Shown here: in pieces, positions 1 through 39,100 of the stretch
How the letters are laid out: each line of letters opens with the position of its first letter
Position numbering within the stretch: position 1 is the first letter of the stretch
Sequence record: ON637250.1
Length of the DNA stretch: 39,100 bases
Origin: Escherichia phage 6925
Strand: one strand, 5' to 3'
Notes under the pieces: generated by a model
What the model was told of the DNA's origin: nothing
Seen by the model: only the letters and a program-made list of their open reading frames with translations
Databases searched by the model: none
Made by a program: the position numbers and the translations under genes

Positions 1-180
1 GTTCAAGAACCTCAAGTCTCCCCATAGGCCCTCTTTCAGTCAGACTCAAGGCCCTACCCCAGTCTATCATAAGGTTGGACCGATGGTCAAGACGTCAGGT
101 CAACGATAGGTCTAGGCTATGGCTTAGGGAAGGACGATAGGTAGGGACTATGGGTCTTCTTTGAGTCTCTATCTGTATAA
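1..180. repeat. Left direct terminal repeat region (T7-like TR); the native left end appears to begin at window position 39094 (tctcaca) and continue here
   Basis: Window end plus start gives TCTCACAGTTCAAGAACCTCAAGTCTCCCCATAGG, which aligns with the T7 left end as recalled (TCTCACAGTGTACGGACCTAAAGTTCCCCCATAGG). The TR end is inferred near a GTCTCTATCTGTA motif (~165-177), by analogy with T7. Confidence 0.5.
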
Positions 181-300
181 CCATAAGTCACAACCATAGG
201 TCACAGCCTACCTCTCACAACCATAAGTCATAACCTACAGTCTCACTAACCTACAGTCTCAACCATAAGACACCAACACCTACAGTCATAGACCTACAGT
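178..300. repeat. Array of short 7-mer repeats (CCATAAG / CCTACAG) following the terminal repeat, analogous to the T7 CCTAAAG short-repeat array
   Basis: Directly visible: about 8 copies of ACC(A/T)(T/A)A(A/C)AG(T) spaced 8-20 nt apart. A related set lies at the right end (39016-39057). Confidence 0.6.
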
Positions 301-411
301 TAATAGACACAAGGCTATAGACTTAAGGTCTAAGACATGTTAGTCAAAGACTATATCCTCTTACACCATGGGGCCGACGATAGCTTAATCAATATTATTT
401 CAAATTACCTA

Positions 412-442
412 TTGACTATAGGTCCAGACTATGGCCTAATAG
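412..442 (+). promoter_or_regulatory. Candidate host sigma70-type early promoter (T7 A1-like), weak -10
   Basis: TTGACT at 412-417 followed by CTATAGG in the spacer, as in T7 A1; the -10 candidate CCTAAT/TAATAG is a poor match. Confidence 0.3.
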
Positions 443-551
443 CTTCCGTCAACACGACACGGCAACAACCGGATAGTGAAGACGCCGGTCCGGTCCGGTT
501 AAGTAGTCAGCCTGTAAGACATACGAACAACAGGCAACCGACAGAAAGTAG

Positions 552-590
552 TTGACAGGCAGTAACGACTTAAAGTAATATGTACCACAT
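552..590 (+). promoter_or_regulatory. Host sigma70-type early promoter (T7 A3-like)
   Basis: TTGACA (552-557), 18-nt spacer, TAATAT (576-581), then GTACCACAT as recalled downstream of T7 A3. Confidence 0.6.
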
Positions 591-649
591 CGAAACAACG
601 GTGATGACCAACACTGAATGGTCTACCTGAAGTCCTCTGACTGAAGGGA

Positions 650-755
650 ATGCTCTTTAACAATCTGGATAAACTCTTAATGTGCGCCGATAGCGACTAA
701 CTACAGGGCCTTTGAGTCTACATCTGAAGGCCCTGACTGATAGTCACTAACTTAA
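650..755 (+). promoter_or_regulatory. Early leader with RNase III-like processing hairpin (T7 R0.3 analogue)
   Basis: GCTCTTTAACAATCTGGATAAA matches the T7 leader upstream of gene 0.3 as recalled. An imperfect inverted repeat (AGCGACTAACTACAGGGCC ... GGCCCTGACTGATAGTCACT) forms a stem with internal bubbles. Confidence 0.5.
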
Positions 756-767
756 AGGATGGACACT

Positions 768-1013
768 ATGAAACACTTAAGCACAATCACTAAACGCAAT
801 GAAGTATTCGTGAACACTAAAGGTTATGCGTGGATTCAGCTTAAAGAGATGACAGGATCGCGTCACCGTGTGGTAGTGCGCAAGGTATCAAGCAAGCAGT
901 TCAGCAACTACAGCGTCGATACTGTGCGTATAGACAACGAGACATACCTGATAGACTCGCAGATAACCGTGAGTCCTACAGTGGGCGTCTCAGCTCCTTA
1001 TTTCGCTAACTGA
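768..1013 (+). CDS. Hypothetical early protein, first gene of the early operon (about 81 aa); no T7 counterpart recognised
   Basis: ORF 759..1013 in the track. AAGGA at 755-759 sits 8 nt before the ATG at 768; the ATG at 759 has no spacer. It lies upstream of the ocr-like gene. Confidence 0.5.
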   Translation: MKHLSTITKRNEVFVNTKGYAWIQLKEMTGSRHRVVVRKVSSKQFSNYSVDTVRIDNETYLIDSQITVSPTVGVSAPYFAN

Positions 1014-1014
1014 G

Positions 1015-1068
1015 AGTGATTAACTACAGGTCGTTAGACTGATAGCGGCCTGACTGATAGTCACTAAC
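1015..1068 (+). promoter_or_regulatory. RNase III-like hairpin repeat (early intergenic)
   Basis: A second copy of the CTACAGGTC ... GGCCTGACTGATAGTCACTAAC motif, immediately before the ocr-like RBS. Confidence 0.4.
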
Positions 1069-1096
1069 ACATAATTAACTTTGAGAGGATATAACT

Positions 1097-1603
1097 ATGG
1101 AACGTAATGCTAACGCATACTATGAGCTGCTGGCTGCAACCGTTGAGGCATTTATCGAGCGTATTCAGTACGACCACCTGACTCAAGATGACGACTACAG
1201 CACTGCGCTGCATGAGGTCGTAGACGGTCAGGTTCCACACTATTACCACGAGATTTTTACGGTGATGGCTGCTGATGGTATAGACAACGAGTTCGAAGAC
1301 TCTGGGATGATACCTGAAACCAAGGACGTAACGCGTATCCTACAAGCTCGCATCTATGAGGCGCTTTATAACGATGTGTCTAATAGCTTGGATGTAGTCT
1401 GGTTTGAGGATGAAGAGGCAGACGAAGAGGATGAATATTGGGTAGTTGACGCTAAAACAGGCGCAATAATTGTGCAAGCTGTAGCTCTTGAGGTCGCTAC
1501 TGCATGTGCCAAGGTTAACTATGCGGCAGGTCGCCACCTGAAGGTGGAAGACATCAATGATAACGTAGTGTTCGACCCTGCGGCTGAGGACTGCGAGCGA
1601 TGA
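1097..1603 (+). CDS. 0.3: Ocr-like anti-restriction DNA mimic (T7 gene 0.3 homologue) with a C-terminal extension of about 50 aa
   Basis: [43 protein letters not shown] aligns with T7 Ocr as recalled ([43 protein letters not shown]), followed by an acidic [10 protein letters not shown] run. RBS GAGAGGA 7 nt upstream. T7 Ocr is 117 aa; this ORF is 168 aa. Confidence 0.85.
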   Translation: [168 protein letters not shown]

Positions 1604-1740
1604 TAAATTACGGTTTATGCCAGCACCACGTCACTAACGCCCGGCTTATGGTCAAGACCGGGCAGTTAGACCACGATTGGGCTATGCGTCTCTTGAAAGT
1701 GGTCTACAGGAGACGCAAGCGTATACACGACAGTTTACAC

Positions 1741-1795
1741 GCTAAGTGACAGACTACAGGTCATCAATGCTGGTGGCCTGACTGATAGTAATTAA
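1741..1795 (+). promoter_or_regulatory. RNase III-like hairpin repeat (early intergenic)
   Basis: A third copy: GACAGACTACAGGTCAT ... GGTGGCCTGACTGATAGTAA. Confidence 0.4.
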
Positions 1796-1812
1796 CAACT
1801 GAGAGGGAAGAT

Positions 1813-2040
1813 ATGAACACAATCACTGGTGCCATAACCAAAGGTTTTCGAGCAATTTTCGGTGAAACGCAAGAAGTATGCACCAATCATAAATTCGTAC
1901 TTTCTTGCGTAGCAGGTGACGAGTTTGACGGGTTCGATAAACTGGTGGTTTGCGACCATTGCGGACAAGAGGCTATCCAACACTCAAACGGTAAATTTGA
2001 ATTAATAGACGATAGCCTTACAGAAGGAGACGGCGAGTAA
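1813..2040 (+). CDS. Hypothetical early protein (75 aa) with four Cys (C-x8-C ... C-x2-C), possibly a zinc ribbon
   Basis: ORF with RBS GAGAGGG. Cys at residues 23, 32, 48 and 51 (CDHCG). Confidence 0.55.
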   Translation: MNTITGAITKGFRAIFGETQEVCTNHKFVLSCVAGDEFDGFDKLVVCDHCGQEAIQHSNGKFELIDDSLTEGDGE

Positions 2041-2094
2041 CCTAAATAAACAGGAGAGAACCAAATCATAGCTTGACCATAACACTGACGTGAT

Positions 2095-2145
2095 GGTACT
2101 GAGTGATAGACGAGAGGTCATCGACTGATAGGTGGCCTCAAAGAT
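2095..2145 (+). promoter_or_regulatory. RNase III-like hairpin repeat (degenerate copy)
   Basis: GAGAGGTCATCGACTGATAGGTGGCCTC resembles the other early repeats. Confidence 0.3.
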
Positions 2146-2213
2146 TACCACTTACATTGATAGGAGTTAACTATTAGCACTGCAATCGTCTGGACTATCT
2201 CAGGCTTAGTAGC

Positions 2214-2477
2214 GTGGGGAATGTTTACTCTAGTCTGCAAACTACCGGTCCTTACTCAACTGTTATGGGGCTTATGACTATGAGTATCGCACTATTGATA
2301 GCCATAGGCTATGGACTTATCGCCTACGTGCTGGTGAGAGACATCAACAAAGCGCGTAAAGTCTACAAATTCAACTATGTACGTCTGGGTAGCTGGACTG
2401 TACGTCAACCTAACGGACGATTCATGCGTAACTTAGCGAACGTCTGGGATATAGCAACACTTGGGAGCAAACTGTAA
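2214..2477 (+). CDS. Hypothetical small membrane protein; start uncertain (GTG at 2214 or an internal ATG at about 2265-2274)
   Basis: ORF with a hydrophobic segment SIALLIAIGYGLIAYVLV followed by a basic tail. No strong RBS. Its stop overlaps the next start (TAATG). Confidence 0.4.
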   Translation: MGNVYSSLQTTGPYSTVMGLMTMSIALLIAIGYGLIAYVLVRDINKARKVYKFNYVRLGSWTVRQPNGRFMRNLANVWDIATLGSKL

Positions 2478-2803
2478 TGAACAAGTCATACGGGATTAAT
2501 CTGGTACACTCTATGGACGCAGACATGCAAATGTTAAGCCTACTGGCTACCGGGTATCGTCACGGAACGTCAAGTCACTCCGCACGTCAACAGCAGGAGC
2601 GGGACCGGGTACTGCAAGCAAGACTCCGGGCTGATGGCCATATATACGAACTGATGAGTCTGGCGTATGGTGGACGACCAATCACTGACGATGGTAAACT
2701 TTTAGTCTCAGGCTGGAAGGCGATAGACCAACGGTCAACCATCAAGCACACGACTCATGGTGACTTCAGTCATCTTCACGCTAACCCACTGATATGCAAG
2801 TGA
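2477..2803 (+). CDS. Hypothetical early protein (108 aa), in the position T7 gene 0.7 occupies but not kinase-like
   Basis: ORF translationally coupled to the upstream gene (TAATG). No protein-kinase motifs recognised. Confidence 0.45.
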   Translation: MNKSYGINLVHSMDADMQMLSLLATGYRHGTSSHSARQQQERDRVLQARLRADGHIYELMSLAYGGRPITDDGKLLVSGWKAIDQRSTIKHTTHGDFSHLHANPLICK

Positions 2804-2808
2804 TTCTG

Positions 2809-2831
2809 ACTTAACTATCACTATAGGACTC
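2809..2831 (+). promoter_or_regulatory. Phage RNAP promoter, canonical copy, directly upstream of the RNAP gene
   Basis: ACTTAACTATCACTATA|GGACTC is identical in -17..-1 to the right-end promoter at 38496; +1 G at 2826. Confidence 0.6.
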
Positions 2832-2900
2832 AAGGTCTAAGACTCCAAGTGAAAGACCAAAGAGACTCTAAGTGAAAGACTAATAACAAGGACTTTAAGT

Positions 2901-5582
2901 ATGAGCGTCATCTCTATTGACAAGCACGACTTCTCTGATGTGTCGAACGCCATTGAGCCGTTTAACCTACTGGCTGACCACTACGGGCAAGACCTTGCAG
3001 TCAAACAGCTTCAGCTTGAGCACGAGGCATACACTGAAGGCGAGCGACGTTTCATCAAGAACCTTGAGAGACAGACTGAGCGAGGGGAACTGGCAGACAA
3101 TCAGGTCGCCAAGCCTTTGATGCAGACTCTGGTCCCTAAGATTGCGCAAGCCGTCAAGGAGTGGCATGAAGGTCCAGACGGGAAGCTGTCAACCTCTCGT
3201 CCAAGCGTAGCGTTCACCGTGTTGAGCACTGAAGAGAAGGCCGTCAAGGACCGCTCTATGCGCATCTCCTGTGAGTCCGCTGCGGTTATCATACTGAAGG
3301 TCATACTCTCCAAGCTGGTCAAGCCTGAAGGGATACCGATTACACCGATGGCCTCCGCGATAGGTCGCACACTTGAGGACGAAATCCGCTTCGGTCGCAT
3401 CCGTGACAAAGAGAAAGAGCACTTCAAGAAGGCGATAGCTGATAACCTGAATAAGCGGGCCGGGGCGTCATACAAGAAAGCCTACATGCAAGCGGTCGAG
3501 GCGTCCATGCTGGAGCAAGGCCAACTGGAAGATGCGTGGGGGACTTGGAGTCCTACAGAGGCTGTCCACGTTGGCATCAAGATGCTCGAGATTGTCATCC
3601 AGTCAACACAACTGGTCGAGCTTAAGCGGTACGGTGCTGGCAATGCAGCGGCTGATGTAGAGATGGTCCACCTGTCAGACTTCTGGGTCAAGAAGATGGC
3701 ACAACGAGGATTCAGCCTTGCGGGTATCGCTCCAGTCTATCAGCCTTGCGTCGTTCCACCTAAGCCGTGGACTGGTGTCGTAGGCGGTGGGTATTGGGCC
3801 AAAGGTCGAAGACCATTGCCACTGATTCGCTTAGGGTCTAAGTCTGCGGTATCACGCTACGAAGACGTGTATATGCCTGAAGTCTATGACGCTGTGAACA
3901 TCATTCAGAATACACCTTGGAAAGTGAACAAGAAGGTTCTGGAAGTGGTGAACATGGTCGAGAAGCTGAACAACACGCCTATTGATGACATCCCTCAGAT
4001 GGAACCGCTGAAGCCTGAGGACTATGCTGGTGAGACTGAAGAAGAACTCAAGGCATGGAAGAAGGCTGCTGCTGGTATCTATCGCCGCGAGAAGGCCAGA
4101 CAGTCACGAAGATTGTCACTGAGCTTTATCGTCAACCAAGCGAACAAGTTCTCTCAGTTCAAGGCCATCTGGTTCCCGTATAACATGGACTGGCGCGGTC
4201 GCGTCTACGCTGTGCCGATGTTCAACCCTCAGGGTAACGACATGCAAAAGGGTCTTCTGACTCTGGCAGTTGGTAAGCCTATTGGTGCTGATGGTTTCAA
4301 ATGGCTGAAGGTCCACGGTGCAAACTGCGCGGGTGTCGATAAAGTCACCTTCGAGGAGCGTATCAAGTGGGTGGAAGATAACCACGACAACATCATGGCT
4401 GCTGCCAAGGCACCGATGGATAGCATTGAGTGGTGGGGCAAGTTAGACTCTCCGTTCTGCTTCCTAGCGTTCTGCTTCGAGTATGCTGGCGTAATGCACC
4501 ACGGCTTGTCTTACTCCTGCTCGCTGCCGATAGCGTTCGATGGGTCCTGCTCTGGGATTCAGCACTTCAGCGCTATGCTTCGCGACCACATCGGTGGACA
4601 TGCAGTAAACCTGACGCCATCCGGTAAGGTCCAAGACATCTACCGCATCGTGTCTGACCGCATTGAGGAGGAGCTTAAAGTCCTACTGGTTAACGGTACG
4701 GACAACGAGATGGTAACTCACGAGGACAAGAAAACTGGTGAGATTACCGAACGTATCAAGCTGGGGACACGAGAGCTTGCCCGTCAGTGGCTGACCTACG
4801 GTATGTCACGAAAGGTCACTAAGCGTTCGGTCATGACTCTGGCCTACGGGTCGAAAGAGTACGGCTTCGCAGACCAAGTTTACGAGGACATCGTGATGCC
4901 AGCGATTGACTCAGGGTCTGGCGCTATGTTCACTGAACCAAGCCAAGCATCTCGCTTCATGGCTAAGATGATTTGGGAAGCTGTGAGTGTGACCGTAGTT
5001 GCTGCGGTTGACGCGATGAAGTGGCTTCAGGGTGCTGCCAAGCTGCTGGCTGCTGAAGTGAAGGACAAGAAGACTGGCGAAATCCTGAAGCCATGCCTTC
5101 CGGTACACTGGGTAACACCTGATGGTTTCCCTGTCTGGCAGGAATACCGCAAGAAGGATACCACTCGTCTGAACCTGATGTTCTTAGGGTCATTCAACCT
5201 TCAGCCTACAGTCAACAAAGGAACGAAGAAAGAGCTTGACAAGCACAAGCAGGAGTCAGGCATTAGCCCTAACTTCGTCCACTCACAAGATGGTAGCCAC
5301 CTGCGGAAGACTGTAGTCCACACTCACCGCAAGTATGGCGTGATGTCATTCGCAGTGATTCACGATAGCTTCGGGACCATCCCTGCTGACGCTGAGTATC
5401 TGTTCCGTGGTGTCCGTGAGACGATGGTCGAGACATACCGCGATAACGATGTGCTGCTTGACTTCTACGAGCAGTTTGAATACCAGCTTCATGAAAGTCA
5501 GCGCGACAAGTTGCCTGAGCTTCCGAAGAAAGGTAAACTGAATATCGAAGACATCTTGTCTTCAGACTTTGCATTCGCTTAA
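2901..5582 (+). CDS. 1: T7-like single-subunit DNA-dependent RNA polymerase
   Basis: 893 aa, collinear with T7 RNAP as recalled, including DGSCSGIQHFSAMLRD, HDSFGT and the C-terminal FAFA. RBS AAGGA. Confidence 0.97.
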   Translation: MSVISIDKHDFSDVSNAIEPFNLLADHYGQDLAVKQLQLEHEAYTEGERRFIKNLERQTERGELADNQVAKPLMQTLVPKIAQAVKEWHEGPDGKLSTSRPSVAFTVLSTEEKAVKDRSMRISCESAAVIILKVILSKLVKPEGIPITPMASAIGRTLEDEIRFGRIRDKEKEHFKKAIADNLNKRAGASYKKAYMQAVEASMLEQGQLEDAWGTWSPTEAVHVGIKMLEIVIQSTQLVELKRYGAGNAAADVEMVHLSDFWVKKMAQRGFSLAGIAPVYQPCVVPPKPWTGVVGGGYWAKGRRPLPLIRLGSKSAVSRYEDVYMPEVYDAVNIIQNTPWKVNKKVLEVVNMVEKLNNTPIDDIPQMEPLKPEDYAGETEEELKAWKKAAAGIYRREKARQSRRLSLSFIVNQANKFSQFKAIWFPYNMDWRGRVYAVPMFNPQGNDMQKGLLTLAVGKPIGADGFKWLKVHGANCAGVDKVTFEERIKWVEDNHDNIMAAAKAPMDSIEWWGKLDSPFCFLAFCFEYAGVMHHGLSYSCSLPIAFDGSCSGIQHFSAMLRDHIGGHAVNLTPSGKVQDIYRIVSDRIEEELKVLLVNGTDNEMVTHEDKKTGEITERIKLGTRELARQWLTYGMSRKVTKRSVMTLAYGSKEYGFADQVYEDIVMPAIDSGSGAMFTEPSQASRFMAKMIWEAVSVTVVAAVDAMKWLQGAAKLLAAEVKDKKTGEILKPCLPVHWVTPDGFPVWQEYRKKDTTRLNLMFLGSFNLQPTVNKGTKKELDKHKQESGISPNFVHSQDGSHLRKTVVHTHRKYGVMSFAVIHDSFGTIPADAEYLFRGVRETMVETYRDNDVLLDFYEQFEYQLHESQRDKLPELPKKGKLNIEDILSSDFAFA

Positions 5583-5597
5583 CAGGAGGAGAAGTAT

Positions 5598-5828
5598 ATG
5601 TCAATGAAACTTGTAGCACACAACAGGATATACAACGATGGGTCTGGACGTTGCCATGTAGAGCTGACTTATAAGGATTTAATCATTCTCCGAGACAGAT
5701 TACAGTCGGGTGTGACTGGGTGGATTCAACCTAACGAGTACAACCTTATAGCTTCGATTGATGAAGTTCTTAACGCGTGGATGGAAGACGAGCGCATTCA
5801 GCATCCGTCATTCCCTCTAATTAGATAA
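5598..5828 (+). CDS. Hypothetical protein (76 aa) immediately after the RNAP gene
   Basis: Strong RBS AGGAGGAG 7 nt before the ATG. No match to T7 gp1.1 or gp1.2 as recalled. Confidence 0.55.
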   Translation: MSMKLVAHNRIYNDGSGRCHVELTYKDLIILRDRLQSGVTGWIQPNEYNLIASIDEVLNAWMEDERIQHPSFPLIR

Positions 5829-5838
5829 GGAGAGAGTT

Positions 5839-6054
5839 ATGAAATTTGCACACAAGCATACTGGCGTTAATGGTGGGACTCAAATCGTGACCGTAACAGA
5901 ACACAACGGCAAGGGTCTGGTGAAGACCACGGTCATCCCTACCGAGATGTCCAAGCAGCTTAACATCCCGTTCAAGACTCTTGTATATCTGGTCGAGTCC
6001 AGCCACGAGAAGTACCTGAAGGACGCAGTGTCCAAGCTGGAGCAGGCCAAATGA
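5839..6054 (+). CDS. Hypothetical protein (71 aa)
   Basis: Strong RBS TAAGGAGAG before the ATG. Confidence 0.55.
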   Translation: MKFAHKHTGVNGGTQIVTVTEHNGKGLVKTTVIPTEMSKQLNIPFKTLVYLVESSHEKYLKDAVSKLEQAK

Positions 6055-6128
6055 CAGACATACAGTTACTGGCCCTGTGGCTGGGAGCACTCGCAGTATT
6101 CACTTTAATCCAACGCAGAAGAGGTTAA
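6051..6128 (+). CDS. Possible mini-ORF encoding a 25-aa hydrophobic peptide (MTDIQLLALWLGALAVFTLIQRRRG)
   Basis: ATG overlaps the upstream stop (ATGA), with GGAG 8 nt upstream. Single hydrophobic helix. Too short to be in the ORF track. Confidence 0.25.
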   Translation: MTDIQLLALWLGALAVFTLIQRRRG

Positions 6129-6129
6129 C

Positions 6130-6152
6130 CCTAAACTATCACTATAGGATTA
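6130..6152 (+). promoter_or_regulatory. Phage RNAP promoter (phi1.1-like)
   Basis: CCTAAACTATCACTATA|GGATTA; +1 at 6147. Confidence 0.7.
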
Positions 6153-6195
6153 GACTCAAGGTCATGACTCAAAGTCGTGGCCTTCATGATTAACC
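6148..6195 (+). promoter_or_regulatory. RNase III-like processing site (R1.1-like)
   Basis: TAGACTCAAGGTCATGACTCAAAGTCGTGGCCTTCATGATTAA has the CTCAAGG ... GTGGCC-TTTATGAT pattern of T7 R sites; the same pattern recurs at 13213 and 36093. Confidence 0.55.
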
Positions 6196-6225
6196 CTAAA
6201 TAAACACTACTGGAGATTTAACCGT

Positions 6226-6405
6226 ATGTATCAGAACACTATCAACTTCGAGCGCATCCGTGAACGTCAGCAGACTGAAGGTTACATCCCTAAGGGCCGC
6301 AAGCTGAACAAGACCAAGCGTGGCGGTGGTGTCAAGGGTGCTTTCCGTAACGCTGAAGGCAAAGACTCTATGGTCAACCAAGAGAAGTATTTCGTAGGAG
6401 CGTAA
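6226..6405 (+). CDS. 1.1: Gene 1.1-like small basic protein (59 aa)
   Basis: Own translation: MYQNTINFERIRERQQTEGYIPKGRKLNKTKRGGGVKGAF... The KGRKLNKTKR block matches T7 gp1.1 as recalled. GGAG RBS. Below the 60-aa track cutoff. Confidence 0.65.
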   Translation: MYQNTINFERIRERQQTEGYIPKGRKLNKTKRGGGVKGAFRNAEGKDSMVNQEKYFVGA

Positions 6406-6408
6406 GAC

Positions 6409-6660
6409 ATGAGCAGACGTTGGGTATTCGATGCGTCCACCAGCCAGTGGTCATCGTTAGGCCGGACACACCGCGAGCTGAGTGAGGCAGGACTTGAGGT
6501 CAGAATGGATGTCCTGCCGTGCTCCGGAAAGACTCTGGTCCTAATCATTGAAGCAGACGGTTGGAGGATTCTGGCCTCCCGCGAATTTACCAAAGATGAA
6601 ATCTTTAGCTGTGAGCAATGGTGCTTACAACAATTGAACGCTTATAGGAGCTGGAAATAA
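6409..6660 (+). CDS. Gene 1.2-like protein (dGTPase-inhibitor position), 83 aa
   Basis: Position after 1.1 and before the ligase; weak C-terminal resemblance to T7 gp1.2 (ends ...WK). RBS TAGGAG. Confidence 0.5.
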   Translation: MSRRWVFDASTSQWSSLGRTHRELSEAGLEVRMDVLPCSGKTLVLIIEADGWRILASREFTKDEIFSCEQWCLQQLNAYRSWK

Positions 6661-7775
6661 TGACAACTATTAAAACTAACCCGCACCGCGCTGTAGATTA
6701 CTCTGAGTCAGGAGTTACGAAAGCACTGGCAGCAGCCGGGTCGCTGGAAGCTGAAGTGAAGTATGATGGTGTGCGGCTGAACCTCCCGGTCTTCCCTACT
6801 GGTGAGACACAATGGTTGAGCCGTGAGTCTAAACCTCTCCCAGCCCTTGAGTGGCTGTCAGTCCTTACCAACATCGACAACATCGTCAGGAACCAGCAAA
6901 AAGCTAGCGACTGGCGGTGGTTCCTGAAGCAGGCTGGCTACGAAGGCACTGGCCTGATGATTGACGGTGAGGTCATGGTAAAAGGAGTGGACTTCAATAC
7001 GTCTTCAGGTCTAGTCCGTACCATGTGGTCAGACACTAAGAACTACGCTTGGAATGGCAACCCAGATGCTGACATCGACACCAAGAAGAAGCATAAGGTC
7101 CCTTTCCATCTGGCAACCGACTACATACGCGTGGTTGTCTACGGTATCGTGGACCTTAACGTCATCCTTGACCCGAAATCCGAAGGTCCTATCCATAGCG
7201 TCACACGCCTGAAGGCCGAAGCTATCGTCCCTCTCCTCCAGAAATACTTCCCGGAAATCGACTGGGTTCTGTCTGAGTCACACACGGTCTATGACCTTGA
7301 GTCGCTCAACTCCCTGTACGAAGAGAAGCGTCTGGAAGGACACGAGGGTCTGGTAGTCAAGGACCCGCTTGGTAAATACAAGCGAGGCAAGAAGTCTGGC
7401 ATGTGGAAAATGAAGCCTGAGGAGACCATCGACGGGACCGTGTGTGGCCTCGTGTGGGGGACTCCGGGTAAGGCTAACGAAGGTAAGATCATCGGCTTTG
7501 AGGTTCTACTGGAGGATGGCATGGTGGTCAACGCCTGCGGTCTGTCTGAAGAACAGAAGGACTGGTTTACGGCTAAGGTCAAGGAGGACACGCTTGCTGC
7601 GGTTGGCATCTTTGCGCCGTACGGCATTGGTGGTAACGAACCTTGCTTCGATAACCAATACGAAGGCTGGCAGTGTGAAGTCCTCTTCATGGAGAGGTTC
7701 CCTGATGGCTCCCTTCGTCACCCCAGCTTCAAGTGCTGGCGTGGAACCGAAGACAACCCAACGGTGAAGTCATGA
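6660..7775 (+). CDS. 1.3: ATP-dependent DNA ligase
   Basis: 371 aa with the KYDGVR adenylation motif; collinear with T7 ligase (IKTNP..., EGHEGLVVKDP, KSGMWKMKPE, DGSLRHPSF). Confidence 0.95.
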   Translation: MTTIKTNPHRAVDYSESGVTKALAAAGSLEAEVKYDGVRLNLPVFPTGETQWLSRESKPLPALEWLSVLTNIDNIVRNQQKASDWRWFLKQAGYEGTGLMIDGEVMVKGVDFNTSSGLVRTMWSDTKNYAWNGNPDADIDTKKKHKVPFHLATDYIRVVVYGIVDLNVILDPKSEGPIHSVTRLKAEAIVPLLQKYFPEIDWVLSESHTVYDLESLNSLYEEKRLEGHEGLVVKDPLGKYKRGKKSGMWKMKPEETIDGTVCGLVWGTPGKANEGKIIGFEVLLEDGMVVNACGLSEEQKDWFTAKVKEDTLAAVGIFAPYGIGGNEPCFDNQYEGWQCEVLFMERFPDGSLRHPSFKCWRGTEDNPTVKS

Positions 7776-7951
7776 GTACACAACTTTATATCAACATAGC
7801 AAGTGGTCAACTCTACGCTGTGGTAAATGGCGAGCTGTGGTATCGTAAACTCAAGAAGTGGGCCAAGTCCTACTACGATGAAGAGACAATATCAACCATG
7901 AGTCATCGCTACCGTAAGGCTGCTAAGGTGAACAACTTTAAGATGCGTTAA
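7772..7951 (+). CDS. Hypothetical protein (59 aa), start overlapping the ligase stop (ATGA)
   Basis: In-frame ATG at 7772 inside track ORF 7733..7951; MSTQLYINIASGQLYAVVNGELWYRKLKKW... Confidence 0.45.
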   Translation: MSTQLYINIASGQLYAVVNGELWYRKLKKWAKSYYDEETISTMSHRYRKAAKVNNFKMR

Positions 7952-7955
7952 CGTC

Positions 7956-7990
7956 AACCCAGTGGTCTTATGACTGCTGGGTTTCTTTGC
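7956..7990 (+). terminator. Candidate early (host RNAP) terminator, TE-like hairpin
   Basis: Stem AACCCAGT/GCTGGGTT (7956-7963 with 7976-7983) followed by TTTCTTTG; position is analogous to T7 TE. The U-run is interrupted. Confidence 0.35.
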
Positions 7991-8010
7991 GTACGGGCCA
8001 CCAGCTAGAC

Positions 8011-8033
8011 CCTAAGCTATCACTATAGGACAA
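8011..8033 (+). promoter_or_regulatory. Phage RNAP promoter
   Basis: CCTAAGCTATCACTATA|GGACAA; +1 at 8028. Confidence 0.7.
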
Positions 8034-8059
8034 CCCTAACCGACCAAAGGAGAAACCTT

Positions 8060-8314
8060 ATGTCTAAAAACTTAATGTTCAACCGATTTACTCGAAGCTT
8101 CCACCTGTCGCATAGCCCATTCAGCTTCCATAAATCTAATCAACCATTACCCAGCTTTGGTAAGACAGTGGCTCTGTCTCCCACAGTTCATGCGCTAGTC
8201 ACCCGCAAGTCTATGCTGAAGGCTATGGATAAAGAACAAGTCGATGTACCTGTGGTCGTTACAAAATGGCCTCGCATTAAGCTGGCCCTTCTGGTAATTA
8301 AGGAGGTGTTTTGA
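8060..8314 (+). CDS. Gene 1.6-like hypothetical protein (84 aa)
   Basis: RBS AAAGGAGAAA. The C-terminal ...LLVIKEVF resembles a T7 class II small protein as I recall it; which T7 gene is uncertain. Confidence 0.5.
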   Translation: MSKNLMFNRFTRSFHLSHSPFSFHKSNQPLPSFGKTVALSPTVHALVTRKSMLKAMDKEQVDVPVVVTKWPRIKLALLVIKEVF

Positions 8315-8652
8315 TGGCATATTGTGATAGCACCACATACTGTGAAGCATGTAATGGTGATGACCGCTTCCCACACGTTGGTAAACTTGTAGGTAACAAG
8401 CTGCAAGAAATTGATGGTGTACGCAAGCCATCCCACTATCAGGTCTTTGATGGCGTGGAATCCATTGAGATTATCGCACGGTCAATGACTGTGAGTGAGT
8501 TCCGTGGGTTCTGCATGGGTAACGTCCTGAAGTATCGACTCCGGGCTGGTAAGAAGTCAGAGCTGGCAACTATGGAGAAGGACCTGAACAAAGCAGCCTT
8601 CTATCAGGAGCTGTTCGACCTGCATAAAGGTAAGTGCTATGCTTCCGAGTGA
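8311..8652 (+). CDS. 1.7: Gene 1.7-like protein (nucleotide kinase family), N-terminally shorter than T7 gp1.7
   Basis: KPSHYQVFDGVESIEIIARSMTVSEFRGFCMGNVLKYRLRAGKKSELATMEKDLNKAAFYQELFDLHKGKCYA aligns with the T7 gp1.7 C-terminal half as recalled. 113 aa versus 196 aa in T7. Confidence 0.8.
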   Translation: MMAYCDSTTYCEACNGDDRFPHVGKLVGNKLQEIDGVRKPSHYQVFDGVESIEIIARSMTVSEFRGFCMGNVLKYRLRAGKKSELATMEKDLNKAAFYQELFDLHKGKCYASE

Positions 8653-8662
8653 GTGGTGTGAA

Positions 8663-8734
8663 ATGATGTTCGAGAAGACAGGTAACACTGACTACCTTGA
8701 ATTGTATAACCAGTGGAAGGAGCGCGGTTTATGA
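8663..8734 (+). CDS. Possible mini-ORF (23 aa) coupled to gene 2
   Basis: ATG-ATG start; stop overlaps the gene 2 ATG (ATGA). No other support. Confidence 0.2.
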
Positions 8735-8889
8735 CTGAGGTTGAGAAGAAATACATCGTGGAGCTTGAGGGTCGCGTTCAGTCCTTCGAGGTTCCGTTGT
8801 ACGCAAAGTCTCTTGAAGAGGCTACCCTGAAGTCCCAAGAGTATGAGGACGCTGGGTTTATGGTCGGACGGATTCGTCCTGAGACCTAA
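8731..8889 (+). CDS. 2: gp2-like inhibitor of host RNA polymerase (52 aa)
   Basis: Own translation: [52 protein letters not shown]. The SFEVPLYA and AGF-V-R-RP blocks match T7 gp2 as recalled. Below the 60-aa track cutoff. Confidence 0.7.
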
Positions 8890-8907
8890 ACTATCACTGT
8901 AGGACAG
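8885..8907 (+). promoter_or_regulatory. Phage RNAP promoter (phi2.5-like), variant core CACTGTA
   Basis: CCTAAACTATCACTGTA|GGACAG, one mismatch at -2; overlaps the gene 2 stop. Confidence 0.55.
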
Positions 8908-8946
8908 ACGTCCAGTTCGTAACTTTAAATTAGGAGATTTACACCG

Positions 8947-9636
8947 ATGGCTAAAGAGCAACTGAAGACTTTCACCACTCCGGTAGCTGGTATCGTTGAG
9001 CCTTACGCATGGCTGAACAAAGCAGACACCAAGTTTAATGAGCGTGGTGAGCATAAGGTTAACCTGACGTTCGACCTGAGCGACCCGAAGGTCCGTAAGA
9101 TGATTGATGTCTTACAGAAGATTCACGACGATGCGTATGCGAAAGCACTCGCAGACCACGAGAAGAACCCACCTCAGGTTCAGCGTGGCAAGAAGCCTAT
9201 TGAACCACGTGAAGGCGACATGCCGTGGATTGAGAATGGTGACGGTACTGTTACCCTTAAGTTTAAATGCTTTGCGTCTTACCTGAAAGACGGCAAGTCC
9301 GAGCCTATCGTATTACGGTTCTACGACACCGATGCTAAACTCATCCGTGACGTCCCGAATATCTGCGCTGGGTCTAAGCTGAAGGTCAAGTTTAAAGTCC
9401 TGCCGTTCAAGTGGAACGCTGCGACTGGTGCAAGCGTTAAGCTTCAGCTTGAGTCCTGCCTTCTGGTAGAACTGAAGGAGTGGAAAGGTGATGGTGGCGA
9501 TGGTGGCTGGGGTGATGATGAAGACCTCGGTACTGGTTACAAAGCGTCAACCGTTGGTGACTTCGGTGGTGATGACTTCGGTGACGATGGTTCCGAAGGT
9601 GGTGACGATGATTACGAAGGCGATTACAACTTCTAA
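8947..9636 (+). CDS. 2.5: Single-stranded DNA-binding protein
   Basis: 229 aa, collinear with T7 gp2.5 (GDMPW, KFKC, SKLKVKFKVLPFKWN, VKLQLES), with an acidic C-terminal tail ending in F. Confidence 0.93.
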   Translation: MAKEQLKTFTTPVAGIVEPYAWLNKADTKFNERGEHKVNLTFDLSDPKVRKMIDVLQKIHDDAYAKALADHEKNPPQVQRGKKPIEPREGDMPWIENGDGTVTLKFKCFASYLKDGKSEPIVLRFYDTDAKLIRDVPNICAGSKLKVKFKVLPFKWNAATGASVKLQLESCLLVELKEWKGDGGDGGWGDDEDLGTGYKASTVGDFGGDDFGDDGSEGGDDDYEGDYNF

Positions 9637-10088
9637 TGGCCCAATGGTCTGCAAAACGGGGGCACTCTGTGGGTGCCTACCGCTCTGGACTTGAAGCCAA
9701 GAACCAGCAGTGGCTGGAACAGAACGGCGTCAAAGCGGAGTACGAAAGCCATTATATCAACTATGTGATTCCGGCTTCCGACCACAAGTACACACCAGAT
9801 TTTATCCTTCCTAACGGTATCATCGTGGAGACCAAAGGTATCTTCGATAGTGATGACCGTAAGAAGCACCTTCTGGTACGAGAACAGCACCCAGAGTTAG
9901 ACATCCGGTTCGTGTTCTCAAGTTCACGCTCCAAGTTATACAAAGGGTCTCCAACCACGTATGGCGCATGGTGCGAAAAGAACGGCTATAAGTATGCCGA
10001 TAAATTCATCCCGGTTGAGTGGCTTCGAGAGGCGACTGTACGTCTGCCTTCAGGTATACTCATCCCCAAGAAGAAAGGAGTTAAGTGA
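9636..10088 (+). CDS. 3: Endonuclease I (Holliday junction resolvase)
   Basis: 150 aa; YTPDFILPNGIIVETKG, DDRKKHLLVREQHPELDIRFVFSSSRSKLYKGSPTTYG match T7 endonuclease I. Confidence 0.93.
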   Translation: MAQWSAKRGHSVGAYRSGLEAKNQQWLEQNGVKAEYESHYINYVIPASDHKYTPDFILPNGIIVETKGIFDSDDRKKHLLVREQHPELDIRFVFSSSRSKLYKGSPTTYGAWCEKNGYKYADKFIPVEWLREATVRLPSGILIPKKKGVK

Positions 10089-10579
10089 TGAGCAAGAAGT
10101 TTAAACTGTTAGTAGATGCGCATGGCTGGCCTAGTGGGACTATAGTTACCAAGTGTGAGAATGACCCCGTACCAGATTCAAGAATGACCCTAGTTGAGTG
10201 CCAGACTCCAGGCGCATACAAACATGGGTCTAACGGCTGCAATACTCAGCCTGAGGGTATGTGGGGAGCATGGGTCCTTAATTGGAAACTTGAGGAAATC
10301 AAGCCGGAAGAGAAACTCACTGGTGTCCAAACCACTCAAGTCCTGCCAGCTTCGAGCGTACCGCCTGTGACTTTGAAGCGTGAAGTCCTGACCATCGACA
10401 AGATTGGTGTAGGCCAGACGTTCATCGTCCATGGAAAGCCTGAAGAAGTTTACGTGAAGATTAGCAACTCACACGTCTTCAACCATAAGCATCTCCAGAT
10501 GCACACCACGGACGCACAACGCTTCACCCAGCACCTGAATCTGGTTGTCGTAGAATTGGTGGTGTACAATGGTAAGTAA
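10085..10579 (+). CDS. Hypothetical protein (164 aa) between endonuclease I and the amidase; no T7 counterpart recognised
   Basis: RBS AAAGGAG. Starts GTG at 10085 or ATG at 10088, overlapping the endonuclease I stop. Confidence 0.55.
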   Translation: MMSKKFKLLVDAHGWPSGTIVTKCENDPVPDSRMTLVECQTPGAYKHGSNGCNTQPEGMWGAWVLNWKLEEIKPEEKLTGVQTTQVLPASSVPPVTLKREVLTIDKIGVGQTFIVHGKPEEVYVKISNSHVFNHKHLQMHTTDAQRFTQHLNLVVVELVVYNGK

Positions 10580-11027
10580 GGTACAGTTCAATCCACGGTC
10601 CCGGACCGACGCTATCTTCGTACACTGTTCGGCTACCAAGCCAGAGATGGACATCGGGGTAGAGACCATCCGTATGTGGCACAAGCAGCAAGGCTGGCTG
10701 GACGTAGGATACCACTTCATCATCAAGCGCGATGGCACTGTGGAAGAGGGACGCCCGGTCAATGTCGTAGGGTCACACGTTAAGGACTGGAACTCACGGT
10801 CTGTAGGCGTCTGCCTTGTAGGTGGAATTGACGCTAAGGGCAAGTTTGAAGCTAACTTCACTCCGGCCCAGATGAACTCCCTGCGCAACAAGCTGGCTGA
10901 CCTGAAAGTCCTGTATCCTCAGGCAGAAATCAAAGCACACCATGACGTAGCACCTAAGGCGTGTCCAAGTTTTGACTTGCAACGCTGGCTGTCTACCAAC
11001 GAACTTGTCACTTCAGACCGTGGTTAA
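10569..11027 (+). CDS. 3.5: N-acetylmuramoyl-L-alanine amidase (T7 lysozyme, RNAP inhibitor)
   Basis: 152 aa; DAIFVHCSATKP, WLDVGYHFIIKRDGTVEEGR, GVCLVGGID, HHDVAPKACPSFDL and C-terminal NELVTSDRG match T7 gp3.5. Confidence 0.95.
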   Translation: MVSKVQFNPRSRTDAIFVHCSATKPEMDIGVETIRMWHKQQGWLDVGYHFIIKRDGTVEEGRPVNVVGSHVKDWNSRSVGVCLVGGIDAKGKFEANFTPAQMNSLRNKLADLKVLYPQAEIKAHHDVAPKACPSFDLQRWLSTNELVTSDRG

Positions 11028-11051
11028 TAAACTCTAATGGAGAACAGCTCA

Positions 11052-11267
11052 ATGATTAAACTTATCGAATTTCTTGGTCGTCTGGTGGTGCGTGGCTATC
11101 GTCGTGCTGCAGTACTGGAACGAAAGGTAGAAAAGAAGACTGCTGACGGTGCGGCTGATGCTGCTGCGCTGGCTGACAAGCTGACCATCGCATCACTGGA
11201 AGCTGGCATGAAGGCGCGTCAAGCTGATACCAAAGCTGACCAGTTGGCTCAGTTCTTCAAAGCCTAA
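11052..11267 (+). CDS. Hypothetical protein, predicted helical (about 71 aa); alternative start at 11037
   Basis: GGAGA sits 9 nt before the ATG at 11052; Ala- and Lys-rich sequence. Confidence 0.45.
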   Translation: MIKLIEFLGRLVVRGYRRAAVLERKVEKKTADGAADAAALADKLTIASLEAGMKARQADTKADQLAQFFKA

Positions 11268-11285
11268 ACTATCACCTTAGGGATG
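11263..11285 (+). promoter_or_regulatory. Possible weak or variant phage promoter (phi4-like), core CACCTTA
   Basis: CCTAAACTATCACCTTA|GGGATG: the upstream half is exact, with two mismatches at -4/-3. Confidence 0.35.
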
Positions 11286-11332
11286 GGACTATGAGTCCTG
11301 TCCCTTTGTGCGCATTATTGATTAAGGAGTGA

Positions 11333-13036
<1,704 letters not shown>

Positions 13037-13047
13037 GGAGGAGTACA

Positions 13048-13212
13048 TTGCTAAGAAAACTTAAAGCTCGCTACCATCGGTTCATGTACAAATGGTGGAG
13101 TGATGAAGCAACCTGCCTGTCCAACATTCTTGGAGACCAGCGGTTCAACTCTGAGGCATGGAAGAAAGCTAACCGGAAGTTCATGTATCACTTCTTGCGT
13201 ACAGACTTCTAG
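13048..13212 (+). CDS. Hypothetical small basic protein (about 54 aa), putative TTG start
   Basis: AAGGAGGA sits 5 nt before the TTG at 13048; the track ORF 13015..13212 begins inside gene 4. Confidence 0.4.
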
Positions 13213-13258
13213 GTCTAGACTCAAGGTCATTCACATAGAGTGGCCTTTATGATTAGAC
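13213..13258 (+). promoter_or_regulatory. RNase III-like processing site before the DNA polymerase gene
   Basis: TAGACTCAAGGTCATTCACATAGAGTGGCCTTTATGATTAGA, same family as 6148 and 36093. Confidence 0.55.
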
Positions 13259-13275
13259 TAAACGGAGGATTAACC

Positions 13276-15447
13276 ATGTTTGACCTTAAGAGTATCTGGG
13301 GTTCTGACATCGAGACCAACGGTCTCCTTGATACAGTCTCCCAGTTTCACTGTGGGGTCCTGATTAACGCCGAGTCGAATGAGACCCTTAAGTATGGGGT
13401 AGCTCCGATGGTCGGTATCGTCGGTGGCTTCAAAGAGTATGTGCAGAAGGTGGAAGATATTGCCGCATCACCTGATGGTATGCTGATATTCCACAACGGT
13501 ATCAACTATGACGTCCCGGCTATTGACAAGCTGAAGCGTCTGTACTTCGGGAAACGCTTTAACTTCCCGAAACACAAGATGATTGATACCTTGGTGCTGG
13601 GTCGCTTGATGTATCCCAACATTAAGTTCTCAGACATGGGAGCGGTGAAAGCTGGTCGTCTGCCTCCTAAGATGATGGGACGCCAGTCTCTTGAGGCTTG
13701 GGGTTATCGTCTCGGTGAGATGAAGGGTGAGTACAAACACGATTACGTTGCCAAGTGCAAGGCAGAAGGTATCGAATATAAGGCTGGGGACGAATGGTTG
13801 TTCCCGTCTCAGGAGATGCTGGACTATAACGTTCAGGACGTTGTGGTCACACTGGCGTTGTTCAAGAAGTTCCTGACTGACAAGTATTACTTCCAGTCTG
13901 AACAGTTCGCTTTCGACCAGATTTATGCGTTGCGTCTGGAACATGATGCTGCGTGGACCTGTGCGAAGATGGAACGTAATGGCTATCCGATGAACACCGA
14001 GATGGTCGAAGGCTTATATCGTGAACTCACCGTCAAACGTGCAGAGTTGTTGGACAAGCTGCGTTCGACTTTCGGTAGCTGGTACGCACCAAAGGGAGGC
14101 AAGGAGTTCTTCAAGCACCCACGGACTGGCAAGGACCTTCCGAAGTATCCGCGAGTCGTGTACCCTAAGGTCGGGTCAGTATTCAAGAAGCCGAAGAACA
14201 AAGCTCAACGCTTAGGTCTGGAACCTTGCGAGTTCGACTCACGAGACACGATGAAGGGAGCACCGTTCACACCTATCACTTACGTTGAGTTTAATCCGGG
14301 AAGCGGAGACCACTTAGCGAAAGTCCTGATGGAGCGTGGCTGGGAGCCTGTGGACTTCACTGACACCGGGAAACCTGTAGTCGATGACGAGACGTTAGAA
14401 CACGTTAAGTTACCAGACGCAGAGGCTCAGGCTTGCGTAGAGCTGGTCCGTGAGTATCTGGTAGTCCAGAAGAGAATCGGGCAGGCTGCTGAAGGTAAGA
14501 ACGCTTGGTTGAAACTTGTAGGTCCAGACGGACGTATGCACGGTTCAATCAACCCATGTGGTGCAGTAACCGGACGTGCGACTCATAGTTCACCAAACAT
14601 GGCTCAGGTCCCGGCTAACGGTGCTCCATACGGTGAGACTTGCCGTGGTGCTTTCGGTGCAGCGTGGAACAAGAAGGACGGTAAGCCAGACCCTTGGATT
14701 CAAGTAGGTGTGGATGCCTCAGGTCTTGAGCTTCGTTGTCTTGGGAACAGAGCGGCTCCGTTTGATGGTGGTGCCTATGCGAAGACTGTGGTCGAAGGTG
14801 ACATCCACTGGGCCAACGCAGTAAACGCTGGGTTAGCACCTAACGTCCAACGCGATAAGTCTAACCACGACCATGAGGCTTTCCGTAACAACGCTAAGAC
14901 GTTCATCTACGCGTTCCTGTATGGTGCAGGGGCCGCTAAGATTGGACTGATAGTAGGCGGTGGTAAGAAGGAAGGTTCAGCGCTCATGAAGAAATTCATT
15001 GAGGGTACACCAGCTATCAAGGACCTCAGGGAAGCTGTGCAGAACACGCTCATCTCTGAGTCCAAATGGGTAGACGGTGAGAACATCGTGAAGTGGAAAC
15101 GCCGCTGGCTGAAAGGTCTGGACGGTCGACGCATCCACATCCGGTCGCCACACTCAGCACTGAACGCCTTACTTCAAGGTGATGGTGCGGTAGTCTGTAA
15201 GCACTGGATTGTTGAGACTGAACGTATGCTTGAAGCCGAAGGATATGTCCACGGCTGGGATGGAGACTTTGCGTACATGGCATGGGTGCACGATGAGCTA
15301 CAAATTGCCTGTAAAAACAAGGACTTAGCAGAACGCGTAGTAGAAATTGCTCAACTTGCTATGCGTAAGGTTGGTGAGTTCTATAACTTTAAATGTGTGT
15401 TAGACACGGAGGGTAAAATTGGACCAACGTGGAAAGAATGCCATTGA
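13276..15447 (+). CDS. 5: DNA polymerase (family A, T7 gp5-like)
   Basis: ATG at 13276 after GGAGGA. DIETNGL exonuclease motif; FHNG..YDVPA, SLEAWGYRLGEMKGEYK and the C-terminal HDELQ and GPTWKECH are collinear with T7 gp5. Confidence 0.96.
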   Translation: MFDLKSIWGSDIETNGLLDTVSQFHCGVLINAESNETLKYGVAPMVGIVGGFKEYVQKVEDIAASPDGMLIFHNGINYDVPAIDKLKRLYFGKRFNFPKHKMIDTLVLGRLMYPNIKFSDMGAVKAGRLPPKMMGRQSLEAWGYRLGEMKGEYKHDYVAKCKAEGIEYKAGDEWLFPSQEMLDYNVQDVVVTLALFKKFLTDKYYFQSEQFAFDQIYALRLEHDAAWTCAKMERNGYPMNTEMVEGLYRELTVKRAELLDKLRSTFGSWYAPKGGKEFFKHPRTGKDLPKYPRVVYPKVGSVFKKPKNKAQRLGLEPCEFDSRDTMKGAPFTPITYVEFNPGSGDHLAKVLMERGWEPVDFTDTGKPVVDDETLEHVKLPDAEAQACVELVREYLVVQKRIGQAAEGKNAWLKLVGPDGRMHGSINPCGAVTGRATHSSPNMAQVPANGAPYGETCRGAFGAAWNKKDGKPDPWIQVGVDASGLELRCLGNRAAPFDGGAYAKTVVEGDIHWANAVNAGLAPNVQRDKSNHDHEAFRNNAKTFIYAFLYGAGAAKIGLIVGGGKKEGSALMKKFIEGTPAIKDLREAVQNTLISESKWVDGENIVKWKRRWLKGLDGRRIHIRSPHSALNALLQGDGAVVCKHWIVETERMLEAEGYVHGWDGDFAYMAWVHDELQIACKNKDLAERVVEIAQLAMRKVGEFYNFKCVLDTEGKIGPTWKECH

Positions 15448-15835
15448 CGGAAAGTCCCTGCATTATACAGGTGCTGCGAGCGAGTTGTATGCGAGCTACC
15501 GACTGACGGCTATGGGACACCAAGTCTTCCTACCTGCGTTCACCCAGTCCAAAGCGGACTTAGTGGTGGATATCAACGGGACCCTTATGAGGGTTCAGGT
15601 GAAAACTGGGACCAAGCTGAAGAACTGTAATAGCATTCAGGTCCGGCTTGGTGGGTGCGGTAAGCCAACTTACAGTCCTGGAGACATCGACCTACTAGCG
15701 GTTGTCTATCAGGATTTGCTCTGGCTTATACCGTTCACTGAAGAGGTTAGAGTCAAGACCTCTATGTGTATAAACTTAACGTCTGACAAGAAGTACGGAC
15801 AATTTAAACAGGAGAAGACTAATGGCTATTACTAA
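15419..15835 (+). CDS. Hypothetical protein (138 aa) with a PD-(D/E)xK-like motif arrangement; TTG start overlapping the DNAP 3' end
   Basis: GGAGGG sits 5 nt before the TTG at 15419. Candidate catalytic residues are E in SELYASYRL, D in ADLVVD and Q-V-K in RVQVK. Function inferred only. Confidence 0.45.
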   Translation: MDQRGKNAIDGKSLHYTGAASELYASYRLTAMGHQVFLPAFTQSKADLVVDINGTLMRVQVKTGTKLKNCNSIQVRLGGCGKPTYSPGDIDLLAVVYQDLLWLIPFTEEVRVKTSMCINLTSDKKYGQFKQEKTNGYY

Positions 15836-16106
15836 ACGTATTCGTGTGAGTTTTGATCTGAAGATGGTTGTTAACTCAAAGGAAGAAGATACCATGTGTC
15901 GCCAACTGGCTGAGATGACTAAAGCCTACGCTGAGGGTGAGGAGCTGGATGGTCTTCAGTTGGCTATGGTAAAAACCGCAATCGAGTCAGGCCCTGAGTC
16001 TGCCCTTGAAATTGCCCTCAAGAAGACCATCAAGGAGGAGCTGGTAGACGACTTTGGTTATGGCCAGTTCGGAGTATCTAACCTGCGATTCGAGGTCAAG
16101 CAATGA
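15822..16106 (+). CDS. 5.5: gp5.5-like protein
   Basis: N-terminus MAITKRIRVSFDL matches T7 gp5.5 (MAMTKKFKVSFDV) as recalled. RBS CAGGAGAAG. Confidence 0.7.
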   Translation: MAITKRIRVSFDLKMVVNSKEEDTMCRQLAEMTKAYAEGEELDGLQLAMVKTAIESGPESALEIALKKTIKEELVDDFGYGQFGVSNLRFEVKQ

Positions 16107-16312
16107 GTGAATACTTACGGGTCCTAGCGGCCCTTAAGTCCTGCCCGAAGACCTTCCAGTCCAACTACGTGCGCAACAATGCGGCACTGGTGGCTGAGGC
16201 TGCGAGTCGTGGACATCTGAGCTGTCTGTCTATGGACGGGCGTAACAACGGTGCGTGGGAGATTACCGCTGCTGGCACCAAGTTCCTGAACCAACATGGA
16301 GGATGCCTGTGA
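16103..16312 (+). CDS. 5.7: gp5.7-like protein
   Basis: MSEYLRVL..LK.CP.TFQSNYVRNNA.LVAEAASRGH.SCL...GRN.GAWEITA.GT.FL...GGC matches T7 gp5.7 as recalled. Confidence 0.75.
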   Translation: MSEYLRVLAALKSCPKTFQSNYVRNNAALVAEAASRGHLSCLSMDGRNNGAWEITAAGTKFLNQHGGCL

Positions 16313-17175
16313 GCGAAAAGAAAATAGCTCTGGTTCTTGATGGTGACTATCTGGTCTTCTCTTCTATGGCTGCTGCCGAGGACGAGACTGACTGGGGCGA
16401 TGACATCTGGACCCTTATCTGCGACCATGAGAAGGCTCGTCGCATCCTTGAGAACACCATCGCTGAAATCGTTAAGAAGCGCAAGGCGTGGAAAGACGCT
16501 AAGATTGTGATGTGCTTCACTGACGATTACAACTGGCGTAAGGACGTCCTGCCTACCTATAAGGCCAACCGTAAAGGTTCTCGCAAGCCTGTAGGTTACA
16601 AGAAGTTCGTAGCCGAAGTGATGGCTGACCCACGGTTCAACAGCTTCCTGCGTCCTACGCTTGAAGGCGATGATTGTATGGGTATCATCGGGACCAGACC
16701 TCAGATTGTAGGCTGTGACCATGCTGTTCTGGTGTCCTGTGATAAGGACTTCAAGACCATCCCGAACTGTGAGTTCTTCTGGTTAACCACTGGTGAAATC
16801 CTGAGTCATACGACTGCTGAGGCAGACTACTGGCACATGGAGCAAACCATCAAGGGTGACACCACAGATGGCTACGGTGGCATTCCGGGGATGGGTGATG
16901 ATACCACACGCGCGTTCCTTGACGAGCCGTACTACTTCGTACAGGAGAGCCGTGAGCTTAAGACTGGTAAGAACAAAGGCCAGATTAAGACTGAGTGGAA
17001 GAAGTATCCAAAGCGTGACGACATGACGCTGTGGGACTGCATGGTGACTCTGGCTGCTAAAGCTGGGATGACCGAGGAGGAACTTCTTGTCCAAGCTCAG
17101 GTCGCTCGTATTTGTCGAGCCTCCGACTACGACCCTAAGTCCAAGGAGGTCATCCTATGGACACCATCCATGTGA
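16309..17175 (+). CDS. 6: 5'-3' exonuclease
   Basis: GTG at 16309 with GGAGGA 5 nt upstream (alternative ATG at 16303). LVLDGDYLVF, YKANRK, PVGY, LEGDDCMGII, CDKDFKTIPNC, TIKGDTTDGY and WDC....AKAGMTEEEL match T7 gp6. Confidence 0.93.
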   Translation: MSEKKIALVLDGDYLVFSSMAAAEDETDWGDDIWTLICDHEKARRILENTIAEIVKKRKAWKDAKIVMCFTDDYNWRKDVLPTYKANRKGSRKPVGYKKFVAEVMADPRFNSFLRPTLEGDDCMGIIGTRPQIVGCDHAVLVSCDKDFKTIPNCEFFWLTTGEILSHTTAEADYWHMEQTIKGDTTDGYGGIPGMGDDTTRAFLDEPYYFVQESRELKTGKNKGQIKTEWKKYPKRDDMTLWDCMVTLAAKAGMTEEELLVQAQVARICRASDYDPKSKEVILWTPSM

Positions 17176-17249
17176 TTTACTGGGCCGGACTTCTGGCCCT
17201 TTACTGCATGTACAAGTGGTTCGGGTCAAACAACCGTCCTAAACACTGA
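17157..17249 (+). CDS. gp6.3-like small hydrophobic protein (30 aa)
   Basis: AAGGAGG sits 7 nt before the ATG; MDTIHVIYWAGLLALYCMYKWFGSNNRPKH; overlaps the gene 6 end. Confidence 0.45.
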   Translation: MDTIHVIYWAGLLALYCMYKWFGSNNRPKH

Positions 17250-17301
17250 GTCTAACCGATAGTCATATCCTATCAATCCAACAGTCATCCATAGGTGAAA
17301 C

Positions 17302-17324
17302 ACTAAACTATCACTATAGGGACT
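17302..17324 (+). promoter_or_regulatory. Phage RNAP promoter (phi6.5-like)
   Basis: ACTAAACTATCACTATA|GGGACT; +1 at 17319. Confidence 0.75.
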
Positions 17325-17385
17325 TTATGACCTAAGATATGACTATAAGATATACTTTAGTCTTAACTTAAAGAGGAGATTCAAG

Positions 17386-17658
17386 ATGGCGATTAATGCT
17401 ATTGAAAACGTTGTTAAGCAGTTACAGGAAGAAAGACTTGATGTCCCGAACATCTCACAGTCTGCCATCCAGTTCCTGCACGTATTGTTCAACGCAAGCT
17501 ACGCTGAGAAGATGGGCGTTATCAGTCTCCTCAAGCAGCAAGGCTACAGCGATGCGTTCATTGCCGGGTTCATCAAGGGTCTCCAGTATTGCTCTGACAC
17601 TCTCGACTCTGCGGTTGCTATGCGTCGTGAGCTGAAAGATACCGTTCAGTTTGATTAA
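17386..17658 (+). CDS. Gene 6.5-position hypothetical protein (90 aa)
   Basis: RBS AGAGGAGA; assigned by position after the phi6.5-like promoter. Confidence 0.6.
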   Translation: MAINAIENVVKQLQEERLDVPNISQSAIQFLHVLFNASYAEKMGVISLLKQQGYSDAFIAGFIKGLQYCSDTLDSAVAMRRELKDTVQFD

Positions 17659-17672
17659 CTGTAGGAGGGACT

Positions 17673-17897
17673 ATGTGTTTCAGTCCAAAGATTAGCACTC
17701 CGAAGCCTTCGGTCCAAGCACCTGAACCAGCACCCCTGAGTGAGGAAGTTGCGTCAGTTGACATCGGGGCTGAATCGGATGTGGACACCAACGAGACCAA
17801 AGGTATCAAAGACCTGAAGGTCAAGAAGGAGTCTGCACCTAAAGATAAATCGTCAGTTAGCCGCGCTATGCGAGCCTCTGGCGTCAACATGGGGTAA
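17673..17897 (+). CDS. 6.7: gp6.7-like virion protein
   Basis: N-terminus MCFSPKI and the EPAPL block match T7 gp6.7 as recalled. RBS TAGGAGGG. Confidence 0.75.
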   Translation: MCFSPKISTPKPSVQAPEPAPLSEEVASVDIGAESDVDTNETKGIKDLKVKKESAPKDKSSVSRAMRASGVNMG

Positions 17898-17901
17898 GAC
17901 A

Positions 17902-18324
17902 ATGCTACCATATCTCAACTCACGCGAAGGTCGCCACATGTGCGCTTGTCTCCTCTGGGAAGACGGGCAGTCTAACTTCAAGTCATTCGAGGACTTCAAG
18001 GCTCATACTTACCGTATGGCTGACGAGTTCGAGGGTGAAGAGTACACAATCTACGATGTCTCAGGCCAACCAGTAGCGTATCTCTACATGCTGGCTACCA
18101 CATCTTGGCACCGACCGACTCCCGGTCTTGACCTTTCAATAGTCGCTATTCGTCGTGACTCGCAGTCCTCCCGCAAGGTTCTTGAGACTGTCAGACACAT
18201 CATAGACGAAGAGTGCAAGCGTTGGGGTCTGGGCTGGTATTCTCGTGTCAAGCATGTTTCCGGGTCGGTAGACATCGTAACAACCAAGTGCGTTAGCACG
18301 AACAAGGAGATTAATCGTGGGTAA
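17902..18324 (+). CDS. Gene 7-position protein (host-range/virion protein), 140 aa
   Basis: Assigned by position between 6.7 and 7.3. Confidence 0.55.
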   Translation: MLPYLNSREGRHMCACLLWEDGQSNFKSFEDFKAHTYRMADEFEGEEYTIYDVSGQPVAYLYMLATTSWHRPTPGLDLSIVAIRRDSQSSRKVLETVRHIIDEECKRWGLGWYSRVKHVSGSVDIVTTKCVSTNKEINRG

Positions 18325-18565
18325 ATCAATCAGTAAGGCCTTCAGTAAAGTAGTAAAAGGTGCTTTAGGTACCGTTGGTCTTGGTTCTAACGATGCACCT
18401 AAGGTTGTTGAGGCTCAGACCCCAGCAGCACCAGTGGAAGTACCGAACGACAAAGTGGAGGATGTGGATACTGAAACAACCGCATCTGACGAGAAGAAAG
18501 TGAAGCGCTCCGGTAAGCGTAGCCTTCAGGTCTCTCGTACATCTGGTGGCGGTATTTCTATTTAA
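18317..18565 (+). CDS. 7.3: gp7.3-like tail/virion protein, GTG start
   Basis: Lys-rich N-terminus and C-terminal KRSGKRSLQVSRTSGGGISI match T7 gp7.3 (...SGGGINI) as recalled. AAGGAG sits 8 nt before the GTG. Confidence 0.75.
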   Translation: MGKSISKAFSKVVKGALGTVGLGSNDAPKVVEAQTPAAPVEVPNDKVEDVDTETTASDEKKVKRSGKRSLQVSRTSGGGISI

Positions 18566-18576
18566 GGAGGTGATGA

Positions 18577-20145
18577 ATGGCTGAACGTGAAGGGTTCGCT
18601 GCTGAAGGAGCCAAAGCGGTCTATGACCGACTTAAGAACGGTAGACAGCCATATGAGACACGCGCTCAGAACTGTGCTGCTGTCACTATCCCGTCACTGT
18701 TTCCTAAGGAGTCCGACAACTCGTCTACTGAGTACACAACTCCGTGGCAAGCTGTGGGTGCTCGCTGCTTGAACAACTTGGCTGCAAAGCTGATGTTGGC
18801 ATTATTCCCTCAGTCACCGTGGATGCGACTAACAGTCTCAGAATATGAGGCCAAGACCTTGAGTCAGGACTCAGAGGCAGCTGCTCGTGTTGACGAAGGG
18901 CTGGCTATGGTCGAGCGTGTGTTGATGGCCTACATGGAGACCAACAGTTTCCGTGTGCCATTGTTCGAAGCTCTGAAGCAGCTTATCGTCTCCGGTAACT
19001 GTCTGCTTTACATTCCAGAGCCTGAACAGGGTACTTACAGTCCTATGCGAATGTACCGCTTAGTGTCCTACGTTGTTCAACGTGATGCTTTCGGTAATAT
19101 CTTGCAGATTGTAACTCTCGACAAGGTAGCGTTTAGTGCTCTACCGGAAGACGTTAAGTCACAGCTCAACGCAGACGACTATGAGCCTGACACAGAGCTG
19201 GAAGTATATACGCACATCTACCGTCAAGACGACGAGTATCTACGTTATGAGGAAGTGGAAGGCATTGAGGTAGCAGGGACCGATGGTTCATACCCACTGA
19301 CTGCATGTCCATACATCCCGGTACGAATGGTTCGACTGGATGGTGAAGACTATGGTCGTTCTTACTGCGAGGAGTATCTGGGTGACCTGAACTCGCTGGA
19401 GACGATTACAGAAGCTATCACCAAAATGGCTAAGGTAGCCTCCAAGGTGGTGGGCCTCGTTAACCCGAACGGTATCACGCAACCTCGTCGTCTGAACAAG
19501 GCGGCTACAGGTGAGTTCGTTGCCGGTCGCGTTGAGGACATCAACTTCCTGCAACTGACTAAGGGTCAGGACTTTACGATTGCCAAGTCGGTGGCTGATG
19601 CTATCGAGCAACGTTTAGGCTGGGCCTTCCTTCTTAATAGTGCTGTTCAGCGCAACGCCGAGCGAGTCACTGCTGAAGAGATTCGTTATGTTGCTGGCGA
19701 ACTGGAGGCGACCTTAGGTGGCGTGTACTCAGTACAATCCCAAGAGCTTCAGTTACCTATCGTCCGTGTGCTGATGAACCAACTTCAGTCTGCTGGCATG
19801 ATTCCTGACCTTCCGAAAGAAGCGGTAGAGCCTACTGTCTCAACTGGTCTGGAAGCTCTGGGCCGTGGTCAGGACTTGGAGAAGCTGACTCAGGCGGTTA
19901 ACATGATGACTGGTCTTCAGCAGCTATCTCAGGACCCGGACATCAATTTGCCGACCCTTAAGCTGCGACTCCTGAACGCTCTGGGTATCGACACCGCTGG
20001 CCTACTCCTGACGCAAGACGAGAAGATTCAGCGCATGGCTGAGCAGTCGTCACAACAGGCAGTTGTCCAAGGTGCTAGTGCTGCTGGTGCTAACATGGGT
20101 GCTGCTGTAGGTCAGGGAGCTGGTGAGGACATGGCTCAGGCTTAA
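18577..20145 (+). CDS. 8: Portal (head-tail connector) protein
   Basis: 522 aa, collinear with T7 gp8 (PYETRAQNCA, TPWQAVGAR.LNNLA.KLMLALFP, YRL.SYVVQRDAFGN, RMVRLDGE.YGRSY.EEYLGDL). Confidence 0.96.
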   Translation: MAEREGFAAEGAKAVYDRLKNGRQPYETRAQNCAAVTIPSLFPKESDNSSTEYTTPWQAVGARCLNNLAAKLMLALFPQSPWMRLTVSEYEAKTLSQDSEAAARVDEGLAMVERVLMAYMETNSFRVPLFEALKQLIVSGNCLLYIPEPEQGTYSPMRMYRLVSYVVQRDAFGNILQIVTLDKVAFSALPEDVKSQLNADDYEPDTELEVYTHIYRQDDEYLRYEEVEGIEVAGTDGSYPLTACPYIPVRMVRLDGEDYGRSYCEEYLGDLNSLETITEAITKMAKVASKVVGLVNPNGITQPRRLNKAATGEFVAGRVEDINFLQLTKGQDFTIAKSVADAIEQRLGWAFLLNSAVQRNAERVTAEEIRYVAGELEATLGGVYSVQSQELQLPIVRVLMNQLQSAGMIPDLPKEAVEPTVSTGLEALGRGQDLEKLTQAVNMMTGLQQLSQDPDINLPTLKLRLLNALGIDTAGLLLTQDEKIQRMAEQSSQQAVVQGASAAGANMGAAVGQGAGEDMAQA

Positions 20146-20162
20146 CTATCACTATAGGAACA
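20140..20162 (+). promoter_or_regulatory. Phage RNAP promoter (phi9-like), overlapping the portal stop
   Basis: GCTTAACTATCACTATA|GGAACA; +1 at 20157. Confidence 0.75.
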
Positions 20163-20165
20163 ACT

Positions 20166-20257
20166 AGAGCCACTCAAAGTGGGACTTACTGTAGCGCAAA
20201 CAATGACAGTTGGCATTGATCCTAAGTCATCCTACAGGTCCTACTTTGAGTGGCTCT
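20166..20257 (+). promoter_or_regulatory. Long-range 20-bp inverted repeat (RNA stem) in the gene 9 leader
   Basis: AGAGCCACTCAAAGTGGGAC (20166-20185) pairs with GTCCTACTTTGAGTGGCTCT (20238-20257): 19 Watson-Crick pairs plus one G-U, enclosing about 52 nt. Confidence 0.5.
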
Positions 20258-20288
20258 ACCTATTAACGACTTAAAGGAGAATGACTTA

Positions 20289-21173
20289 ATGTCCCAATCA
20301 GTTTATGCCGAGTTCGGCGTTAGCTCTAATGCAATCACTGGTTCCGTTGAGGACCTGAACGAACACCAGAAGTCTATGCTTGAACAGGACGTAGCGGTAC
20401 GTGATGGCGACGACGCTATTACCTTCAAGCAACTGGAAGCCGAAAACGAAGAGGCTGCCGAAGAAGACGAGAACGTCGAAGAGACTGAAGGTGAAGAAGA
20501 CCACGAGTCCGATGACGAAGAGTCTGAGACCGATGGTGAACAACCTGAGTTCGTCGAACTTGGTGATGCACCTAAAGAGCTGACCGAAAGTGTCACAGCT
20601 CTGGATGAAAACGAAGCTGCATTTGACGACATGGTGTCTTCTGCTGTAGAAGCTGGCAAGGTCACTGCTGATGAAATTACCGCTATCAAGGCTGAATACG
20701 CCAAGGACGGTAAGCTGTCTGACGCATCCTACGCTAAGTTGCAGGAAGCAGGTTACACCAAGCGCTTCGTAGATTCGTTTGTCCGTGGTCAGGAAGCTCT
20801 GGCTGAACAGTATGCCGCTGGTGTGGTTCGCTACGCTGGTGGTGCTGAACAGTTTAATCGCATCCTGTCACACCTTGAGTCCAACGACCCGTCAACTCGT
20901 GAAGCACTGGAATCTGCTATCGTTCGTAAGGACATTGCTACTACCAAAGCTCTGCTGAATCTGGCTGGCAAGACTCTGGGTAAAGCTGTGGGTGTTAAAC
21001 CTCAGCGTACCATCACCACTCAGGCTAAACCTGTGGTCGCACATAAGGCTCCTCAGACCGAAGCATTCAGCTCCAAGGCTGACATGATTAAGGCTATGAG
21101 TGACCCGCGATACCTGCGTGACGCTAAATACACGATGGAAGTTCGCGCTAAGGTAGCTGCCTCAAGCCTGTAG
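20289..21173 (+). CDS. 9: Capsid assembly (scaffolding) protein
   Basis: ATG at 20289 after AAGGAG (the track ORF starts at GTG 20250 inside the stem). VYAEFGV, DGDDAI, acidic central region and C-terminal KAMSDPRY match T7 gp9 as recalled. Confidence 0.9.
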   Translation: MSQSVYAEFGVSSNAITGSVEDLNEHQKSMLEQDVAVRDGDDAITFKQLEAENEEAAEEDENVEETEGEEDHESDDEESETDGEQPEFVELGDAPKELTESVTALDENEAAFDDMVSSAVEAGKVTADEITAIKAEYAKDGKLSDASYAKLQEAGYTKRFVDSFVRGQEALAEQYAAGVVRYAGGAEQFNRILSHLESNDPSTREALESAIVRKDIATTKALLNLAGKTLGKAVGVKPQRTITTQAKPVVAHKAPQTEAFSSKADMIKAMSDPRYLRDAKYTMEVRAKVAASSL

Positions 21174-21174
21174 G

Positions 21175-21197
21175 ACTAAACTATCACTATAGGGAGA
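21175..21197 (+). promoter_or_regulatory. Phage RNAP promoter (phi10-like), strongest consensus match
   Basis: ACTAAACTATCACTATA|GGGAGA; +1 at 21192. Confidence 0.8.
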
Positions 21198-21299
21198 CCA
21201 AGAGAAAGACTCAAGGTTTCCCTATTACTTCAGTCCATACGGATTGGGCATCCAGTAAGTAATAAACTTTATCTTTCAATTGAATAGGAGAATTATCAT

Positions 21300-22349
21300 A
21301 TGGCAAACGTTCCGGGTCAGAAAGTTGGTACAGACCAAGGTAAAGGCAAATCTGGTTCCGACGCTCTGGCGTTGTTCTTGAAGGTCTTTGCTGGCGAAGT
21401 CCTGACAGCATTCACTCGCCGCTCTGTAACTGCTGACAAGCATATTGTCCGTACCATTCAGAACGGTAAGTCTGCTCAGTTCCCGGTCATGGGTCGCACC
21501 TCTGGTGTGTATCTGGCTCCGGGTGAGCGACTGTCCGATAAGCGTAAAGGTATCAAACATACCGAGAAAGTGATTACCATTGATGGTCTGCTGACTGCCG
21601 ATGTGATGATTTTCGACATTGAAGACGCGATGAACCACTATGACGTGGCTGGCGAGTATTCCAACCAGCTAGGCGAAGCGCTGGCTATCGCTGCTGATGG
21701 TGCGGTACTGGCTGAGATGGCTATTCTGTGTAACCTACCGGCTGCATCTGATGAAAACATCGCTGGTCTTGGCAAAGCGTCTGTGCTGGAAGTTGGTACT
21801 AAAGCAGACCTGAACACTCCGGCTAAGCTGGGTGAAGCAATCATCGGTCAACTTACCATTGCTCGTGCGAAGCTGACATCCAACTACGTTCCTGCTGGCG
21901 ACCGTTACTTCTACACCACACCGGACAACTACTCTGCAATCCTCGCGGCTCTGATGCCGAACGCTGCTAACTATGCTGCGCTGATTGACCCAGAGACTGG
22001 TAACATCCGTAACGTAATGGGCTTCGTGGTTGTTGAAGTTCCACACTTGACTCAGGGTGGTGCTGGGGAAACTCGTGGTGCCGATGGTATCACTATTGCG
22101 ACTGGTCAGAAGCACGCCTTCCCAGCTACTGCTACTGGTGATGTTAAAGTTGCTCTGGACAACGTTGTGGGCCTGTTCTCTCACCGTTCTGCTGTAGGTA
22201 CTGTTAAGCTGCGTGACTTGGCGCTGGAACGTGACCGCGACGTCGATGCTCAGGGCGACCTGATTGTTGGTAAGTACGCTATGGGTCACGGTGGTCTGCG
22301 TCCAGAAGCAGCAGGCGCACTGGTTTTCACAGCGGCGTCAGCGGGTTAA
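21300..22349 (+). CDS. 10A: Major capsid protein (10A)
   Basis: 349 aa; LALFLKVF.GEVLTAF, KSAQFPV.GRT, HTEKVITIDGLLTADV, AILAALMPNAANYAALIDPE, RSAVGTVKLRDLALER and KYAMGHGGLRPEAAGA match T7 gp10A. Confidence 0.97.
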   Translation: MANVPGQKVGTDQGKGKSGSDALALFLKVFAGEVLTAFTRRSVTADKHIVRTIQNGKSAQFPVMGRTSGVYLAPGERLSDKRKGIKHTEKVITIDGLLTADVMIFDIEDAMNHYDVAGEYSNQLGEALAIAADGAVLAEMAILCNLPAASDENIAGLGKASVLEVGTKADLNTPAKLGEAIIGQLTIARAKLTSNYVPAGDRYFYTTPDNYSAILAALMPNAANYAALIDPETGNIRNVMGFVVVEVPHLTQGGAGETRGADGITIATGQKHAFPATATGDVKVALDNVVGLFSHRSAVGTVKLRDLALERDRDVDAQGDLIVGKYAMGHGGLRPEAAGALVFTAASAG

Positions 22350-22612
22350 CGACCTTTAAGGCCCTCTCTACCGAGGGTCCTACCTTAGAGACGTATAGTT
22401 CTACGGTGGGAACCAGCTTGAAGGTTGACTTCCCGGAGCTTTCAGATGTGACCGACTGGTCGCTGCTTGATGTTACTACGCCTGATGGTGTTAGCTACTC
22501 CCGTAGAACCAACAGTCTCTACTTCAAGGCCACCTCTGGCGTGGAAGGTCTAGTGATTGTTGAGTATGACGGTTCGCCTGTGCGTTCCTTCAACGTATCT
22601 TTCACAAACTAA
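22322..22612 (+). CDS. 10B: Putative 10B-specific C-terminal extension reached by programmed -1 frameshift at the GGTTTTC slippery site (22322-22328)
   Basis: Heptamer G_GTT_TTC sits 7 codons before the 10A stop. The -1 frame is open for about 95 codons from the slip site to a TAA at 22610-22612, immediately before Tphi. Confidence 0.55.
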   Translation, partial: GFHSGVSGLTTFKALSTEGPTLETYSSTVGTSLKVDFPELSDVTDWSLLDVTTPDGVSYSRRTNSLYFKATSGVEGLVIVEYDGSPVRSFNVSFTN

Positions 22613-22615
22613 TTG

Positions 22616-22655
22616 AAACCCCTTGGGTGCCTTCGGGTGCTTGAGGGGTTTTTTG
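22616..22655 (+). terminator. Tphi-like intrinsic terminator for phage RNAP
   Basis: AACCCCTTGGGTGCCTTCGGGTGCTTGAGGGGTTTTTTG: a GC-rich hairpin plus T6 run, closely resembling T7 Tphi, directly after the capsid gene. Confidence 0.85.
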
Positions 22656-22669
22656 CTTAAGGAGGGAAT

Positions 22670-22759
22670 ATGGTCCTTATTTACACAGGGTTAGCACTAT
22701 TCGTTTTATTCTGGGCGTACCTTCTGTCCAGCTCACCGTCTAGTGCCTATGACCGTTAA
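22670..22759 (+). CDS. Possible mini-ORF (29 aa, one hydrophobic helix) between Tphi and gene 11
   Basis: AAGGAGGG then ATG, MVLIYTGLALFVLFWAYLLSSSPSSAYDR. The RBS and ATG sit where T7 has the gene 11 start; here an in-frame TAA separates it from the gene 11 ATG at 22772. Confidence 0.35.
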   Translation: MVLIYTGLALFVLFWAYLLSSSPSSAYDR

Positions 22760-22771
22760 GGAGTAAAACCT

Positions 22772-23338
22772 ATGGCTCAATACATTCCACTGAATGCTAA
22801 CGATGACTTAGATGCCATCAACGATATGTTAGCAGCTATCGGTGAACCAGCAGTCCTACAGCTTGACGAAGGTAACGCTGACGTCTCGAACGCTCAACGT
22901 ATCCTGCATCGTGTCAATCGTCAGGTCCAAGCTAAAGGCTGGAACTTTAACATCAACGAAGCTGCTGTCCTGACACCTGATGTCCAAGACAATAGGATTC
23001 GATTCCTGCCGTCTTACCTTCGGGTCATGACTGCTGGTGCTACCAGTTACTACAGCAACATGGGGGGCTATCTCTATGACCTGTCCACTCAGTCCACGAC
23101 CTTCACTGGACCAATTACAGTCGAACTGGTGGAGATGAAACCGTTCGCTGAGATGCCTGTAGTATTCCGTGACTACATCGTTACCAAGGCTAGCCGTGAG
23201 TTCAACGCTAAGTTCTTCGGTAGCCCAGAGTCTGAACTGTACCTTCGTGAGCAGGAAGCAGAACTCTACCAGCAGGTGATGGAGTACGAGATGGACACTG
23301 GTCGCTACAACATGATGTCCGACATCGGGAGGGACTAA
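22772..23338 (+). CDS. 11: Tail tubular protein A
   Basis: 188 aa; INDMLAAIGEP, QRILHRVNRQVQAKGWNFNI, YVTKASREFNAKFFG and MEYEMD match T7 gp11. RBS TAAGGAG. Confidence 0.93.
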   Translation: MAQYIPLNANDDLDAINDMLAAIGEPAVLQLDEGNADVSNAQRILHRVNRQVQAKGWNFNINEAAVLTPDVQDNRIRFLPSYLRVMTAGATSYYSNMGGYLYDLSTQSTTFTGPITVELVEMKPFAEMPVVFRDYIVTKASREFNAKFFGSPESELYLREQEAELYQQVMEYEMDTGRYNMMSDIGRD

Positions 23339-23565
23339 TGGCTAGTCACAACCTGAAGATTCACCGCCAGCACTTTGGTCCGGTACAACTAGGTCTAAAG
23401 ACAGCAGAGCTGAGACTTAACGACCGGGACTTTAATGTTGGCGACTGGCTTATCCTGAATGAGTGGGACAACGGGTATACTGGACAACAGGTAGCACGTA
23501 AGGTTGTCCACATTGCTGACGTTGGTGACATCGCTGAGGGATACGTCCTAATGAGTATGATTTAA
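23338..23565 (+). CDS. ASCH/PUA-like small protein (DUF3850-type signature) inserted between tail tubular A and B
   Basis: 75 aa; the H.LKI...F.PV..G.KT.E.R.NDRDF.VGDWL.L.EWD...YTG pattern fits the DUF3850/ASCH signature as I recall it. Start overlaps the gene 11 stop (TAATG). T7 has gene 12 directly after gene 11. Confidence 0.6.
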   Translation: MASHNLKIHRQHFGPVQLGLKTAELRLNDRDFNVGDWLILNEWDNGYTGQQVARKVVHIADVGDIAEGYVLMSMI

Positions 23566-23574
23566 GGAGGGCAT

Positions 23575-25932
23575 ATGCCGCTTATCACACAAAGCATAAA
23601 AAATCTTAAGGGTGGCATTAGCCAACAGCCTGATATCCTGAGGTTCTCAGACCAAGGAGAGGCGCAAGTTAACTGCTGGTCATCCGAAAGTGATGGACTC
23701 CAGAAGCGTCCACCTACAGTCTTCAAGCGACGTCTTAACATCGACGTTGGGAGCAACCCTAAGTTCCACCTGATTAACCGTGACGAGCATGAGCAGTATT
23801 ACATCGTGTTCAATGGGTCCAACATTCAGGTAGTTGACTTGAGTGGTAATCAATACTCAGTTTCCGGTGCGGTAGATTACGTTAAGTCGTCCAACCCGCG
23901 AGATGACATACGTGTCGTTACCGTTGCAGACTATACGTTCATCGTGAACCGTAAGGTTGTCGTTAAAGGTGGAAGCGAGAAGTCACACTCTGGTTATAAT
24001 CGTAAAGCTCGTGCTTTAATTAACCTGCGTGGTGGACAGTATGGTCGCACCCTTAAGGTAGGAATCAACGGAGGAGTTAAGGTTTCGCATAAGTTGCCAG
24101 CAGGTAATGATGCCGAGAATGACCCTCCTAAGGTTGATGCTCAGGCTATCGGTGCAGCTCTAAGAGACCTTCTTGTTGCTGCTTACCCTACCTTCACGTT
24201 CGACCTTGGGTCTGGCTTCCTGTTAATCACTGCCCCTTCAGGTACTGACATTAACTCAGTGGAGACGGAGGATGGATACGCTAACCAGCTAATCAGCCCA
24301 GTCCTCGACACGGTGCAAACAATCTCTAAGTTGCCTCTTGCAGCTCCAAATGGGTACATCATTAAGATTCAAGGTGAGACCAACAGTAGCGCCGATGAAT
24401 ATTACGTGATGTATGACTCCAACACTAAGACGTGGAAGGAGACAGTAGAGCCGGGAGTTGTCACTGGGTTCGATGTAACCACAATGCCACATGCTCTGGT
24501 CAGAAAGTCTGATGGCTCCTTTGAGTTCAAGACTCTGGACTGGTCTAAGCGCGGTGCGGGTAATGATGACACAAACCCTATGCCCAGCTTCGTGGATGCT
24601 ACGATTAACGATGTGTTCTTCTACAGGAACAGGCTGGGGTTCTTGTCGGGCGAGAACGTAATTATGAGCCGTTCAGCCAGCTACTTTGCGTTCTTCCCTA
24701 AGAGTGTGGCGACATTGAGTGATGATGATCCTATTGACGTAGCTGTAAGTCACCCTCGAATCTCAATCCTTAAGTATGCCGTTCCGTTTAGCGAGCAGCT
24801 ACTACTTTGGTCGGATGAGGTTCAGTTCGTGATGACAAGCTCTGGGGTACTTACCTCGAAGTCTATCCAGCTTGATGTAGGCTCAGAGTTTGCCTTAGGA
24901 GATAATGCCAGACCGTTCGCTGTAGGACGCTCAGTCTTCTTCTCAGCACCTCGTGGGTCATTCACCAGCATTAAGCGATACTTCGCTGTAGCAGATGTGT
25001 CTGACGTGAAGGATGCCGATGATACCACTGGTCACGTACTGTCCTATATCCCTAACGGGGTGTTTGACATTCAGGGGACAGGGACTGAGAACTACATCTG
25101 CGTCAACTCTACAGGTGCATACAACAGAATCTACATCTACAAGTTCTTGTTTAAGGACGGCGTACAGCTTCAAGCCTCTTGGTCGCACTGGGAGTTCCCT
25201 AAAGCTGATAAGATTCTGGCGTCTGCGTCGATTGGCTCTACCATGTTCATTGTTCGTCAGCACCAAGGCGGAGTGGACCTTGAGCACCTTAAGTTCATCA
25301 AGGAGGCCACTGACTTTCCGTTAGAACCATATAGACTCCACGTTGACTCCAAGGTGTCTATGGTAATACCAATTGGCTCATACAACGCTGACACCTATAA
25401 GACTACGGTTGACATTGGTTCTGCTTATGGTGGAAACGCTCCGTCTCCCGGTAGGTACTATCTGATTGACAGTCAGGGTGCCTACGTGGACCTTGGTGAA
25501 TTGACCGACATCTCAACTGTGGCTGTACTCAATGGTGATTGGTCAGGACGTACAGTGTTCATCGGACGGTCTTATCTGATGTCCTACAAGTTCTCACGGT
25601 TCCTGATTAAGATTGAAGACGAGAGTGGCACTCAGTCTGAAGACACTGGTCGTCTACAGCTTCGTCGTGCTTGGGTAAACTACAAGGACACTGGCGCTCT
25701 TAGACTCATTGTCAGAAACGGTGAGCGGGAGTTCGTGAACACCTTTAATGGGTACACCCTTGGTCAGCAAACCATCGGGACTACCAACATTGGGGATGGA
25801 CAGTATCGCTTCGCTATGAATGGTAACGCATTAACCACGAGTCTAACCTTAGAGTCCGACTATCCTACCCCGGTGTCCATCGTTGGGTGTGGCTGGGAGG
25901 CGTCATACGCTAAGAAAGCTCGTTCCGTCTAA
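23575..25932 (+). CDS. 12: Tail tubular protein B
   Basis: 785 aa, collinear with T7 gp12 (SIKNLKGGISQQPDILR, HLINRDEHEQYY, VTVADYTFIVNR, NDVFFYRNRLGFLSGEN, DDDPIDVAVS, GRLQLRRAWVNY, GCGWE). Confidence 0.96.
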   Translation: MPLITQSIKNLKGGISQQPDILRFSDQGEAQVNCWSSESDGLQKRPPTVFKRRLNIDVGSNPKFHLINRDEHEQYYIVFNGSNIQVVDLSGNQYSVSGAVDYVKSSNPRDDIRVVTVADYTFIVNRKVVVKGGSEKSHSGYNRKARALINLRGGQYGRTLKVGINGGVKVSHKLPAGNDAENDPPKVDAQAIGAALRDLLVAAYPTFTFDLGSGFLLITAPSGTDINSVETEDGYANQLISPVLDTVQTISKLPLAAPNGYIIKIQGETNSSADEYYVMYDSNTKTWKETVEPGVVTGFDVTTMPHALVRKSDGSFEFKTLDWSKRGAGNDDTNPMPSFVDATINDVFFYRNRLGFLSGENVIMSRSASYFAFFPKSVATLSDDDPIDVAVSHPRISILKYAVPFSEQLLLWSDEVQFVMTSSGVLTSKSIQLDVGSEFALGDNARPFAVGRSVFFSAPRGSFTSIKRYFAVADVSDVKDADDTTGHVLSYIPNGVFDIQGTGTENYICVNSTGAYNRIYIYKFLFKDGVQLQASWSHWEFPKADKILASASIGSTMFIVRQHQGGVDLEHLKFIKEATDFPLEPYRLHVDSKVSMVIPIGSYNADTYKTTVDIGSAYGGNAPSPGRYYLIDSQGAYVDLGELTDISTVAVLNGDWSGRTVFIGRSYLMSYKFSRFLIKIEDESGTQSEDTGRLQLRRAWVNYKDTGALRLIVRNGEREFVNTFNGYTLGQQTIGTTNIGDGQYRFAMNGNALTTSLTLESDYPTPVSIVGCGWEASYAKKARSV

Positions 25933-25939
25933 CTTATTG

Positions 25940-25989
25940 AAGGGCCTATAGATTTACCTTAACTATCACTATAGGGACTATAGGCCCTT
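25940..25989 (+). promoter_or_regulatory. Phage RNAP promoter (phi13-like, -17..+6 at 25957-25979) nested inside a perfect 12-bp inverted repeat
   Basis: CCTTAACTATCACTATA|GGGACT with +1 at 25974. Arms AAGGGCCTATAG (25940-25951) and CTATAGGCCCTT (25978-25989). Confidence 0.7.
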
Positions 25990-26008
25990 AAGGTTATAAG
26001 GAGACTTT

Positions 26009-26479
26009 ATGTATATTCGCAAGGCTACGGAACAGGATGTCCACTACTTTCTGTGGCATCTTTCAGCAGATGATGTTAATGAGTGCAAAGCAAACTATGG
26101 GTCAACCGTTGGTCTCTCTGAAAGACTGCTTAAGCATCTATCTCCGTCATCTGTGGTTTTAACGAATGGTGTAGGCGAAGTGTTTGCCTATGGTGGAAAC
26201 CAAGGGGATAACGTATGGTTCTTGACTTCCGGTCTTGTCCATAAGCTGAGACCTAAAGAGAAGCGGGAGTTTATAAAGCGTATCTCTGAGTACAGGGACT
26301 TAATGTTAGACCAATACGGGACCATCTGGAACTACGTGTGGTCAGGCAATAAGTCTCACATTAAATTCTTGAAGTTGCTTGGGGCTAAATTCCATGATGA
26401 TTGGACTATAAGCCCAGTAACTGGTGATCGTTTTCAACTATTCACTATCTCTAAGGAGGACGTATGTGCGAGCCAGTAA
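26009..26479 (+). CDS. Gene 13-position protein (internal virion/assembly protein A), 156 aa
   Basis: Assigned by position after the phi13-like promoter and before gp14; RBS TAAGGAGA. Confidence 0.6.
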   Translation: MYIRKATEQDVHYFLWHLSADDVNECKANYGSTVGLSERLLKHLSPSSVVLTNGVGEVFAYGGNQGDNVWFLTSGLVHKLRPKEKREFIKRISEYRDLMLDQYGTIWNYVWSGNKSHIKFLKLLGAKFHDDWTISPVTGDRFQLFTISKEDVCASQ

Positions 26480-27051
26480 GTATCGGCATGGGTATCATGG
26501 CTGTAGCCGGGGCCACTATGTCCGCATCTCAACAGGCCAAAGCTGAGGGTGCTGCTATCGACGCTCAGAACCGTCAGGCTCAGGAGATGGTTAAGCAGAT
26601 GAACTACTCTGACGCCAACCTGAGGATGCAGGAGAGGGACCTGAAGGAGCAGCAGATGGCTGAACTGACAGAGACCACGTTAAACGGTATCCGCAATAAG
26701 GGTATGGTCAGAGCTGCGGTAGCTGAGTCCGGTCTGGAAGGTAACTCTATGGACAGGATTGAACGTCAGGTCGAGGGAGACACAGTCAAGGAGAGAGCAG
26801 GGATTACCGAAAGCTACAACCGTGACTATGCGGCTATCTTCGGGAACCGTATCGCCAACATTGAGAACACCAAGTCTGCTATCCGTGGTCAGGGTAAAAT
26901 CATCAAGACCAGCCCACTGGCTCATGCACTTAATGTTGCTACCGCCGGGATGCAAGGTTACGCCGCTGGTAAGTCAATCTCTGGAGCGTCCAGCTCTGGC
27001 GGTGCTGCACCAATTAGTGCTGCTAAAGGTACACCTACAGGTCATAGCTAA
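26464..27051 (+). CDS. 14: Internal virion protein B
   Basis: 195 aa; the MC... N-terminus, LEGNSMDRIERQVEG, YNRDYAAIFG and C-terminal AAKGT.TG match T7 gp14 as recalled. Confidence 0.85.
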   Translation: MCEPVSIGMGIMAVAGATMSASQQAKAEGAAIDAQNRQAQEMVKQMNYSDANLRMQERDLKEQQMAELTETTLNGIRNKGMVRAAVAESGLEGNSMDRIERQVEGDTVKERAGITESYNRDYAAIFGNRIANIENTKSAIRGQGKIIKTSPLAHALNVATAGMQGYAAGKSISGASSSGGAAPISAAKGTPTGHS

Positions 27052-27062
27052 GAGGAGGACTA

Positions 27063-29345
27063 ATGGCTAGTAATATTGAATCAGCTCTGGCTAATCGGAC
27101 TATGGGTCGTGGCAGAGCGCCTGGTAAAACTATCGCCGTCAACTATCAAGCAGCCAGCGTTCAGGCTCCAACTGGCGACTCCGGTCTGGCTCGTGCGTTA
27201 ACCAACTTCGTTGAGTCTGGGACAGGATTGTACAAGCAGTTCAAGGACGATGAGAAGACCAGAGCTGACGAGCGGTCTAACGAGATTATCCGTAAGCTGA
27301 CACCCCAGCAAAGACGTGAGGCTATCCAGAACGGCACATTGCTGTATCAGGATGACCCTTACGCTATGGAAGCACTTCGAGTCAAGACTGGTCGTAATGC
27401 TGCCTTTGCTGTAGACGACGAGATTAACGTTAAGATTCAGAACGGTGAGTTCCGTACACGTCAGGACATGGAAGAGTATCGTCACCAGCGACTTCAGGAC
27501 GCCGCTAAGTCCTATGCTGAAGAGGCGGGTATTAACCCTACAGACGAGTTCTTCCAGCGTGGGTTCAACGATAACATCACAGACCGCAACATCGCTATCT
27601 ATGGGTCTTTCAATAAGTATTTCAGCAAGCAGTCTGAAGAGACAGCAATGTTGAACACCCGTATTGAGATGAACTCATTCCTGAACGATGGTGACCTGAT
27701 GCGTTCACCTGAGTCTGGCAAGACCTTCATGGCCTACCTTCGGGATGGACTAACGACTGCTGCTATCCCCTCGGACCAGCGAGCGCGGGAGGTCATTGCC
27801 CAGACGGTCCGTGACGCAATCCAGAAGTCAGGCGGCTCAAACTTCCTACAGCAAGTACGAGGCGAGCGAATCACCCTTAACGGCGTGGATGCTACAGTCG
27901 AAGAGATTGTAGGACCTGATGTCTTCAACGCTGCTATTGTTGAGGCACAAGGAACTGAGTACAAGCTGGTGGCTAAGTATCAGGAAGACTTAGCGTTAGG
28001 CGTGCAGTCTGCGATTCTTCAGGACGACCCAACCATCGGTCTGGCCCAGATTCAAAAACTCAAGGAGCAGAACAACCTGCTTCAACCGGGTGAAGAACTC
28101 ACACCTCAGCGTCAGATGCTTATTAATGCCGAAGCCAGCTTACTGGAAGCGGTAAAGCGTAAGTCTGCTGAACAGGCGAAGGAGAACACGAAGTTAATCC
28201 AGACCCAGAACAAGCAACTGGTCATTGACCAAGTGTATCAGCGACGTCTGGCTGGAGACAACGTGTCCACCAACTATGAGGACCTTCCGGTCTCTGAAGC
28301 CACAGGAGAGTTCAAGCGTTCAGACATGAACAACTATGCGTCTTCTAAGCTACAGCAGATTGACCAGATGGACATCCCTGAGGCTGCTAAGGACGCACAG
28401 AAGGTTGCATTATTAAGAGCTGACACTAACAACGGTCCGTTCCGTAATGCCTTTCAAACGCTTACTCAGGACGCTGCTGGTGAGTGGCAAGCTGCGGTCA
28501 TCCGTGGGCAGTACGACCCAGACAAGATGCAACGCTTCGAATCTCTTCGTCGTGCCTACACTCAGGACCCTTCAAGTTTCGCTGCTCTGTATCCTGACCA
28601 AGCTCAGTTGTTCTCTACGTTCGACCAGATGGACAAGATGGGTCTGGACCCTCAGACGATGATTGAAGCTGATAAGCAAGCTGCAAGTCAAAGCCGTGAG
28701 ATGCGCATGGAGTCAGACAAGGCGTGGCAGGAGTTGAAGAACGACTCTCGGAATAAGGACCTTTCGCGTCTTCCTACGTCTCTAGACTCAAGTGCTCGTA
28801 AGGTCTGGGACTCATGGTACTATCGTACAGGTAACGCTGACGCTGCAACGCAGCAGACTCAACGCTGGCTGAATGAGAACACCGTAACGTTCCAGTCTGA
28901 AGGTTCTGACGGTAAGTCCATCGGCATGGTGTCCAAACACCAGCTTATGGTCGGGGATAACCCAGAGTCGTGGCAGGTGGGTAGAGACATTATCGACACA
29001 GCTCGTAAGCAGCTCATTAAGGCTAACCCTTGGGTAGTGAACTCTCAGTTGTCCGTTGTTGAACAGAATGGCTCTATCTTCCTCCAAGACGCTACAGGGA
29101 CTATTCGTATTCGCTACGATAAAGAACTTGTAGGTAAACTCTACCGCGAACAACAGCAGAAGGCACAAGATTCCGCATACGCTCAGGCAGAACGTGACGC
29201 TAACAAGCGAGCGCGTATCGTCGGGACTAAAACTGCTGGTGACAAACGTCGAGCTGACCGAGAGGCCAACATCGAGAAGCGCGGTGGGATGTATAATGAC
29301 GTCTCACTGGAGGGTATCGCAAACGTACTAATTGGTAAGGAGTAA
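27063..29345 (+). CDS. 15: Internal virion protein C
   Basis: 760 aa, largely helical, in the gp15 position and size class (T7 gp15 is about 747 aa). RBS AGAGGAGGA. Confidence 0.8.
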   Translation: MASNIESALANRTMGRGRAPGKTIAVNYQAASVQAPTGDSGLARALTNFVESGTGLYKQFKDDEKTRADERSNEIIRKLTPQQRREAIQNGTLLYQDDPYAMEALRVKTGRNAAFAVDDEINVKIQNGEFRTRQDMEEYRHQRLQDAAKSYAEEAGINPTDEFFQRGFNDNITDRNIAIYGSFNKYFSKQSEETAMLNTRIEMNSFLNDGDLMRSPESGKTFMAYLRDGLTTAAIPSDQRAREVIAQTVRDAIQKSGGSNFLQQVRGERITLNGVDATVEEIVGPDVFNAAIVEAQGTEYKLVAKYQEDLALGVQSAILQDDPTIGLAQIQKLKEQNNLLQPGEELTPQRQMLINAEASLLEAVKRKSAEQAKENTKLIQTQNKQLVIDQVYQRRLAGDNVSTNYEDLPVSEATGEFKRSDMNNYASSKLQQIDQMDIPEAAKDAQKVALLRADTNNGPFRNAFQTLTQDAAGEWQAAVIRGQYDPDKMQRFESLRRAYTQDPSSFAALYPDQAQLFSTFDQMDKMGLDPQTMIEADKQAASQSREMRMESDKAWQELKNDSRNKDLSRLPTSLDSSARKVWDSWYYRTGNADAATQQTQRWLNENTVTFQSEGSDGKSIGMVSKHQLMVGDNPESWQVGRDIIDTARKQLIKANPWVVNSQLSVVEQNGSIFLQDATGTIRIRYDKELVGKLYREQQQKAQDSAYAQAERDANKRARIVGTKTAGDKRRADREANIEKRGGMYNDVSLEGIANVLIGKE

Positions 29346-29349
29346 CATA

Positions 29350-32300
29350 ATGGCGACTCGTGGTATTCGCAATAACAATCCGGGTAACATCCGGGTAAGT
29401 AAGGACCAATGGGAAGGAATGACTGGAGATGATGGCGCATTCGTCATCTTTGATAGTCCAGAGTCTGGCGTCCGAGCTTTAGGTAAAAACCTGCTGTCCT
29501 ACGGTCGCCAAGGTTATGACTCCATCGAGAAGATTATCAACCGATGGGCACCTCCTAACGAGAACGACACTAAGGCTTATATTGACTCAGTGGTGGCTGC
29601 AACTGGTATTCCAGCTACCCAGAGTCTCGACCTATCGGACCCTGACACCCTGTCTTCTCTGGCTCAAGCTATCAGCTTCCATGAGACAGGCTCCCGGTAC
29701 GACCCTGAAGTCTATAAACAGGGAGTCGCACGAGCACTCAATGGCATTAGCCCAAAGACTCCACCAGTAAGCGCTAACGTATTTGACGCACTCACGGAAG
29801 GACTCAAGGCTAAACCTAAAGTAGCTCTGGGCGAGAACCTTCCGACCGCTGCTGGTCTAAACATTGAGGGTCAAGCACCTGAAGCTCCCAACGAATCGTT
29901 CGGTGAGATGTTCTATAAGTCTACTGGCGAGACCATGCAGGAACGAGAGGATCGCTCTACGTGGTTCGGTTTCGGTGCTGCTACAGAAGCTGAAGTGAAG
30001 AACTCTATGGTCGGCGTGGCTATCCGCGCTGGGCAGACAGAGGACTCACTTGATGTCATTGGCGATGTGTTCAACCCGACCCGCTGGAACAACCATAAGT
30101 GGACTCGTGAAGAGCTTGACCAGATTCGTAACGCTGGGGTTCTGCCTCAGTATTACGGAGTCATTACTGGTGGCTCCCCTCAGAACCTGACCGAGCTTAT
30201 TAACTTGGCGCTTGAGAACCAGAAGTTGGACCAAGAGAAGGCCAAGGCTGGGACTGGTGCTCAACTGGCGGCTGGTGTGATTGGTGTTGGCGTGGACCCT
30301 CTGACCTACGTTCCTATTGCTGGGCAGGTAGGTAAAGGTGGGAAGCTAGTCAACAAGATGTTCACTGTGGCTGCTCAGTCTGGTGCTCTGGCTGGGGCAT
30401 CCGAGATTGCTCGAACCTCAGTTGCTGGTGGGGACGCTCATGTGGCTGAGGCAATTATGGGCGGTGCTCTCTTCGGTGGGGGAATGACAGCTATCGGGGA
30501 CGCTATCGGCAAGGCCTTAGGCAAGTCAACCAACGAGTTCGCCGGACCAGCCACACGTCTGGAAGCCCGTGAGACTGCACGTAATGTTGATGGTCAGGAC
30601 CTGTCGCGTATGCCAATCCGTGAAGGAGAGGAGACCTTTAGTCATCAAGGTGTTAAGTTCGCAGACGTTCCGAACGAGCCGGGTAGTGTACGACTGGAAG
30701 ATGGTTCAATCCTGATTGGTGAGAATCCTCTGAACCCTAAGACACGTCAAGTCTTTGACGAAGTGATTGAGTCGGAACGTGCCGCTGCTGGTGTGAACCT
30801 TGGTGGACTTACCGAGATTGGCCTGAAGCTGCTTCGGTCTGAGAACCCTGAGATTCGTGGAGTAGCTGCTGACTTAGTGCGTTCACCGACTGGTATGCAG
30901 TCTGGGGCCTCAGGTAAAATCGGGACCACTGCGTCAGACGTATTCGAGAGACTTCGTGCTGTGGACCATCGGTTCTACAACGACATCGACGAAGCGGTTA
31001 CTGAGGCGCTCAAGGACCCATACTTCCAGACAGCATTCTGGCGAGACTCTGGCGCATTCCGTCAGGACATCTACCAGCGTGTGTCTATGGCTATTGAAGA
31101 CGGAAGTGGGAACCTGAAGGCTGAACTGACTCCGGGAGAACTGAAAGTCTATGACCTGCTGAAGAACCAGTTTGACGCCAAGCGTGAGATGATGGAGAAC
31201 CCGGCGATGTTTGGTCGTCCAGACGCTCAGTCTATCTTTCCGGGCAGCCGCTTCAAGGGAACCTACGTCCCGCATGTGTATAGCAACCAGATGAAGAAGC
31301 TGTACATCAAGGAGCTTGGGAGCCCAGAGGCGTTGCAGGAGGCCATCAAGAAGTCATGGTTGACCAGCTATGCGTCTCGACCTGAAGTCAAGAAACGCGT
31401 GGACGAGGCACTCTTAGAGGCTGACCCTACGTTGACCCCAGAAGGACTTGCTGCTGCGGTCGATAAGTACGCCAACGATAAGGCTTACGGTATCTCTCAC
31501 ACCGAGCAGTTCGAGCGTTCATCCGTAATGGAAGAGAACATCAATGGTCTGGTGGGTCTGGAGAACAACAGCTTCCTTGAGGCTCGTAACCTGTTCGATA
31601 GCGATATGTCAATCGTCCTACCTAACGGTCAGACCTTCAGTGTCAACAACCTGCGTGAGTGGGACATGGACAGGATTGTCCCGGCCTACAACCGTCGAGT
31701 TAATGGCGATATTGCTATCATGGCTGGTACAGGCAAGACCACGAAGGACATGAAGGACTTGGTTGAGACCCTGATGAACAAGGCTGGGGATGACGGTAAG
31801 TTGAAAGGTGAAGTATCTACCTTACGTGACACTTTGAAGATTCTAACTGGTCGTGCTCGACGTGATGGTGCTGATGATGCAGCCTTCGCTACCGTGATGC
31901 GCACAATGACAGACCTATCGTTCTTCGCTAAGAATGCCTACATGGGTGTTCAGAACTTAACGGAGATTGGGGGTATGCTGGCTCGTGGTAACGTTCGTGC
32001 AATGCTTCATGGAGTCCCAATTTTCCGTGACCTAGCCTTCCGTAACAAGAAGGTTGGGGCCTCAGAGATTAAGGACCTGCACAATGTTATCTTCGGTAAG
32101 GAACTTGATGACTCAATCCGTCCGTCTAAACAGGATGTCATTGACCGTCTGCGATCTTACAGTGACCTCGGTCGTGGTACAGCTACAGCTCTGGGGACTG
32201 CTAAGTATTACACTGGTGAACTTGCAGTACGCTCTCCGTTCACTAAAGTCCTCAACGGTACGACCAACTACCTGTTAGATGCTGGACGTCAGGGCTTCCT

Positions 32301-33237
32301 GTCTGACATCGTGGAGCATAGCCTGACTGGTAGTAAGCGTAAGTTCGATGACCGCTGGCTGAAGACCGCTGGTATCTCTGACGAGCAGTGGAAGGGCATT
32401 AAGTCCCTAATCCGTGAGTCAGTGACTCGTGGTCCAGACGGGAAGTACACCATCAAGGATAAGAAGGCGTTCAGTCAGGACCCAAGGGCTATGGACCTCT
32501 GGCGTATGGGTGACACCATCGCTGATGAGACCCTGCTCCGTCCCCACAAGCTGAGCAACATGGACGCCAAGGCTTATGGTCCGATAGCGAAGACTGTCTT
32601 GCAGTTTAAGAACTTCGTTATCAAGTCTATCAACGGTCGAACCATGCGTACCTTCTACAATGCCACCAAGAACAACCGAGCTATGGACGCTGCGCTGTCA
32701 ACGGTTATGTCTATGGGTCTGGCTGGAATGTACTACATGGCTCAGGCGCACATAAAGGCTTACGCTATGCAGGACGGTCGTGACCAAGAGTATCTGAAGC
32801 AAGCCCTTAACCCAACAATGATTGGCTATGCGGCGCTGTCCCGTAGCTCCCACTTAGGTGGTCCTCTTGGGGTCGCCAACATTCTGGGTGGAATCGCTGG
32901 GTATGAGGACACTAAGATGCTCCGCTCGTCAATCCTTCCGCGCTCACCTACCGAGAAGACGGAGAAGCCAATCGCCTTTGGTGCTGCTTCCAGTGGTCCG
33001 GTAATGAATGTGGTCGGCAACTTCCTTGAGCAGGTCCCGGCTTTCGGCTATGCTGCTAACGTTGGTGCTACGGCTTACAACTTGGCGGGATACCTCAAGG
33101 CTGATACCCGTGTCAACGAGCGAGACTACATGACCGGGATGTATAACACGTTCCGTGAACTTGTACCGAATGACCCGATTACCCAGAAGTTGCTGCTTGG
33201 AACGTTTGAGGAGCAGGGCATCCACATCAAGGACTAA
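29350..33237 (+). CDS. 16: Internal virion protein D (ejectosome core) with an N-terminal domain unlike the T7 gp16 N-terminus
   Basis: ATG at 29350 after TAAGGAG. From about residue 180 (STWFGFGAATEAEVKNSMVGVAIRAG...) to the C-terminus it is collinear with T7 gp16 (ARETARN, LVRSPTGMQSGASGK, GTYVPHVY, ILTGRARR, RAMDLWR, LVPNDP). The first ~130 aa carry GIRNNNPGNIR..W.G instead. Confidence 0.9.
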   Translation: MATRGIRNNNPGNIRVSKDQWEGMTGDDGAFVIFDSPESGVRALGKNLLSYGRQGYDSIEKIINRWAPPNENDTKAYIDSVVAATGIPATQSLDLSDPDTLSSLAQAISFHETGSRYDPEVYKQGVARALNGISPKTPPVSANVFDALTEGLKAKPKVALGENLPTAAGLNIEGQAPEAPNESFGEMFYKSTGETMQEREDRSTWFGFGAATEAEVKNSMVGVAIRAGQTEDSLDVIGDVFNPTRWNNHKWTREELDQIRNAGVLPQYYGVITGGSPQNLTELINLALENQKLDQEKAKAGTGAQLAAGVIGVGVDPLTYVPIAGQVGKGGKLVNKMFTVAAQSGALAGASEIARTSVAGGDAHVAEAIMGGALFGGGMTAIGDAIGKALGKSTNEFAGPATRLEARETARNVDGQDLSRMPIREGEETFSHQGVKFADVPNEPGSVRLEDGSILIGENPLNPKTRQVFDEVIESERAAAGVNLGGLTEIGLKLLRSENPEIRGVAADLVRSPTGMQSGASGKIGTTASDVFERLRAVDHRFYNDIDEAVTEALKDPYFQTAFWRDSGAFRQDIYQRVSMAIEDGSGNLKAELTPGELKVYDLLKNQFDAKREMMENPAMFGRPDAQSIFPGSRFKGTYVPHVYSNQMKKLYIKELGSPEALQEAIKKSWLTSYASRPEVKKRVDEALLEADPTLTPEGLAAAVDKYANDKAYGISHTEQFERSSVMEENINGLVGLENNSFLEARNLFDSDMSIVLPNGQTFSVNNLREWDMDRIVPAYNRRVNGDIAIMAGTGKTTKDMKDLVETLMNKAGDDGKLKGEVSTLRDTLKILTGRARRDGADDAAFATVMRTMTDLSFFAKNAYMGVQNLTEIGGMLARGNVRAMLHGVPIFRDLAFRNKKVGASEIKDLHNVIFGKELDDSIRPSKQDVIDRLRSYSDLGRGTATALGTAKYYTGELAVRSPFTKVLNGTTNYLLDAGRQGFLSDIVEHSLTGSKRKFDDRWLKTAGISDEQWKGIKSLIRESVTRGPDGKYTIKDKKAFSQDPRAMDLWRMGDTIADETLLRPHKLSNMDAKAYGPIAKTVLQFKNFVIKSINGRTMRTFYNATKNNRAMDAALSTVMSMGLAGMYYMAQAHIKAYAMQDGRDQEYLKQALNPTMIGYAALSRSSHLGGPLGVANILGGIAGYEDTKMLRSSILPRSPTEKTEKPIAFGAASSGPVMNVVGNFLEQVPAFGYAANVGATAYNLAGYLKADTRVNERDYMTGMYNTFRELVPNDPITQKLLLGTFEEQGIHIKD

Positions 33238-33255
33238 ACTATCACTATAGGAAAC
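33233..33255 (+). promoter_or_regulatory. Phage RNAP promoter (phi17-like), overlapping the gp16 stop
   Basis: ACTAAACTATCACTATA|GGAAAC; +1 at 33250. Confidence 0.75.
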
Positions 33256-33301
33256 TGGAGGCGCTACCATAGGTCTCCGTTTAAATCACAAAGGAGGCAT
33301 A

Positions 33302-35482
33302 ATGTCCACGATTACACAATTCCCTTCAGGAAACACTCAGTACAGGATAGAGTTCGACTACCTAGCCAGAACGTTTGTTGTTGTTACGCTGGTGAATAGC
33401 TCTAACCCTACCCTGAACCGTGTACTGGAAGTTGGTAGAGATTACCGATTCCTTAATCCAACGATGATTGAGATGTTGGCTGACCAATCAGGTTTCGACA
33501 TCGTTCGTATTCACCGTCAGACTGGAACTGACTTAGTGGTAGACTTCAGGAATGGCTCAGTGTTGACAGCTAGTGACCTGACCAATTCAGAGCTTCAGGC
33601 TATCCATATTGCAGAAGAAGGTCGAGACCAAACGGTTGACTTAGCGAAGGAATATGCCGATGCTGCTGGTAGCTCTGCGGGCAACGCTAAGGATAGCGAG
33701 GACGAAGCACGCCGAATCGCTGCGAGTATCAAGGCAGCTGGTAAAATTGGCTATATTACCCGTCGCTCCTTCGAGAAAGGCTTCAACGTTACAACATGGA
33801 ACGAGGTCCTGCTATGGGAAGAGGATGGTGATTATTACCGCTGGGATGGTACGCTTCCAAAGAACGTTCCCGCTGGTTCAACTCCTGAATCATCTGGTGG
33901 TATTGGGCTGAGTGCGTGGGTTAGTGTTGGTGATGCGTCACTTAGAGCAAACCTGTCTGATAGTGATGGCGCTAAATACATAGGCAGTGGAGAAAGGACA
34001 TTACTTGAGCACAACAATGATGTTTTGCACTCAAAAGACTTCCCAACACTGCAGGCAGCTATAGATGCATCTTTGCAAAAAAATGATCTACTGGTGTCTC
34101 CTGGAAATTATACTGAAAAAGTTACTATTGGAAACGCGCAGTTAAAAGGTGTTGGCGGGGCCACGGTACTAAAAACTCCGGCAGACTTTACAAACACTGT
34201 TCAGGTTAATTTAGCTACACCTCATTGGCAATTCCGCCATAGTGGTGGTTTTGCTATAGATGGTTCCGGGACAACCGGGGTCGTAGGTATTAGTTTTGAC
34301 CCGTCAGACCAATATTCCGGACGTCATAATTTTAGTGATGTATACATCCACAACATCAACAAGGCCATTCAGAAGCCTTCCGGGAACATCGGCAATACTT
34401 GGAGAAATATTGGGATATCTACGTGTGATTGGGGGTATTACGCGATTAGTGGCTCAGAGATGCATTGCGGGGCCGATACCCTCTACAATATCCACTTCGA
34501 TGGCATCTCCACCTATGCAGTCTATCTAGACGGCACTGTCGATAATGGCGGGGTTGGCGCATGGTGGCTTAAAGACTCCATTATTGAGGCTTCCGGAGGT
34601 GGCGGGATATACTTAAAAAGTAAATCGGGCGACTGTCCTACATCTCCATGCGGGGTATCCAATATATGGATGGAAGCGATCGCAACATCACCGGCTGTTC
34701 AGGTAGACGGCGTGGCGCAAAAACCGCGAGTTCTCAAGTTGGTAGACACAGCGATATTCTTTGCTGAGTATTCTTATCTCAACAACATCGAGCTAACCAA
34801 CTCCAACTTAGTAACTTATGGTTGCCGTTTTGACAACGCTGATGGCAATCAGGATATTGTCGTGGATGCACAAAGTACCATTGTAGCCCATGACGTGTAT
34901 TTAAAAGGCAGTTCTGGAAAGGACGTTATTGTGGAGTCCGTAGCATCGCAATCTGCAACGATAACTACCACAAACTTATCTCTGAGGGGCAACTTAACAA
35001 GAGGGAGAGTATTTAATACGCCGACAGGGAATAAATTAATGGCTATCACATTTGACTCAGGTAGCCATAATTTTGCTGGCAGCGGCACCGTTAACGGTTC
35101 GACTGTATCTGACGGACTTCACGCCGCTACATGTACCGAATTTTCATTCCCCGGAGCCGGTTTATATGAAATGGTAGCGACAAGAACAACCATTACATCC
35201 GGTAGATGGTACGTGTGGGGAGTTAACTCACGCCTACAATCTGGCTCGGCGGATATTAGTATAACGTCAGGTATTACCATGGGTAGTGTTTACACAAAGC
35301 AGGGGGAGTGGATTAGCACTTTCGGTGTAGGAAAGGCATCTACCACTGGCACTGTAGCGCTATACGTTTCCACAGGAGGAGGTTCGGGAGCTACGGTCAG
35401 ATTCAGTGACTTTTTCATCGCTGAGTTTACGACGCAAGCTCAGGCTTTAGCTTTCGCCAATTCAAGGATGTCGTTATCATAA
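33302..35482 (+). CDS. 17: Tail fibre/tailspike: T7 gp17-like N-terminal adaptor fused to a beta-helix-like C-terminal domain (putative glycan depolymerase)
   Basis: N-terminus (FDYLARTFVVVTL, VDFRNGSVLTASDLTNSELQAIHIAEEGRD) matches the T7 gp17 tail-attachment domain. From about 33960 onward codon usage shifts to A/T-ending codons, and the protein has repetitive Gly/Asn/Thr/Ser-rich strands typical of pectate-lyase-fold spikes. RBS AAAGGAGG. Confidence 0.85.
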   Translation: MSTITQFPSGNTQYRIEFDYLARTFVVVTLVNSSNPTLNRVLEVGRDYRFLNPTMIEMLADQSGFDIVRIHRQTGTDLVVDFRNGSVLTASDLTNSELQAIHIAEEGRDQTVDLAKEYADAAGSSAGNAKDSEDEARRIAASIKAAGKIGYITRRSFEKGFNVTTWNEVLLWEEDGDYYRWDGTLPKNVPAGSTPESSGGIGLSAWVSVGDASLRANLSDSDGAKYIGSGERTLLEHNNDVLHSKDFPTLQAAIDASLQKNDLLVSPGNYTEKVTIGNAQLKGVGGATVLKTPADFTNTVQVNLATPHWQFRHSGGFAIDGSGTTGVVGISFDPSDQYSGRHNFSDVYIHNINKAIQKPSGNIGNTWRNIGISTCDWGYYAISGSEMHCGADTLYNIHFDGISTYAVYLDGTVDNGGVGAWWLKDSIIEASGGGGIYLKSKSGDCPTSPCGVSNIWMEAIATSPAVQVDGVAQKPRVLKLVDTAIFFAEYSYLNNIELTNSNLVTYGCRFDNADGNQDIVVDAQSTIVAHDVYLKGSSGKDVIVESVASQSATITTTNLSLRGNLTRGRVFNTPTGNKLMAITFDSGSHNFAGSGTVNGSTVSDGLHAATCTEFSFPGAGLYEMVATRTTITSGRWYVWGVNSRLQSGSADISITSGITMGSVYTKQGEWISTFGVGKASTTGTVALYVSTGGGSGATVRFSDFFIAEFTTQAQALAFANSRMSLS

Positions 35483-35626
35483 AAACAACCTCAGCCGAAT
35501 CGGGTTATTTATCATCAGAACGGTATTGAATCATCGAAGGTTGTGGAGGTAGAGGCTAACTACACGTTGACCAACGTATGATAACAACTTTTGGTCACGG
35601 ACGACCCGCTTTAAACTGGAGGTTTT

Positions 35627-35821
35627 ATGATTGCGTTAGACTTCAAGAATGAGGTCCTCAAAGCCTCGCCTATCGTCGGGACCGCTGCGGCTGATGGTGC
35701 CAGTCGGTTCTTCTTTGGGCTAACGCTCAACGAATGGTTCTACGTCGCTGCTATCGCGTACACCGTGGTGCAGATTGGCGTCCTAATTTACAAGACGATT
35801 AAGAGCGGAGGTAAGACATGA
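35627..35821 (+). CDS. 17.5: Class II holin
   Basis: 64 aa; IVGT..AD...R.FFGL.LNEWFYVAAIAYTVVQIG matches T7 gp17.5 as recalled. Confidence 0.9.
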   Translation: MIALDFKNEVLKASPIVGTAAADGASRFFFGLTLNEWFYVAAIAYTVVQIGVLIYKTIKSGGKT

Positions 35822-36081
35822 CGCAGATGGACTTAGAGAAGTTCCTGTTAATGCTGGACACAGAACGTGCTAGACTAATGCTGCAAGACCTGCGGGATGA
35901 CTCTAAGCGTTCGCCCCAGCTCTACAACGCCATTGAGAAGCTACTGGCTCGTCACAACTTCGTGCTAAGCAAGGTGTCTGTTGACGAGAAGACGCTCGCT
36001 GATATGGAGGCCCTGAACGCAGAGTACGATAAGGTGCTCTCCGCTACGGAAGATAATGACACTGGATATGGAGTGCAGTAA
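35818..36081 (+). CDS. 18: Terminase small subunit
   Basis: 87 aa; FL.MLDT, RSPQLYNAIEKLLARH match T7 gp18. RBS GGAGGT; start overlaps the holin stop. Confidence 0.9.
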   Translation: MTQMDLEKFLLMLDTERARLMLQDLRDDSKRSPQLYNAIEKLLARHNFVLSKVSVDEKTLADMEALNAEYDKVLSATEDNDTGYGVQ

Positions 36082-36092
36082 ATCTATTAAGT

Positions 36093-36146
36093 GTTAGACT
36101 CAAGGTCATTACTGTATGTAGTGGCCTTTATGGTTAACACTAACTA
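36093..36146 (+). promoter_or_regulatory. RNase III-like processing site (R18.5-like)
   Basis: GTTAGACTCAAGGTCATTACTGTATGTAGTGGCCTTTATGGTTAAC, same family as 6148 and 13213. Confidence 0.55.
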
Positions 36147-36191
36147 GTGGAGGAGACTCTACGTGAAATCTGATAAACCGGGAGGGCAACT

Positions 36192-36641
36192 ATGCTCGAA
36201 TTTTTAAAGAGAGCGGCTCCGTGGTTACTTGCAGCAGTGATGTTTGCTGGTGGCTACCACACCGCTAACAATAAGTGGGAGGCTAAGGTCAATGCAGAAT
36301 ACACCACGAATCTTAAGGCATCGGAGGATACAAGACTTGCTGTCCAAGCTGAAGTCAACAAAGTGTCCAAACGGTTTCAGGACGAAATGTCCTCGCTGGA
36401 AGGCAGCACTGATAGGATTATTGCTGACCTTCAGTCTGACAATAAGCGGTTGCGCATCCGAGTCAGACCAACGAGTGGAACCACGCAAAGTGACGGTCGA
36501 TGCGTCATTGATGATTTCGCCGAACTTGACGAACGAGATGCTAAACGTCTTATCTCCATCGGACTGAAAGGGGACAAGTGGATTAAGGCCCTTCAGGACA
36601 CTGTGAGAGCCTTGCAGCAAGATAAGGAGGTGAAGCATTGA
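36192..36641 (+). CDS. 18.5: Rz-like i-spanin (inner-membrane spanin subunit)
   Basis: 149 aa with an N-terminal TM segment ([14 protein letters not shown]) and coiled-coil periplasmic domain, in the gp18.5 position. RBS GGAGGG. Confidence 0.85.
36292..36567 (+). CDS. 18.7: Rz1-like o-spanin embedded in the +1 frame of Rz; start uncertain
   Basis: The embedded frame encodes ...[17 protein letters not shown]|C ASESDQ..., a lipoprotein signal with lipobox Cys at about 36451. The only upstream in-frame ATG is at 36292, about 36 codons before the hydrophobic core. Confidence 0.45.
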   Translation: MQNTPRILRHRRIQDLLSKLKSTKCPNGFRTKCPRWKAALIGLLLTFSLTISGCASESDQRVEPRKVTVDASLMISPNLTNEMLNVLSPSD

Positions 36642-38401
36642 GTAAAGACTTAGTGGCGCGTCAGGCGCTAATGACTGCACGTATGAAGGAAGACTTCGTG
36701 TTCTTCATCTTCGTTCTCTGGAAAGCACTAAGCCTTCCGGTTCCAACCCGCTGCCAGATAGATATGTGTAAGAAGCTGGCTGCTGGTGATAATCGCCGCT
36801 TCATCCTTCAGGCTTTCCGTGGTATTGGCAAGTCATTTCTGACCTGTGGCTTTGTGGTCTGGAAGCTATGGAACAACCCAGACTTGAAGTTCATGATTGT
36901 GTCGGCCTCAAAGGAGCGAGCCGATGCTAACTCCATCTTCATCAAGCGAATCATCGACCTCATGCCTCAGCTTCAGGAGCTCAAACCTAAGCAGGGACAG
37001 CGAGATGCGGTTATCAGCTTCGACGTTGGTCCCGCCAAGCCAGACCACTCACCTTCGGTTAAGTCCGTTGGTATCACTGGTCAGTTGACTGGTAGTCGTG
37101 CTGACATCCTGATTGCTGATGACGTGGAGGTTCCGAACAACTCAGCGACTCAGGCTGCCCGGGACCGTCTGTCAGAGCTTGTGAAAGAGTTCGACGCTAT
37201 CCTGAAGCCGGGAGGTACAATCATCTATCTGGGTACTCCTCAGAACGAGATGACCCTATACCGTGAGCTGGAAGGTCGTGGGTACACCACTACTATCTGG
37301 CCCGCTCGTTATCCACGCGACAGGAAGGACTGGCAGTCTTACGGCGACCGTCTGGCTCCTATGCTTCAGGCAGAGCTGGAAGAGGACCCTGAGTCCTTCT
37401 ACTGGCGTCCGACTGATGAAGTACGCTTCGATGATACGGACCTGAAGGAACGTGAGCTGTCCTACGGTAAAGCTGGCTTCGCTCTACAGTTCATGCTTAA
37501 CCCGAACCTGAGTGATGCCGAGAAGTACCCTCTGAAGCTCCGTGACCTTATCGTAGCCGACTTGGACCCAGCGTCCAGCCCAATGGTCTACCAATGGTTA
37601 CCGAACCCTCAGAACAAGCGTGAGGACGTTCCTAACGTTGGACTCATGGGTGACTCGTACCACACGTATCAGACTGTAGGTTCTGCCTTCAGTTCTTACA
37701 CCCAGAAGATTCTGGTCATTGACCCTAGTGGTCGTGGTAAGGATGAGACTGGTTATGCGGTACTGTACCAGCTCAACGGCTACATCTTCGCTATGGAAGT
37801 TGGTGGTATGCGTGGTGGGTATGAAGACTCTACGCTGGAAGCACTGGCTAAGATTGGCCGTAAGTGGAAGGTCAACGAATACGTCATTGAGGGTAACTTC
37901 GGTGATGGTATGTACCTTGAGCTATTCAAGCCTGTAGCGGCCCGTATACATCCTGCTGCTGTAACTGAAGTGAAGAGTAAGGGTCAGAAAGAACTCCGCA
38001 TCTGTGACGTTCTGGAGCCTATCATGGGGTCTCACCGACTTATCATCAACGCTGCTGCTATCGTCCAAGACTACCAGTCGGCCTCTGATAAGGATGGTGT
38101 TCGTAACCCTATCTACTCTCTCTTCTACCAGATGACACGTATCTCTCGTGAACGTGGAGCCTTGGCACACGATGACCGACTTGATGCGCTGGCTATCGGT
38201 GTACAGTTCTTCGTTGAGTCTATGGCTAAGGATGCCAACAAAGGCGAACGTGAAGTCACTGAGGAGTGGCTGGAGGAACAGATGGAGAACCCACGGAAAG
38301 GCTTCGAGTCCATCCACACTGAGTTCTGGGACAATGGGGTCCGGGTAACTCACGATACGGACGACGAGCTGGGACTAGGGTCATACGTTACGTTCCACTA
38401 G
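36638..38401 (+). CDS. 19: Terminase large subunit (ATPase/nuclease)
   Basis: TTG start with AAGGAGG 7 nt upstream. [82 protein letters not shown] and [11 protein letters not shown] match T7 gp19. Confidence 0.96.
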
Positions 38402-38495
38402 CTGAATGAATAACTATAGGCGAAAACTGAGTTAATAAGCAGTTAGTAACCTATAGTTACTACCAGTCTAACCTACTGTTTTACAAGGAGTTTGG

Positions 38496-38518
38496 ACTTA
38501 ACTATCACTATAGGGAAG
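38496..38518 (+). promoter_or_regulatory. Phage RNAP promoter near the right end (phiOR-like)
   Basis: ACTTAACTATCACTATA|GGGAAG; +1 at 38513. Confidence 0.75.
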
Positions 38519-38697
38519 ACCCCCGGTTACTTATAGTATTACTATAGTGAATATACATATGCAGACTTTATGCAAGACCTTAGGAGGCAGACTCCGAGTT
38601 CTTACCTAAGGCTTGCACCGATGGGAGGAGGTGATATTAATCATAATACCTCCAATACAGATAGTCACAGACCATAGATACAGGAGGTATGTAGCAT

Positions 38698-38856
38698 ATG
38701 GAAAAGACCAAAGCTGTACTTAAAGCTCTGGCGACCAATCGAGCTACATACAGGTTTCTTGCTGCTGTTCTACTTGCTGCTGGCGCTACTGCTGGAAGTC
38801 AGTGGGTCGGGTGGGTCGAGACTCTCGTATGTTCTCTGGTGTCTGAGTGTCGTTAA
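38698..38856 (+). CDS. gp19.5-position small hydrophobic protein (52 aa)
   Basis: AGGAGG sits 9 nt before the ATG; MEKTKAVLKALATNRATYRFLAAVLLAAGATAGSQWVGWVETLVCSLVSECR. Below the 60-aa track cutoff. Confidence 0.5.
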   Translation: MEKTKAVLKALATNRATYRFLAAVLLAAGATAGSQWVGWVETLVCSLVSECR

Positions 38857-39015
38857 CGCCGTAATGGTAACAATCAACGAAAGTAAGACCTAAGGTCAGT
38901 TCATAGCTGACGCTACTCTACTGACCTTAGCTACTGTAGTCAAGGACTTTAGGTAACACCTTAATAGAAGCTCACTTAGGGTCATCCTACTTATTGGTCT
39001 ATCCTAGTGTCGCCT

Positions 39016-39100
39016 GACCTACGGTCCTTGACCTACAGTGGCTGTGGCCTACAGTAGTGACGATGAGTTTTGGACCAAAAGTTTGAGACCACATCTCACA
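39016..39100. repeat. Right-end short repeats (CCTACGG/CCTACAG) followed by the first 7 nt (TCTCACA) of the terminal repeat
   Basis: CCTACGGTCC, CCTACAGTGG and CCTACAGTAG copies; the final TCTCACA matches the T7 genome start heptamer and continues into window position 1. Confidence 0.5.

Follow-up and report, generated by a model that had tools for sequence, protein, structure and literature searches.

Gene 0.2 of Escherichia phage 6925, a conserved early gene upstream of ocr, lies in an exchangeable cassette between RNase III-type hairpins and is a candidate anti-defense gene

Ocr, the product of gene 0.3 of phage T7, is a DNA-mimic protein acting against restriction and BREX. As is known from the work of the Molineux and Studier laboratories, DNA entry of T7 is driven by transcription, and the effectiveness of Ocr depends on its synthesis preceding the entry of the remaining genome. 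The same region also holds the host-takeover genes 0.4, 0.6 and 0.7; among the small T7 proteins the targets are FtsZ for gp0.4, MreB for gp0.6 and RNA polymerase for gp2 and gp5.7. A lower stem, an internal loop and an upper stem form the classical architecture of the early RNase III sites of T7. The small gene orf24 has been assigned to the accessory region that contains ocr, and its reported phenotype is the triggering of a prophage system in the strain ECOR61; PARIS, Ronin and EcoR22I are systems that sense Ocr (Silas et al., bioRxiv 10.1101/2023.04.06.535777).

We analyzed the leading region of Escherichia phage 6925 (ON637250.1) within a window of 39,100 nucleotides, which is the whole stretch of DNA under study. 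The phage is T7-like and belongs to the genus Kayfunavirus (K1F/LM33_P1 group); the leading 3 kb of the window are 98-99% identical to vB_EcoP-101136BS1 and LM33_P1. The gene treated here starts with the ATG at 768 and ends with the TGA at 1011-1013, as read from the sequence. Its 81-aa product, gp0.2, begins MKHLSTITKRNEVFVNTKGYAWIQLKEM and reads MKHLSTITKRNEVFVNTKGYAWIQLKEMTGSRHRVVVRKVSSKQFSNYSVDTVRIDNETYLIDSQITVSPTVGVSAPYFAN in full, with a mass of about 9 kDa, a pI of 9.82 and 11 K+R residues against 6 D+E. The initial annotation had described an ORF for a basic protein of about 81 aa at exactly these coordinates, and both its extent and its charge were borne out. It had also called the gene novel, which is wrong because the ORF is gene 0.2 of phage K1F, catalogued since 2005 (CAJ29341 in AM084414). 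In LM33_P1 the counterpart is gp02 (YP_009324476), which differs from the phage 6925 copy in two residues (N9K and A31S). The K1F protein is 94% identical and the K1F/LM33_P1 range is 94-98%; in these phages the gene is found at the same place, between the leader RNase III site and ocr, and nothing material differs. A hypothetical protein deposited for Escherichia phage 6925 itself is 100% identical, and the gene is matched over its full length by PHROG 10124 (phrog_10124, no assigned function) with an E value of 3.8e-39. Depositors of phiKT ORF31 and EC1-UPM gp09 had already noted the likeness to K1F gp0.2, and the gene is labelled hypothetical in dozens of genomes. It is a known gene, but one from a functionally uncharacterized family of hypothetical proteins, and to a specialist one more small early gene ahead of ocr in a K1F-like phage would be no surprise. 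The features of the region are collected in Table 1.

Table 1. Mapped elements of the early region of phage 6925 (positions in the window)
Feature	Position	Strand	Basis or detail
Candidate A1-like host sigma-70 early promoter, TTGACT-17 nt-CCTAAT	412-440	+	sequence read-out
A3-like host sigma-70 early promoter, TTGACA-18 nt-TAATAT	552-581	+	consensus scan, 10/12 matches
Conserved leader block GCTCTTTAACAATCTGGATAAAC	652-674	+	comparison with relatives
RNase III-type two-stem hairpin, site 1 (R0.3-like), 5' of gene 0.2	691-749	+	folding
20-nt direct repeat CCTGACTGATAGTCACTAAC, left copy, 3' arm of site 1, cassette joint	732-751	+	exact repeat
Shine-Dalgarno-like AAAGGATGG of gene 0.2	754-762	+	5 nt 5' of ATG
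Gene 0.2 homolog, 81-aa basic all-beta protein (predicted), PHROG 10124	768-1013	+	profile, identity, selection, AlphaFold
RNase III-type two-stem hairpin, site 2, gene 0.2-ocr gap, overlapping the TGA stop	1011-1069	+	folding
20-nt direct repeat CCTGACTGATAGTCACTAAC, right copy, 3' arm of site 2, cassette joint	1049-1068	+	exact repeat
ocr (gene 0.3), 168 aa, next gene downstream	1097-1603	+	Pfam PF08684 E 4.4e-28; PHROG 2568 E 2.3e-51
Phage RNAP gene 1	2901-5582		

Gene 0.2 is placed between host-type promoters and gene 1 on the same strand, as is a class I gene. The A1-like promoter is given as a candidate because it did not pass the -10 rule of the consensus scan; its TTGACT -35 element is also present 5' of the leader in Klebsiella Przondovirus. 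The leader block downstream of the promoters is almost unchanged in Kayfunaviruses with and without gene 0.2 and can still be recognized in Klebsiella Przondovirus. An RBS belonging to gene 0.2 and a position ahead of ocr had been proposed from the outset, and both were confirmed, the former by the Shine-Dalgarno-like sequence and the latter by the PF08684 match of the downstream gene. The Shine-Dalgarno region is kept in the Kayfunavirus copies, and it is arranged with respect to the start codon as in ocr, whose RBS is located at 1083-1095. The Shine-Dalgarno sequence includes an in-frame ATG (759) that no homolog uses. We did not adopt this ATG as the start because the PHROG profile and all homologs begin MKHLS; in an 84-aa version of the protein it is residues 4-84 that align to positions 1-77 of the 77 in PHROG 10124.

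An ORF named gp0.1 (337-555), which is annotated in K1F, LM33_P1 and other phages, was considered as an earlier first gene. It overlaps the early promoters and contains stops or frameshifts in five close relatives, namely ZCEC02, JSS1, Ro45lw and two more; judging from these comparisons it is probably no genuine gene. Since the gp0.1 ORF is broken in the five relatives, the first gene in the early operon that can be taken as credible is gene 0.2, in agreement with the place that it had been given initially. We also rejected an antisense phage promoter inside gene 0.2 (974-983, minus strand), which is without the TAAACTAT specificity block common to the ten real plus-strand phage promoters. One of these ten sites, which have (A/T)TAAACTATCACTATAGGRA in common, is located at 2806-2828, about 75 nt 5' of the RNAP gene (2901), and fully matches the phage's own promoter consensus (TTAACTATCACTATAGGAC), which suggests that the polymerase may raise the expression of its own gene. 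An array of five imperfect 17-nt direct repeats (AACCATAAGTCACAACC) was noticed at 179-277, close to the left end and ahead of the early promoters.

Homologs of gene 0.2 were found by tblastn in 118 phage records. Between five phage lineages dS is saturated while dN lies at 0.2-0.45, and omega, where it could be computed, ranges from 0.08 to 0.19 (about 0.1). Gene 0.2 is under strong purifying selection. The PHROG match, the 118 records and the saturated dS with low dN put the ORF far beyond chance, and it is a real protein-coding gene, as had been supposed when it was first marked.

Site 1 folds with a dG of -25.6 kcal/mol (z -4.9), and none of 200 shuffled sequences was equally stable. For site 2 the values are -23.8 kcal/mol and z -5.1. 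Comparable two-stem elements are found at about 1745-1797 and about 2100-2153. Eight sites drawn from the window, K1F, JSS1, an IMG/VR Kayfunavirus and a Klebsiella Przondovirus have one architecture in common, in which an internal loop separates a lower from an upper stem, and compensatory double changes preserve 6 of the 18 pairs of this common structure. A conserved R0.3-like leader ahead of the gene had been postulated and was recovered here as site 1, which has its structure in common with the seven other sites. No family of Rfam matched the hairpins. At the level of structure the gene 0.2 cistron is bounded by RNase III-type elements; that both hairpins are cleaved by RNase III is something we infer by analogy with the early sites of T7.

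The 3' arms of both hairpins consist of the same 20-nt repeat, and the spacing of the two copies is 317 nt. This is exactly the size of the indel that separates phage 6925 from relatives lacking gene 0.2: homology to these phages stops at 751 and restarts at 1049. ZCEC02, JSS1 and Ro45lw are without precisely these 317 nt, and in all three site 1 runs directly into the ocr RBS. In two Kayfunavirus contigs from IMG/VR the slot upstream of ocr is taken by an unrelated acidic ORF of 58 aa (MKIIAMNEELG...; PHROG 20418, function unassigned; 2384-2560 in L028 and 898-1004 in L027), which is preceded by the same site 1 and followed by a near-identical site 2. The exact site-1 junction sequence used as query was matched by eight IMG/VR contigs, of which four have an empty slot, two carry gene 0.2 and two the 58-aa cargo. 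Presence of the gene varies between conserved flanks, the leader and ocr, in close relatives, as is characteristic of an accessory gene. Absence from otherwise near-identical relatives had been named beforehand as an outcome that would speak against a function. The absence was indeed observed, most clearly in ZCEC02, where the flanks are 98% identical and gene 0.2 is missing, and it means that the gene is dispensable. The conclusion of functionlessness did not follow, since absence combined with strong purifying selection makes the gene accessory and not thereby functionless.

A second cassette of the same design is present in the window at 1745-2156. It contains a Cys-rich ORF of 75 aa (1813-2040; CxxHxn...CDHC; PHROG 32657, function unassigned), flanked by the RNase III-like elements already named (about 1745-1797 and about 2100-2153); in K1F, JSS1 and others a single site takes the place of the two. 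The breakpoints of early-region homology to relatives cluster at RNase III-like sites. In these phages early-gene cassettes are gained, lost and swapped exactly at duplicated RNase III-type sites, and such duplications offer a simple rule for locating accessory early genes in T7-like phages, drawn from the two cassettes of phage 6925.

We then looked at the distribution of the family beyond the closest relatives. When 1.84 billion representative proteins were searched exhaustively with a profile, a small family of 17 clusters was obtained at E < 1e-3, nearly all of them with lengths of 65-90 aa. Homologs in Kayfunavirus are 82-98% identical, with about 70 records at an identity of at least 80%, and the left end of phage 6925 is common to about 244 records. 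In Klebsiella Przondovirus the identity is 68-70%, and here the homolog is again the first gene and again bracketed by hairpins. Homologs in phiKT (Ermolevavirus) and PGT2 are 59% identical. Outside these phages, homologs occur within an array of small genes in Phapecoctavirus (genomes of about 150 kb; 69-74% identity) and in the early region of N4-like Gamaleyavirus, 2.5-3.6 kb from the left end (36-51%). The carriers are virulent phages of Enterobacteria. This left end is present in 59 Salmonella-phage records and gene 0.2 in only one Salmonella-phage record, but phylogeny confounds the comparison, as the Salmonella Typhi phages are closely clustered. No copy of gene 0.2 was found in plasmids, complete E. 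coli genomes or 185,579 species-representative genomes. In PV615262.1, labelled 'Acinetobacter phage vB_Aba_01KA', gp0.2 is 97.5% identical to the phage 6925 copy, which is unexpected for a gene of the coliphage Kayfunavirus type, so that the host label may merit checking.

Divergent members (33-46% identity) were found on long T7-like contigs of four lineages, which carry a T7-type kinase and RNAP farther downstream. In three of the four no sizeable plus-strand gene stands between the gap at the genome end and the homolog; L021, the fourth, has one ORF of 69 aa ahead of it. A SAM lyase is encoded one to two genes downstream of the homolog in L021 and L022, and the direct downstream neighbor in L021 and L024 is a homolog of orf24 (E 9e-17). 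The family is in this way co-located with known counter-defense genes, that is ocr in phage 6925, the SAM lyase in L021 and L022, and the orf24 neighbors. Gene 0.2 has been transferred between unrelated phage families and keeps its position at or near the leading end, beside anti-restriction genes. The first sizeable early gene of one T7-like metagenomic phage (L019, 5001-5570) encodes a 189-aa protein, P0053, with an N-terminal gp0.2-like domain and a C-terminal domain of about 120 aa. The latter gave only a sub-threshold match to DUF7447, and a Rosetta-stone link through it was dropped, as it matches no neighbor gene in other phages.

With a shallow alignment AlphaFold returned a model of gp0.2 at pLDDT 63; it is superseded by the model obtained after the divergent members had been added (pLDDT 87, pTM 0.74). 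The predicted core, residues 1-70, is an all-beta domain of seven strands, and the tail, residues 71-81, is of low confidence. In many members the tail contains a conserved APYF motif, and others stop right after the core. R38 and Y60 are invariant in the family alignment and F45, S46, N47, V53 and D63 are conserved to at least 90%. The core motif RK[VI]xS[KR]xFSN[YWF]S[VI]DTVR...YL[IV]DSQ, which marks the family, is present in gp0.2, as is a conserved RHRVVVRK strand. Searches for homologs and related structures, the check that the initial annotation had proposed, succeeded in part: they led to the homologs and to PHROG 10124, and matched neither a solved structure nor a characterized family. 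Foldseek against the PDB gave nothing informative (best E 0.9), the structure search of BFVD returned solely uncharacterized proteins of other podoviruses, the best E value among PDB sequences was about 1, and matches in Pfam, NCBIfam and PADLOC were at chance level with none recurring across members. Gp0.2 resembles no characterized family and, as far as its sequence tells, is without enzyme-like features. A narrow profile had matched a Gram-positive amidase with five SH3_5 repeats. We rejected kinship with SH3b/SH3_5 (PF08460): the match consists of a short GYxW...GxRxxV hairpin multiplied over identical repeats and is gone with a broader profile, and neither Pfam nor structure comparison supports it.

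In its setting gene 0.2 is similar to ocr of T7, likewise a class I gene of the immediate-early type that lies at the leading end, has an RBS of its own and is preceded by an RNase III site. The two proteins are not homologous: Ocr of phage 6925 is acidic (pI 4.05), helical and a member of PF08684, whereas gp0.2 has a pI of 9.8, is predicted to be all-beta and has no Pfam match. A DNA mimic of the Ocr type was also discarded on the basis of the pI of 9.82, the predicted all-beta rather than helical fold and the lack of a PF08684 match at E values up to 1. The T3-type SAM lyase (S-AdoMet_lyase, PF23780) holds the anti-restriction position near gp0.2 homologs in two lineages; it is an enzyme of about 140-160 aa with an unrelated sequence, while gp0.2 has no catalytic signature. 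Like orf24 and other genes of the ocr accessory region, gene 0.2 is small, variable, non-essential, early and located beside ocr. The sequence of orf24 is unrelated and a phenotype has been reported for it, whereas the gp0.2 family is absent from that screen: in a motif search we found it neither in the set of 200 accessory genes that Silas et al. had tested nor in the follow-up paper. T7 gp0.4, gp0.6, gp2 and gp5.7 are similar in length (50-90 aa), in presumed stoichiometric binding and in early or middle timing. They differ in that they are not present-or-absent cassettes like gene 0.2, and the general searches with gp0.2 gave no sequence or fold similarity to any characterized family or solved structure. 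The literature searched contained neither transcript or protein data nor phenotypes or interactions for any member of the family, and it gave no match for K1F together with gp0.2 or for phrog_10124. Three leads were dismissed: JSS1_004 in the literature is the gp0.7 kinase homolog and no evidence on gp0.2, the K1B4 transcriptome comes from an unrelated phage, and a machine-learning preprint on anti-defense is unrelated to gp0.2.

We hold it to be highly probable that gene 0.2 is expressed and acts as an accessory early effector of one kind or another. As to its action, the most likely of the explanations considered is that gp0.2 neutralizes a host defense left uncovered by Ocr or SAM lyase, to which we assign a probability of roughly 0.4. 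The initial guess of a 'defence or host-function inhibitor' seems reasonable in this context, because the gene lies in the ocr accessory region, is polymorphic in presence, has moved across phage families and has Ocr or SAM lyase as neighbors. Its rarity in Salmonella phages, within the phylogenetic limits stated, and the lack of cellular copies were likewise counted in favor. In T7-like phages proximity to ocr or SAM lyase is a weak argument, since the same region also holds host-takeover genes, and gp0.2 could itself be such an effector that binds RNA polymerase, a division or cytoskeletal protein, a nuclease or nucleic acid and thereby reprograms the cell. It shares size class, timing and genome region with T7 gp0.4, gp0.6, gp2 and gp5.7, and its carriers have only enterobacterial hosts in common. 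The pI of 9.8, the RHRVVVRK strand and the invariant R38 are compatible with binding to nucleic acid or to an acidic surface, and the basic pI would suit a nucleic-acid binder equally well. There is also no 0.7 kinase between ocr and gene 1 in this Kayfunavirus clade, so that other shut-off functions may be needed. However, near-identical phages do without gene 0.2, some of them with unrelated cargo instead, which is more typical of strain-specific counter-defense, and the family and structure searches revealed no similarity to a known takeover protein or nucleic-acid-binding fold. We place host takeover second, as a possible but rather doubtful explanation.

A factor acting between phages or against satellites, which excludes superinfecting phages or blocks abortive-infection systems sensing early proteins such as Ocr, is improbable and ranks third. 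It is suggested by the neighboring orf24 family, which triggers a prophage-encoded system, and by the sensing of Ocr through PARIS, Ronin and EcoR22I (bioRxiv 10.1101/2023.04.06.535777) together with the position of gene 0.2 directly upstream of ocr in phage 6925. The gp0.2 family is also found in phages in which SAM lyase replaces Ocr or neither of the two is annotated, and is hence not tied to Ocr. Last in the ranking, and very improbable, is the absence of any protein function, the cassette being selfish or neutral DNA or having an effect through its RNA alone, such as that of a spacer or hairpin tuning ocr expression. Dispensability in near-identical relatives and the RNase III-type site that the cassette brings along would agree with this. 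It is contradicted by the strong purifying selection on the amino acid sequence with saturated synonymous sites in five phage lineages, by the confident and compact predicted fold (pLDDT 87), by motifs kept across members that are 33-46% identical, by the conserved RBS and by the retention of the ORF in Phapecoctavirus and N4-like phages, which are without the Kayfunavirus RNA context.

The expression and action of gp0.2 might proceed as follows. By analogy with T7, host RNA polymerase would transcribe gene 0.2 first, from the A-type promoters, while the genome is entering the cell. The flanking RNase III-type hairpins could then release it as a small mRNA of its own, and this processing would leave ocr with its normal 5' end. 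As a small, presumably non-enzymatic protein, gp0.2 would act stoichiometrically by binding a host macromolecule. The target may be an enterobacterial factor that has to be neutralized at DNA entry, most likely a component of a defense system. A more far-reaching proposal, in which gp0.2 stands for a new immediate-early class of anti-defense proteins with an unseen small beta fold, kept at or near the leftmost early position to neutralize, during DNA entry, an enterobacterial defense outside the reach of Ocr and SAM lyase, and traded as a cassette through joints at RNase III sites, is tentative, and we consider it rather doubtful.

Should the anti-defense explanation be correct, gp0.2 would represent a new anti-defense family with a new fold, and this would help to explain and to engineer the host range of the Kayfunaviruses and Przondoviruses used against pathogenic E. 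coli and Klebsiella. Near-identical coliphages of the therapeutic type (K1F/LM33_P1 group) that differ only by the 317-nt cassette represent a natural test system. Gp0.2 is a decent candidate for anti-defense discovery, as its model is confident and unlike any solved structure and a natural deletion series is at hand.

Two further observations concern ocr and its downstream neighbor. A very basic ORF of 49 aa at 1600-1749 (pI 10.6, PHROG 5058) overlaps the ocr stop codon in an ATGA, suggesting translational coupling to ocr. Ocr itself comprises 168 aa in phage 6925 compared to 110 aa in JSS1 and L028, and homology to JSS1 omits positions 1426-1585 of the window, which lie within ocr. The shorter proteins and the skipped stretch together point to an extra segment of about 53 aa near the C-terminus of the phage 6925 protein; this segment (EYWVVDAKTGAIIVQAVALEVATACAKVNYAAGRHL...) is non-acidic.

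Follow-up and report, generated by a model that had tools for sequence, protein, structure and literature searches.

Two of the three small genes that precede gene 1 in Escherichia phage 6925, ORF B and ORF C, belong to the conserved core of early genes, are independent of a gp0.7-type kinase and are not its replacement. The third, ORF A, is the only variable insertion among the three and was gained by horizontal transfer. Judged by its sequence, the window analysed here, the whole 39,100-nucleotide stretch of record ON637250.1, is a K1F-like (Kayfunavirus) coliphage genome, 98.9% identical to phage HC12 (Kayfunavirus) over positions 1000–3000 and with 225 related records. In the explanation that we favour, and which we consider probable as a whole, positions 1813–2803 would form the right-hand part of a class I early operon transcribed by the host polymerase, and this operon would be a mosaic. 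The label of host-takeover effectors that the preliminary description attached to the three genes drew on gene position and nothing else.

From left to right (Table 1), the region comprises Ocr, a gp0.4 homologue, a hairpin, the ORF A cassette, an R0.5-type RNase III site, a 34-aa hydrophobic peptide, ORF B of the T3 gp0.6 family, ORF C, a phage promoter and gene 1. Phages K1F, LM33_P1 and HC12, in all of which gene 1 is annotated as a T7-type RNA polymerase, share the order Ocr, 49-aa gene, variable slot, gp0.6, ORF C, promoter and gene 1. This early block is ordinary for the clade and already catalogued, dozens of near-identical phage genomes listing the products of ORFs A, B and C as hypothetical proteins. 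Because a scan of the plus strand found no phage promoter upstream of 2814 and a σ70-like site lies at 552–581, the block is assigned to the early class. The exact ACTATCACTATAGG core of the phage promoter occurs in eight copies on the genome, a count that no shuffle reached, and the flanks of the first copy match those of the other promoters. A candidate σ70 “B promoter” at 2072–2101 (TTGACC, 18 nt, TACTGA) was rejected, its −10 element matching at 2/6 positions and the scan making no call there. Rfam and tRNA scans of the whole window gave no match.

Table 1. Features of the early region of phage 6925, numbered from the first nucleotide of the window
Feature	Position	Strand	Basis or remark
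Ocr-like anti-restriction protein (gene 0.3), 168 aa	1097..1603	+	Pfam ocr E 4.4e-28, residues 8-94
49-aa T7 gp0.4 homologue (FtsZ-inhibitor family)	1600..1749	+	phrog_5058; hhalign
RNase III-type hairpin (predicted), 10-bp stem	1742..1797	+	upstream copy of 45-bp direct repeat flanking ORF A cassette
Horizontally shared cassette: RBS, ORF A, orphan RBS of next Kagunavirus gene	1793..2066	+	nucleotide identity
ORF A, 75 aa	1813..2040	+	phrog_32657 E 1.7e-53
R0.5-type RNase III site (predicted)	2099..2156	+	downstream copy of D1/D9 direct repeat
34-aa hydrophobic ORF, positional analogue of T7 gene 0.5	2173..2277	+	annotated in HC12
ORF B, T3-gp0.6-type membrane protein, 65-67 aa	2274..2477	+	phrog_2385 E 1.2e-32
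ORF C, 108 aa	2477..2803	+	phrog_7066 E 1.1e-41
Phage-RNA-polymerase promoter, first on genome	2810..2829	+	exact ACTATCACTATAGG core; 70 nt upstream of gene 1
Gene 1, T7-type RNA polymerase, 893 aa, right boundary of block	2901..5582	+	ORF listing

The ORF listing gives frames at 1813–2040 (75 aa), 2214–2477 (87 aa from a GTG) and 2477–2803 (108 aa). PHROG family matches and purifying selection, with dN/dS of 0.05–0.09 for ORF A and 0.29 for both ORF B and ORF C, bear out the preliminary description in treating all three as real genes. It was equally right that none of them is kinase-like and that they are uncharacterised: no published function was found, Pfam, NCBIfam, PADLOC, PDB sequences and the literature held no match for any of the three, and a literature search by accession and PHROG id returned no paper on these genes.

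The absence of a gp0.7-type kinase is likewise upheld. Tblastn with T7 and T3 gp0.7 against the whole 39.1 kb gave best E values of 2.2 and 0.34, while the same queries do detect the kinase in relatives, and no ORF located between gene 0.3 (Ocr) and gene 1 is longer than 108 aa. No protein of ~240–370 aa carrying the kinase core motifs GxGHFxAA, IKVGFKKxDSGAAY, FDxHxxN and ITDPVS was found upstream of gene 1, and the annotation of HC12 lists a gp1.7-type nucleotide kinase as its sole kinase. T7 gp0.7, a Ser/Thr kinase with a host shut-off domain, thus has no counterpart in the window. The record of K1F itself also contains no gp0.7 kinase, its early region lacking gene 0.7 as the window does, and the missing T7-type kinase is the usual, known state of the K1F clade. 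Since a gp2-like inhibitor (8731–8886) and a gp5.7-like inhibitor (16103–16309) are present, host transcription shut-off would need no gp0.7 in this phage.

What does not hold is the claim that the small genes stand here instead of genes 0.4–0.7. Among 24 related genomes picked for carrying ORF C, seven, including that of the Kayfunavirus SFPH2, carry a 244-aa kinase-only gp0.7 beside ORF B and ORF C, and because both genes coexist with this kinase in a sister lineage, they are not kinase substitutes. In this SFPH2-type lineage, the kinase domain is 34% identical to T7 gp0.7, and the protein is without the final ~115 residues of T7 gp0.7, among them the shut-off domain. In phage records more widely, ~47 have the 244-aa kinase-only gp0.7 at ≥60% identity versus 212 that have ORF C. 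Nor is gene 0.4 missing. The gene directly after gene 0.3, whose start, as in T7, overlaps with the stop of gene 0.3, is a homologue of T7 gp0.4 in the same position (blastp E 0.002, 34% identity over 41 aa; family-to-family hhalign 96%, E 4e-9, 43 columns), and by this homology it is a putative FtsZ inhibitor. K1F infection mislocalises FtsZ (PMC9372555), and in a Kayfunavirus paper of 2026 the gene that follows the DNA mimic is given the annotation of FtsZ inhibitor (PMC13298934). The gene lies just to the left of 1813–2803 and was overlooked in the preliminary description. The Ocr-like protein before it is 59% identical to T7 gp0.3 and has ~50 additional C-terminal residues.

Between the gp0.4 homologue and ORF B, the region is organized around two hairpins, which form the two copies of a 45-bp direct repeat (D1/D9) flanking the ORF A insert. 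The upstream hairpin has a predicted fold of −17 kcal/mol and resembles a hairpin at ~1012–1066, upstream of gene 0.3. The downstream one aligns with the annotated R0.5 stem-loop of T3 and folds into a 9-bp upper stem and a lower stem, and its arrangement of stem, internal loop and stem would place it among the T7-type RNase III sites (R0.5); the fold z-scores of the hairpins are modest (−1.5 to −1.6). ORF A was inserted between these two copies of the processing hairpin, and it should thus end up on its own RNase III-cut mRNA. K1F, on the other hand, has a single hairpin and no ORF A cassette, and in the place of the cassette it has a 55-aa hydrophobic gene. A relationship of this 55-aa protein to T7 gp0.5 was considered and rejected (hhalign 0.3%). 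Downstream of the second hairpin lies the 34-aa hydrophobic ORF, a further gene that the preliminary description did not record; it has TAGGAG 6 nt upstream of its start, which is ATT in the window and ATG in HC12, LM33_P1 and L017.

An accessory module of the size of one gene, ORF A has been exchanged with unrelated siphoviruses of the genus Kagunavirus. The cassette is 87–88% identical at the nucleotide level to Kagunavirus 22664BS2 and Bas70 over exactly its own extent, and the 56 phage records with ORF A span Kayfunavirus and Kagunavirus at 90–100% amino-acid identity, the protein being 100% identical in LM33_P1 and HC12. Kagunavirus siphoviruses K1ind1, Golestan, Bas70/73/75 and 22664BS2 carry ORF A at 74–93% amino-acid and ~88% nucleotide identity, in genomes and virions of a completely different type from those of the window and with no neighbour genes in common. 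In the two Kagunavirus records examined, ORF A opens a run of same-strand early genes, which in Bas70 ends with an exonuclease, and the more divergent copies also lie in Kagunavirus-like early clusters. Homologues are few, forming just six clusters among 5.8 billion proteins.

The protein is acidic (pI 4.5; 14 D+E versus 5 K+R) and has four Cys residues (C23, C32, C47 and C50) with the spacing C-x8-C-x14-C-x2-C, which are invariant in all six true homologues and in the Kagunavirus copies. As for the zinc ribbon proposed earlier, four conserved candidate ligands are present, with one CxxC and the other pair as C-x8-C; since this spacing is not the canonical pair of CxxC knuckles, metal binding is possible rather than established. 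The AlphaFold2 model shows four short strands at low confidence (pLDDT 55), and with this low-confidence model Foldseek returned nothing below E 0.8, Trm112 being matched among PDB folds at E 1.2; a PDB sequence search gave nothing meaningful. We propose tentatively that ORF A, a small acidic protein, might bind metal and neutralise a defence or another host factor found in particular E. coli lineages, a reading that is plausible and short of likely.

ORF B belongs to the family of T3 gp0.6. Its start is the ATG at 2274 or 2280 and not the GTG at 2214, since nearly all of the 117 clusters homologous to it are 64–67 aa long and K1F gp0.6, to which it is 94% identical, aligns to residues 23–87 of the 87-aa call; the over-extended start overlaps the 34-aa hydrophobic ORF. 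Of the membrane-anchored protein of ~87 aa described earlier, the anchor therefore stands, as a single N-terminal hydrophobic helix (Kyte-Doolittle 2.35 over MSIALLIAIGYGLIAYVLV), and the length does not, being really 65–67 aa. The remainder is a basic C-terminal domain (pI 10.7). T3 gp0.6 (65 aa, with relatives in Teetrevirus and Przondovirus) has the same length, the same N-terminal helix and the block (R/W)(F/T)TVRxxNGRF, and like ORF B it lies downstream of an R0.5 RNase III site. The two are ~40% identical (blastp E 5e-8; hhalign 98.5%, E 3e-15), and ORF B thus combines a length of ~65 aa, a membrane helix, the TVRxxNGRF block and profile homology. The preliminary description named homology of the three ORFs to T7 gp0.4, gp0.5 or gp0.6 as a finding that would refute it, and the kinship of ORF B comes close to this in substance, although it is with the gp0.6 of T3 and not with that of T7. 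T7 gp0.6 and gp0.6A (the MreB inhibitor) were tried as relatives and rejected (hhalign 0.4%), and a 12-column TVxxP(D/N)G resemblance to T7 gp0.6 is not significant given the post-hoc choice of the motif. What follows also differs, since in T3 gp0.6 is succeeded by gp0.65 and gp0.7, and in the window ORF B is succeeded by ORF C and gene 1. Of the 24 genomes that were chosen for carrying ORF C, 23 also have ORF B. The accessible literature yielded no function for T3 gp0.6. It is conceivable, and we would call it rather doubtful, that ORF B resides in the inner membrane, its basic domain facing the cytoplasm, and acts at the membrane on a conserved enterobacterial function, for example by excluding later-arriving phage DNA or by acting on an envelope or cell-shape machine.

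The start of ORF C overlaps the stop of ORF B (TAATG, 2475–2479), which suggests translational coupling. The protein is basic (pI 9.3), with a helical core at residues 33–88 in an AlphaFold2 model of pLDDT 63, the confidence of the ORF A and ORF C models being low to moderate, and it has a conserved tail, HTTxGDFSHLHxNPLICK, a motif that the most divergent members retain. Only Kayfunavirus-like phages have ORF C, and it is always next to gene 1, which it adjoins in 24/24 of the genomes selected for carrying it; in K1F it is shorter and unannotated. Both its sequence and its position directly upstream of gene 1 place it in the family of phrog_7066 and EcoDS1 Gp0.38. Homologues form 142 clusters, a tblastn match in CR8 is annotated 0.38, and Foldseek returned members of its own family only (BFVD), with EcoDS1 Gp0.38 and a CR8 protein among the top matches. 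Neither Foldseek against the PDB nor a PDB sequence search gave anything meaningful, and no relative of known function was detected. When the ORF C profile was run as a full HMM search against 1.84 billion representatives, it gave 14 matches, all small but one. The exception, a 1594-aa protein, matches the helical segment alone (profile positions 16–52) in repeats and is probably not a true relative. The invariant C-terminal peptide of ORF C may possibly serve to dock it on a conserved protein of the host, although we regard this as somewhat doubtful. In the last 45 codons of ORF C, synonymous divergence falls (pS 0.24 versus 0.53), which could partly reflect constraint at the DNA or RNA level or recombination beside gene 1, in addition to protein function.

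This fall, together with the crowding of the region by regulatory hairpins and a promoter, is what would speak for a different account, in which at least one of the ORFs is not a gene and is conserved because of signals in the DNA or RNA ahead of gene 1. Such an account is already largely refuted and is extremely improbable, given dN/dS values of 0.09–0.29 with a third-position excess in all three ORFs, a motif in ORF C that is kept in members whose surrounding sequence differs, and the conservation of ORF A in two unrelated genomic contexts. It is also quite unlikely that the three genes stand in for T7 genes 0.4–0.7 and do the host-takeover job of the kinase. They do sit between gene 0.3 and gene 1, are transcribed early and have no known function, but gp0.4 is retained, ORF B and ORF C are found beside the kinase-only gp0.7 in relatives as described above, and the T3 gp0.6 family coexists with gp0.7 in T3-like phages (jackhmmer, 62 ORFs from 80 gp0.7-bearing loci); furthermore, ORF A is sporadic and occurs also in siphoviruses, which have no T7-type early programme. 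For ORF C, we considered a free-standing C-terminal shut-off domain of gp0.7, or T3 gp0.65. Each of these three is located either immediately upstream of gene 1 or directly behind gene 0.6, the related Kayfunavirus kinase stops after its catalytic domain without that C-terminal domain, and ORF C bears a weak LxxMAYG-type likeness to T3 gp0.65 (HMM 4.8 bits). Against these points, hhalign gives 0.8% versus an alignment of 74 gp0.7 C-terminal domains (last ~115 residues) and 0.9–2.2%, profile to profile, versus the gp0.65 family, and the HMM search of 1.84 billion proteins recovered no protein of gp0.7 length; both identities were thus rejected and we judge them highly improbable.

Two further proposals concern what these proteins do, and we infer function for all three. 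ORF B and ORF C could be a membrane-associated superinfection-exclusion pair, in which ORF B recruits the soluble, basic ORF C and the entry of DNA from later-arriving phages is blocked. The overlapping stop and start, the single membrane helix and basic tail of ORF B, the early expression of both and their constant adjacency, save for homing-endonuclease insertions, are consistent with such a pair, which is nevertheless unlikely, as T3-like phages throughout have ORF B without ORF C, L017 has ORF C without ORF B, and neither protein is similar to known exclusion proteins. Similarly improbable is a role for ORF A outside counter-defence, as a small zinc-finger protein that binds nucleic acid and regulates transcription or translation of the phage or the host. 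Four invariant Cys residues and predicted β-strands would suit it, as would its setting in Kagunavirus, where ORF A heads an operon next to a divergent transcriptional regulator; on the other hand, so strongly acidic a protein would be an unusual nucleic-acid binder, and its sporadic, horizontally transferred distribution fits an accessory host-specific role better than that of a core regulator.

As a discovery, these findings carry little weight, the missing kinase being a known trait of the clade. Their practical value lies in a sharper candidate list for work on therapeutic phages of the K1F or LM33_P1 type. For a host-specific accessory or counter-defence gene, the best candidate is ORF A, because it has moved between unrelated phages with common hosts; for a genus-wide host-binding effector, it is ORF C, whose tail is invariant. 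According to Jiang et al. 2024, as cited in PMC11680406, gp0.7 is reported to help T7 to evade several defence systems; kinase-less Kayfunaviruses may be more exposed to those systems, or may counter them with other genes. ORF A could be a new metal-binding counter-defence cassette and ORF C at the same time a genus-specific takeover protein, a combination that we consider speculative and rather unlikely. If it is true, ORF A would move between podoviruses of the genus Kayfunavirus and siphoviruses of the genus Kagunavirus, both infecting the same extra-intestinal E. coli strains, and ORF C, in binding a conserved host target through its HTTxGDFSHLH tail, would provide a kinase-independent route to host control.

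The region between 1813 and 2803 is an ordinary, already-catalogued early block of Kayfunavirus, the genus of K1F-like members of the T7 group that includes the Escherichia phages HC12 and LM33_P1. Over positions 1000-3000 the window is 98.9% identical to HC12 and 98.3% to LM33_P1, and 225 phage records in all match this interval. As the preliminary description had proposed, the window encodes no counterpart of gp0.7, the kinase and host shut-off protein of T7 and T3: queries with both proteins against its whole length returned nothing better than E 0.34-2.2, the only kinase listed in the HC12 annotation is a gp1.7-type nucleotide kinase, and the K1F record passes from gene 0.6 to gene 1 with no gene 0.7 between them. 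Since HC12 and K1F also lack gp0.7, the missing kinase is an established trait of the clade rather than a peculiarity of this genome. With a gp2-like inhibitor (8731-8886) and a gp5.7-like protein (16103-16309) encoded in the window, host shut-off would not depend on gp0.7.

Genes of the left end, in order
Feature	Coordinates	Strand	Support
84-aa ORF (leftmost)			
Ocr-like gene (gene 0.3)	1097-1603	+	Pfam ocr, E 4e-28
49-aa ORF (gp0.4 homologue)	1600-1749	+	hhalign 96%, E 4e-9
ORF A (four-Cys protein, 75 aa)	1813-2040	+	
ORF B (membrane protein)	end at 2477	+	
ORF C (108 aa)	2477-2803	+	
RNA polymerase gene (gene 1)	2901-5582	+	

ORF A, ORF B and ORF C are real genes, belonging to PHROG families of no known function and with dN/dS of 0.05-0.29, but the proposal that they stand instead of the kinase does not hold. 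Our comparison set comprised 24 genomes (22 fetched viral contigs encoding ORF C, the window and K1F), all selected for ORF C, and within this selection ORF B occurs in 23. In 7 of the 24, SFPH2 included, ORF B and ORF C lie beside a kinase-only gp0.7, a 244-aa protein that aligns to the T7 gp0.7 kinase domain at 34% identity, keeps every core motif and ends before the C-terminal shut-off domain; the gene order in the Kayfunavirus SFPH2 is SAM hydrolase, small genes, kinase, ORF B, ORF C. In the phage database the kinase is found at 60% identity or more in about 47 records, against 212 for ORF C. ORF B and ORF C thus form a constant core, with the kinase as one of several optional modules. The kinase-only lineage is represented by contigs L013, L014, L019, L020, L021, L023 and L028 and by SFPH2 (contig L115, 2501-3235), and over the stretches covered it has neither Ocr nor a gp0.4 homologue. 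At the leftmost slot, 12 of the 24 genomes carry Ocr and five carry a 142-aa protein of no known function; the remaining seven are the kinase lineage without Ocr, and in SFPH2, the only one of them with annotation, a T3-type SAM hydrolase takes this place. The 142-aa protein (L008, L009, L010, L011 and L025, for example L025 85-513) is a candidate for an alternative anti-restriction or anti-defence function. In the window itself, the Ocr-like protein has 168 aa against 117 in T7, with about 50 additional C-terminal residues after the acidic stretch that match no family.

T7 gene 0.4 had also been taken as absent. The 49-aa ORF immediately to the left of this region is, on profile similarity, a gp0.4 homologue: it matches T7 gp0.4 directly (blastp E 0.002, 34% identity), the two families align as listed in the table, and T7 gp0.4 shares its overlapping start. 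Of the genes 0.4, 0.5 and 0.6 to which kinship had been in question, ORF B shows none detectable with T7 gp0.6A (hhalign 0.4%), whereas its match to T3 gp0.6 (blastp E 5e-8; hhalign 98.5%, E 3e-15) places it by sequence in the T3 gp0.6 family. Its reported length of 87 aa was excessive. The 65-aa gp0.6 of K1F pairs with residues 23-87 (94% identical), and of the 117 homologous clusters nearly all fall at 64-67 aa; the GTG at 2214 is therefore too early a start, and the true one is ATG 2274 or 2280. The stretch upstream of these codons holds, in another frame, a 34-aa hydrophobic ORF (2173-2277) with a TAGGAG ribosome-binding site, annotated in HC12. At its start codon (2173-2175) the window has ATT where HC12, LM33_P1 and L017 have ATG; this G-to-T change at 2175 is either an error of sequencing or a mutation that weakens the start.

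ORF B (dN/dS 0.29, with third-position excess) is under purifying selection and is conserved across T3-like, K11-like and K1F-like phages, a breadth which points to a generic membrane-level task. Its basic tail is assumed to be cytoplasmic under the positive-inside rule; a role in exclusion or envelope interference is proposed with low confidence. In four contigs a 140-aa Cys-rich protein is inserted precisely at the junction of ORF B with ORF C (L009 2573-2998, L020 2576-2998, L021 2618-3052, L023 2576-2998) and by eye resembles a homing endonuclease of HNH/endonuclease VII type. In L017 (1333-1551) ORF B is lost, and the last residues of the endonuclease (…KYLQENQ) are all that remains of the insert.

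ORF C is likewise under purifying selection (dN/dS 0.29, third-position excess). It matches 142 clusters, each lying on a phage-sized contig or a short fragment, and a full HMM search across 1.84 billion representatives yielded only a handful of further, small proteins. The N-terminus of the family is variable, with forms of 83-86, 108 and 130-139 aa, and is followed by a core, ERDxVLxxRxxAEGxK...YGGxP...DGKLL...QR, and a tail, HTTxGDFSHLH, kept even in the most divergent members. As the extreme ends differ, retention of this motif indicates constraint on the protein. Among relatives, pS over the last 45 codons (2665-2803) is 0.24 against 0.53 in the preceding codons, which suggests either added constraint at the nucleic-acid level or frequent recombination in the part adjoining gene 1. 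In the structure model residues 33-88 form three helices predicted with confidence (pLDDT about 80), and the tail, modelled with low confidence, would fit a peptide that folds upon partner binding; that this tail binds a conserved host protein is a reading we put forward tentatively. Foldseek recovered family members only, such as EcoDS1 Gp0.38. Two identities prompted by position were rejected on profile comparison, namely a detached gp0.7 shut-off domain (0.8%) and a relative of T3 gp0.65 (0.9-2.2%).

ORF A behaves as a mobile cassette. It matches only six clusters among 5.8 billion proteins and is found in 56 phage-collection records, from Kayfunavirus podoviruses and Kagunavirus siphoviruses (K1ind1, Golestan, Bas70 and 22664BS2 among the latter), at 74-100% amino-acid identity. 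Window positions 1793-2066 are 87-88% identical in nucleotides to the Kagunavirus copies, a span running from the ribosome-binding site through an orphan AGGAGA that serves the next gene in Kagunavirus, which hints at transfer into Kayfunavirus. Direct repeats of 45 bp, at 1742-1786 and at 2099-2145, flank the insert and both contain a stable hairpin, whereas K1F has one such copy and no cassette. Between copies from these two unrelated phage groups dN/dS is 0.05-0.09, indicating purifying selection. The protein is acidic (pI 4.5) with four invariant cysteines (C-x8-C-x14-C-x2-C); its structure was modelled poorly (pLDDT 55), and no fold match reached significance. An accessory protein for counter-defence or host-factor binding would fit its early position, its acidity, its patchy occurrence and its transfer between phages obtained on the same host strains, of which the strain-22664 pair 22664BS1 and 22664BS2 is one example; we put this reading forward tentatively. 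In P0006 (a 1867-bp contig of a public E. coli assembly) a natural deletion joins about 100 N-terminal residues of Ocr directly to the final 24 of ORF A; the Ocr extension, most of ORF A and the gp0.4 homologue are lost, and the intervening genes thus appear dispensable.

The leftmost plus-strand match to the phage promoter core is an exact ACTATCACTATAGG at 2814-2827, a sequence with eight exact copies, a count reached by no shuffle. With no such promoter further left, everything leftward would be readable by host polymerase only, and by position and analogy with T7 the three ORFs would be class I early genes. The full-consensus promoter (2810-2829) lies 70 nt upstream of gene 1 and would allow positive feedback on the polymerase's own gene; the T7 annotation has no such promoter before gene 1. 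K1F has the same element, and in phage Sparklingdew it was reported at the 3' end of the preceding gene (PMC13298934). The hairpin at 2099-2156 aligns with the annotated RNase III site R0.5 of T3, so R0.5 followed by gene 0.6 is an arrangement conserved with T3. Related hairpin or repeat elements (AGTGAxAGAC…GGTC…GGCC) at ~1012-1066, 1742-1797, 2099-2156 and 2840-2883 precede gene 0.3, ORF A, the ORF B group and gene 1, respectively, and are probably a set of RNase III processing sites. What is shown comprises gene content, homology, mobility and selection. The mechanism would follow T7 and T3: host polymerase would transcribe the early block from left-end promoters, and RNase III would cut at the hairpins, leaving ORF A on a separate processed message.

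The original observation is largely correct and its interpretation only partly so. To it are added corrected gene calls, the homologies to gp0.4 and T3 gp0.6, evidence for ORF B and ORF C as kinase-independent core genes, and the finding that ORF A is a cassette common to different phage families.

Follow-up and report, generated by a model that had tools for sequence, protein, structure and literature searches.

A phage promoter placed to transcribe the RNA polymerase gene of a Kayfunavirus coliphage

The element at positions 2809-2831 of the Escherichia phage 6925 sequence (ON637250.1; the window, by which we mean the whole stretch of 39,100 nucleotides that was analysed) appears to be the leftmost of eleven promoters for the phage's own RNA polymerase, and gene 1, which encodes this polymerase, is probably transcribed from it by its own product and amplified after seeding by the host enzyme. 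The evidence from this analysis consists of the sequence match, conservation, co-variation with polymerase specificity and gene layout. This evidence gives good support to a phage promoter positioned for transcription of gene 1 and makes transcription of the gene by its own product very likely; from the same data we infer initiation in vivo, feedback and limitation of the feedback by the gp3.5 homologue.

Judged from its sequence, the window is a unit-length genome of a Kayfunavirus coliphage (K1F-like, Studiervirinae). The region 2300-5600 shows 95-99% identity to dozens of Kayfunavirus coliphages, with phages HC13, HC12 and LM33_P1 as the best matches, and the stretch 2700-2960 is 100% identical to phage HC12. 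When the end of the window (...TCTCACA) is joined to its start (GTTCAAGAAC...), the left end of phage EcoDS1 is obtained; this junction indicates that the genome is present at unit length, carries the terminal repeat once and is opened 7 nt inside this repeat.

The promoter upstream of gene 1 and its transcription context

The 23-mer ACTTAACTATCACTATAGGACTC was located by exact sequence match at 2809-2831 on the plus strand, where it spans -17 to +6 of a predicted phage RNA polymerase promoter of the K1F specificity class. Because the CACTATAGG core spans 2819-2827, the predicted +1 is G2826. Screening the window for the pattern CTWARCTATCACTRTAGG yielded ten exact matches, all on the plus strand, where 0.14 would be expected with up to three mismatches, and besides these one site with two mismatches from 11264 and one match with three mismatches. 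Using a position weight matrix derived from the nine other strong sites, with leave-one-out scoring and both strands searched, we obtained a score of 33.0 bits for 2809-2831, compared with 28.6-36.0 bits for the nine sites themselves; the weak eleventh site (matrix hit from 11263) scored 23.6 bits and the next-best sequence on either strand 14.2. All eleven sites lie on the coding strand and correspond one-to-one with the eleven “phi” promoters annotated in EcoDS1. The sequence-only reading, made before any comparison with other genomes, had described the element as indistinguishable in its core from ten other phage promoters. The matrix-level match to the phage's other promoters upholds this, the count of ten being correct once the two-mismatch site at 11264 is included, and by exact sequence, matrix score, EcoDS1 homologue, conservation and co-variation 2809-2831 is a bona fide member of the phage promoter set. 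To the left of 2809 the scan with the promoter matrix gave no site above 1 bit, hence 2809-2831 is the leftmost phage promoter and a counterpart of phiOL is absent. The initially transcribed sequence, GGACTC, groups with those of the other promoters left of gene 4 (GGATTA, GGACAA, GGACAG) and not with the late promoters, which are of the GGGA... type and occupy the phi6.5, phi10, phi13 and phiOR positions. In T7, class II promoters, as opposed to those of class III, are of moderate strength and sensitive to inhibition by lysozyme; by analogy, the GGACTC start suggests that the gene 1 promoter may likewise be moderately strong and lysozyme-sensitive.

The promoter begins 5 nt past the stop codon of the last early ORF (2477-2803, plus strand), which is gp0.38-like and is named gp0.38 in K1F and EcoDS1. 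Gene 1 (2901-5582, plus strand) encodes a single-subunit RNA polymerase of 893 aa (PHROG 414, E = 0) with 63.8% identity to T7 RNA polymerase. Between them lies the predicted leader of the phage-polymerase transcript of gene 1 (2826-2900, plus strand, 75 nt) with a Shine-Dalgarno sequence AAGGA at 2888-2892, 8 nt ahead of the ATG at 2901, which confirms the distance of about 75 nt from promoter to polymerase start codon that had been read from the sequence at the outset. A simple scan of the plus strand from 2826 to 5582 found no terminator-like elements. Self-amplification would follow from this layout, namely a cognate promoter 75 nt upstream of the polymerase gene and nothing terminator-like between.

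The genome also provides an independent source of the first polymerase. One match to the sigma-70 consensus was found at 552-581, the EcoDS1 record has three host promoters annotated at 469-800, and a putative early terminator of the TE type, with a 12-bp stem followed by a U-rich tail (UUUCUUUG), was identified by folding after the ligase gene (7956-7990, plus strand), a place equivalent to that of the TE annotated in EcoDS1 (7668-7697). As this terminator lies beyond gene 1, gene 1 is predicted to be inside the host-transcribed early unit, as in T7. The next phage promoter, identified by sequence and matrix, is at the phi1.1 position (6130-6152, plus strand), and a late terminator was found at about 22630, after the capsid gene. 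Further downstream of gene 1, the plus strand encodes a gp2-like inhibitor of host RNA polymerase (8713-8889; PHROG 1307, E = 5.6e-23) and a gp3.5-like amidase/lysozyme (10569-11027; PHROG 822, E = 3.2e-80).

We propose that host RNA polymerase would start at the left-end early promoters and transcribe the early genes together with gene 1 to about 7990, and that the phage polymerase, once made, would also initiate at G2826 and transcribe its own gene and all those downstream. The supply of gene 1 mRNA would be maintained and amplified after the gp2 homologue silences the host enzyme, an action after which this mRNA would come from the phage promoter alone. The gp3.5 lysozyme homologue is a candidate brake that, by analogy with T7, may bound the loop by inhibiting the polymerase. 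In the literature searched, no Kayfunavirus transcript maps were found; the K1B4 paper was considered as one and ruled out, K1B4 being an unrelated siphovirus. Two other ideas were also discarded. No gp0.7 kinase was found among the seven early ORFs by PHROG comparison, and a tie between the promoter and loss of this kinase was ruled out because GW1 and CR8 have 0.7-like genes as well as the promoter. The T7 class II pause/termination word ATCTGTT occurs three times in the window against 5.6 expected, which is not meaningful, and the one copy that falls within the transcribed stretch, at 5398 towards the 3' end of gene 1, does not exceed chance expectation.

Conservation and co-variation with polymerase specificity

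The cognate site was found in all 21 Kayfunavirus-type IMG/VR loci (polymerase 88-99% identical), with the +1 at -75, -76 or -81 from the gene 1 ATG, and the loci compared hold 16 distinct promoter-leader variants in all. In 219 of 221 phage records, moreover, the match extends over 80% or more of the 2700-2960 query. Two lineages differ both in promoter specificity and in the polymerase specificity loop, represented by GW1 (ACCCTCACTATAGG) and CR8 (GGAAGGTACACTATAGG). Cronobacter phage GW1 has 12 genome-wide sites of the type TAAACCCTCACTATAGG, one of them 76 nt upstream of gene 1, and Citrobacter phage CR8 (Caroctavirus) has 11 sites of the type AAGGAAGGTACACTATAGG, one of them ahead of gene 1. 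The specificity loop TRLNLMFLGSFNLQPT goes with AACTAT promoters in the window, TRLDLMFLGTFRLQPT with T3-like ACCCT promoters in GW1, and TRIKLMFMG-VQYRPT with GGAAGGTA promoters in CR8; the GW1 loop has the D and the FRLQPT stretch in common with a T3-like enzyme. In the GW1-type loci only the bases -12 to -8 are replaced, and the sequence on either side of the site (gp0.38 end and leader) has hardly changed. In T7 and T3 these loop positions and the bases at -12 to -8 determine specificity. That the site co-varies with polymerase specificity speaks for a functional promoter. For the K1F family, loop and promoter swaps have shown this dependence: T7 polymerase carrying a grafted K1F-family specificity loop is active in vivo on a promoter with the K1F-family -12 to -7 consensus, orthogonally to T7 (PMC3458549), and the K1F polymerase and its promoter are in use as an orthogonal pair (PMC12218169). 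Among the 11 promoters of the Ro45lw-type phages, the gene 1 promoter alone has A for T at -2 and with 29.5 bits is joint lowest with one other, so that in this lineage full promoter strength is not strictly kept up. As to its main point, a phage promoter placed to transcribe gene 1, the sequence-only reading stands on the matrix match, the presence of the site in 21 of 21 relatives, the co-variation in GW1 and CR8 and the lack of a terminator-like element in the scan.

The leader and alternative roles of the element

The leader carries a direct repeat, 12 of 14 nucleotides being identical between 2845-2858 and 2868-2881. It can be extended to 21 nt with 90% identity (copy 1, AGACTCCAAGTGAAAGACCAA, 2840-2860; copy 2, AGACTCTAAGTGAAAGACTAA, 2863-2883; both on the plus strand), a weaker third copy is present at 2827-2844, and the exact occurrences of AAGTGAAAGAC in the window are the two repeat copies only. 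Copy 1 holds the descending arm of a weak hairpin at 2834-2858 on the plus strand (GGUCU..ACU-CCA-AGU..AGACC, preceded by ACUCAAGGUC; -9 kcal/mol, z -0.99), and within copy 2 the stretch 2866-2878 is complementary to promoter -11 to +2. The repeat had been noticed earlier and suggested to moderate the feedback. The repeat is real; its moderating role found no support, as the RNA starting at G2826 shows no unusual folding (-14.5 kcal/mol, z +0.41), and a strongly structured phage-made leader that moderates expression is thereby ruled out. On weak indications, we take the repeat instead to belong to a degenerate hairpin located where T7 has its R1 site. Across 13 distinct leaders RNAalifold recovered an invariant weak pairing of +3..+12 with the region of the ribosome binding site (-4.1 kcal/mol, no co-variation), hence no claim of a conserved structure of the leader is made here. 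Alignment of the two leader types gives different registers, which a single structure line cannot cover together.

It is possible, although we consider it doubtful, that the conserved unit at this locus is an RNA hairpin, the counterpart of the T7 R1 RNase III site, a reading that is also compatible with promoter function. An extended imperfect hairpin of about 22 bp, a candidate RNase III site, can be drawn at 2815-2878 on the plus strand: promoter -11 to +6 (2815-2831) pairs with 2862-2878, which overlaps repeat copy 2, and the small hairpin 2834-2858 forms the cap. The fold of 2806-2890 has -17.2 kcal/mol and z -1.77, with 7 of 200 shuffles as good, and the hairpin is complete only in RNA that reads through from upstream. 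A strong hairpin is found at -60 to -35 from gene 1 in six other Studiervirinae lineages (T7, T3-like, K11-like, locus L024, Stepyanka of Elunavirus and fPS-26 of Helsettvirus), compared with -86 to -23 from the ATG in the window, which places the latter at an R1-type location; the T7 hairpin ahead of gene 1 is the R1 RNase III site. Furthermore, ACTCAAGGTC begins the Kayfunavirus leader as well as the sequence after the window's 6130 promoter and that after T7 phi1.1A, and this shared leader start favours the hairpin. The 6130 promoter has a strong hairpin behind it, at about 6158-6183 (fold of this leader -17.7 kcal/mol, z -2.68), homologous to the T7 sequence after phi1.1A, in which ACTCAAGGTC is likewise followed by a strong hairpin, the R1.1 RNase III site. 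In the Ro45lw-type phages the unusual A at -2 is matched by a perfect 11-nt complement of the promoter core in the leader (CUUUAGUGAUA), in the segment homologous to copy 2, and among leaders of the window's type the base opposite G+1 is either C or U, so that a G-C or a G-U pair is kept.

Support for the extended hairpin is marginal, however. Its z-scores reach just -1.5 to -1.9 (-1.77 in the window, against -2.68 for the 6130-promoter hairpin and -2.15 for the T7 region ahead of gene 1), RNAalifold did not recover it and found no compensatory pair, and the apparent compensation amounts to one event in one lineage. CR8 has a self-contained 12-bp leader hairpin instead, the complement of the CR8 promoter being absent, and in the minimum-energy fold of Kc166A the promoter-leader pairing is reduced to the 7-bp UAUCACU/AGUGAUA. 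A search of Rfam gave no family match anywhere in the window, and RNase III sites are not listed in the EcoDS1 record. Under the RNase III reading, transcripts started at G2826, which are without most of the 5' arm, would escape processing. Rather unlikely in our view is a true dual role, in which the promoter core in host-made read-through RNA would pair with repeat copy 2 as the 5' arm of an RNase III hairpin of the R1 type, and phage-made RNA, started inside this arm, could not form the hairpin. If true, the gene 1 mRNAs of the two polymerases would differ in processing, stability or translation, the phage would possess an inherent means of handling the polymerase mRNA made early by the host unlike that which it makes itself later on, and the tolerance of the Ro45lw-type phages for an off-consensus base at -2 would be explained.

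As a counterpoint to the reading of the site as a feedback promoter of gene 1, it could also serve other promoter-dependent roles. T7 promoters have roles in replication priming and genome entry. We hold the chance to be small that the main job of 2809-2831 is replication priming (as for T7 phi1.1A/B and phiOL) or genome entry driven by the fast phage polymerase, the site replacing the missing phiOL. It is the leftmost site and no phiOL-type site is present in the window, whereas in T7, K11-like and Helsettvirus phages a promoter at the left end precedes gene 1 by 0.8-3.4 kb; but the fixed distance of 75-81 nt to the gene 1 start codon and the conserved ribosome binding site are the layout of an expression promoter, the position of the T7 primary origin promoter is already taken by the 6130 promoter, and transcription from 2809-2831 must traverse gene 1 anyway. 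A silent or decaying functionless copy, for example one that arose when the module of promoter and hairpin behind gene 1 was duplicated, is highly improbable, since no relic would be re-tuned to three polymerase specificities with its flanks constant and the site is present in every relative examined, with full matrix score in most, even though the leader begins like the module after the 6130 promoter (GGA..ACTCAAGGTC), consistent with duplication, and the Ro45lw-type lineage has the off-consensus A at -2. A promoter from which the polymerase transcribes its own gene remains our preferred reading of 2809-2831.

Comparison with known systems

The promoter ahead of gene 1 has been annotated before in this group of phages, and the arrangement has been described in Autographiviridae. 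The EcoDS1 record (EU734172) has a “promoter, phi” at 2244-2266 directly before gene 1, which is the same element: EcoDS1 is 98.4% identical over the query stretch 2705-2960, has the same 75 nt from +1 to ATG, the same 11 phage promoters, the TE and the late terminator after gene 10, and no phiOL. It differs from the window in isolate and in details of the upstream early gene set, and the record is silent on promoter function. In CR8 (HG818824) a “predicted promoter” is annotated at 3356-3378 before gene 1 and after a gp0.38-like gene, although promoter specificity (AAGGAAGGTACACTATAGG) and polymerase loop differ and the RNA polymerase identity to the window is 78.7%. In both relatives the element has been annotated independently. 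Some public records (Ro45lw, LM33_P1 and K1F AM084414) are without annotation of the gene 1 promoter.

The earlier remark on T7, that gene 1 there is not preceded by a phage promoter, is correct for the immediate neighbourhood, which holds the minor E. coli promoter C (3113), and incorrect for the genome, in which phiOL lies at 405 and gene 1 at 3171. Like 2809-2831, phiOL is the leftmost phage promoter, from which the polymerase can in principle transcribe its own gene; it lies, however, 2.77 kb upstream, left of the host promoters, and is not dedicated to gene 1. T7-like, T3-like and K11-like loci have no adjacent promoter and instead one 2.5-3.4 kb upstream, and since these phages manage without it, an adjacent promoter is not essential to this life style. 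The T7 arrangements phi1.1A-R1.1 and phi1.3-R1.3, in each of which an RNase III hairpin comes after a class II promoter, resemble the window in having ACUCAAGGUC... and a hairpin within about 10 nt of the promoter. The T7 hairpin about 35-60 nt ahead of gene 1 has no neighbouring phage promoter, unlike that of Kayfunavirus, and the Kayfunavirus hairpin is much weaker than that of T7, and its lower stem would need the promoter itself.

In Ghunavirus P413 (gh-1-like) the sequence shows a like arrangement, with a copy of the phage's own repeated motif CCCTCACTGTTGCGACA at a distance of 128 nt ahead of gene 1. In the Pseudomonas phage LUZ100, the phage-specific promoter phi1 immediately precedes the polymerase gene and was mapped by ONT-cappable-seq; in the authors' model the initial polymerase stems from read-through by the host enzyme and then boosts transcription of its own gene in a positive feedback (PMC10134795). 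LUZ100 is distant and temperate-like, and its promoter is proposed to be repressed by a MarR-like protein, which has no counterpart in the window. A 2026 genome note on another Kayfunavirus (PMC13298934) reports a CTWAACTATCACTATAGG repeat, located at the 3' end of the ORF whose number directly precedes that of the polymerase gene. SP6 was ruled out as a precedent, no SP6-type promoter being found directly before the SP6 polymerase gene. With EcoDS1 and CR8 annotated, and P413, LUZ100 and T7 phiOL on record, the rarity that the sequence-only reading implied for such a promoter proves overstated.

The result mainly settles an annotation question for the window and opens no long-standing one. 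It corrects the T7-derived textbook view of gene 1 as a purely host-transcribed early gene, as K1F-like phages, CR8, a gh-1-like phage and LUZ100 have a cognate promoter of their own for the polymerase gene, and the feedback belongs in models of the infection dynamics of these therapeutic phages. Expression systems based on the K1F polymerase could, moreover, take the natural promoter and leader as a ready-made autogene cassette. The engineered counterpart is the T7 autogene, T7 gene 1 under a T7 promoter, which was reportedly constructed by Dubendorff and Studier in 1991 and shows how long this circuit logic has been familiar. Two papers describe its use (PMC6395690, PMC1500874). The T7 autogene follows the same logic of positive feedback once seeded; it is artificial, whereas the arrangement proposed here would be natural, seeded by the host and part of a lytic programme.

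Promoters before the polymerase gene in other phages

The RefSeq record of Ro45lw (NC_048136) annotates seven phage promoters and leaves out the one in front of gene 1, at 2400-2422, which is an annotation gap in the public record. This site carries an A at position -2, the sole such case among the 11 promoters of Ro45lw. The Ghunavirus Pseudomonas phage P413 has its own promoter-like repeated motif, CCCTCACTGTTGCGACA, at about 3857-3873, 128 nt before the RNA polymerase gene, with three further copies downstream within the sequence stretch examined. Thus, the arrangement of a promoter before the polymerase gene is not confined to K1F-like phages. In a T3-like IMG/VR contig (L039), T3-type promoters at about 1932 and 2884 lie only 1569 and 617 nt before gene 1, which indicates an early region much shorter than that of T3.

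A K1F-type core in K11-like loci

A K1F-type promoter core (...ACTATCACTATAGGTCTA...), which differs from the own-type ATTAGGnnnCACTATAGG, is present in 12 of the 39 K11-like (Przondovirus-type) IMG/VR loci, e.g. at 463-491 in L047, 387-415 in L049 and 772-800 in L056. It is located approximately 52 nt downstream of the leftmost promoter of the locus itself. Possibly, the core reflects cross-specificity or is a relic.

Further promoter positions of the window

The weak 11th promoter (CCTAAACTATCACCTTAGGGATG, 11263-11285, 23.6 bits) precedes the primase/helicase gene, which begins at 11336. It is degenerate in the window, in Cronobacter phage GW1 and in Ro45lw, and perfect in Citrobacter phage CR8; its counterpart in the EcoDS1 record is annotated as phi. 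At the phi13 position (25957-25984), the promoter is followed 9 nt on by a second ACTATAGG (CACTATAGGGACTATAGGCC), and the same doubled arrangement is found around 36000 in GW1. Within 38412-38549, the phiOR-type promoter (38496-38518) is surrounded by four ACTATAG-type words whose orientation alternates. One of these words, 30 nt downstream of the core, repeats it in inverted form and so gives rise to a hairpin in the transcript.

Gene records and repeats compared with related phages

Gene 1 is a single intact open reading frame of 893 amino acids in the window, whereas the LM33_P1 record (LT594300) divides its gene 1 region (2925-5606) into two coding sequences, 2925-4892 and 4920-5606. The same record labels as "phage protein kinase" an open reading frame (1121-1624) at the position of the ocr-like reading frame of the window (1097-1603), and the latter matches the ocr family. 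Just inside the terminal repeat, the window carries an array of short repeats of the CCATAAGTCA / CCTACAGTC type (180-310). This array is similar to the repeat arrays near the genome ends of the T7 group, and at the equivalent place in CR8 (acctacagtcaac)3 is annotated.

Follow-up and report, generated by a model that had tools for sequence, protein, structure and literature searches.

Phage T7 makes a set of small class I proteins, among them Ocr (gp0.3), the FtsZ inhibitor gp0.4, gp0.6 (MreB), gp1.1, and the dGTPase inhibitor gp1.2. In the T7 group, genes of this class lie between the early host promoters and the terminator TE, encode products of 25 to 120 amino acids (aa), carry strong individual ribosome-binding sites, and are variably present. 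To our knowledge, no characterized T7 early protein is a 25-aa membrane peptide. Bacteria have small inner-membrane proteins, such as the type I toxins TisB, ShoB, and DinQ or the regulators MgtS, AcrZ, and PmrR, which are 19 to 50 aa long, have one hydrophobic helix with charged ends, and are often missed by gene callers. Kayfunaviruses (K1F, LM33_P1, and relatives) serve as therapeutic and engineering chassis phages, whose early regions determine how the host is taken over and its defences are escaped.

Here we describe three small open reading frames (ORF1, ORF2, and a mini-ORF) beside the polymerase gene of Escherichia phage 6925, in a 39,100-nucleotide (nt) stretch of record ON637250.1 that we call the window. 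The three ORFs share the position, size range, strong ribosome-binding sites, and variable presence of T7-group class I genes but have no sequence or convincing fold relationship to the T7-group class I proteins. They are a normal feature of the genus, two of them (ORF1 and ORF2) are already catalogued, and by themselves they reveal no new mechanism; what our analysis adds is firm comparative support for a predicted membrane-peptide gene of 25 residues that is translationally coupled to its upstream neighbour.

Gene order between gene 1 and gene 1.1

A megablast search with positions 5400-6500 of the window matched 446 phage records, the best being those of Escherichia phage HC12 (98.7% over 100%), EcoDS1, LM33_P1, and many 'Kayfunavirus sp.' entries; by its sequence, the window is a K1F/EcoDS1-like Kayfunavirus (Studiervirinae, T7 group). 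Gene 1, for the T7-type single-subunit RNA polymerase of 893 aa, occupies 2901-5582 on the plus strand, according to the ORF list and the syntenic annotation of HC12, EcoDS1, and ASO2B. Behind it on the same strand, ORF1 (5598-5828; 76 aa, pI 5.8) matches PHROG 28104 (1.6e-54) and is preceded by the Shine-Dalgarno sequence AGGAGG (5584-5589), 8 nt 5' of its ATG. ORF2 (5839-6054; 71 aa, pI 9.5; PHROG 8082, 4.7e-42) follows with the Shine-Dalgarno sequence AAGGAG (5827-5832), which lies 6 nt 5' of its ATG and overlaps the ORF1 stop codon. The mini-ORF (6051-6128 in the ORF list), for the 25-aa peptide MTDIQLLALWLGALAVFTLIQRRRG, begins with an ATG that overlaps the ORF2 stop codon (ATGA) and has its own Shine-Dalgarno sequence, GGAG, at 6039-6042, 8 nt 5' of that ATG; all three Shine-Dalgarno sequences were read directly from the sequence. 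The next feature on this strand is a phage RNA polymerase promoter at 6130-6152 (consensus 6130-6149, +1 at about G6147), an analogue of T7 phi1.1A that fits the K1F-type consensus with zero mismatches. Just 3' of its start site lies a stable RNA hairpin without a U-tract (6156-6186, plus strand; MFE -17.7 kcal/mol, z = -3.9). Judged by homology, T7-like synteny resumes at 6226-6405 on the plus strand with a 59-aa gp1.1 homologue (Pfam PF08200 Phage_1_1, 5.6e-11; BLAST against T7 gp1.1, 2.7e-6), followed by a gp1.2-like dGTPase inhibitor gene at 6409-6660 (PHROG 6515, 1.2e-33).

In the T7 reference, nothing lies between the end of gene 1 (5822) and phi1.1A (5848), whereas the window has three ORFs (5598-6128) ahead of its promoter at 6130. 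The preliminary description of this DNA had drawn attention to these extra genes, and its account holds on several points: the ORF list contains the three frames at the same positions, ORF1 and ORF2 do carry the strong ribosome-binding sites ascribed to them, and the ORFs resemble neither gp1.1 nor gp1.2, which it had located further downstream. Indeed, the Phage_1_1 profile matches only 6226-6405, with no match at E <= 1 for ORF1, ORF2, or the mini-ORF, and the dGTPase inhibitor PHROG 6515 matches only 6409-6660, leaving the three ORFs unmatched. BLAST against T7 gp1.1 and gp1.2 gave no alignment for ORF2 or the mini-ORF and, for ORF1, nothing beyond chance fragments against gp1.2 (best E = 0.16). 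The same description had called the genes inserted and had proposed a comparison of synteny in related phages, which we carried out on 41 non-redundant loci. ORF2 and the mini-ORF are present in all 41 and ORF1 is present in 10, and "inserted" therefore fits ORF1, which varies within the genus, but not ORF2 and the mini-ORF, which are fixed in every relative examined. Between gene 1 and gene 1.1, this comparison shows a short, variable segment in which ORF2 and the mini-ORF are the constant core and two cassettes are optional.

All three ORFs evolve as protein-coding genes

With 115 ORFs of at least 20 aa overlapping positions 2000-9000, that is, in 7 kb, an open frame alone means little, and we therefore relied on comparison with relatives. 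The 41 loci were drawn from GenBank phages, IMG/VR, metagenomes, and Logan, and pN/pS values are pooled Nei-Gojobori estimates. ORF1 has a pN/pS of 0.29 to 0.36 in frame and 0.9 to 1.5 in the other two plus-strand frames; the corresponding values are 0.19 and 1.6 to 2.1 for codons 1 to 46 of ORF2, and 0.26 to 0.27 and 1.06 to 1.15 for the mini-ORF. When the 36 unique mini-ORF sequences are joined in a minimum spanning tree, synonymous changes number 72 and non-synonymous ones 34, at an expected synonymous fraction of 0.26 (binomial p = 1.8e-18), and the same tree gives no synonymous enrichment in the other two frames (p = 0.36 and 0.97).

The mini-ORF is also intact in every one of the 41 loci. 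It starts with ATG in 39 and GTG in 2, has 25 codons in 40 and 26 in one, and always ends at one position (TAA in 38, TGA in 2, and TAG in 1). Even phage L034, whose ORF1 and ORF2 are only 42 to 45% identical to those of the window, has kept a divergent, GTGA-overlapped version of 26 codons (MTDNQLWLTLWSAFLITFIVFQRRRG). The hydrophobic frame that had been put forward as possibly a gene thus gains strong coding support.

It could be argued that selection keeps 6051-6128 as an element at the level of the DNA or RNA, for instance an upstream part of a promoter or origin or an mRNA-stabilizing structure, and that its open frame is incidental. The stretch does end 2 nt before the promoter, and it closes with GGTTAACCC, which looks like the 5' flank of a promoter-like repeat at 6190. 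However, substitutions are concentrated at the synonymous sites of one frame, and this frame specificity excludes a purely nucleotide-level element; moreover, synonymous divergence in the mini-ORF (pS 0.31) equals that in ORF2 (pS 0.33), which argues against additional constraint at the nucleotide level, and we found neither RNA structure over the mini-ORF (z = +0.25) nor an Rfam match in a scan of 5400-6500. We consider such an element extremely improbable. All three ORFs are very probably real protein-coding genes, because their in-frame pN/pS values, the synonymous excess, and the conserved frame and overlap point the same way, with neither RNA structure nor an Rfam family to account for them.

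ORF2 and the mini-ORF form a coupled pair

ORF2 was found in 219 phage records, from phages of Escherichia, Salmonella, Enterobacter, Citrobacter, Cronobacter, Shigella, and Klebsiella, and falls into 157 protein clusters at 90% identity. Among the upper Kayfunavirus matches listed, its identity is 74 to 100%, and it drops below 60% in 63 of the 219 records. Its AF2 model (pLDDT 84) has three strands, a short helix, and a long helix. Fold searches matched LptE and type III secretion chaperones only in part, through a generic beta-beta-beta-alpha arrangement, and BFVD returned the family itself plus an unrelated 59-aa protein of ECBP5, probably ECBP5_0016, encoded between the helicase and polymerase genes, with no shared context. 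One ORF2 homologue gave a sub-threshold HTH_17 match covering profile positions 27 to 50, which are not the helix-turn-helix core. None of these candidates was retained.

The mini-ORF, detected by tblastn in 175 phage records, accompanies ORF2 in all 41 loci, and the ORF2 stop and mini-ORF start invariably overlap by 4 nt, as ATGA or GTGA. An overlapping stop and start conserved in relatives, which is what a translationally coupled pair would show, is therefore found in 41 of 41 loci, and we conclude from this comparison that the genus carries ORF2 and the mini-ORF as a fixed pair whose translation is coupled. A programmed frameshift that fuses the two frames was considered and set aside, as inspection showed no slippery heptamer ahead of the overlap and GTG-start variants exist. 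Across the 41 loci, the C-terminal types of ORF2 do not co-vary with the types of mini-ORF, and their distribution is mosaic; since the variants do not co-vary, nothing supports a physical complex between the ORF2 protein and the peptide.

The peptide has a core of 16 to 17 residues (5-20) whose GRAVY is 1.7 to 2.3 in all 21 peptide variants, with an invariant W10. Its ends are charged, with an acidic D3 in most variants and a conserved RRG (QRRRG in 19 of the 21). A hydrophobic stretch able to span the bilayer and charged flanks, the sequence hallmarks of a single-pass protein, are thus both present, and the mini-ORF product is likely to be a membrane peptide, predicted to be single-pass. Because the N terminus is acidic (MTD) and the C terminus basic (QRRRG), the positive-inside rule would predict an orientation in the inner membrane with the N terminus out and the C terminus in. 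In length, single hydrophobic helix, charged ends, and the ease with which gene callers overlook it, the peptide resembles the small bacterial inner-membrane proteins and type I toxins mentioned above; unlike them, it would depend for its synthesis on coupling to the phage gene upstream. It also differs from them in having no sequence similarity to them, no evident antisense RNA, and no separate promoter, and promoter prediction found nothing sigma-70-like on the minus strand between 5598 and 6200.

A T3 gene 1.05 relative adjoins the pair in some phages

The mini-ORF directly adjoins the promoter in 21 of the 41 loci, as it does in the window. In 17 loci, it is followed by a full-length member of PF25755, the T3 gene 1.05 family, of 151 to 164 aa, and in about 40% of relatives a gene of this family sits between the mini-ORF and the promoter, with its stop codon inside the promoter (cttcTAAACTATCAC). 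Genuine members occur in EcoDS1 (locus L001, 2234-2704), in locus L011 (2295-2765), and in L034 (5560-6054). Two further loci, L008 and L062, have only ORFs of 70 and 42 aa at this place, possibly disrupted copies. The T3 gene 1.05 family thus occupies the same gene 1-gene 1.1 interval and lies directly 3' of the mini-ORF in those relatives, but the window has no member of it: ORF1 and ORF2 gave no match to the PF25755 profile in Pfam, and the mini-ORF does not resemble T3 gp1.05 either.

This arrangement raises the possibility that the mini-ORF is only a coupling device that carries ribosomes and the Shine-Dalgarno sequence AGAAGAGGT to the T3-1.05-like gene and that the copy in the window is a relic. 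The PF25755 gene starts 4 to 7 nt after the mini-ORF stop in 17 to 20 of the 41 loci, and its Shine-Dalgarno sequence, published as the ribosome-binding site of the T3-1.05-like gene (PMC4925675, Table 5), lies inside the RRRG codons of the mini-ORF. Selection on the peptide is nevertheless much the same without a gp1.05 gene (pN/pS 0.28, 19 unique sequences) as with one (0.26); hydrophobicity and charged ends are kept across variants, with changes in the arginine codons that keep arginine. A relic would gain stop codons or frameshifts, but none of the 21 promoter-adjacent copies has any. We therefore regard a function in coupling alone as improbable and favour a gene that is maintained for its peptide.

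ORF1 is an optional cassette

ORF1 is much rarer than ORF2. Of 50,697 phage records, 39 contain it, nearly all of them E. coli phages, with 82 to 97% identity to the window's version, and two protein searches together gave 13 clusters at 90% identity. HMMER, run in full against 1.84 billion representative proteins, yielded only 5 clusters at 50% identity. All 5 have the same genomic position wherever the context is known, and ORF1 homologues then directly follow the polymerase gene. ORF1 is absent from K1F, vB_EcoP_F, and CR44b, and in the 10 of 41 loci that have it, it co-occurs with different ORF2 types. Given these absences and the 39 records against 219 for ORF2, comparison indicates that ORF1 is a variable accessory cassette, gained or lost among close relatives.

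The junctions suggest how this may happen. Direct AGGAG repeats, which form both ribosome-binding sites, flank the cassette at 5580-5597 and 5826-5838, the junctions read TAACAGGAG|GAGAAG...TAAGGAG|AGAGTTATG, and relatives that lack ORF1 have TAACAGGAG|AGAGTTATG, with the ORF2 start 12 to 18 nt after the gene 1 stop. The ORF1-less junction is the product expected from recombination between the AGGAG repeats, and it therefore fits gain or loss via microhomology.

The AF2 model of ORF1 (pLDDT 69) shows a beta-hairpin and two helices, and its fold search was uninformative, with helical hairpins as the only matches. The N termini of ORF1 and ORF2 look alike by eye, but hhalign gives a probability of 0.1, and we rejected the idea that the two are diverged paralogues.

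Transcription of the cluster

No promoter or terminator is predicted between gene 1 and 6128, and the TE-like terminator, a hairpin followed by a run of T that matches the TE annotated in EcoDS1, is situated well downstream (about 7955-7990). It is plausible on these grounds that the three ORFs share the early, host-polymerase transcription unit of gene 1, which agrees with the earlier suggestion of early co-transcription. A 59-aa ORF (7772-7951, ATG at 7772), with an ATGA overlap with the ligase stop codon and no match in a Pfam scan, immediately precedes this TE-like hairpin.

Zero-mismatch K1F-type promoters occur at 11 sites in the window and at none in shuffled sequences; the one at 6130, which starts 2 nt after the mini-ORF stop, is annotated in ASO2B, EcoDS1, and CR44b. 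Another phage-promoter-like site, ACTTAACTATCACTATAGGA at 2809-2828, has 2 mismatches to the consensus and lies about 70 nt upstream of gene 1, within a stretch conserved in 218 records; the 121 nt around it reach 95% identity or more in 170 phage records. ASO2B has a TATA-to-TTTA change in this site and no promoter annotation there. T7, as far as we know, has no phage promoter just upstream of gene 1. This site may allow the cluster to be transcribed by the phage polymerase besides the early host enzyme, and expression of gene 1 from it could be autocatalytic.

The hairpin at 6156-6186 is labelled as a (rho-independent) terminator in ASO2B. By analogy with T7, it is probably not a terminator but an RNase III processing site equivalent to R1.1. 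Beyond the hairpin, at 6190-6216, lies what looks like a degenerate second promoter copy, TTAACCCTAAATAAACACTACTGGAGA, that has lost the TATAGG core and now appears to supply the GGAG ribosome-binding site of gene 1.1; its position presumably corresponds to that of T7 phi1.1B.

Homology searches beyond the genus

Remote-homology searches, which the preliminary description had named as a check, connected the three ORFs to no characterized family and gave no sign of the homology to benign T7-group proteins that would have spoken against its reading. Pfam and NCBIfam have no match for ORF1, ORF2, or the mini-ORF, and the PHROGs that they match are unknown-function families only. None of the three matched an anti-phage defence profile of PADLOC-DB at E <= 1, PDB sequence profiles gave nothing below E = 2, and the supplementary files of the accessory-gene screen by Silas et al. 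contain none of the three sequences. No homologue was found in 5,426 complete E. coli genomes, and plasmids gave no meaningful tblastn match. By these searches, the three ORFs are unrelated to any characterized family and appear to be phage-only genes. A literature search found no functional study on them.

Possible roles

Our results lead us to propose, with a probability of roughly 55% for the explanation as a whole, that the locus holds three coding genes, a coupled pair and the optional ORF1, for host-directed small early proteins. The gene 1 transcript, made early by host RNA polymerase, would carry all three genes, and the phage polymerase would probably also read the cluster from the promoter-like site upstream of gene 1. 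Ribosomes that end at the ORF2 stop would re-initiate on the overlapping ATGA, and a basic, soluble alpha/beta protein of 7.9 kDa (ORF2) and a peptide of 2.9 kDa would be made together. The peptide would insert into the inner membrane as a single hydrophobic helix, N terminus out and C terminus in, and might either act on a target there or tether or assist the ORF2 product at the membrane. ORF1, as an optional cassette, may be an accessory gene related to host range or defence. Each product might bind a host component, like other small class I proteins of the T7 group, and thereby serve takeover or counter-defence. By analogy with those proteins, we see about an even chance that the role is host-directed or anti-defence rather than phage-internal.

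ORF2, with or without the mini-peptide, might instead serve the phage's own machinery by modulating the phage RNA polymerase or aiding initiation at the primary origin. Both have parallels in T7, whose RNA polymerase is modulated by the T7 lysozyme gp3.5 and whose primary replication origin coincides with the phi1.1 promoters. Such a role would suit a basic protein (pI 9.5) that is core rather than accessory (41 of 41 loci, 219 records), that is encoded 12 to 18 nt after the gene 1 stop in every relative lacking ORF1, and whose pair with the mini-ORF abuts a phi1.1-type promoter and hairpin. The polymerases and origins of T7 and T3, however, work without such a gene, which is in part established T7 knowledge; ORF2 has no nucleic-acid- or polymerase-binding signature, its HTH_17 match covering the wrong part of the profile; and in about half of the relatives a gene of 150 to 160 aa separates the pair from the promoter. 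On balance, we consider a phage-internal role rather unlikely.

Within the host-directed reading that we prefer, ORF2 and the peptide can be imagined as a two-part early module in which the peptide, by itself or together with the ORF2 product, disables or exploits a function associated with the host envelope, with ORF1 as a separate, E. coli-specific counter-defence cassette; this more specific proposal is speculative and, in our estimate, doubtful. If it were true, the target might be, for example, a membrane-bound abortive-infection or exclusion system, and the mini-ORF would rank among the smallest phage genes that are conserved. The three ORFs are concrete candidates for deletion and toxicity tests.

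Names and annotations in existing records

The comparison corrects the gene map of this region, in that three real genes lie beside the polymerase gene and several labels given to them are misleading. ORF1 and ORF2 have already been deposited as hypothetical proteins, and both PHROGs are of unknown function. The 'gp1.1' of K1F and Dev2, the '1.05' of CR44b, the 'unknown product' of EcoDS1, and YP_009324944 of GA2A belong to the same gene families as the window's genes. ORF2 is called 'gp1.1' in the K1F RefSeq, EcoDS1, and Dev2 records despite having neither a PF08200 match nor an alignment to T7 gp1.1, and '1.05' in CR44b without a PF25755 match; these record names are positional and misleading. 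The 'DUF2842' given to the mini-ORF in IMM-002 fares no better, as three variants of the peptide gave no match to Pfam DUF2842 at E <= 1.

Most annotations leave out the predicted membrane peptide of 25 residues or show a spurious out-of-frame ORF in its place. At least two records (GA2A and IMM-002) list the mini-ORF as a CDS; it is missing from the annotations of K1F, EcoDS1, HC12, ASO2B, and SH4, and is replaced in PM131 by an out-of-frame ORF (PM131_026) that extends across the promoter and hairpin. Product labels in SHAK7854 and SHAK9454 are apparently shifted by several genes. Finally, Kayfunavirus sequences also appear under improbable hosts, as 'Acinetobacter phage vB_Aba_01KA', 'Staphylococcus phage MBBL139', and 'Enterococcus phage IME_EF3'.

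What the first reader, a model, noticed from the sequence alone, without database searches (positions are those of the whole stretch)
10085..10579. Unknown 164-aa gene between endonuclease I and the amidase
In T7 gene 3.5 follows gene 3 with no gene between. Here a well-supported ORF (RBS AAAGGAG, start overlapping the gene 3 stop) encodes a protein I cannot relate to any T7 product. Its position puts it in the middle-gene class, where T7-like phages carry host-takeover and anti-defence functions.
Basis: inference. Interest (0 to 1): 0.55.

Follow-up and report, generated by a model that had tools for sequence, protein, structure and literature searches.

The report
K1F-type phage gene 3.2, function unknown
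The ORF is a real, selected gene: the already catalogued but never studied "gene 3.2" of K1F-like (Kayfunavirus) phages. It joins a strongly conserved 70-residue core to a fast-evolving, swappable N-terminal SH3-like module, so it is a reasonable but unproven candidate for a host-interaction protein.

Summary
The window is a Kayfunavirus (K1F-like, T7-related) genome. An ORF lies between endonuclease I (gene 3) and the amidase (gene 3.5), a junction where T7 has no gene.

- **Start codon:** the conserved start is ATG 10088, not GTG 10085, giving 163 aa. The RBS AAAGGAG sits 7 nt upstream.
- **Not a new gene:** K1F and EcoDS1 annotate it as gp3.2 (PHROG 16385). An identical copy is in GenBank.
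- **No functional match:** Pfam, NCBIfam, PADLOC, PDB sequences and T7 give nothing. A search of 1.84 billion protein representatives found 17 clusters; every genomic context examined was T7-like phage.
- **Modular build:** the C-terminal 70 aa (dN/dS about 0.09) appear genus-wide and stand alone as a 74-aa protein in about half the phages. The N-terminal 73 aa are predicted to form an SH3-like barrel. They are 48–84% identical between phages whose flanking genes are mostly 92–100% identical (dN/dS about 0.5). In other phages at least six unrelated modules replace them.

Function is unknown. My best guess (about 0.4) is a cytoplasmic middle-gene protein-binding adaptor aimed at host factors. 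Interest is moderate.

The parts
8886..8908 (+). Phage-RNA-polymerase promoter copy (CTAAACTATCACTGTAGGAC...) upstream of gene 2.5. It probably drives the 2.5-3-3.2-3.5-3.7 unit.
   Evidence: Member of the 10-11-copy direct-repeat family CTAAACTATCACTATAGG. Its role as a promoter is inferred from T7-like promoter architecture.
9636..10088 (+). Gene 3, endonuclease I. Its stop codon TGA (10086-10088) overlaps the gene 3.2 start.
   Evidence: ORF; 64% identical to T7 gp3; homologs annotated as endonuclease I.
10074..10080 (+). Ribosome-binding site AAAGGAG, 7 nt before ATG 10088.
   Evidence: Read; the same RBS and spacing occur in all 26 homologous loci.
10088..10579 (+). Gene 3.2 coding sequence (163 aa plus stop TAA), a homolog of K1F/EcoDS1 gp3.2.
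   Evidence: (PHROG 16385, E 3e-95, full length).
10088..10306 (+). N-terminal module A (aa 1-73): predicted SH3-like small beta-barrel with a conserved scaffold (GWPxGTIVTKC...LVE...YKHG...QPxGMWGAWV...LEEI) and hypervariable positions.
10307..10366 (+). Pro/Ser/Thr-rich linker (aa 74-93, ...LTGVQTTQVLPASSVPPVT). It is shared by long forms that carry different N-modules and is probably flexible.
   Evidence: Alignments; AF2 pLDDT below 50; dN/dS 0.25. Flexibility is inferred.
10367..10576 (+). Conserved C-terminal core module (aa 94-163), with signature VGxxF...Y(V/M)x(I/M)SNSHxFN...QMHxT...RF. This is the part common to all gp3.2 proteins and equals PHROG 15211.
   Evidence: PHROG 15211, E 4.5e-39, aa 94-163. 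220 phage records. Stands alone as a 74-aa protein in Dev2, SH4 and others. dN/dS 0.085-0.088. Invariant columns. Structure not confidently predicted (pLDDT 58).
10569..11027 (+). Gene 3.5, N-acetylmuramoyl-L-alanine amidase (T7 lysozyme homolog). Its start overlaps the end of gene 3.2 by 11 nt.
   Evidence: ORF; 70% identical to T7 gp3.5; annotations.
11264..11286 (+). Next phage-promoter copy (CTAAACTATCACCTTAGGGA...), marking the downstream end of the unit before gene 4.
   Evidence: Repeat family D2. Promoter function is inferred.

Best explanation
Gene 3.2 encodes a soluble cytoplasmic protein made during the middle (DNA-metabolism) phase of infection. I propose that it acts by protein-protein binding as a two-part adaptor.

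- **Core:** the conserved 70-residue C-terminal module is the functional core. It is kept by every Kayfunavirus whatever its host genus. It would engage a partner that is conserved across Enterobacterales, in the way small T7 middle proteins such as gp2, gp1.2, gp5.5 and gp5.7 each bind one conserved host protein.
- **Specificity module:** the optional N-terminal module, tethered by a Pro-rich linker, would add or retarget binding to a strain-variable host factor, possibly a defence protein. In this window it is an SH3-like barrel with variable loops.

Shown: the gene is real and selected, it is modular, module A is predicted to have an SH3-like fold, and the two halves evolve very differently. 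Inferred: cytoplasmic location, binding as the mode of action, and a host rather than a phage target.
For: 1. Real, expressed-looking gene: conserved RBS and ATG, and coupling to the gene 3 stop.
2. Middle-gene unit between promoter copies at 8886 and 11264.
3. The core is under purifying selection as strong as the neighbouring enzymes: dN/dS 0.085, against 0.15 and 0.11.
4. The core appears in 220 phage records, the same number that carry a Kayfunavirus-grade gene 3. Hosts include Escherichia, Salmonella, Enterobacter, Citrobacter, Cronobacter, Klebsiella, Providencia, Pectobacterium, Hafnia and Kosakonia.
5. The N-terminal part is a local hot spot. It is 48-84% identical where gene 3 is mostly 92-100% (87-88% in two loci) and gene 3.5 mostly 92-99% (83-88% in two loci). 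dN/dS is 0.48, against 0.088 for the core.
6. The N-terminal part is replaced by at least six unrelated modules, is absent, or is doubled as A-B-C. It is always fused in frame.
7. Module A is predicted as an SH3-like barrel, a classic protein-binding scaffold. Its core residues are invariant and other positions are variable.
8. No catalytic or other known family matches.
9. No transmembrane segment or signal peptide is visible in the sequence (direct reading).
Against: 1. No binding partner or phenotype is known. There is no hit to any known anti-defence or defence model and no mention in screens or literature.
2. Genus-wide presence and strong conservation of the core are atypical for anti-defence accessory genes, which are usually patchy. 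These features fit a phage-internal role equally well.
3. Positive selection is not demonstrated. No site was significant, and the most variable sites are compatible with neutral drift.
Confidence: 0.4

Rival explanations
1. Phage-internal accessory factor. The conserved core binds and modulates a Kayfunavirus protein of the same unit, either endonuclease I (gene 3) or the amidase/RNA-polymerase regulator (gene 3.5). It would tune host-DNA breakdown, junction resolution or the transcription/lysis switch. The N-modules would be dispensable decorations.
For: The gene sits directly after endonuclease I in every genomic context examined, usually overlapping its stop codon. This includes the most divergent homologs, which are 37-62% identical in the core. 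In almost all loci it also overlaps the amidase start. Its presence looks genus-wide and its conservation is core-gene-like. It is absent from bacterial genomes.
Against: T7 and about 1230 other phage records carrying endonuclease I manage without it. Tight overlaps are the rule throughout T7-like genomes, so they say little. A purely internal role does not explain the fast-evolving, cassette-swapped N-modules. In L044 another ORF separates it from the amidase.
Confidence: 0.3
2. Nucleic-acid-binding small beta-barrel protein (Sm/KOW/Tudor/Hpy99I-barrel-like) acting on phage DNA or RNA during replication, recombination or transcription.
Confidence: 0.12
3. Cell-wall-binding (SH3b-like) helper of the adjacent amidase, improving peptidoglycan targeting at lysis.
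Against: No Pfam SH3b family matches even at E of 10 or less. About half of the phages lack any N-module. Peptidoglycan is conserved in Enterobacterales, so a hypervariable or interchangeable binding domain is not expected. No export signal is present.
Confidence: 0.04
4. Selfish insertion, for example a minimal HNH/beta-beta-alpha-Me homing nuclease like T7 genes 3.8, 5.3 and 7.7. The motif SNSH..FN......H would be the suggestive feature.
For: It occupies an intergenic slot that is empty in T7. The invariant residues His, Asn and His lie in a predicted hairpin-helix region.
Against: No HNH or other nuclease family hit at E of 10 or less. The His-to-Asn spacing of 3 residues is far shorter than in known HNH motifs (established knowledge of the family), and there are no Cys or His zinc ligands. 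The gene is fixed at one locus in every genome rather than sporadic.
Confidence: 0.03

Closest known systems
gp3.2 of Escherichia phages K1F and EcoDS1 (PHROG 16385; core = PHROG 15211; also annotated 3.01 in CR44b/CR8 and gp3.2 in Cronobacter phage Dev2)
   Same: Same locus between genes 3 and 3.5. 83-87% protein identity to the K1F and EcoDS1 proteins. Full-length PHROG match at E 3e-95. A 100% identical DNA copy exists in Escherichia phage vB_EcoP-22664BS1.
   Different: Nothing of substance; this is the same family. The family has no assigned function and appears in the searchable literature only in an annotation table.
Small host-directed middle/early proteins of T7 (gp2, gp1.2, gp5.5, gp5.7, gp5.9, gp4.5)
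   Same: Small, non-structural and cytoplasmic. They are transcribed with the DNA-metabolism genes and have no enzymatic motif. The conserved core is about 70 aa, like these inhibitors. The window itself carries homologs of gp2, gp1.2, gp5.5 and gp5.7.
   Different: No sequence similarity to any of them. Unlike them, gp3.2 carries an exchangeable N-terminal module. No target is known.
SH3-like small beta-barrel domains (eukaryotic SH3, Xrn1 SH3-like region, bacterial SH3b)
   Different: 9-20% identity and no Pfam SH3 family match. A long 39-58 loop carries the conserved motifs YKHG and QPxGMWG. The resemblance is at fold level only and says nothing about the ligand.
Phage 'accessory regions' holding counter-defence genes (Silas et al., bioRxiv 10.1101/2023.04.06.535777)
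   Same: A variable segment bracketed by highly conserved core genes. That paper uses this signature to nominate counter-defence genes.
   Different: Here the variable part is a domain fused to a conserved core, not a set of separate genes. No gp3.2 peptide occurs in that study's supplementary files or in those of its follow-up.

Membership tests
Kayfunavirus gp3.2 family (PHROG 16385 / 15211) | Significant full-length sequence match to the family profile | tested here: met
   PHROG 16385 at E 3.2e-95 over aa 1-163; PHROG 15211 at E 4.5e-39 over aa 94-163. 83-87% identity to K1F and EcoDS1 gp3.2.
Kayfunavirus gp3.2 family (PHROG 16385 / 15211) | Position immediately downstream of endonuclease I and upstream of the amidase in a T7-like genome | tested here: met
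SH3-like small beta-barrel fold (N-terminal module) | Five-stranded barrel topology superposable on SH3 domains | tested here: inconclusive
Bacterial SH3b cell-wall-binding domains | Match to an SH3b sequence family (the Pfam models covering bacterial SH3 domains) | tested here: not met
   No Pfam family at E of 10 or less for the window protein or for 15 homologs.
HNH / beta-beta-alpha-Me nucleases | HNH motif with canonical spacing and a profile match | tested here: not met
   No Pfam or NCBIfam hit. His36-Asn39 spacing in the core is 3 residues. No Cys ligands in the core.
Known anti-defence / defence protein families (PADLOC-DB) | Profile match | tested here: not met
   0 families at E of 10 or less for the window protein and the Vec13-type homolog. 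PADLOC models defence proteins rather than anti-defence proteins, so this is a weak test.
Imm11 immunity proteins (PF07791) | Score above the Pfam gathering threshold (22.1 bits) | tested here: not met
   Only 11-13 bits over 27 residues in 3-4 homologs, and none for the window protein.
T7 gene products | Detectable homolog in the T7 genome | tested here: not met
   hmmsearch --max with profiles of modules A, B, C and D against T7 six-frame ORFs: best E 0.1-0.9.
Host-takeover / anti-defence protein (functional class) | A demonstrated host target, toxicity, or defence-dependent plating phenotype | not testable with these tools
   Needs experiments. No report was found in the literature searches.

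The most novel reading that the evidence does not exclude
Gene 3.2 is a modular counter-defence hub. A conserved C-terminal effector or anchor domain is fused through a flexible linker to cassette-exchangeable N-terminal recognition modules: an SH3-like barrel with hypervariable positions here, and at least six other unrelated modules elsewhere. Each module would recognise a different strain-variable host immunity protein. Recombination at this one locus would then retarget the phage's counter-defence, making it a phage analogue of polymorphic toxin and immunity architectures.
Probability: 0.15. Interest if true: 0.75.

Novelty: new member of a known kind. Interest (0 to 1): 0.4.

Why it matters
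Kayfunaviruses (K1F, LM33_P1 and relatives) are used and engineered as therapeutic phages against encapsulated and multidrug-resistant E. coli and other Enterobacterales. Gene 3.2 appears to be kept by every member of the genus, yet it has no T7 counterpart and no known function.

Its design, a conserved core plus a swappable fast-evolving module, makes it a well-defined and cheap target for deletion, domain-swap and pull-down experiments. If the N-modules bind host immunity or other strain-variable factors, the locus would help explain and engineer strain-level host range. If the core binds a conserved host protein, it would add a new small inhibitor to the T7-type host-takeover set.

If it turns out to be an internal accessory of endonuclease I or the lysozyme, it is of specialist interest only.

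Tried and rejected
- **Family and sequence searches, all negative:** Pfam, NCBIfam and PADLOC scans. PDB sequence searches with the protein and with a core-domain profile gave only chance-level hits with E above 0.2.
- **Exhaustive profile search:** 1.84 billion representatives yielded only 17 clusters, several of them fragments or frameshifts. The contexts I looked up were T7-like phage.
- **Internal duplication:** the idea that modules A, B, C and D are diverged copies of one barrel was not supported by hhalign (probabilities 0.1-21%).
- **HNH reading of the SNSH..FN..H motif:** rejected on spacing and lack of any profile hit.
- **Imm11 hit:** sub-threshold, so treated as chance.
- **Site-wise positive selection:** a SLAC-like parsimony count on 21 sequences found no significant site. 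The hypervariable sites fit near-neutral evolution.
- **Bacterial copies:** none among representative genomes of 185,579 species.
- **Two searches that failed technically:** a chimeric query of five rare N-modules and a query with module B alone returned essentially nothing, not even the source proteins. They are uninformative. tblastn against phage records showed module B in 27 records, each annotated match lying beside endonuclease I.
- **Literature:** no functional study found. No gp3.2 peptides occur in the supplements of the two accessory-gene screens.

Full report
**What the window is.** The 495-nt segment is 100% identical to Escherichia phage vB_EcoP-22664BS1 and 99.4-99.8% identical to LM33_P1, HC12 and other Kayfunavirus genomes. 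It is 85-88% identical to K1F and EcoDS1, where the gene under the match is annotated "3.2: gp3.2". The window is therefore a K1F-like member of the T7 group (Autographiviridae, Studiervirinae).

**Checking the observation.** The ORF finder lists 10085..10579 on the + strand, 164 aa from a GTG. The sequence shows AAAGGAG at 10074-10080. The gene 3 stop TGA lies at 10086-10088 and an ATG at 10088-10090.
- In all 26 related loci first examined, the ORF begins at an ATG 7 nt after AAAGGAG. Many read ...GGAGTTAAGAAATG and have no GTG. The likely product is therefore 163 aa from ATG 10088.
- The stop TAA at 10577-10579 overlaps the amidase start at 10569.
- T7 has gene 3 ending and gene 3.5 starting at the same base, 10706.
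- Profiles of each gp3.2 module find nothing in a six-frame translation of T7.

**The gene is real.**
- The ORF is intact in all 41 loci parsed.
- Pairwise Nei-Gojobori estimates among six loci give dN/dS of 0.085 for the C-terminal 66 codons. I excluded the 4 codons that overlap gene 3.5. The N-terminal 72 codons give 0.29, or 0.46-0.84 in the pairs where dS is not saturated. Gene 3 gives 0.15 and gene 3.5 gives 0.11.
- A tree-based parsimony count on 21 distinct sequences gives 0.48 for the N-terminal module, 0.25 for the linker and 0.088 for the core.

**Transcription context.** Copies of the phage promoter CTAAACTATCACTATAGG occur at 2810, 6131, 8012, 8886, 11264, 17303, 20141, 21176, 25958, 33234 and 38497. 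Gene 3.2 lies in the unit between 8886 and 11264 with genes 2.5, 3, 3.5 and 3.7. This is the counterpart of the T7 class II region. No promoter copy lies inside the gene. The simple sigma-70 and terminator scan found nothing beyond chance expectation.

**Anatomy.** Alignments show three parts.

1. **Residues 1-73, module A.**
   - Scaffold residues are invariant: G13 W14, G17 T18 I19 V20, C23, D26 P27, L35 V36 E37, G42, H46 G47, G50, Q54 P55, G57 M58 W59 G60, W62.
   - Hypervariable positions lie between them: 9-12, 16, 24-25, 28-33, 39-43, 48-52 and 64-67.
   - Sites 11, 28, 30, 43, 51, 64, 66 and 67 carry 7-13 different residues in 21 sequences.
2. **Residues 74-93, a Pro/Ser/Thr-rich linker.**
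3. **Residues 94-163, the core.** Its signature is VGxxF...Y(V/M)x(I/M)SNSHxFN...QMHxT...RF.

The core is the only universal part.
- It stands alone as a 74-76-aa protein in Dev2, SH4 and many Salmonella and E. coli phages.
- It is preceded by module A in 55 phage records and by an unrelated module B in 27.
- At least five further unrelated modules precede it elsewhere: P0124, P0125, the P0127/CR8 type, P0130 and P0135.
- A few metagenomic proteins of 221-227 aa carry A-B-core.
- Profile-profile comparison finds no relationship between modules A, B, core and the CR8-type module.
- None of the alternative modules matches a PHROG on its own.

**Distribution.**
- tblastn finds the core in 220 of 50,697 phage records. 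In every listed row that carries annotation, the match lies in a hypothetical protein beside the amidase or endolysin.
- Gene 3 proteins at least 80% identical to the window's also number 220. About 1230 further records have a more distant endonuclease I and no core. I did not cross-check the two lists record by record, but every sampled record agreed.
- An exhaustive HMMER search of 1.84 billion representative proteins found only 17 clusters, several of them fragments or frameshifts.
- The most divergent members, 37-62% identical in the core, are again encoded directly after Phage_endo_I in T7-like contigs.
- No copy exists in one genome from each of 185,579 bacterial and archaeal species.
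- The core therefore looks like a genus-signature gene of virulent Kayfunavirus-like phages, not a sporadic accessory gene.

**Local divergence pattern.** I compared 44 other loci with the window.
- Among the 20 loci that carry module A, gene 3 is mostly 92-100% identical, with 87-88% in two loci. Gene 3.5 is mostly 92-99%, with 83-88% in two. The core is 87-97%.
- Module A itself is only 48-84% identical. In the remaining loci it is replaced or absent.
- Some phages with 100% identical gene 3 and 98% identical gene 3.5 carry the short form, whose core is 77% identical.
- The whole gene thus behaves as a recombining cassette. The N-terminal module is the fastest-changing piece between two very stable neighbours.
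- An independent published table shows the same pattern. In Hafnia phage Ca the neighbours have 97-100% best hits, while this ORF has 83% (PMC8861465).
- Positive selection is not demonstrated. No site passed a binomial test, and the number of changes at the most variable sites is about what neutral evolution would give at the domain's synonymous rate.

**Structure.**
- AlphaFold2 on a 20-sequence alignment gives a confident five-stranded barrel for the N-terminal module (block-mean pLDDT about 63-92 over aa 1-70). Everything from residue 74 onward scores below 50.
- This is a fold-level resemblance of modest strength.
- The core may need a partner or self-association to fold. That is my inference, suggested by the long hydrophobic C-terminal strand LNLVVVELVVY.
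- BFVD returned only uncharacterised or generically "SH3-like" phage proteins.

**Function.** Nothing identifies it. Pfam, NCBIfam, PADLOC and PDB sequences give no significant match. A sub-threshold Imm11 hit, 11-13 bits against a cutoff of 22.1, appears in a few homologs but not in the window protein, and I treat it as chance. The searchable literature mentions gp3.2 only in an annotation table. Characteristic peptides occur in no paper and in neither accessory-gene screen supplement.

**Most likely mechanism.**
- The protein has no signal peptide, no membrane segment and no catalytic signature.
- Its universal part is the size of the known T7 inhibitors of conserved host proteins, and it is conserved across phages of ten host genera.
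- Its optional part is a predicted protein-binding scaffold with variable positions. It is always fused in frame through a shared linker, and it is exchanged like a cassette.
- I therefore favour a cytoplasmic, middle-phase binding adaptor (confidence about 0.4). The core would hold a conserved partner, and the N-module would add or redirect binding to a strain-variable factor.
- The main rival (about 0.3) is a phage-internal accessory of endonuclease I or of the amidase/RNA-polymerase regulator. The invariant position and genus-wide presence favour it. The existence of over a thousand phages that have endonuclease I but lack the gene weakens it, as do the variable N-modules.
- Nucleic-acid binding (0.12), cell-wall binding (0.04) and a selfish nuclease (0.03) are less likely, for the reasons given under the rivals.

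**Context that may matter.** tblastn with T7 proteins finds no homolog in the window for genes 0.4-0.7, 1.4, 1.5, 2.8, 3.8, 4.1, 4.3, 4.5, 4.7, 5.9, 6.3, 7 and 7.7. Ocr-like, gp1.2-like, gp2, gp5.5-like and gp5.7 proteins are present. gp3.2 could stand in for one of the missing host-directed functions. There is no evidence for this. The core is not acidic, so a gp5.9-like DNA mimic is unlikely.

**Verdict.**
It is a middle gene absent from T7 and of unknown function, and the anti-defence idea remains plausible but untested.
- The gene is already catalogued as K1F gp3.2, PHROG 16385.
- Two features do not appear in the literature I could search: the conserved-core-plus-exchangeable-module architecture, and the apparent genus-wide presence of the core.
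- Interest is moderate at 0.4. It is a clean, testable candidate, but nothing here is yet surprising to a specialist.

Noticed in passing
window 8311-8652: The gene 1.7 nucleotide-kinase homolog is short (113 aa from a TTG in the ORF list). It matches only the C-terminal half of the family profile (PHROG 2585 positions 89-173 of 175) and T7 gp1.7 residues from about 95 onward. K1F annotates 155 aa and Vec13 111 aa, so this gene also varies at its N-terminus within the genus.
   Followed up: partly
window 723-752, 1040-1069, 1768-1797: Three copies of a roughly 30-nt repeat (GGCCTGACTGATAGTCACTAAC...) lie 10-30 nt upstream of the early ORFs starting at 759, 1097 (Ocr-like) and 1813. They may be processing or regulatory sites of the early transcript.
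   Followed up: no
window 6150-6202 and 36094-36146; also 13210-13230: A 53-nt repeat, 83% identical, contains TAGACTCAAGGTCAT. A third partial copy lies at 13210. Each sits just after a phage promoter or between genes. The placement resembles T7 RNase III sites.
   Followed up: no
window, whole: tblastn finds no homolog of T7 genes 0.4, 0.5, 0.6, 0.7 (kinase), 1.4, 1.5, 2.8, 3.8, 4.1, 4.3, 4.5, 4.7, 5.9 (RecBCD inhibitor), 6.3, 7 or 7.7. gp1.2-like and gp5.5-like proteins are detectable only by PHROG profiles.
   Followed up: partly
L044 4456-4812 (metagenomic T7-like contig SRR31019977_6544): In the most divergent gp3.2-bearing phage, an extra 118-aa ORF with no PHROG match lies between the gp3.2 homolog and the amidase. 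The slot can therefore hold more than one gene.
   Followed up: partly
window 11037-11267: Gene 3.7 (76 aa, PHROG 1950, unknown function) follows the amidase. It is another conserved gene of unknown function and has no T7 homolog.
   Followed up: no
window 10190-10432 and 10469-10891, minus strand: Antisense ORFs of 80 and 140 aa overlap genes 3.2 and 3.5. No evidence supports them, and the selection pattern fits the + strand frames.
   Followed up: partly
P0123, P0131, P0132, P0122 (metagenomic proteins): Several database 'homologs' are frameshifted or truncated versions of module A, or internal deletions of it. They are probably assembly or sequencing artefacts, or defective variants.
   Followed up: no

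What the first reader, a model, noticed from the sequence alone, without database searches (positions are those of the whole stretch)
15419..15835. PD-(D/E)xK-like ORF with TTG start overlapping the DNA polymerase 3' end
A 138-aa ORF starts at a TTG 5 nt after a GGAGGG site inside the last codons of the DNAP gene. It shows the residue arrangement of restriction-endonuclease-fold nucleases: E in SELYASYRL, D in ADLVVD, Q-V-K in RVQVK. It could be a nuclease (recombination, host DNA degradation or homing-like function) rather than a T7 gp5.3 equivalent.
Basis: inference. Interest (0 to 1): 0.5.

Follow-up and report, generated by a model that had tools for sequence, protein, structure and literature searches.

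The report
T7 gp5.3-type PD-(D/E)xK endonuclease gene
The ORF is real and encodes a small restriction-fold nuclease, but it is the counterpart of T7 gene 5.3, not an alternative to it. It belongs to the family of the homing endonuclease I-Ssp6803I and behaves like a mobile cassette sitting just after the phage DNA polymerase gene.

Summary
ORF 15419-15835 (138 aa) starts at a TTG 5 nt after GGAGGG, inside the last codons of the DNA polymerase gene.

The fold call is also right:
- Pfam PF11645 (PDDEXK_5) scores above its cut-off.
- E22, D47, Q60 and K62 are conserved across 52 homologues.

The contrast with T7 gp5.3 is wrong. The ORF is 47% identical to T7 gp5.3, sits in the same slot between gene 5 and gene 5.5, and gp5.3 is itself a PF11645 protein.

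In close Kayfunavirus relatives the slot is empty, holds this gene, holds an unrelated HNH endonuclease, or holds a 53-aa ORF.
- Near-identical backbones differ in what fills the slot.
- Near-identical cassettes sit beside divergent polymerase tails.
- Every carrier of this gene, and three of the four HNH carriers, share a recoded polymerase tail that creates the GGAGGG-TTG start. No genome with an empty slot has it.
- dN/dS is 0.03-0.23.

Best reading: a free-standing homing endonuclease gene. Site-specific cleavage is not shown. This is a new member of a known family, of modest interest.

The parts
15408..15413 (+). GGAGGG Shine-Dalgarno site inside the last codons of the DNA polymerase gene. 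It is created by synonymous changes relative to genomes with an empty slot, which read CGAAGG.
   Evidence: Sequence read. Present in all carriers of this gene and in 3 HNH carriers; absent from all 16 loci with an empty slot or the small insert.
15419..15835 (+). gp5.3-type PD-(D/E)xK endonuclease gene (138 aa, TTG start, TAA stop at 15833-15835).
   Evidence: ORF list. PF11645. phrog_5018 E 6e-29. 47% identity to T7 gp5.3. Structural matches to I-Ssp6803I. dN/dS 0.03-0.23.
15419..15447 (+). 29-nt overlap with the 3' end of the DNA polymerase gene. The first 9-10 codons (MDQRGKNAID) are read in a second frame of the polymerase tail.
   Evidence: The same ten N-terminal codons head the unrelated HNH cassette in U8, L025 and L026. 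Residues 1-13 are predicted disordered.
15482..15604 (+). Catalytic core codons: E22 (15482-15484), D47 (15557-15559), Q60 (15596-15598), K62 (15602-15604).
   Evidence: Invariant or nearly invariant in alignment A3. Aligned with the I-Ssp6803I motif YDLV...VQVK.
15446..15820 (+). 375-nt segment that is absent from relatives with an empty slot (CR44b, LNA5 and others). In those genomes the gene 5 stop overlaps the gene 5.5 ATG (CACTAATGG).
   Evidence: Alignments. Survey of the slot in 89 loci. A probe spanning the empty junction matches at 80% coverage or more in 79 GenBank phage records.
13240..15447 (+). DNA polymerase gene (gene 5). The last ~420 nt are a mosaic, hypervariable tail. The final 15 codons are recoded synonymously in cassette carriers.
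15822..16106 (+). Gene 5.5 homologue (H-NS-binding protein in related records). Its first 14 nt overlap the end of the ORF.
11267..11283 (+). Nearest upstream phage-type promoter (before gene 4). There is none between gene 5 and the ORF, so the ORF rides on the DNA-metabolism transcript.
   Evidence: Promoter consensus search: 11 matches against 0.1 expected by chance; the next one is at 17306.

Best explanation
The ORF encodes a small, single-domain PD-(D/E)xK DNA endonuclease of the I-Ssp6803I / T7 gp5.3 family (PF11645). It most likely acts as a free-standing homing endonuclease.

Expression (inferred): the gene is transcribed with genes 4-6 from the phage promoter at 11267. Translation starts at a weak TTG behind a strong GGAGGG site built into the polymerase tail, which should keep protein levels low.

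Biochemistry (inferred from the family): the protein probably forms an oligomer as I-Ssp6803I does. It binds a long target and cuts both strands using E22, D47, Q60 and K62 with one metal ion.

Biology (inferred): in a mixed infection it would cut relatives that lack the cassette, at or near the gene 5 / gene 5.5 junction or within the last few hundred nt of gene 5. Recombinational repair from the carrier genome would then copy in the cassette together with the recoded polymerase tail.

Shown here: the fold, family membership, conserved catalytic residues, purifying selection, a presence/absence/replacement polymorphism at one slot, and cassette histories that are decoupled from the flanking sequence.

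Not shown here: nuclease activity, site specificity, and that the nuclease itself drives the exchange.
For: Fold and family:
- PF11645 at 40.5 bits against a cut-off of 26.1.
- Profile against 2OST, E 1.6e-8.
- Foldseek top hit 2OST, E 3.6e-8, TM 0.61-0.65.
- Model core pLDDT is about 90.
- D47, Q60 and K62 are invariant and E22 nearly so.

The gene is functional: dN/dS 0.03-0.23.

Patchy distribution at one slot:
- Among 20 close IMG/VR relatives, 10 are empty, 4 hold a 53-aa ORF, 3 hold this gene and 3 hold an HNH gene; a 21st carries its HNH within gene 5 instead.
- Only 3 of 58 more distant Studiervirinae loci carry this gene.

Mobility:
- YZ1 (this gene) and LNA5 (empty) have flanks 82-100% identical (mostly 92% or more), apart from an unrelated ~450-nt insert in YZ1 further downstream.
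- L027 (this gene) and L026 (HNH) have flanks 78-100% identical (mostly 90% or more).
- The L023 and YZ1 cassettes are about 97.5% identical (dS 0.09), yet most of the ~420 nt of polymerase tail next to them is only 73-87% identical.

The empty state is not a simple deletion of the filled state. The last 15 polymerase codons differ at 9 synonymous sites, including the SD and the stop codon. The change therefore happens by allele replacement.

The HNH cassettes of U8 and L026 end with a duplicate of the empty-type polymerase tail (GGAGTGTCACTAATGG), a footprint of insertion.

Family members sit in typical homing-endonuclease contexts:
- directly after DNA polymerase genes in other T7-like phages and in Bruynoghevirus;
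- inside a tRNA gene array in a Vibrio phage.

Decayed copies exist. P0007 has an in-frame deletion that removes D47, Q60 and K62.

T7 gene 5.3 is non-essential, and deletion mutants take over in serial passage. [quoted passage not shown]'. That implies a phage Gp5.3 cuts DNA in vivo.
Against: - No cleavage site or target was identified, and no activity data exist for this protein.
- The gene occupies the same slot across several genera at about 50% identity. That also fits an old, vertically inherited accessory gene that is often lost.
- Phage genomes are mosaic anyway, so exchange at this slot need not be driven by the nuclease.
- Among Kayfunavirus carriers the cassette alleles are old (dS up to 1.8), so this is not a recent sweep.
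- The Xu et al. paper could not be read. Which phage's Gp5.3 it studies, and whether cleavage is site-specific, is unknown to me.
- In I-Ssp6803I the position aligned with E22 is Gln, so the role of E22 is not settled by homology.
Confidence: 0.58

Rival explanations
1. It is a resident accessory nuclease of the T7-type DNA-metabolism module, not a selfish element. It would be vertically inherited and often lost. It would cut host or competitor DNA, or phage DNA intermediates, without promoting its own spread. Its DNA ends may also be what the host Ppl defence senses.
For: - The gene holds the same slot after gene 5 in Teseptimavirus, Berlinvirus, Przondovirus, Kayfunavirus and a more distant T7-like group.
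- Selection is strongly purifying and the alleles are old.
- It is co-transcribed with replication genes.
- The early title of Xu et al. links Gp5.3 cleavage products to Ppl activation.
Against: - Only about 3 of 21 close and 3 of 58 distant relatives carry it.
- The slot is alternatively filled by an HNH homing-type endonuclease.
- Nearly identical cassettes sit in divergent flanks.
- T7 deletion mutants outgrow wild type in the laboratory.
- Family members also occur in tRNA arrays and in unrelated phage families.
- gp3 and gp6 already cover host DNA breakdown.
Confidence: 0.27
2. It is a structure-specific nuclease (a Holliday-junction or branched-DNA resolvase like archaeal Hjc) that helps resolve replication or recombination intermediates.
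Against: - The window already encodes the T7 resolvase, gp3 endonuclease I (PF05367, E 3e-81).
- The gene is dispensable in T7 and absent from most relatives.
Confidence: 0.05
3. It is a catalytically inactive or decaying remnant, kept only because it overlaps the ends of genes 5 and 5.5.
For: Truncated or internally deleted copies exist in relatives (P0007, P0010, NS1, a T7 variant).
Against: - The window copy is full length with all conserved residues.
- dN/dS is 0.03-0.09 against every other carrier, measured over the non-overlapping codons 11-130.
- The model core is confident.
Confidence: 0.03

Closest known systems
Bacteriophage T7 gene 5.3 protein (118 aa; non-essential; long annotated as hypothetical)
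   Same: - 47% identity over 106 residues (E 5e-32).
- Same Pfam family.
- Same position between gene 5 and gene 5.5.
- Same conserved E...D...QxK residues.
   Different: - T7 gp5.3 starts at its own ATG 15 nt after the gene 5 stop. The window protein has a 14-residue N-terminal extension that starts at a TTG inside gene 5.
- The window protein also has a longer C-terminal tail that runs into gene 5.5.
I-Ssp6803I (PDB 2OST), the intron-encoded PD-(D/E)xK homing endonuclease of Synechocystis tRNA-fMet; founding member of PF11645
   Same: - Same motif P...D-L-V...V-Q-V-K, R, and Y..D-F-D.
- Similar size (138 against ~150 aa).
   Different: - Only 23% identical.
- The window gene is free-standing (no intron) and sits in a phage.
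- The helix residue E22 is Gln in I-Ssp6803I.
- The target, oligomeric state and cleavage pattern of the window protein are unknown.
HNH free-standing or intron-encoded endonucleases at the T7-like DNA polymerase gene (T3/phiYeO3-12 gene 5.3; the K1F intron endonuclease; U8-type HNH)
   Same: - Same genomic slot and the same patchy distribution.
- In U8, L025 and L026 the HNH gene apparently uses the same GGAGGG-TTG start and the same first ten codons.
   Different: The fold and catalytic chemistry are unrelated (HNH_3). There is no sequence similarity beyond the shared N-terminal codons that lie in the polymerase tail.
Archaeal Holliday junction resolvase Hjc
   Different: There is no detectable sequence similarity. 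The phage already has gp3 endonuclease I for that job.

Membership tests
Pfam PF11645 (PDDEXK_5; I-Ssp6803I-like PD-(D/E)xK endonucleases) | Score above the curated gathering threshold of the family model | tested here: met
   40.5 bits against a cut-off of 26.1, E 3.4e-10, residues 15-124 on model positions 4-122 of 138. All homologues retrieved that have a recorded domain carry PF11645.
Pfam PF11645 (PDDEXK_5; I-Ssp6803I-like PD-(D/E)xK endonucleases) | Restriction-endonuclease-like alpha/beta core most similar to I-Ssp6803I | tested here: met
   [not shown]
Pfam PF11645 (PDDEXK_5; I-Ssp6803I-like PD-(D/E)xK endonucleases) | Catalytic motif D ... (D/E/Q)-x-K in the expected strands | tested here: met
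   D47, Q60 and K62 are invariant in 52 sequences. They align with D37, Q50 and K52 of the 2OST chain.
T7 gp5.3 orthologous group | Significant sequence similarity to T7 gp5.3 and the same position between gene 5 and gene 5.5 | tested here: met
   BLASTP 47% identity, E 5e-32. phrog_5018 E 6e-29. Synteny shown.
Homing endonuclease (free-standing) | Patchy presence among close relatives at a fixed site, with cassette history decoupled from the flanks | tested here: met
   Slot survey. YZ1 and LNA5 have mostly 92-100% identical flanks but filled against empty slots. The L023 and YZ1 cassettes are ~97.5% identical beside polymerase tails that are mostly 73-87% identical.
Homing endonuclease (free-standing) | Site-specific cleavage of the cassette-less allele at or near the insertion site | not testable with these tools
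   This needs an in vitro cleavage assay on the gene 5 / 5.5 junction of an empty-slot phage.
Homing endonuclease (free-standing) | Nuclease-dependent super-Mendelian inheritance with co-conversion of flanking markers | not testable with these tools
   There is only indirect evidence. The recoded polymerase tail is always linked to the cassette, and the last ~420 nt of gene 5 are mosaic.
Holliday junction resolvase (Hjc-like) | Closest structural and sequence relatives are resolvases, and no other resolvase is encoded in the genome | tested here: not met
   [not shown]

The most novel reading that the evidence does not exclude
The last codons of the Kayfunavirus DNA polymerase gene may serve as a shared 'expression socket'. 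It consists of a synonymously recoded tail carrying GGAGGG-N5-TTG plus ten fixed N-terminal codons.

Two unrelated endonuclease cassettes, the PD-(D/E)xK gp5.3 type and an HNH type, would plug into this socket interchangeably. If so, the gp5.3 family would be a bona fide free-standing PD-(D/E)xK homing endonuclease lineage in phages. It would compete with HNH elements for one homing site. Its DNA ends might also make carriers visible to the host Ppl defence, which would help explain why the gene is so patchy.
Probability: 0.35. Interest if true: 0.55.

Novelty: new member of a known kind. Interest (0 to 1): 0.33.

Why it matters
Most GenBank records label this gene and its T7 counterpart 'hypothetical protein', or miss it altogether because of the TTG start (YZ1). 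Recognising it as an I-Ssp6803I-family nuclease gives a concrete function to test.

It also marks the gene 5 / 5.5 junction as a hot spot where selfish endonucleases compete. That explains the local mosaicism of the polymerase gene, which matters for phylogenies and for engineering T7-like therapeutic phages.

If Gp5.3 cleavage products do trigger the Ppl defence, presence or absence of this cassette would predict host range on Ppl-positive strains.

Tried and rejected
- NCBIfam gave no hit.
- The first single-sequence protein search found only 11 close relatives. A profile search was needed to reach 62.
- I tried to read Xu et al. 2026 (Ppl/Gp5.3) and the two primary I-Ssp6803I papers. None is held. 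The Gp5.3-Ppl link therefore rests on a title in a reference list. The cleavage pattern of I-Ssp6803I (3' overhangs) rests on my memory.
- The PhageMaP preprint does not mention gene 5.3.
- I looked by eye for a pseudo-palindromic target at the empty junction. About 7 of 10 pairs match around TAATGG|CTATTA. By a hand estimate that is not beyond chance once all possible centres are considered, and the element also survives in carriers. I dropped it.
- G+C content dips only slightly across 15150-16050 (0.43-0.51 against ~0.53). This does not inform on foreign origin.
- The resolvase reading was rejected because gp3 is present and I-Ssp6803I is the far better match.
- The pseudogene reading was rejected on dN/dS.
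Full report
**1. The observation**

The window is a T7-like phage of the genus Kayfunavirus. It is 99.8% identical over the tested region to Escherichia phage HC13.

The ORF at 15419-15835 (+) is 138 aa. It opens after an in-frame TAG at 15401-15403, and its first possible start is the TTG at 15419. GGAGGG lies at 15408-15413, five bases upstream.

The ORF overlaps the DNA polymerase gene (stop at 15445-15447) by 29 nt. It overlaps the next gene (ATG at 15822) by 14 nt.

The conserved domain begins at about His15. No ATG, GTG or TTG lies between the polymerase stop and that point, so TTG 15419 is the only canonical start that keeps the domain whole. The HC13 record annotates the same 417-nt CDS as a hypothetical protein. 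The YZ1 record misses it.

**2. What the protein is**

Sequence evidence:
- Pfam places it in PF11645 (PDDEXK_5) at 40.5 bits against a gathering score of 26.1.
- PHROGs places it in phrog_5018, function unknown.
- The only solved structure found by sequence is 2OST, the homing endonuclease I-Ssp6803I. The single sequence gives E 0.009. A 52-sequence profile gives E 1.6e-8.

Structural evidence:
- An AlphaFold2 model built on that alignment has a core pLDDT of about 90. Only residues 1-13 and 130-138 are disordered.

Conservation in the family alignment:
- P39, D47, Q60, K62, Q74, R76 and D91 are invariant.
- G18, E22, T42-Q43-S44-K45, V61, G79, Y85 and D89 are nearly invariant.

D47, Q60 and K62 align with the YDLV...VQVK motif of I-Ssp6803I.

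The family is large. It contains 6,908 clusters at 50% identity with E <= 1e-3, almost all of them proteins of about 130 residues.

**3. It is the T7 gp5.3 equivalent**

- tblastn and BLASTP give 47% identity to T7 gene 5.3 (E 5e-32).
- T7 gp5.3, Kvp1 gp5.3 and KP32 gp22 all score as PF11645.
- All of them sit between gene 5 and gene 5.5, or gene 6 where 5.5 is not recognised.

The gene is both.

T7 gene 5.3 is non-essential. Mutants with a disrupted 5.3 became dominant in long serial passage.

[quoted passage not shown] The published title omits 'Gp5.3-cleaved'. Ppl restricts T7. I could not read the paper. I therefore take from it only that some phage Gp5.3 is reported to cut DNA in infected cells.

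**4. The slot is polymorphic**

In CR44b and LNA5, gene 5 ends ...TGGAAGGAGTGTCACTAATGG, with its stop overlapping the ATG of gene 5.5. The window carries 375 extra bases (15446-15820) at that point.

A 151-nt probe across the empty junction matches at 80% coverage or more in 79 GenBank phage records.

I fetched 80 IMG/VR loci using the polymerase C-terminus and classified the slot.

| Set | Empty | 53-aa ORF (phrog_20928) | This gene | HNH gene |
|---|---|---|---|---|
| 21 close relatives (DNAP C-terminus >= 84% identical) | 10 | 4 | 3 | 3 (plus 1 with an HNH within gene 5, K1F-like) |
| 58 more distant Studiervirinae loci | most | not scored | 3 | 2 |

The HNH gene scores as Pfam HNH_3 at E 1.6e-18. 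The 53-aa ORF was identified.

Elsewhere the family appears in these contexts:
- directly after the polymerase gene, overlapping it by 10 nt, in another T7-like group;
- directly after the polymerase gene, overlapping it by 19 nt, in Bruynoghevirus phiIBB-PAA2 orf37A;
- between tRNA genes in a 127-kb Vibrio phage;
- among small ORFs in a Vequintavirinae phage.

**5. A shared, recoded polymerase tail**

Every carrier of this gene reads ACGGAGGGTAA(A/G)ATTGG...TGGAAAGA(A/G)TG(C/T)CATTGA in the last polymerase codons. That is 7 of 7 loci, counting the window. Three HNH carriers (U8, L025, L026) read the same.

Every locus with an empty slot or the small insert (16 of 16) lacks GGAGGG and reads ACCGAAGG(T/G)AAGAT(T/A)GG there; all but one end ...TGGAAGGAGTGTCACTA(A/G). 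All of these differences are synonymous for the polymerase.

They create the GGAGGG site, and a TGA stop in place of TAA or TAG comes with them. The loci are not phylogenetically independent, but the association has no exception.

The two unrelated endonucleases therefore appear to share one translation start and ten N-terminal codons, MDQRGK(N/S)(A/V)ID. For the HNH gene an internal ATG is an alternative start.

The HNH cassettes of U8 and L026 end with AAGAAGGAGTGTCACTAATGG. This is a second copy of the empty-type polymerase tail, a footprint of insertion into an empty site.

The right end of this gene's cassette (CAGGAGTAACACTAATGG or CAGGAGAAGACTAATGG) resembles a decayed copy of the same sequence. 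That last point is inference.

**6. Evidence for mobility and for function**

Over codons 11-130, outside the overlap with gene 5, dN/dS among six Kayfunavirus carriers is 0.03-0.23, with dS between 0.06 and 1.8. The protein is made and is under selection.

Flank comparisons (with for cassette divergence):
- YZ1 (this gene) and LNA5 (empty) are 82-100% identical (mostly 92% or more) on both sides of the slot, apart from an unrelated ~450-nt insert in YZ1 further downstream.
- L027 (this gene) and L026 (HNH) are 78-100% identical (mostly 90% or more) on both sides.
- The cassettes of L023 and YZ1 differ at only 9 sites in 360 nt (dS 0.09). Most of the ~420 nt of polymerase tail next to them is only 73-87% identical.

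The window's nearest backbone relatives by gene 6 (dS 0.06-0.10) are an empty-slot phage and an HNH carrier, not other carriers of this gene.

The last ~420 nt of gene 5 are a divergence hot spot, at 65-88% identity against 93-100% further upstream.

The filled and empty states differ at 9 synonymous sites in the last 15 polymerase codons. The change of state must therefore occur by allele replacement through recombination, not by simple deletion. Homing with co-conversion produces exactly that pattern.

Decayed copies exist. P0007 lacks residues 23-67, which include D47, Q60 and K62. There are also truncated or frameshifted copies in NS1 and in a T7 variant.

**7. Mechanism proposed**

The ORF lies in the transcription unit that starts at the phage promoter at 11267. 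There is no promoter between gene 5 and the ORF.

The steps below are inferred, not shown:
- Translation begins at the weak TTG behind a strong SD, giving low levels of a potentially dangerous nuclease.
- The enzyme uses D47, Q60 and K62, with E22, for metal-dependent cleavage.
- It cuts a long target in cassette-less relatives, at the gene 5 / 5.5 junction or within the last few hundred nt of gene 5.
- Repair from the carrier genome copies in the cassette together with the recoded tail.

**8. Rivals**

- A resident accessory nuclease that is simply lost often. This fits the conserved slot across genera and the old alleles. It fits less well with replacement by HNH genes, with cassette and flank histories being decoupled, and with the tRNA-array context.
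- A junction resolvase. This is unlikely, because the window encodes gp3 endonuclease I (PF05367, E 3e-81) and I-Ssp6803I is the much closer relative.
- A dead remnant. This is excluded by dN/dS.

**9. Verdict**

The gene is a new member of a known family (PF11645 / T7 gp5.3) and most likely a free-standing homing endonuclease.

The modestly new element is that two unrelated endonuclease cassettes use one start site embedded in the polymerase tail. Interest is moderate to low.

Noticed in passing
L004 (Escherichia phage vB_EcoP-U8) 2520-2861; also L025, L026, L028: An unannotated HNH_3 endonuclease ORF (113 aa) fills the same slot after gene 5. It apparently starts at the same TTG and SD inside the polymerase tail. 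It ends with a duplicate of the empty-type polymerase tail (KKECH*).
   Followed up: partly
L015 2572-2733; also L018, L019, L022: A third occupant of the gene 5 / 5.5 slot is a 53-aa ORF (MAKTYSEQEVKDLMRSAWWCGHEE...), phrog_20928, function unknown. It starts at the ATG or GTG that overlaps the polymerase stop.
   Followed up: partly
window 10085-10579 (+): A 164-aa ORF with a GTG start lies between gene 3 (endonuclease I, 9636-10088) and the amidase/lysozyme gene (10569-11027). It has no Pfam hit and matches phrog_16385 (function unknown). From memory, T7 has no gene at this position.
   Followed up: partly
window 15025-15400 (3' part of the DNA polymerase gene): The last ~420 nt of gene 5 are far more divergent from close relatives (65-88% identity, dS about 1 or saturated, dN up to 0.26) than the rest of the gene (93-100%). 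This points to several polymerase-tail alleles being shuffled among backbones.
   Followed up: partly
L006 (Klebsiella phage SAKp10309) 2924-3214, compared with window 15822-16106: Two very different gene 5.5 alleles (about 31% amino-acid identity) occur next to nearly the same PD-(D/E)xK cassette. Both alleles are also found in genomes with an empty slot.
   Followed up: no
L091 and L092 (metagenomic T7-like contigs) 1436-4010: The DNA polymerase gene is split by an HNH-containing insert, probably an intron. A PDDEXK_5 gene overlaps the polymerase 3' end, so one polymerase gene carries two endonuclease genes.
   Followed up: no
L005 (Escherichia phage YZ1) 3413-3862: An extra 150-aa ORF sits between gene 5.7 and gene 6. 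It is absent from the window and accounts for the ~450-nt length difference in that region.
   Followed up: no
window 2813-38516: Eleven phage-type promoter matches (AACTATCACTATAGGGA with up to 3 mismatches) are all on the + strand, against 0.1 expected by chance.
   Followed up: no
proteins P0144, P0156, P0162, P0177, P0194: A few family members are 460-632 aa long, with the PDDEXK_5 domain at the C-terminus and sometimes repeated. They may be fusions with an upstream gene.
   Followed up: no

Follow-up and report, generated by a model that had tools for sequence, protein, structure and literature searches.

A modular, horizontally exchanged hairpin in the gene 9 leader of a K1F-like phage

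The 5′ stem-loop of the E. coli ompA message blocks 5′-end-dependent decay, and the hairpins in the rnc and pnp leaders are cut by RNase III, which changes the stability of the downstream message. Together with ompA, the leader of T7 gene 10 is a known analogue of a 5′ stem-loop. In the late leaders of the T7 group, such as the T7 phi10 leader (GGGAGACCACAACGGUUUCCC) and the phi9 leaders of T7, T3 and K11, a hairpin in the 5′ UTR stands just after the phage promoter, with a conserved single-stranded initiation region downstream of it; these hairpins keep their stem and vary in the interior. Phage T7 has ten RNase III sites, and in its genome an RNase cleavage site commonly comes shortly after a promoter (PMC6938266). 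Here we analyzed a long inverted repeat in the phi9 leader of a phage of the genus Kayfunavirus (K1F-like), a member of the T7 group. The hairpin resembles the ompA, rnc and pnp structures as a leader hairpin and has no sequence relationship to them. It shares its position just after the promoter, and the order of a closed hairpin followed by a single-stranded initiation region, with the late leaders of the T7 group. However, the hairpins of those leaders start at +1 and comprise about 8 bp, whereas that of our phage starts at +9, comprises 21 + 6 bp, and leaves the initially transcribed GGAAC out of the helix.

The phi9 leader repeat and its fold

The window, meaning the whole 39.1-kb stretch of phage DNA analyzed here, contains 24 open reading frames (ORFs) that are 150 aa or longer. 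Only three of them are not on the plus strand, and each of these overlaps a longer plus-strand ORF. Its gene 8–gene 9 region is 99.2% identical to that of Escherichia phage HC12 and about 97% identical to that of K1F over the aligning 93% of the query. Gene 8, encoding the portal or head-to-tail connector (plus strand, 18577..20145; assigned from its ORF and annotated homologs), has its stop codon only 19 nt upstream of the hairpin, so that read-through RNA from upstream promoters carries the hairpin too. The phi9-type phage RNA polymerase promoter (−17 to +6; plus strand, 20140..20162) was assigned by its match to the K1F promoter consensus, as quoted in the annotation of phage ASO2B. Its core CACTATAGG lies at 20150-20158, with the transcription start (+1) at G20157, and it is one of nine K1F-type promoters with this core in the window. 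The conserved initially transcribed sequence GGAACAAC follows at 20157..20164 of the plus strand. On the other side, the conserved box CCTATTAACGACTTA and the Shine–Dalgarno (SD) sequence AAGGAG (20274-20279) together occupy 20259..20279 and form the right boundary of the variable segment. Gene 9, which encodes the scaffold or capsid assembly protein of 294 aa (plus strand, 20289..21173; ORF and homologs), starts at the ATG at 20289. The whole hairpin belongs to the phi9 transcript: it sits in the gene 9 untranslated leader and ends 15 nt before the SD. The placement between a phi9-like promoter and the gene 9 ribosome-binding site (RBS), made in an earlier sequence-only reading of this DNA, is therefore confirmed by the positions of the promoter core and the SD.

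No sigma-70 promoter was found at the locus. A terminator, either intrinsic or of class I for T7 RNA polymerase, was rejected, as none is present in 19800-20600 and the stem is followed by CCUAUUAACG, not by a U run. Farther downstream, a GC-rich hairpin with a T run at about 22617-22655 looks like the major late terminator, and an ORF of 68 aa is present at 22406-22612, after the capsid gene.

An inverted-repeat search revealed two 21-nt arms on the plus strand, at 20165-20185 (TAGAGCCACTCAAAGTGGGAC) and 20238-20258 (GTCCTACTTTGAGTGGCTCTA), which are 95% complementary and separated by a 52-nt spacer. The near-perfect complementary 20-mers about 52 nt apart described earlier at 20166-20257 were thus borne out, the repeat being one base wider at either end. 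The arms form 20 Watson–Crick pairs and one G.U pair; this sole imperfect position, G20181/T20242, can wobble-pair in the sense RNA but is mismatched when the antisense strand is folded. The repeat ranks strongest of all inverted repeats across the entire window. Its longest exact stretch is 16 nt, whereas 100 shuffles reached 14 nt at most and 10.3 nt on average, and by our own arithmetic about 1e-4 pairs of 21-mers with at most one mismatch are expected within 120 nt per window. A weak 21-nt inverted repeat at 22386-22406 and 22501-22521 (81%) has TAGAG...CTCTA ends like those of the phi9 hairpin, probably by chance.

The folding-energy calculation that had been suggested as a check gave −47.7 kcal/mol for the RNA of 20160-20263, against −22.2 ± 2.9 kcal/mol for shuffled sequences (z = −8.8), none of which folded as well. 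In this fold the 21-bp helix is followed by a 3-nt UUA bulge, a 6-bp helix and then a weaker apical part. The helix begins at +9, leaving eight unpaired 5′ nucleotides, and GGAACAAC is unpaired. The 5′ arm contains ACTCAAAGT at 20172-20180, the bulge occupies 20186..20188, and the upper part (20189..20237) consists of the 6-bp helix 20189-20194/20232-20237 and a variable apical region of 5 bp (AUGAC/GUCAU) plus loop. In the 3′ arm, T20242 takes part in the G.U pair and T20245 is the partner of A20178. The arm also contains the in-frame GTG at 20250 whose overlap with the stem had been pointed out in the earlier reading. The overlap exists, but it is irrelevant because this GTG is not a start codon; annotated homologs use the ATG. 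The phi9 leader hairpin is non-random and real, and it is conserved at the level of structure.

A search of the whole window against Rfam at the gathering threshold gave no match. At E ≤ 10, the locus itself matched only long hairpins of a generic kind; microRNA precursors, for instance, scored 29.5 bits where the threshold is 74. A pairing of the 5′ tail with the loop (CAAC/GUUG) was also considered and rejected, since reading of the alignment found it only in the window's own loop variant.

Interchangeable leader versions among relatives

In K1F and most relatives the flanks of the segment are conserved, the left one running from the promoter to the end of GGAAC(A)AC and the right one comprising CCTATTAAC...AAGGAG, and the sequence between them is entirely different from that in the window. 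Among 68 loci sampled from GenBank, IMG/VR and metagenomes, we distinguished 34 leaders, which fall into 10 unrelated types and thus represent at least 10 versions, with a variable insert of 22 to 94 nt. We refer to the window's version of the phi9 leader hairpin as version H. An empty site, that is, a phi9 leader without the segment, was not found among the sampled phages.

In all 10 types, the first 1–9 nucleotides pair with the last nucleotides before the conserved box. The pairing is from +1 to +6 in the nine other versions and in the phi9 leaders of T7, T3 and K11, and GGAACAAC forms part of the closing helix in the other leader versions. Pairing of the 5′ 16 nt of each type with its own 3′ 16 nt yielded a summed energy of −116.8 kcal/mol, against −75 ± 8 kcal/mol for permuted ends. 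A cis-versus-trans duplex test of the leader ends gave p = 5e-5, and p = 1.5e-4 when type H was left out. Furthermore, the K1F-type version (type A) has a compensatory change of its own, ACAAC/GUUGU versus ACAGC/GCUGU. The fold energy of version H (−47.7 kcal/mol) compares with −12 to −23 kcal/mol for the other types, the helices of which are short and irregular, none being as long as that of H. What the versions have in common is not a sequence but a closed hairpin in the leader, beyond which the translation initiation region stays free.

The phi9 leaders of T7, T3 and K11 start with a GGGAGACC...GG(U/UC)UUCC(C) hairpin, which in K11 is reduced to a tetraloop hairpin. In the Kayfunavirus loci, all phi10 leaders are homologous and belong to one type, the GGGAGACC/GGUUUCCC stem of which is conserved. 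In the window, the phi10 leader at 21192-21222 has a 5′ hairpin GGGAGACC...GGTTTCCC, the loop of which varies in sequence and in length, from 8 to 27 nt.

The flanks nearest to those of the window (98% identical in gene 8) carry types A or J, and two loci of type H, L005 and L024, have a gene 8 flank only about 90% identical to that of the window. Leader type is thus uncoupled from flank similarity, which indicates that the segment has been exchanged horizontally. Of this polymorphic phi9 leader module, which is exchanged horizontally between phages, the window carries the version with the greatest size and stability. Because textbook accounts of T7 already include both RNase III sites and hairpins in leaders, a hairpin upstream of gene 9 is expected in kind. 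What is new is the detail: within a single genus the phi9 leader is swappable, at least 10 unrelated sequences keeping the closing helix, and version H has a near-perfect duplex of 21–30 bp in place of the usual short 5′-terminal stem. As a long shot, diversifying selection could act on the phi9 leader as a hypervariable locus for structured RNAs. Besides stabilizing mRNA, its hairpins would then be sensed by host immunity or act as decoys for it, or would release small RNAs through RNase III that act on the host, versions being swapped for escape. The modular polymorphism and the horizontal exchange behind this idea both concern sequence, not interaction with the host.

RNase III and the version H hairpin

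Seven T7 sites and three sites of the window served to build a covariance model for canonical RNase III sites of the T7 type. The T7 sites were extracted with cleavage coordinates that we take to be those given by Dunn and Studier (1983); the consensus among the sites was the one check on these coordinates. The RefSeq T7 record has no RNase III site annotation. Seven hairpins on the plus strand of the window matched the model, with E values from 1e-14 to 6.5e-6. Four of them are in the early region (691-749, 1014-1066, 1744-1794 and 2101-2153), and the other three (6145-6198, 13210-13261 and 36089-36142) are at the positions of R1.1, R4.7 and R18.5. They span 51–59 nt and have uninterrupted stems of 9–11 bp, which bears out the earlier remark that the gene 9 leader stem far exceeds this genome's other processing hairpins in length. 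The model matched neither the phi9 hairpin (20165-20258), even at E ≤ 10, nor any of the other phi9 leader types. Thus, the phi9 hairpin is not a member of the canonical T7-type family. The canonical layout of a lower stem, ACUCAAGGUC...GGCCUUUAUGA and an upper stem is missing, as are the asymmetric internal loop and the GGCCUUUAUGA 3′ motif of the canonical T7 sites; the phi9 hairpin has 21 bp that are fully Watson–Crick or G.U, with the 3-nt bulge above.

It shares with canonical R0.3, R0.5, R1, R1.1, R1.3, R4.7 and R18.5 a proximal-box motif of the ACUCAAGG type and a helix of about two turns. The motif in its 5′ arm, ACUCAAAG (ACUCAAGG in eight relatives), corresponds to ACUCAA(A/G)G, the proximal-box motif of the canonical sites. 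The 9-mer ACTCAARGT occurs 11 times in the window, against 0.84 expected. On the plus strand (for example at 2828, 6154, 6167, 13219, 20172, 21209 and 36098), it marks RNase III-type hairpins and the loops of late leaders. The optimal proximal box, as defined on R1.1, is G-C; A-U/U-A; A-U; A-U/U-A (PMC1540722), and on reading the sequence by these rules A20176-A-A-G20179 (AAAG/AAGG) fits it. The distal-box positions are G-C/G-C or G-C/A-U, not the preferred UA/UG, and 8 of the 12 H leaders (the G variant) have a C-G pair adjoining the predicted cut, which is a catalytic antideterminant (PMC1540722). An ideal substrate helix of E. coli RNase III has about 22 bp, or two A-form turns, and a fully paired helix should be cut on both strands rather than on one (PMC3867540). 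The length of the phi9 helix, 21 bp and then 6 bp past the bulge, agrees with the roughly 20–22 bp of RNase III substrates in general, and if the fully paired helix is cleaved, cuts are predicted on both strands near its center. It is quite possible, on a nearly even balance that tips slightly against, that host RNase III cuts the version H hairpin.

A rival reading takes the hairpin to be a dedicated processing site of the T7 family (an "R9") that exists mainly for cutting, as R1.1, R6.5 and R13 do. That reading draws on the helix length and the proximal-box motif (PMC3867540, PMC1540722), on the seven canonical sites in the window, which indicate that the phage relies on RNase III processing, and on the promoter-plus-cleavage-site layout common in T7 (PMC6938266). 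Against it, the canonical model is unmatched, the internal loop is missing, the distal box is non-canonical, and the other versions of the phi9 leader match the model no better. Moreover, most relatives are without the version H hairpin, and the helices of the other nine versions are short and irregular, so that RNase III cleavage cannot be the conserved function. We also count against it that T7 presumably has no RNase III site at the position of the phi9 hairpin (Dunn and Studier 1983). A dedicated site is therefore an unlikely explanation.

Among the T7 sites, the closest in layout are R3.8, R6.5 and R13, which are likewise hairpins within a few tens of nucleotides of a promoter start (PMC6938266) and, like the phi9 hairpin, are non-canonical in sequence. 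However, these T7 hairpins are short, whereas the phi9 hairpin is long and its cleavage is only predicted. The analogs of R6.5 and R13 in the window also differ from it in enclosing a promoter, whereas the phi9 hairpin is wholly downstream of +1. These analogs are the inverted repeats 17249-17272/17333-17356 and 25940-25951/25978-25989, which enclose the promoters with +1 at 17319 and 25974, respectively, and their hairpins could therefore form only in read-through RNA. R6.5 and R13 of T7 have the same promoter-enclosing layout. In the literature we found no paper combining Kayfunavirus with RNase III, and the SH3 paper does not discuss the phi9 leader.

Conservation within version H, competing readings and a proposed role

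Version H is carried by about 13 of 250 matching phage records, always at the phi9 locus, and by two IMG/VR contigs at the same locus. Two of the records, PV615262.1 ("Acinetobacter" phage 01KA, 39,611 bp) and PV615263.1 (Escherichia phage 1RS, 39,612 bp), have identical match statistics here, and the Acinetobacter host label for the Kayfunavirus 01KA looks doubtful. An alignment of 12 leaders of version H, 9 of them distinct in sequence, revealed that none of the 31 helix pairs is broken in any of the distinct sequences. The arms are invariant apart from the compensatory pair A20178/T20245, which is A-U in four leaders and G-C in eight, with no intermediate; the G.U position 20181/20242 is G-C in all H leaders but those of the window and 01KA. 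In the stem 3 of 56 columns vary, whereas the apical part has 10 variable columns out of 34 (Fisher p = 0.0036). In L024 (IMGVR_UViG_3300045988_000155, 1354-1503), a TAA insertion in the other arm is exactly complementary to the UUA bulge, yielding a hairpin with a 30-bp perfect uninterrupted repeat that folds at −64.5 kcal/mol. This insertion has the signature of a templated (quasipalindrome) mutation. Judged from these sequences, the conservation pattern within version H fits selection on the helix. The covariation amounts to one pair, possibly one event, and both the compensatory pair and the TAA insertion could alternatively reflect quasipalindrome correction at the DNA level.

Taken further, the latter possibility would make the repeat a neutral DNA palindrome, made and kept perfect by template switching during replication, spread among phages by recombination between the conserved flanks (promoter and RBS) and merely tolerated in the leader. 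The arms are indeed almost perfect, beyond what an RNA function needs, the insertion in L024 is exactly templated by the opposite arm, and version type is uncoupled from flank similarity. Nevertheless, a neutral origin is quite improbable, given that the closing helix is kept in 10 of 10 unrelated versions and in the leaders of three other genera, that no empty site occurs in the sample, and that the stem is significantly more conserved than the loop.

Translational control of gene 9, through pairing of the SD–AUG spacer or through a 23-codon leader ORF (20203-20274), fares worse still and is very improbable indeed. The loop sequence UAAGUCAU (20223-20230) is perfectly complementary to AUGACUUA (20281-20288), located between the SD and the AUG, but T>C changes at 20282 and/or 20287 break this pairing in most H-type phages. 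The 23-codon ORF stops at TAA 20272-20274, the last base of which is the first base of the SD, and it is annotated as a hypothetical protein in two records; furthermore, the four changes specific to the window (20208, 20211, 20214 and 20220) all fall at codon position 3. On the other hand, the ORF is without an SD and has a TAG stop in L024, and 5 of its 11 variable sites are at position 3. The period-3 pattern is suggestive (chance about 1 in 27), yet the ORF is probably spurious. The centroid fold of the entire leader leaves both SD and AUG unpaired, and the loop–spacer complementarity is not conserved; direct blocking of the RBS, as one form of the translational control considered in the earlier reading, is thus not supported. 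A MITE-like mobile element with 21-bp terminal inverted repeats inserted into the leader is barely conceivable and largely refuted by occurrence as a single copy at a single locus: the 94-bp unit is bounded exactly by the inverted repeat and replaces other sequence at the same site, but there is one copy per genome, always at the same locus (window, phage records and IMG/VR), none in 5,426 E. coli genomes or 185,579 species genomes (GTDB), and the flanks AAC/TAGAG...CTCTA/CCT (slashes marking the boundaries) are without a target-site duplication.

Comparison of the versions enables us to propose a putative model, in which the repeat is probably a leader hairpin of the gene 9 mRNA for protection or processing of the 5′ end, present here as version H of a modular stem-loop and also cut by RNase III. 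In this model, all K1F-like phages would carry the modular stem-loop between the phi9 promoter and the gene 9 initiation region, and T7, T3 and K11 would carry a simpler form of it. The closed hairpin would join the two ends of the segment and keep the SD region beyond it single-stranded. On the analogy of E. coli ompA and the leader of T7 gene 10, the module most likely protects or defines the 5′ end of the gene 9 message and insulates the gene 9 RBS from upstream sequence; from the same analogy we infer an effect of the hairpin on gene 9 mRNA stability. Among the three roles offered in the sequence-only reading (an RNase III site, translational control, or a stabilizing 5′ structure), the last is the best supported by comparison. 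Its fit to version H is incomplete, as the helix starts only at +9 and the eight unpaired 5′ nucleotides weaken a role as a 5′ cap.

Version H would accordingly be a poorer 5′-terminal cap and a good double-stranded RNA target, and from its long duplex starting at +9 we infer cleavage by RNase III. The enzyme would cut near the middle of the 21-bp helix, at roughly 20174-20176 and 20249-20251. Cleavage would separate the gene 9 mRNA from the gene 8 read-through RNA and leave it with a processed 5′ end some 25 nt ahead of the SD. Given that T7 grows without RNase III (PMC6938266), the effect of any cleavage may be small.

In summary, these results leave the present view of how phages express their genes as it was. 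Should mRNA stability or RNase III sensitivity differ between the versions, they would be natural tuning parts for the ratio of scaffold to capsid protein, and as a set they could serve engineers of K1F, of T7-type phages and of T7-style expression leaders. In that case, the phi9 leader would also be a clean natural example of a structure that is conserved while its sequence is completely turned over.

Follow-up and report, generated by a model that had tools for sequence, protein, structure and literature searches.

In phage T7, about 10% of the capsid gene product is a frameshift product, 10B, that is built into capsids, and the C-terminus of gp10 is external on the T7-type capsid, as the T7 display vectors show and as display work on phage K1F agrees. 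The G_GU of T7 gene 10 is a variant of the slippery heptamer, and a CCCC sequence in the T7 terminator, more than 200 nt downstream, contributes to frameshifting (PMC5009743). The T7 extension is not an Ig-like domain, whereas that of T3 is (PMC5009743), and T7 10B is dispensable (PMC11482910). In K1F, fusing GFP to the end of g10b gave stable fluorescent virions (PMC6277420); this locus has since served for the display of BACON and Ig-like domains on some of the capsid subunits, and the engineered K1F::BACON/Ig display phages gained epithelial adherence (PMC13370021).

Here we analyse the corresponding locus in Escherichia phage 6925 (ON637250.1), in a stretch of 39,100 nucleotides that we call the window. 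The capsid frameshift feature that we found there is real but already known: its mechanism is a textbook one, and it has been annotated in near-identical phages. What we add is modest, namely the assignment of an Ig-like fold to the extension, the use of one slip site by two unrelated modules, evidence for the exchange of the tail as a cassette, and the mis-annotation of the feature in sequence records.

Gene 10 and its slip site

The window comes from a T7-like phage that belongs to the genus Kayfunavirus, and the 1361 bases around the site share 98.7% identity with Kayfunavirus EcoIv10b_Midid and 98.5% with the Escherichia phages vB_EcoP-U8 and Peacock. Pfam and PDB searches identify gene 10 as the homologue of T7 gp10A: its product matches Gp10A-like (PF21703) with an E value of 1e-104 and, among the capsid proteins of the PDB, 9vvq (E 4e-214) and T7 2xvr (E 2.8e-145). 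Upstream lies a site that would act as a phi10-like promoter, since its position matches that of phi10 as annotated in the T7, T3 and K11 records and its core, TCACTATAGGGAGA, has a single exact match in the whole window.

21175..21197, + strand: phage-RNA-polymerase promoter-like site, phi10 equivalent, ACTAAACTATCACTATAGGGAGA (core match and position)
21300..22349, + strand: gene 10A, major capsid protein, 349 aa, 36.3 kDa, zero frame (ORF list, Pfam, PDB homology)
22322..22328, + strand: slippery heptamer G_GTT_TTC, T7-type -1 shift site (register checked by script)
22328..22349, + strand: dual-coding overlap, where frame 0 encodes the 10A tail (TAASAG) with its stop and frame -1 the first residues of the 10B extension (HSGVSGL)

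The 10A protein ends in ...GALVFTAASAG. GTT and TTC of the heptamer are zero-frame codons, TTC being that of Phe343, and six sense codons (TAASAG) follow before the TAA at 22347-22349. An earlier note on this DNA, made from the letters alone, had placed GGTTTTC seven codons ahead of the 10A stop and named it as the slippery sequence of T7 gene 10; TTC is indeed the seventh codon before the stop, and the site is identical to that of T7, with A as the next base. GGTTTTC itself is not rare, a second copy lying at 1843, so it is the position and register of the heptamer that carry the weight.

Reading in the -1 frame meets no stop between 22274 and the TAA at 22610-22612, a stretch of 112 codons, 94 of which follow the slip. 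Within the gene body 28 stops interrupt this frame over 325 codons, and no gap between them exceeds 45 codons. The earlier note had counted about 95 open codons up to a stop adjoining the Tphi terminator, in good agreement with the 94 found and with a hairpin that begins two bases on. Its estimate of roughly 1% for the chance of such a frame staying open was fair, since the computed chances for 94 codons range from 0.02% (given how often stops occur in the -1 frame of the gene body) through 0.7% (dinucleotide shuffles) to 1.7% (mononucleotide shuffles). The predicted 10B protein has 437 aa and 45.9 kDa, made up of 343 shared and 94 new residues, and its predicted mass exceeds that of 10A by 9.6 kDa, within the 9-10 kDa anticipated; the extension sequence quoted in the note also matches the computed -1-frame translation. 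Digestion with trypsin is predicted to yield the junction peptide YAMGHGGLRPEAAGALVFHSGVSGLTTFK, and the predicted extension peptides include ALSTEGPTLETYSSTVGTSLK and VDFPELSDVTDWSLLDVTTPDGVSYSR.

Conservation and selection in the -1 frame

For comparison we used 28 related loci, representing 26 distinct phages from phage and IMG/VR collections and spanning Kayfunavirus, Przondovirus (KP32, K11), Caroctavirus (CR8), Ningirsuvirus (JA10, Ninurta) and a PP81-like phage. All 28 carry NGTTTTC followed by A at homologous codons, and in each of them the -1 frame stays open from the slip site until shortly before the terminator. The heptamer begins with G except in three loci (two Dickeya phages with C and one PP81-like phage with A), and the 10A tail, the linker, the extension and the position of the 10A stop (3-6 codons on) vary despite the kept site. 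The invariant core, GTT_TTC, would fit a shift driven mainly by re-pairing of tRNA-Phe from UUC to UUU.

Substitution patterns point to coding in the -1 frame. Its dN/dS is 0.156 against EcpYZU01 (dS 0.48) and 0.217 against HC12 (dS 0.78), and as judged from such comparisons the extension is under purifying selection, with dN/dS of about 0.15-0.25. When 14 distinct window-type sequences are compared, codon positions 1, 2 and 3 account for 14, 10 and 43 variable sites of the domain and for 5, 5 and 11 of the linker, the latter counted over extension codons 8-26, which lie between the dual-coding overlap and the internal GTG at 22406. The overlap itself (22328-22349) has no codon-position periodicity (4, 3 and 3 variable sites), as expected where two frames overlap. 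The other two frames of the extension region carry 5-12 stops.

Predicted fold and sequence family of the extension

The extension divides into two parts, a linker and a domain.

22328..22384, + strand: 10B extension residues 1-19, predicted disordered linker, -1 frame (AlphaFold)
22385..22612, + strand: 10B extension residues 20-94, predicted Ig-like seven-strand beta-sandwich, and TAA stop (22610-22612)

AlphaFold2, run with an alignment of 21 homologues, gave residues 1-16 as disordered (pLDDT <50) and residues 20-94 as a seven-strand beta-sandwich (pLDDT about 90), with strand 1 predicted at residues 21-26. The earlier note had taken the extension for a small beta-rich domain and had proposed structure prediction as a check, and the predicted sandwich is in line with that description. 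In this model the extension is predicted with confidence to carry a 75-residue Ig-like domain built as a seven-strand sandwich, a size that falls within the roughly 70-100 residues of the Ig-like fold class. Foldseek gave as its best PDB match the C-terminal Ig-like domain of the lambda tail-tube protein (2l04); other structural neighbours were a Hoc-like protein and the N4 capsid decoration protein, and the best fold match among viral models was the 'minor capsid protein' of Pectobacterium phage PP81. No solved structure containing the extension was found in a search of the PDB.

For phage Ig-like domains, Fraser et al. reportedly set out in 2006 the sequence families Big_2, I-set and fn3. 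The window extension had no Pfam match at E values up to 10 and did not reach the Big_2, I-set or fn3 thresholds, and none of the 21 homologues had a Pfam match above threshold (weak Big_3 matches appeared in 5/21, the best with an E value of 0.0025); the T3 extension, used as a positive control, matched Big_2 at E 4e-10. In PHROGs the extension falls in phrog_7473, a PHROG of unknown function. A profile search of 1.8 billion representatives returned only short ORFs of the same family together with weak matches to repeat proteins (BACON, He_PIG, invasin/Big_1). Among these, the BACON-repeat protein P0038 was matched with a whole-protein E value of 6e-13, which is a sum over 5 stretches; hhalign of the extension against BACON repeats gave 49-53% probability with the conserved Trp motifs aligned out of register, and the Pfam BACON entries PF13004 and PF19190 had no direct match to the extension domain. 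Conserved motifs within the extension family are (D/G)VTDWS and RRTN(S/T)LYFK. Domains of the window's type, at 60% identity or more, are present in about 136 records, and any homologue in 454 database records from at least five genera. The extension thus belongs to an unclassified Ig-like sequence family that appears confined to T7-like phages. We found no publication assigning a fold to this family, a weak negative, as subscription journals lay mostly outside the search.

RNA structure downstream of the slip site

Two RNA structures lie close to the ends of the two reading frames.

22352..22391, + strand: local RNA hairpin just 3' of the 10A stop, candidate modulator
22615..22655, + strand: Tphi-type terminator hairpin and T-run, with CCCC motif (terminator scan, RNA fold, T7 Tphi alignment)

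The terminator is near-identical in sequence to T7 Tphi. Its hairpin (22615-22652, 38 nt, -25.2 kcal/mol) is followed by a T-run; AACCCCTTGGG within it starts at 22617, and CCCC is found 9 nt past the first base of the 10B stop codon. The window thus has the distal CCCC sequence, whose stimulatory role is known only for T7.

RNA folding gave no canonical stem-loop or pseudoknot 5-9 nt past the heptamer. The 122-nt fold past the slip site has z = -2.7, yet its stems begin at least 25 nt downstream, and an Rfam scan of 21100-22800 returned nothing relevant. The hairpin at 22352-22391 (-16.2 kcal/mol) is stabler than 99.7% of the 40-nt windows of the gene body, although its block-minimum P is only 0.095. 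In a test across lineages the hairpin after the 10A stop has P 0.000 in KP32 and T7, where it is a clear outlier, and 0.05-0.1 in the window, EV136_1 and CR8, and is not significant in K1F and the PP81-like phage. A stable hairpin after the 10A stop recurs in several lineages with unrelated sequences, the statistics being mixed, and a role for that of the window as a modulator of frameshifting is possible but unproven.

Alternative explanations for the open frame

The open frame could in principle be a separate small gene of 68 aa, translated independently from GTG 22406. ORF callers list it, many relatives' GenBank records annotate it as a 'hypothetical protein', and both the protein databases and PHROG 7473 contain many stand-alone ORFs of 54-87 aa. 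An ATG overlaps the 10A stop (TAATG) in HC12-type relatives, and this could allow coupled, independent translation of an 87-aa protein in those phages; the window, however, has ACG at this place. GTG 22406 is the sole internal start codon of the extension and has no Shine-Dalgarno sequence ahead of it (AGGAG-type sites precede gene 10, gene 11 and a small ORF nearby), the stand-alone ORFs called in relatives share neither the position nor the type of their start codon, the open frame reaches the slip site in every locus, and the coding signature includes the linker. The GTG is also codon 27 of the extension and follows the predicted strand 1, so that the 68-aa product would miss this strand. 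We rejected an independent gene starting at this GTG because of the missing Shine-Dalgarno sequence, the coding signature in the linker and the earlier start of the domain, and we consider such a gene very unlikely; the first two of these points, together with the unconserved starts, mean that translation must enter from gene 10 via the slip site.

The same protein would result if the frame were changed in the RNA, by a phage RNA polymerase that stutters on the run of four T within the shift site and adds one U. The run has only four bases, however, and the known sites of transcriptional slippage have longer homopolymer runs (reviewed in PMC5009743); the homologous event in T7 is ribosomal frameshifting on a G_GU-type heptamer (PMC5009743), and it is the entire GTTTTC hexamer, beyond a mere T-run, that has been kept in codon register, all of which makes polymerase slippage highly improbable. 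It could also be argued, from the dispensability of 10B in T7 and from a natural variant (L024) that is deleted through the domain, with half of the domain and Tphi missing, that the -1 frame is open only as a relic that is not expressed, or as a side effect of RNA constraints between gene 10 and Tphi. To this we give hardly any credence, given a dN/dS well below 1, the strong third-position excess of variable sites, the confident predicted fold, the breadth of the domain's distribution over genera and records, and the mass-spectrometry matches of the CR8 record.

Proposed mechanism and function

We think that gene 10A/10B very probably undergoes programmed ribosomal -1 slippage on G_GUU_UUC, as in T7 and as the earlier note had interpreted the site; for this phage itself we infer the shift, its efficiency, the incorporation of 10B into virions and the function of its domain. 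The majority of ribosomes would stop at TAA 22347 and release the 349-aa major capsid protein, while a minority would slip back one base on G_GUU_UUC. The tRNA-Phe would then re-pair from UUC to UUU, and tRNA-Val, only partly, from GUU to GGU. Re-pairing of the latter kind in the P site is poor, which counts against the shift reading, as does the lack of a canonical stimulatory structure 5-9 nt past the heptamer. The slipped ribosomes would run in the -1 frame to TAA 22610 and make a 437-aa minor capsid protein, consisting of an HK97-fold body (residues 1-343), a flexible linker of about 19 residues and the 75-residue Ig-like sandwich.

This 10B protein would co-assemble with 10A, and the linker would let the Ig-like domain project from the outer surface; because the gp10 C-terminus is outside the capsid, some of the subunits should carry the domain on the capsid surface. 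By analogy with T3 10B, Hoc and other Ig-like decorations, for which such a role has been proposed, its most likely role would be an accessory one that the phage can do without in the laboratory, in weak binding to carbohydrate or surface structures. That any function is accessory follows from the L024 deletion variant and from the dispensability of 10B in T7.

The 10B tail as a possible exchangeable cassette

The divergence of the capsid gene and that of its extension can disagree. The window and HC12 are 100% identical in residues 1-343 of 10A (dS 0.04) but 76.6% identical in the extension (dS 0.78). Between KP32, a Klebsiella phage, and JA10, a Dickeya phage, the order is reversed, with a dS of 0.62 for 10A residues 1-343 and of 0.14 for the extension, and EV136_1 combines a Kayfunavirus capsid body (95.6% identical to that of the window) with a CR8-type extension (76.7% identical to that of CR8). 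K1F and 34 other records (35 database records) have a short T7-like tail instead of the domain. On sequence comparison, then, a single genus contains at least two unrelated tail modules that are reached through the T7-type slip site. That divergence jumps at this site and that the end at Tphi is constant argues that the tail has been exchanged by recombination, for which the conserved capsid C-terminus and the terminator may have provided homology arms. Mobile Ig-like domains are a general picture in phages, which the tail exchange of the window fits (PMC5009743).

A broader reading, which we offer tentatively and regard as possible but unlikely, is that the 10B tail of the Studiervirinae is a display cassette whose modules are swapped between genera by recombination, and that the module of the window is a natural adhesin. 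The cassette may be bounded by the slip site and capsid C-terminus on one side and by Tphi on the other, and the swapped modules may comprise the acidic tail of T7 and K1F, the Big_2 domain of T3, and the unclassified Ig-like family with at least three subtypes. A conserved hairpin after the 10A stop could tune the 10B:10A ratio. If this reading were true, many Kayfunavirus, Przondovirus and related phages would have a weak affinity for mucus, epithelium or host polysaccharide that is absent in K1F, and the module of the window would be the natural counterpart of the engineered K1F::BACON/Ig display phages.

Consequences for annotation and use

Our understanding of frameshifting itself is unchanged by these findings, which bear rather on annotation and on the use of these phages. 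Most GenBank records split the extension off as a 'hypothetical protein' or omit it, so that a structural component of the virion is missed; the correct product is a 437-aa minor capsid protein. Moreover, the C-terminus of 10B is the standard display site of T7 and K1F vectors, and many wild relatives, unlike K1F, carry an Ig-like module there. Many such phages are candidate therapeutic phages of E. coli, Klebsiella and Salmonella, and the module is relevant to the adherence of phages to host surfaces and mucus, to how therapeutic phages behave in pharmacokinetics and immunogenicity, and to which scaffold is chosen as 'non-adherent'.

Comparison with known systems

The lambda gpV C-terminal domain, T4 Hoc and the N4 decoration protein are likewise small surface beta-sandwiches, in such systems often placed on a fraction of subunits via frameshifting. 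These Ig-like decorations belong to other sequence families, and glycan or mucus binding is a demonstrated or suggested property of Hoc and T3. T3 resembles the window in that a -1 shift late in the major capsid gene adds an Ig-like domain to the product; its heptamer, however, is C_CCA_AAG, and its domain, the Big_2 match of our positive control, has no sequence similarity to the window extension.

In T7, GGTTTTC followed by A stands at the homologous codons (ALVF/VVF) of a homologous capsid protein, and the -1 ORF ends just before a near-identical Tphi with CCCC. The distance from slip site to terminator is about 290 nt in the window and about 200 nt in T7. The tails themselves differ: that of T7 has 56 aa, is of low complexity, not Ig-like and unrelated in sequence, while that of the window has 94 aa with a folded domain, and the earlier note had rightly called the extension longer than the T7 10B tail and unlike it. 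In blastp searches against the T7 and K1F tails the extension gave E values above 0.2, compared with 2e-11 for K1F against T7. K1F, the type species of the same genus, has the same heptamer and a 10A that is 95.7% identical, and display that depends on the frameshift has been demonstrated at its locus; yet its tail of 48 aa lacks an Ig-like domain and is a homologue of that of T7 (64% over 36 aa).

The closest counterparts share both the slip site and the extension. Klebsiella phage K11 and the Dickeya phages JA10 and Ninurta have the same slip site and a homologous extension, and differ by divergence only. Klebsiella phage KP32 also has this slip site, with an extension at 46% aa identity, and a -1 product is mentioned in the KP32 record as in that of K1F. 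Citrobacter phage CR8 (NC_023548), with the same slip site and an extension again at 46% aa identity, has a joined minor capsid CDS, and its record notes for 10B 'matches in mass spectrometry analysis' and a predicted -1 internal frameshift, with 'tttt' marked. Finally, in Escherichia phage Peacock (MK903279) the slip site is the same and the extension is 98.9% identical at the aa level, and its record, citing CR8, gives a two-piece 'minor capsid protein' of exactly the length that we predict for 10B.

Probable recombination and sequence context at the slip site

From position 22322 onward, at the slip site (the GGTTTTC heptamer near the end of the major capsid gene 10A), the window and its relative HC12 (locus L010) part company abruptly, their synonymous divergence, 0.04 across 10A, rising to 0.78 in the frameshift extension. 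The opposite shift is seen between KP32 (L004) and JA10 (L005), in which synonymous divergence falls from 0.62 in 10A to 0.14 in the extension. Such shifts indicate that the slip site marks a sharp recombination break.

The base directly 3' of the heptamer (22329 in the window) is A in all 28 loci compared and in T7, while the zero-frame codon that it begins differs among loci (ACA, AGC, AAA, ACC or AGT). The shift site may require this A as part of its context.

A stable hairpin is predicted after the 10A stop codon in some lineages.

22352-22391: stable hairpin in the window, with equivalents in KP32 (L004), T7 (L012) and two further related loci, L007 and L003

In several lineages the hairpin begins 1-10 nt past the stop codon, and the local sequences are unrelated between lineages. 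Its predicted stability is -16.2 kcal/mol in the window, -22.6 in KP32 and -18.1 in T7, with block-minimum P values against the gene body of 0.095, 0.000 and 0.000, respectively. No equivalent hairpin was found after the 10A stop in K1F, the type species of the genus, or in the PP81-like phage. The distance from the heptamer to this post-stop hairpin exceeds the canonical spacer; the structure may act as a termination context, stabilise the mRNA or tune the shift.

Variants of the extension

10A stop region of HC12 (L010) and of locus L023: GGGTTAATGACC

HC12-type relatives carry, in the extension frame, an ATG that shares bases with the 10A stop codon (TAATG); the window has ACG at this position. 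Judging from this arrangement, HC12-type phages might also produce the domain as a free 87-aa protein through translational coupling.

Locus 1501-1780 of IMGVR_UViG_2974604219_000001 (L024): natural deletion variant

In L024 the Ig-like domain is truncated past extension residue 53, the terminator Tphi is absent, and the -1 ORF continues in frame into a homologue of the small hydrophobic ORF described below. Either L024 represents a viable phage lacking an intact domain and terminator, or it is an assembly artefact.

GenBank labels for the extension disagree, ranging from hypothetical protein, minor capsid protein or tail protein to none at all; the IMM-002 record calls it an XRE family transcriptional regulator, and the U8 record gives the name 'minor capsid protein 10B' to the 10A ORF itself. 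Improbable host labels are attached to some T7-like records as well, for example Staphylococcus phage MBBL139, Enterococcus phage EFA-1 and Acinetobacter phage vB_Aba_01KA.

Small ORFs flanking gene 11

22658-22664, + strand: Shine-Dalgarno sequence AAGGAGG, a strong RBS for the 29-aa ORF
22670-22759, + strand: hydrophobic 29-aa ORF between Tphi and gene 11, MVLIYTGLALFVLFWAYLLSSSPSSAYDR
23338-23565, + strand: 75-aa ORF between genes 11 and 12

The hydrophobic ORF is carried by 44 phage records, all Kayfunavirus-like. Phage Peacock, 98.5% identical otherwise, lacks it, and gene 11 there starts 59 nt past the 10B stop. The ORF may encode a small membrane peptide and lie on an indel roughly 100 bp long.

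T7 has no gene at the position of the hydrophobic ORF between Tphi and gene 11, and no counterpart of the 75-aa ORF between genes 11 and 12. Enterobacter phage EV136_1 does have an equivalent of the 75-aa ORF, and its annotation there is DUF3850 protein.
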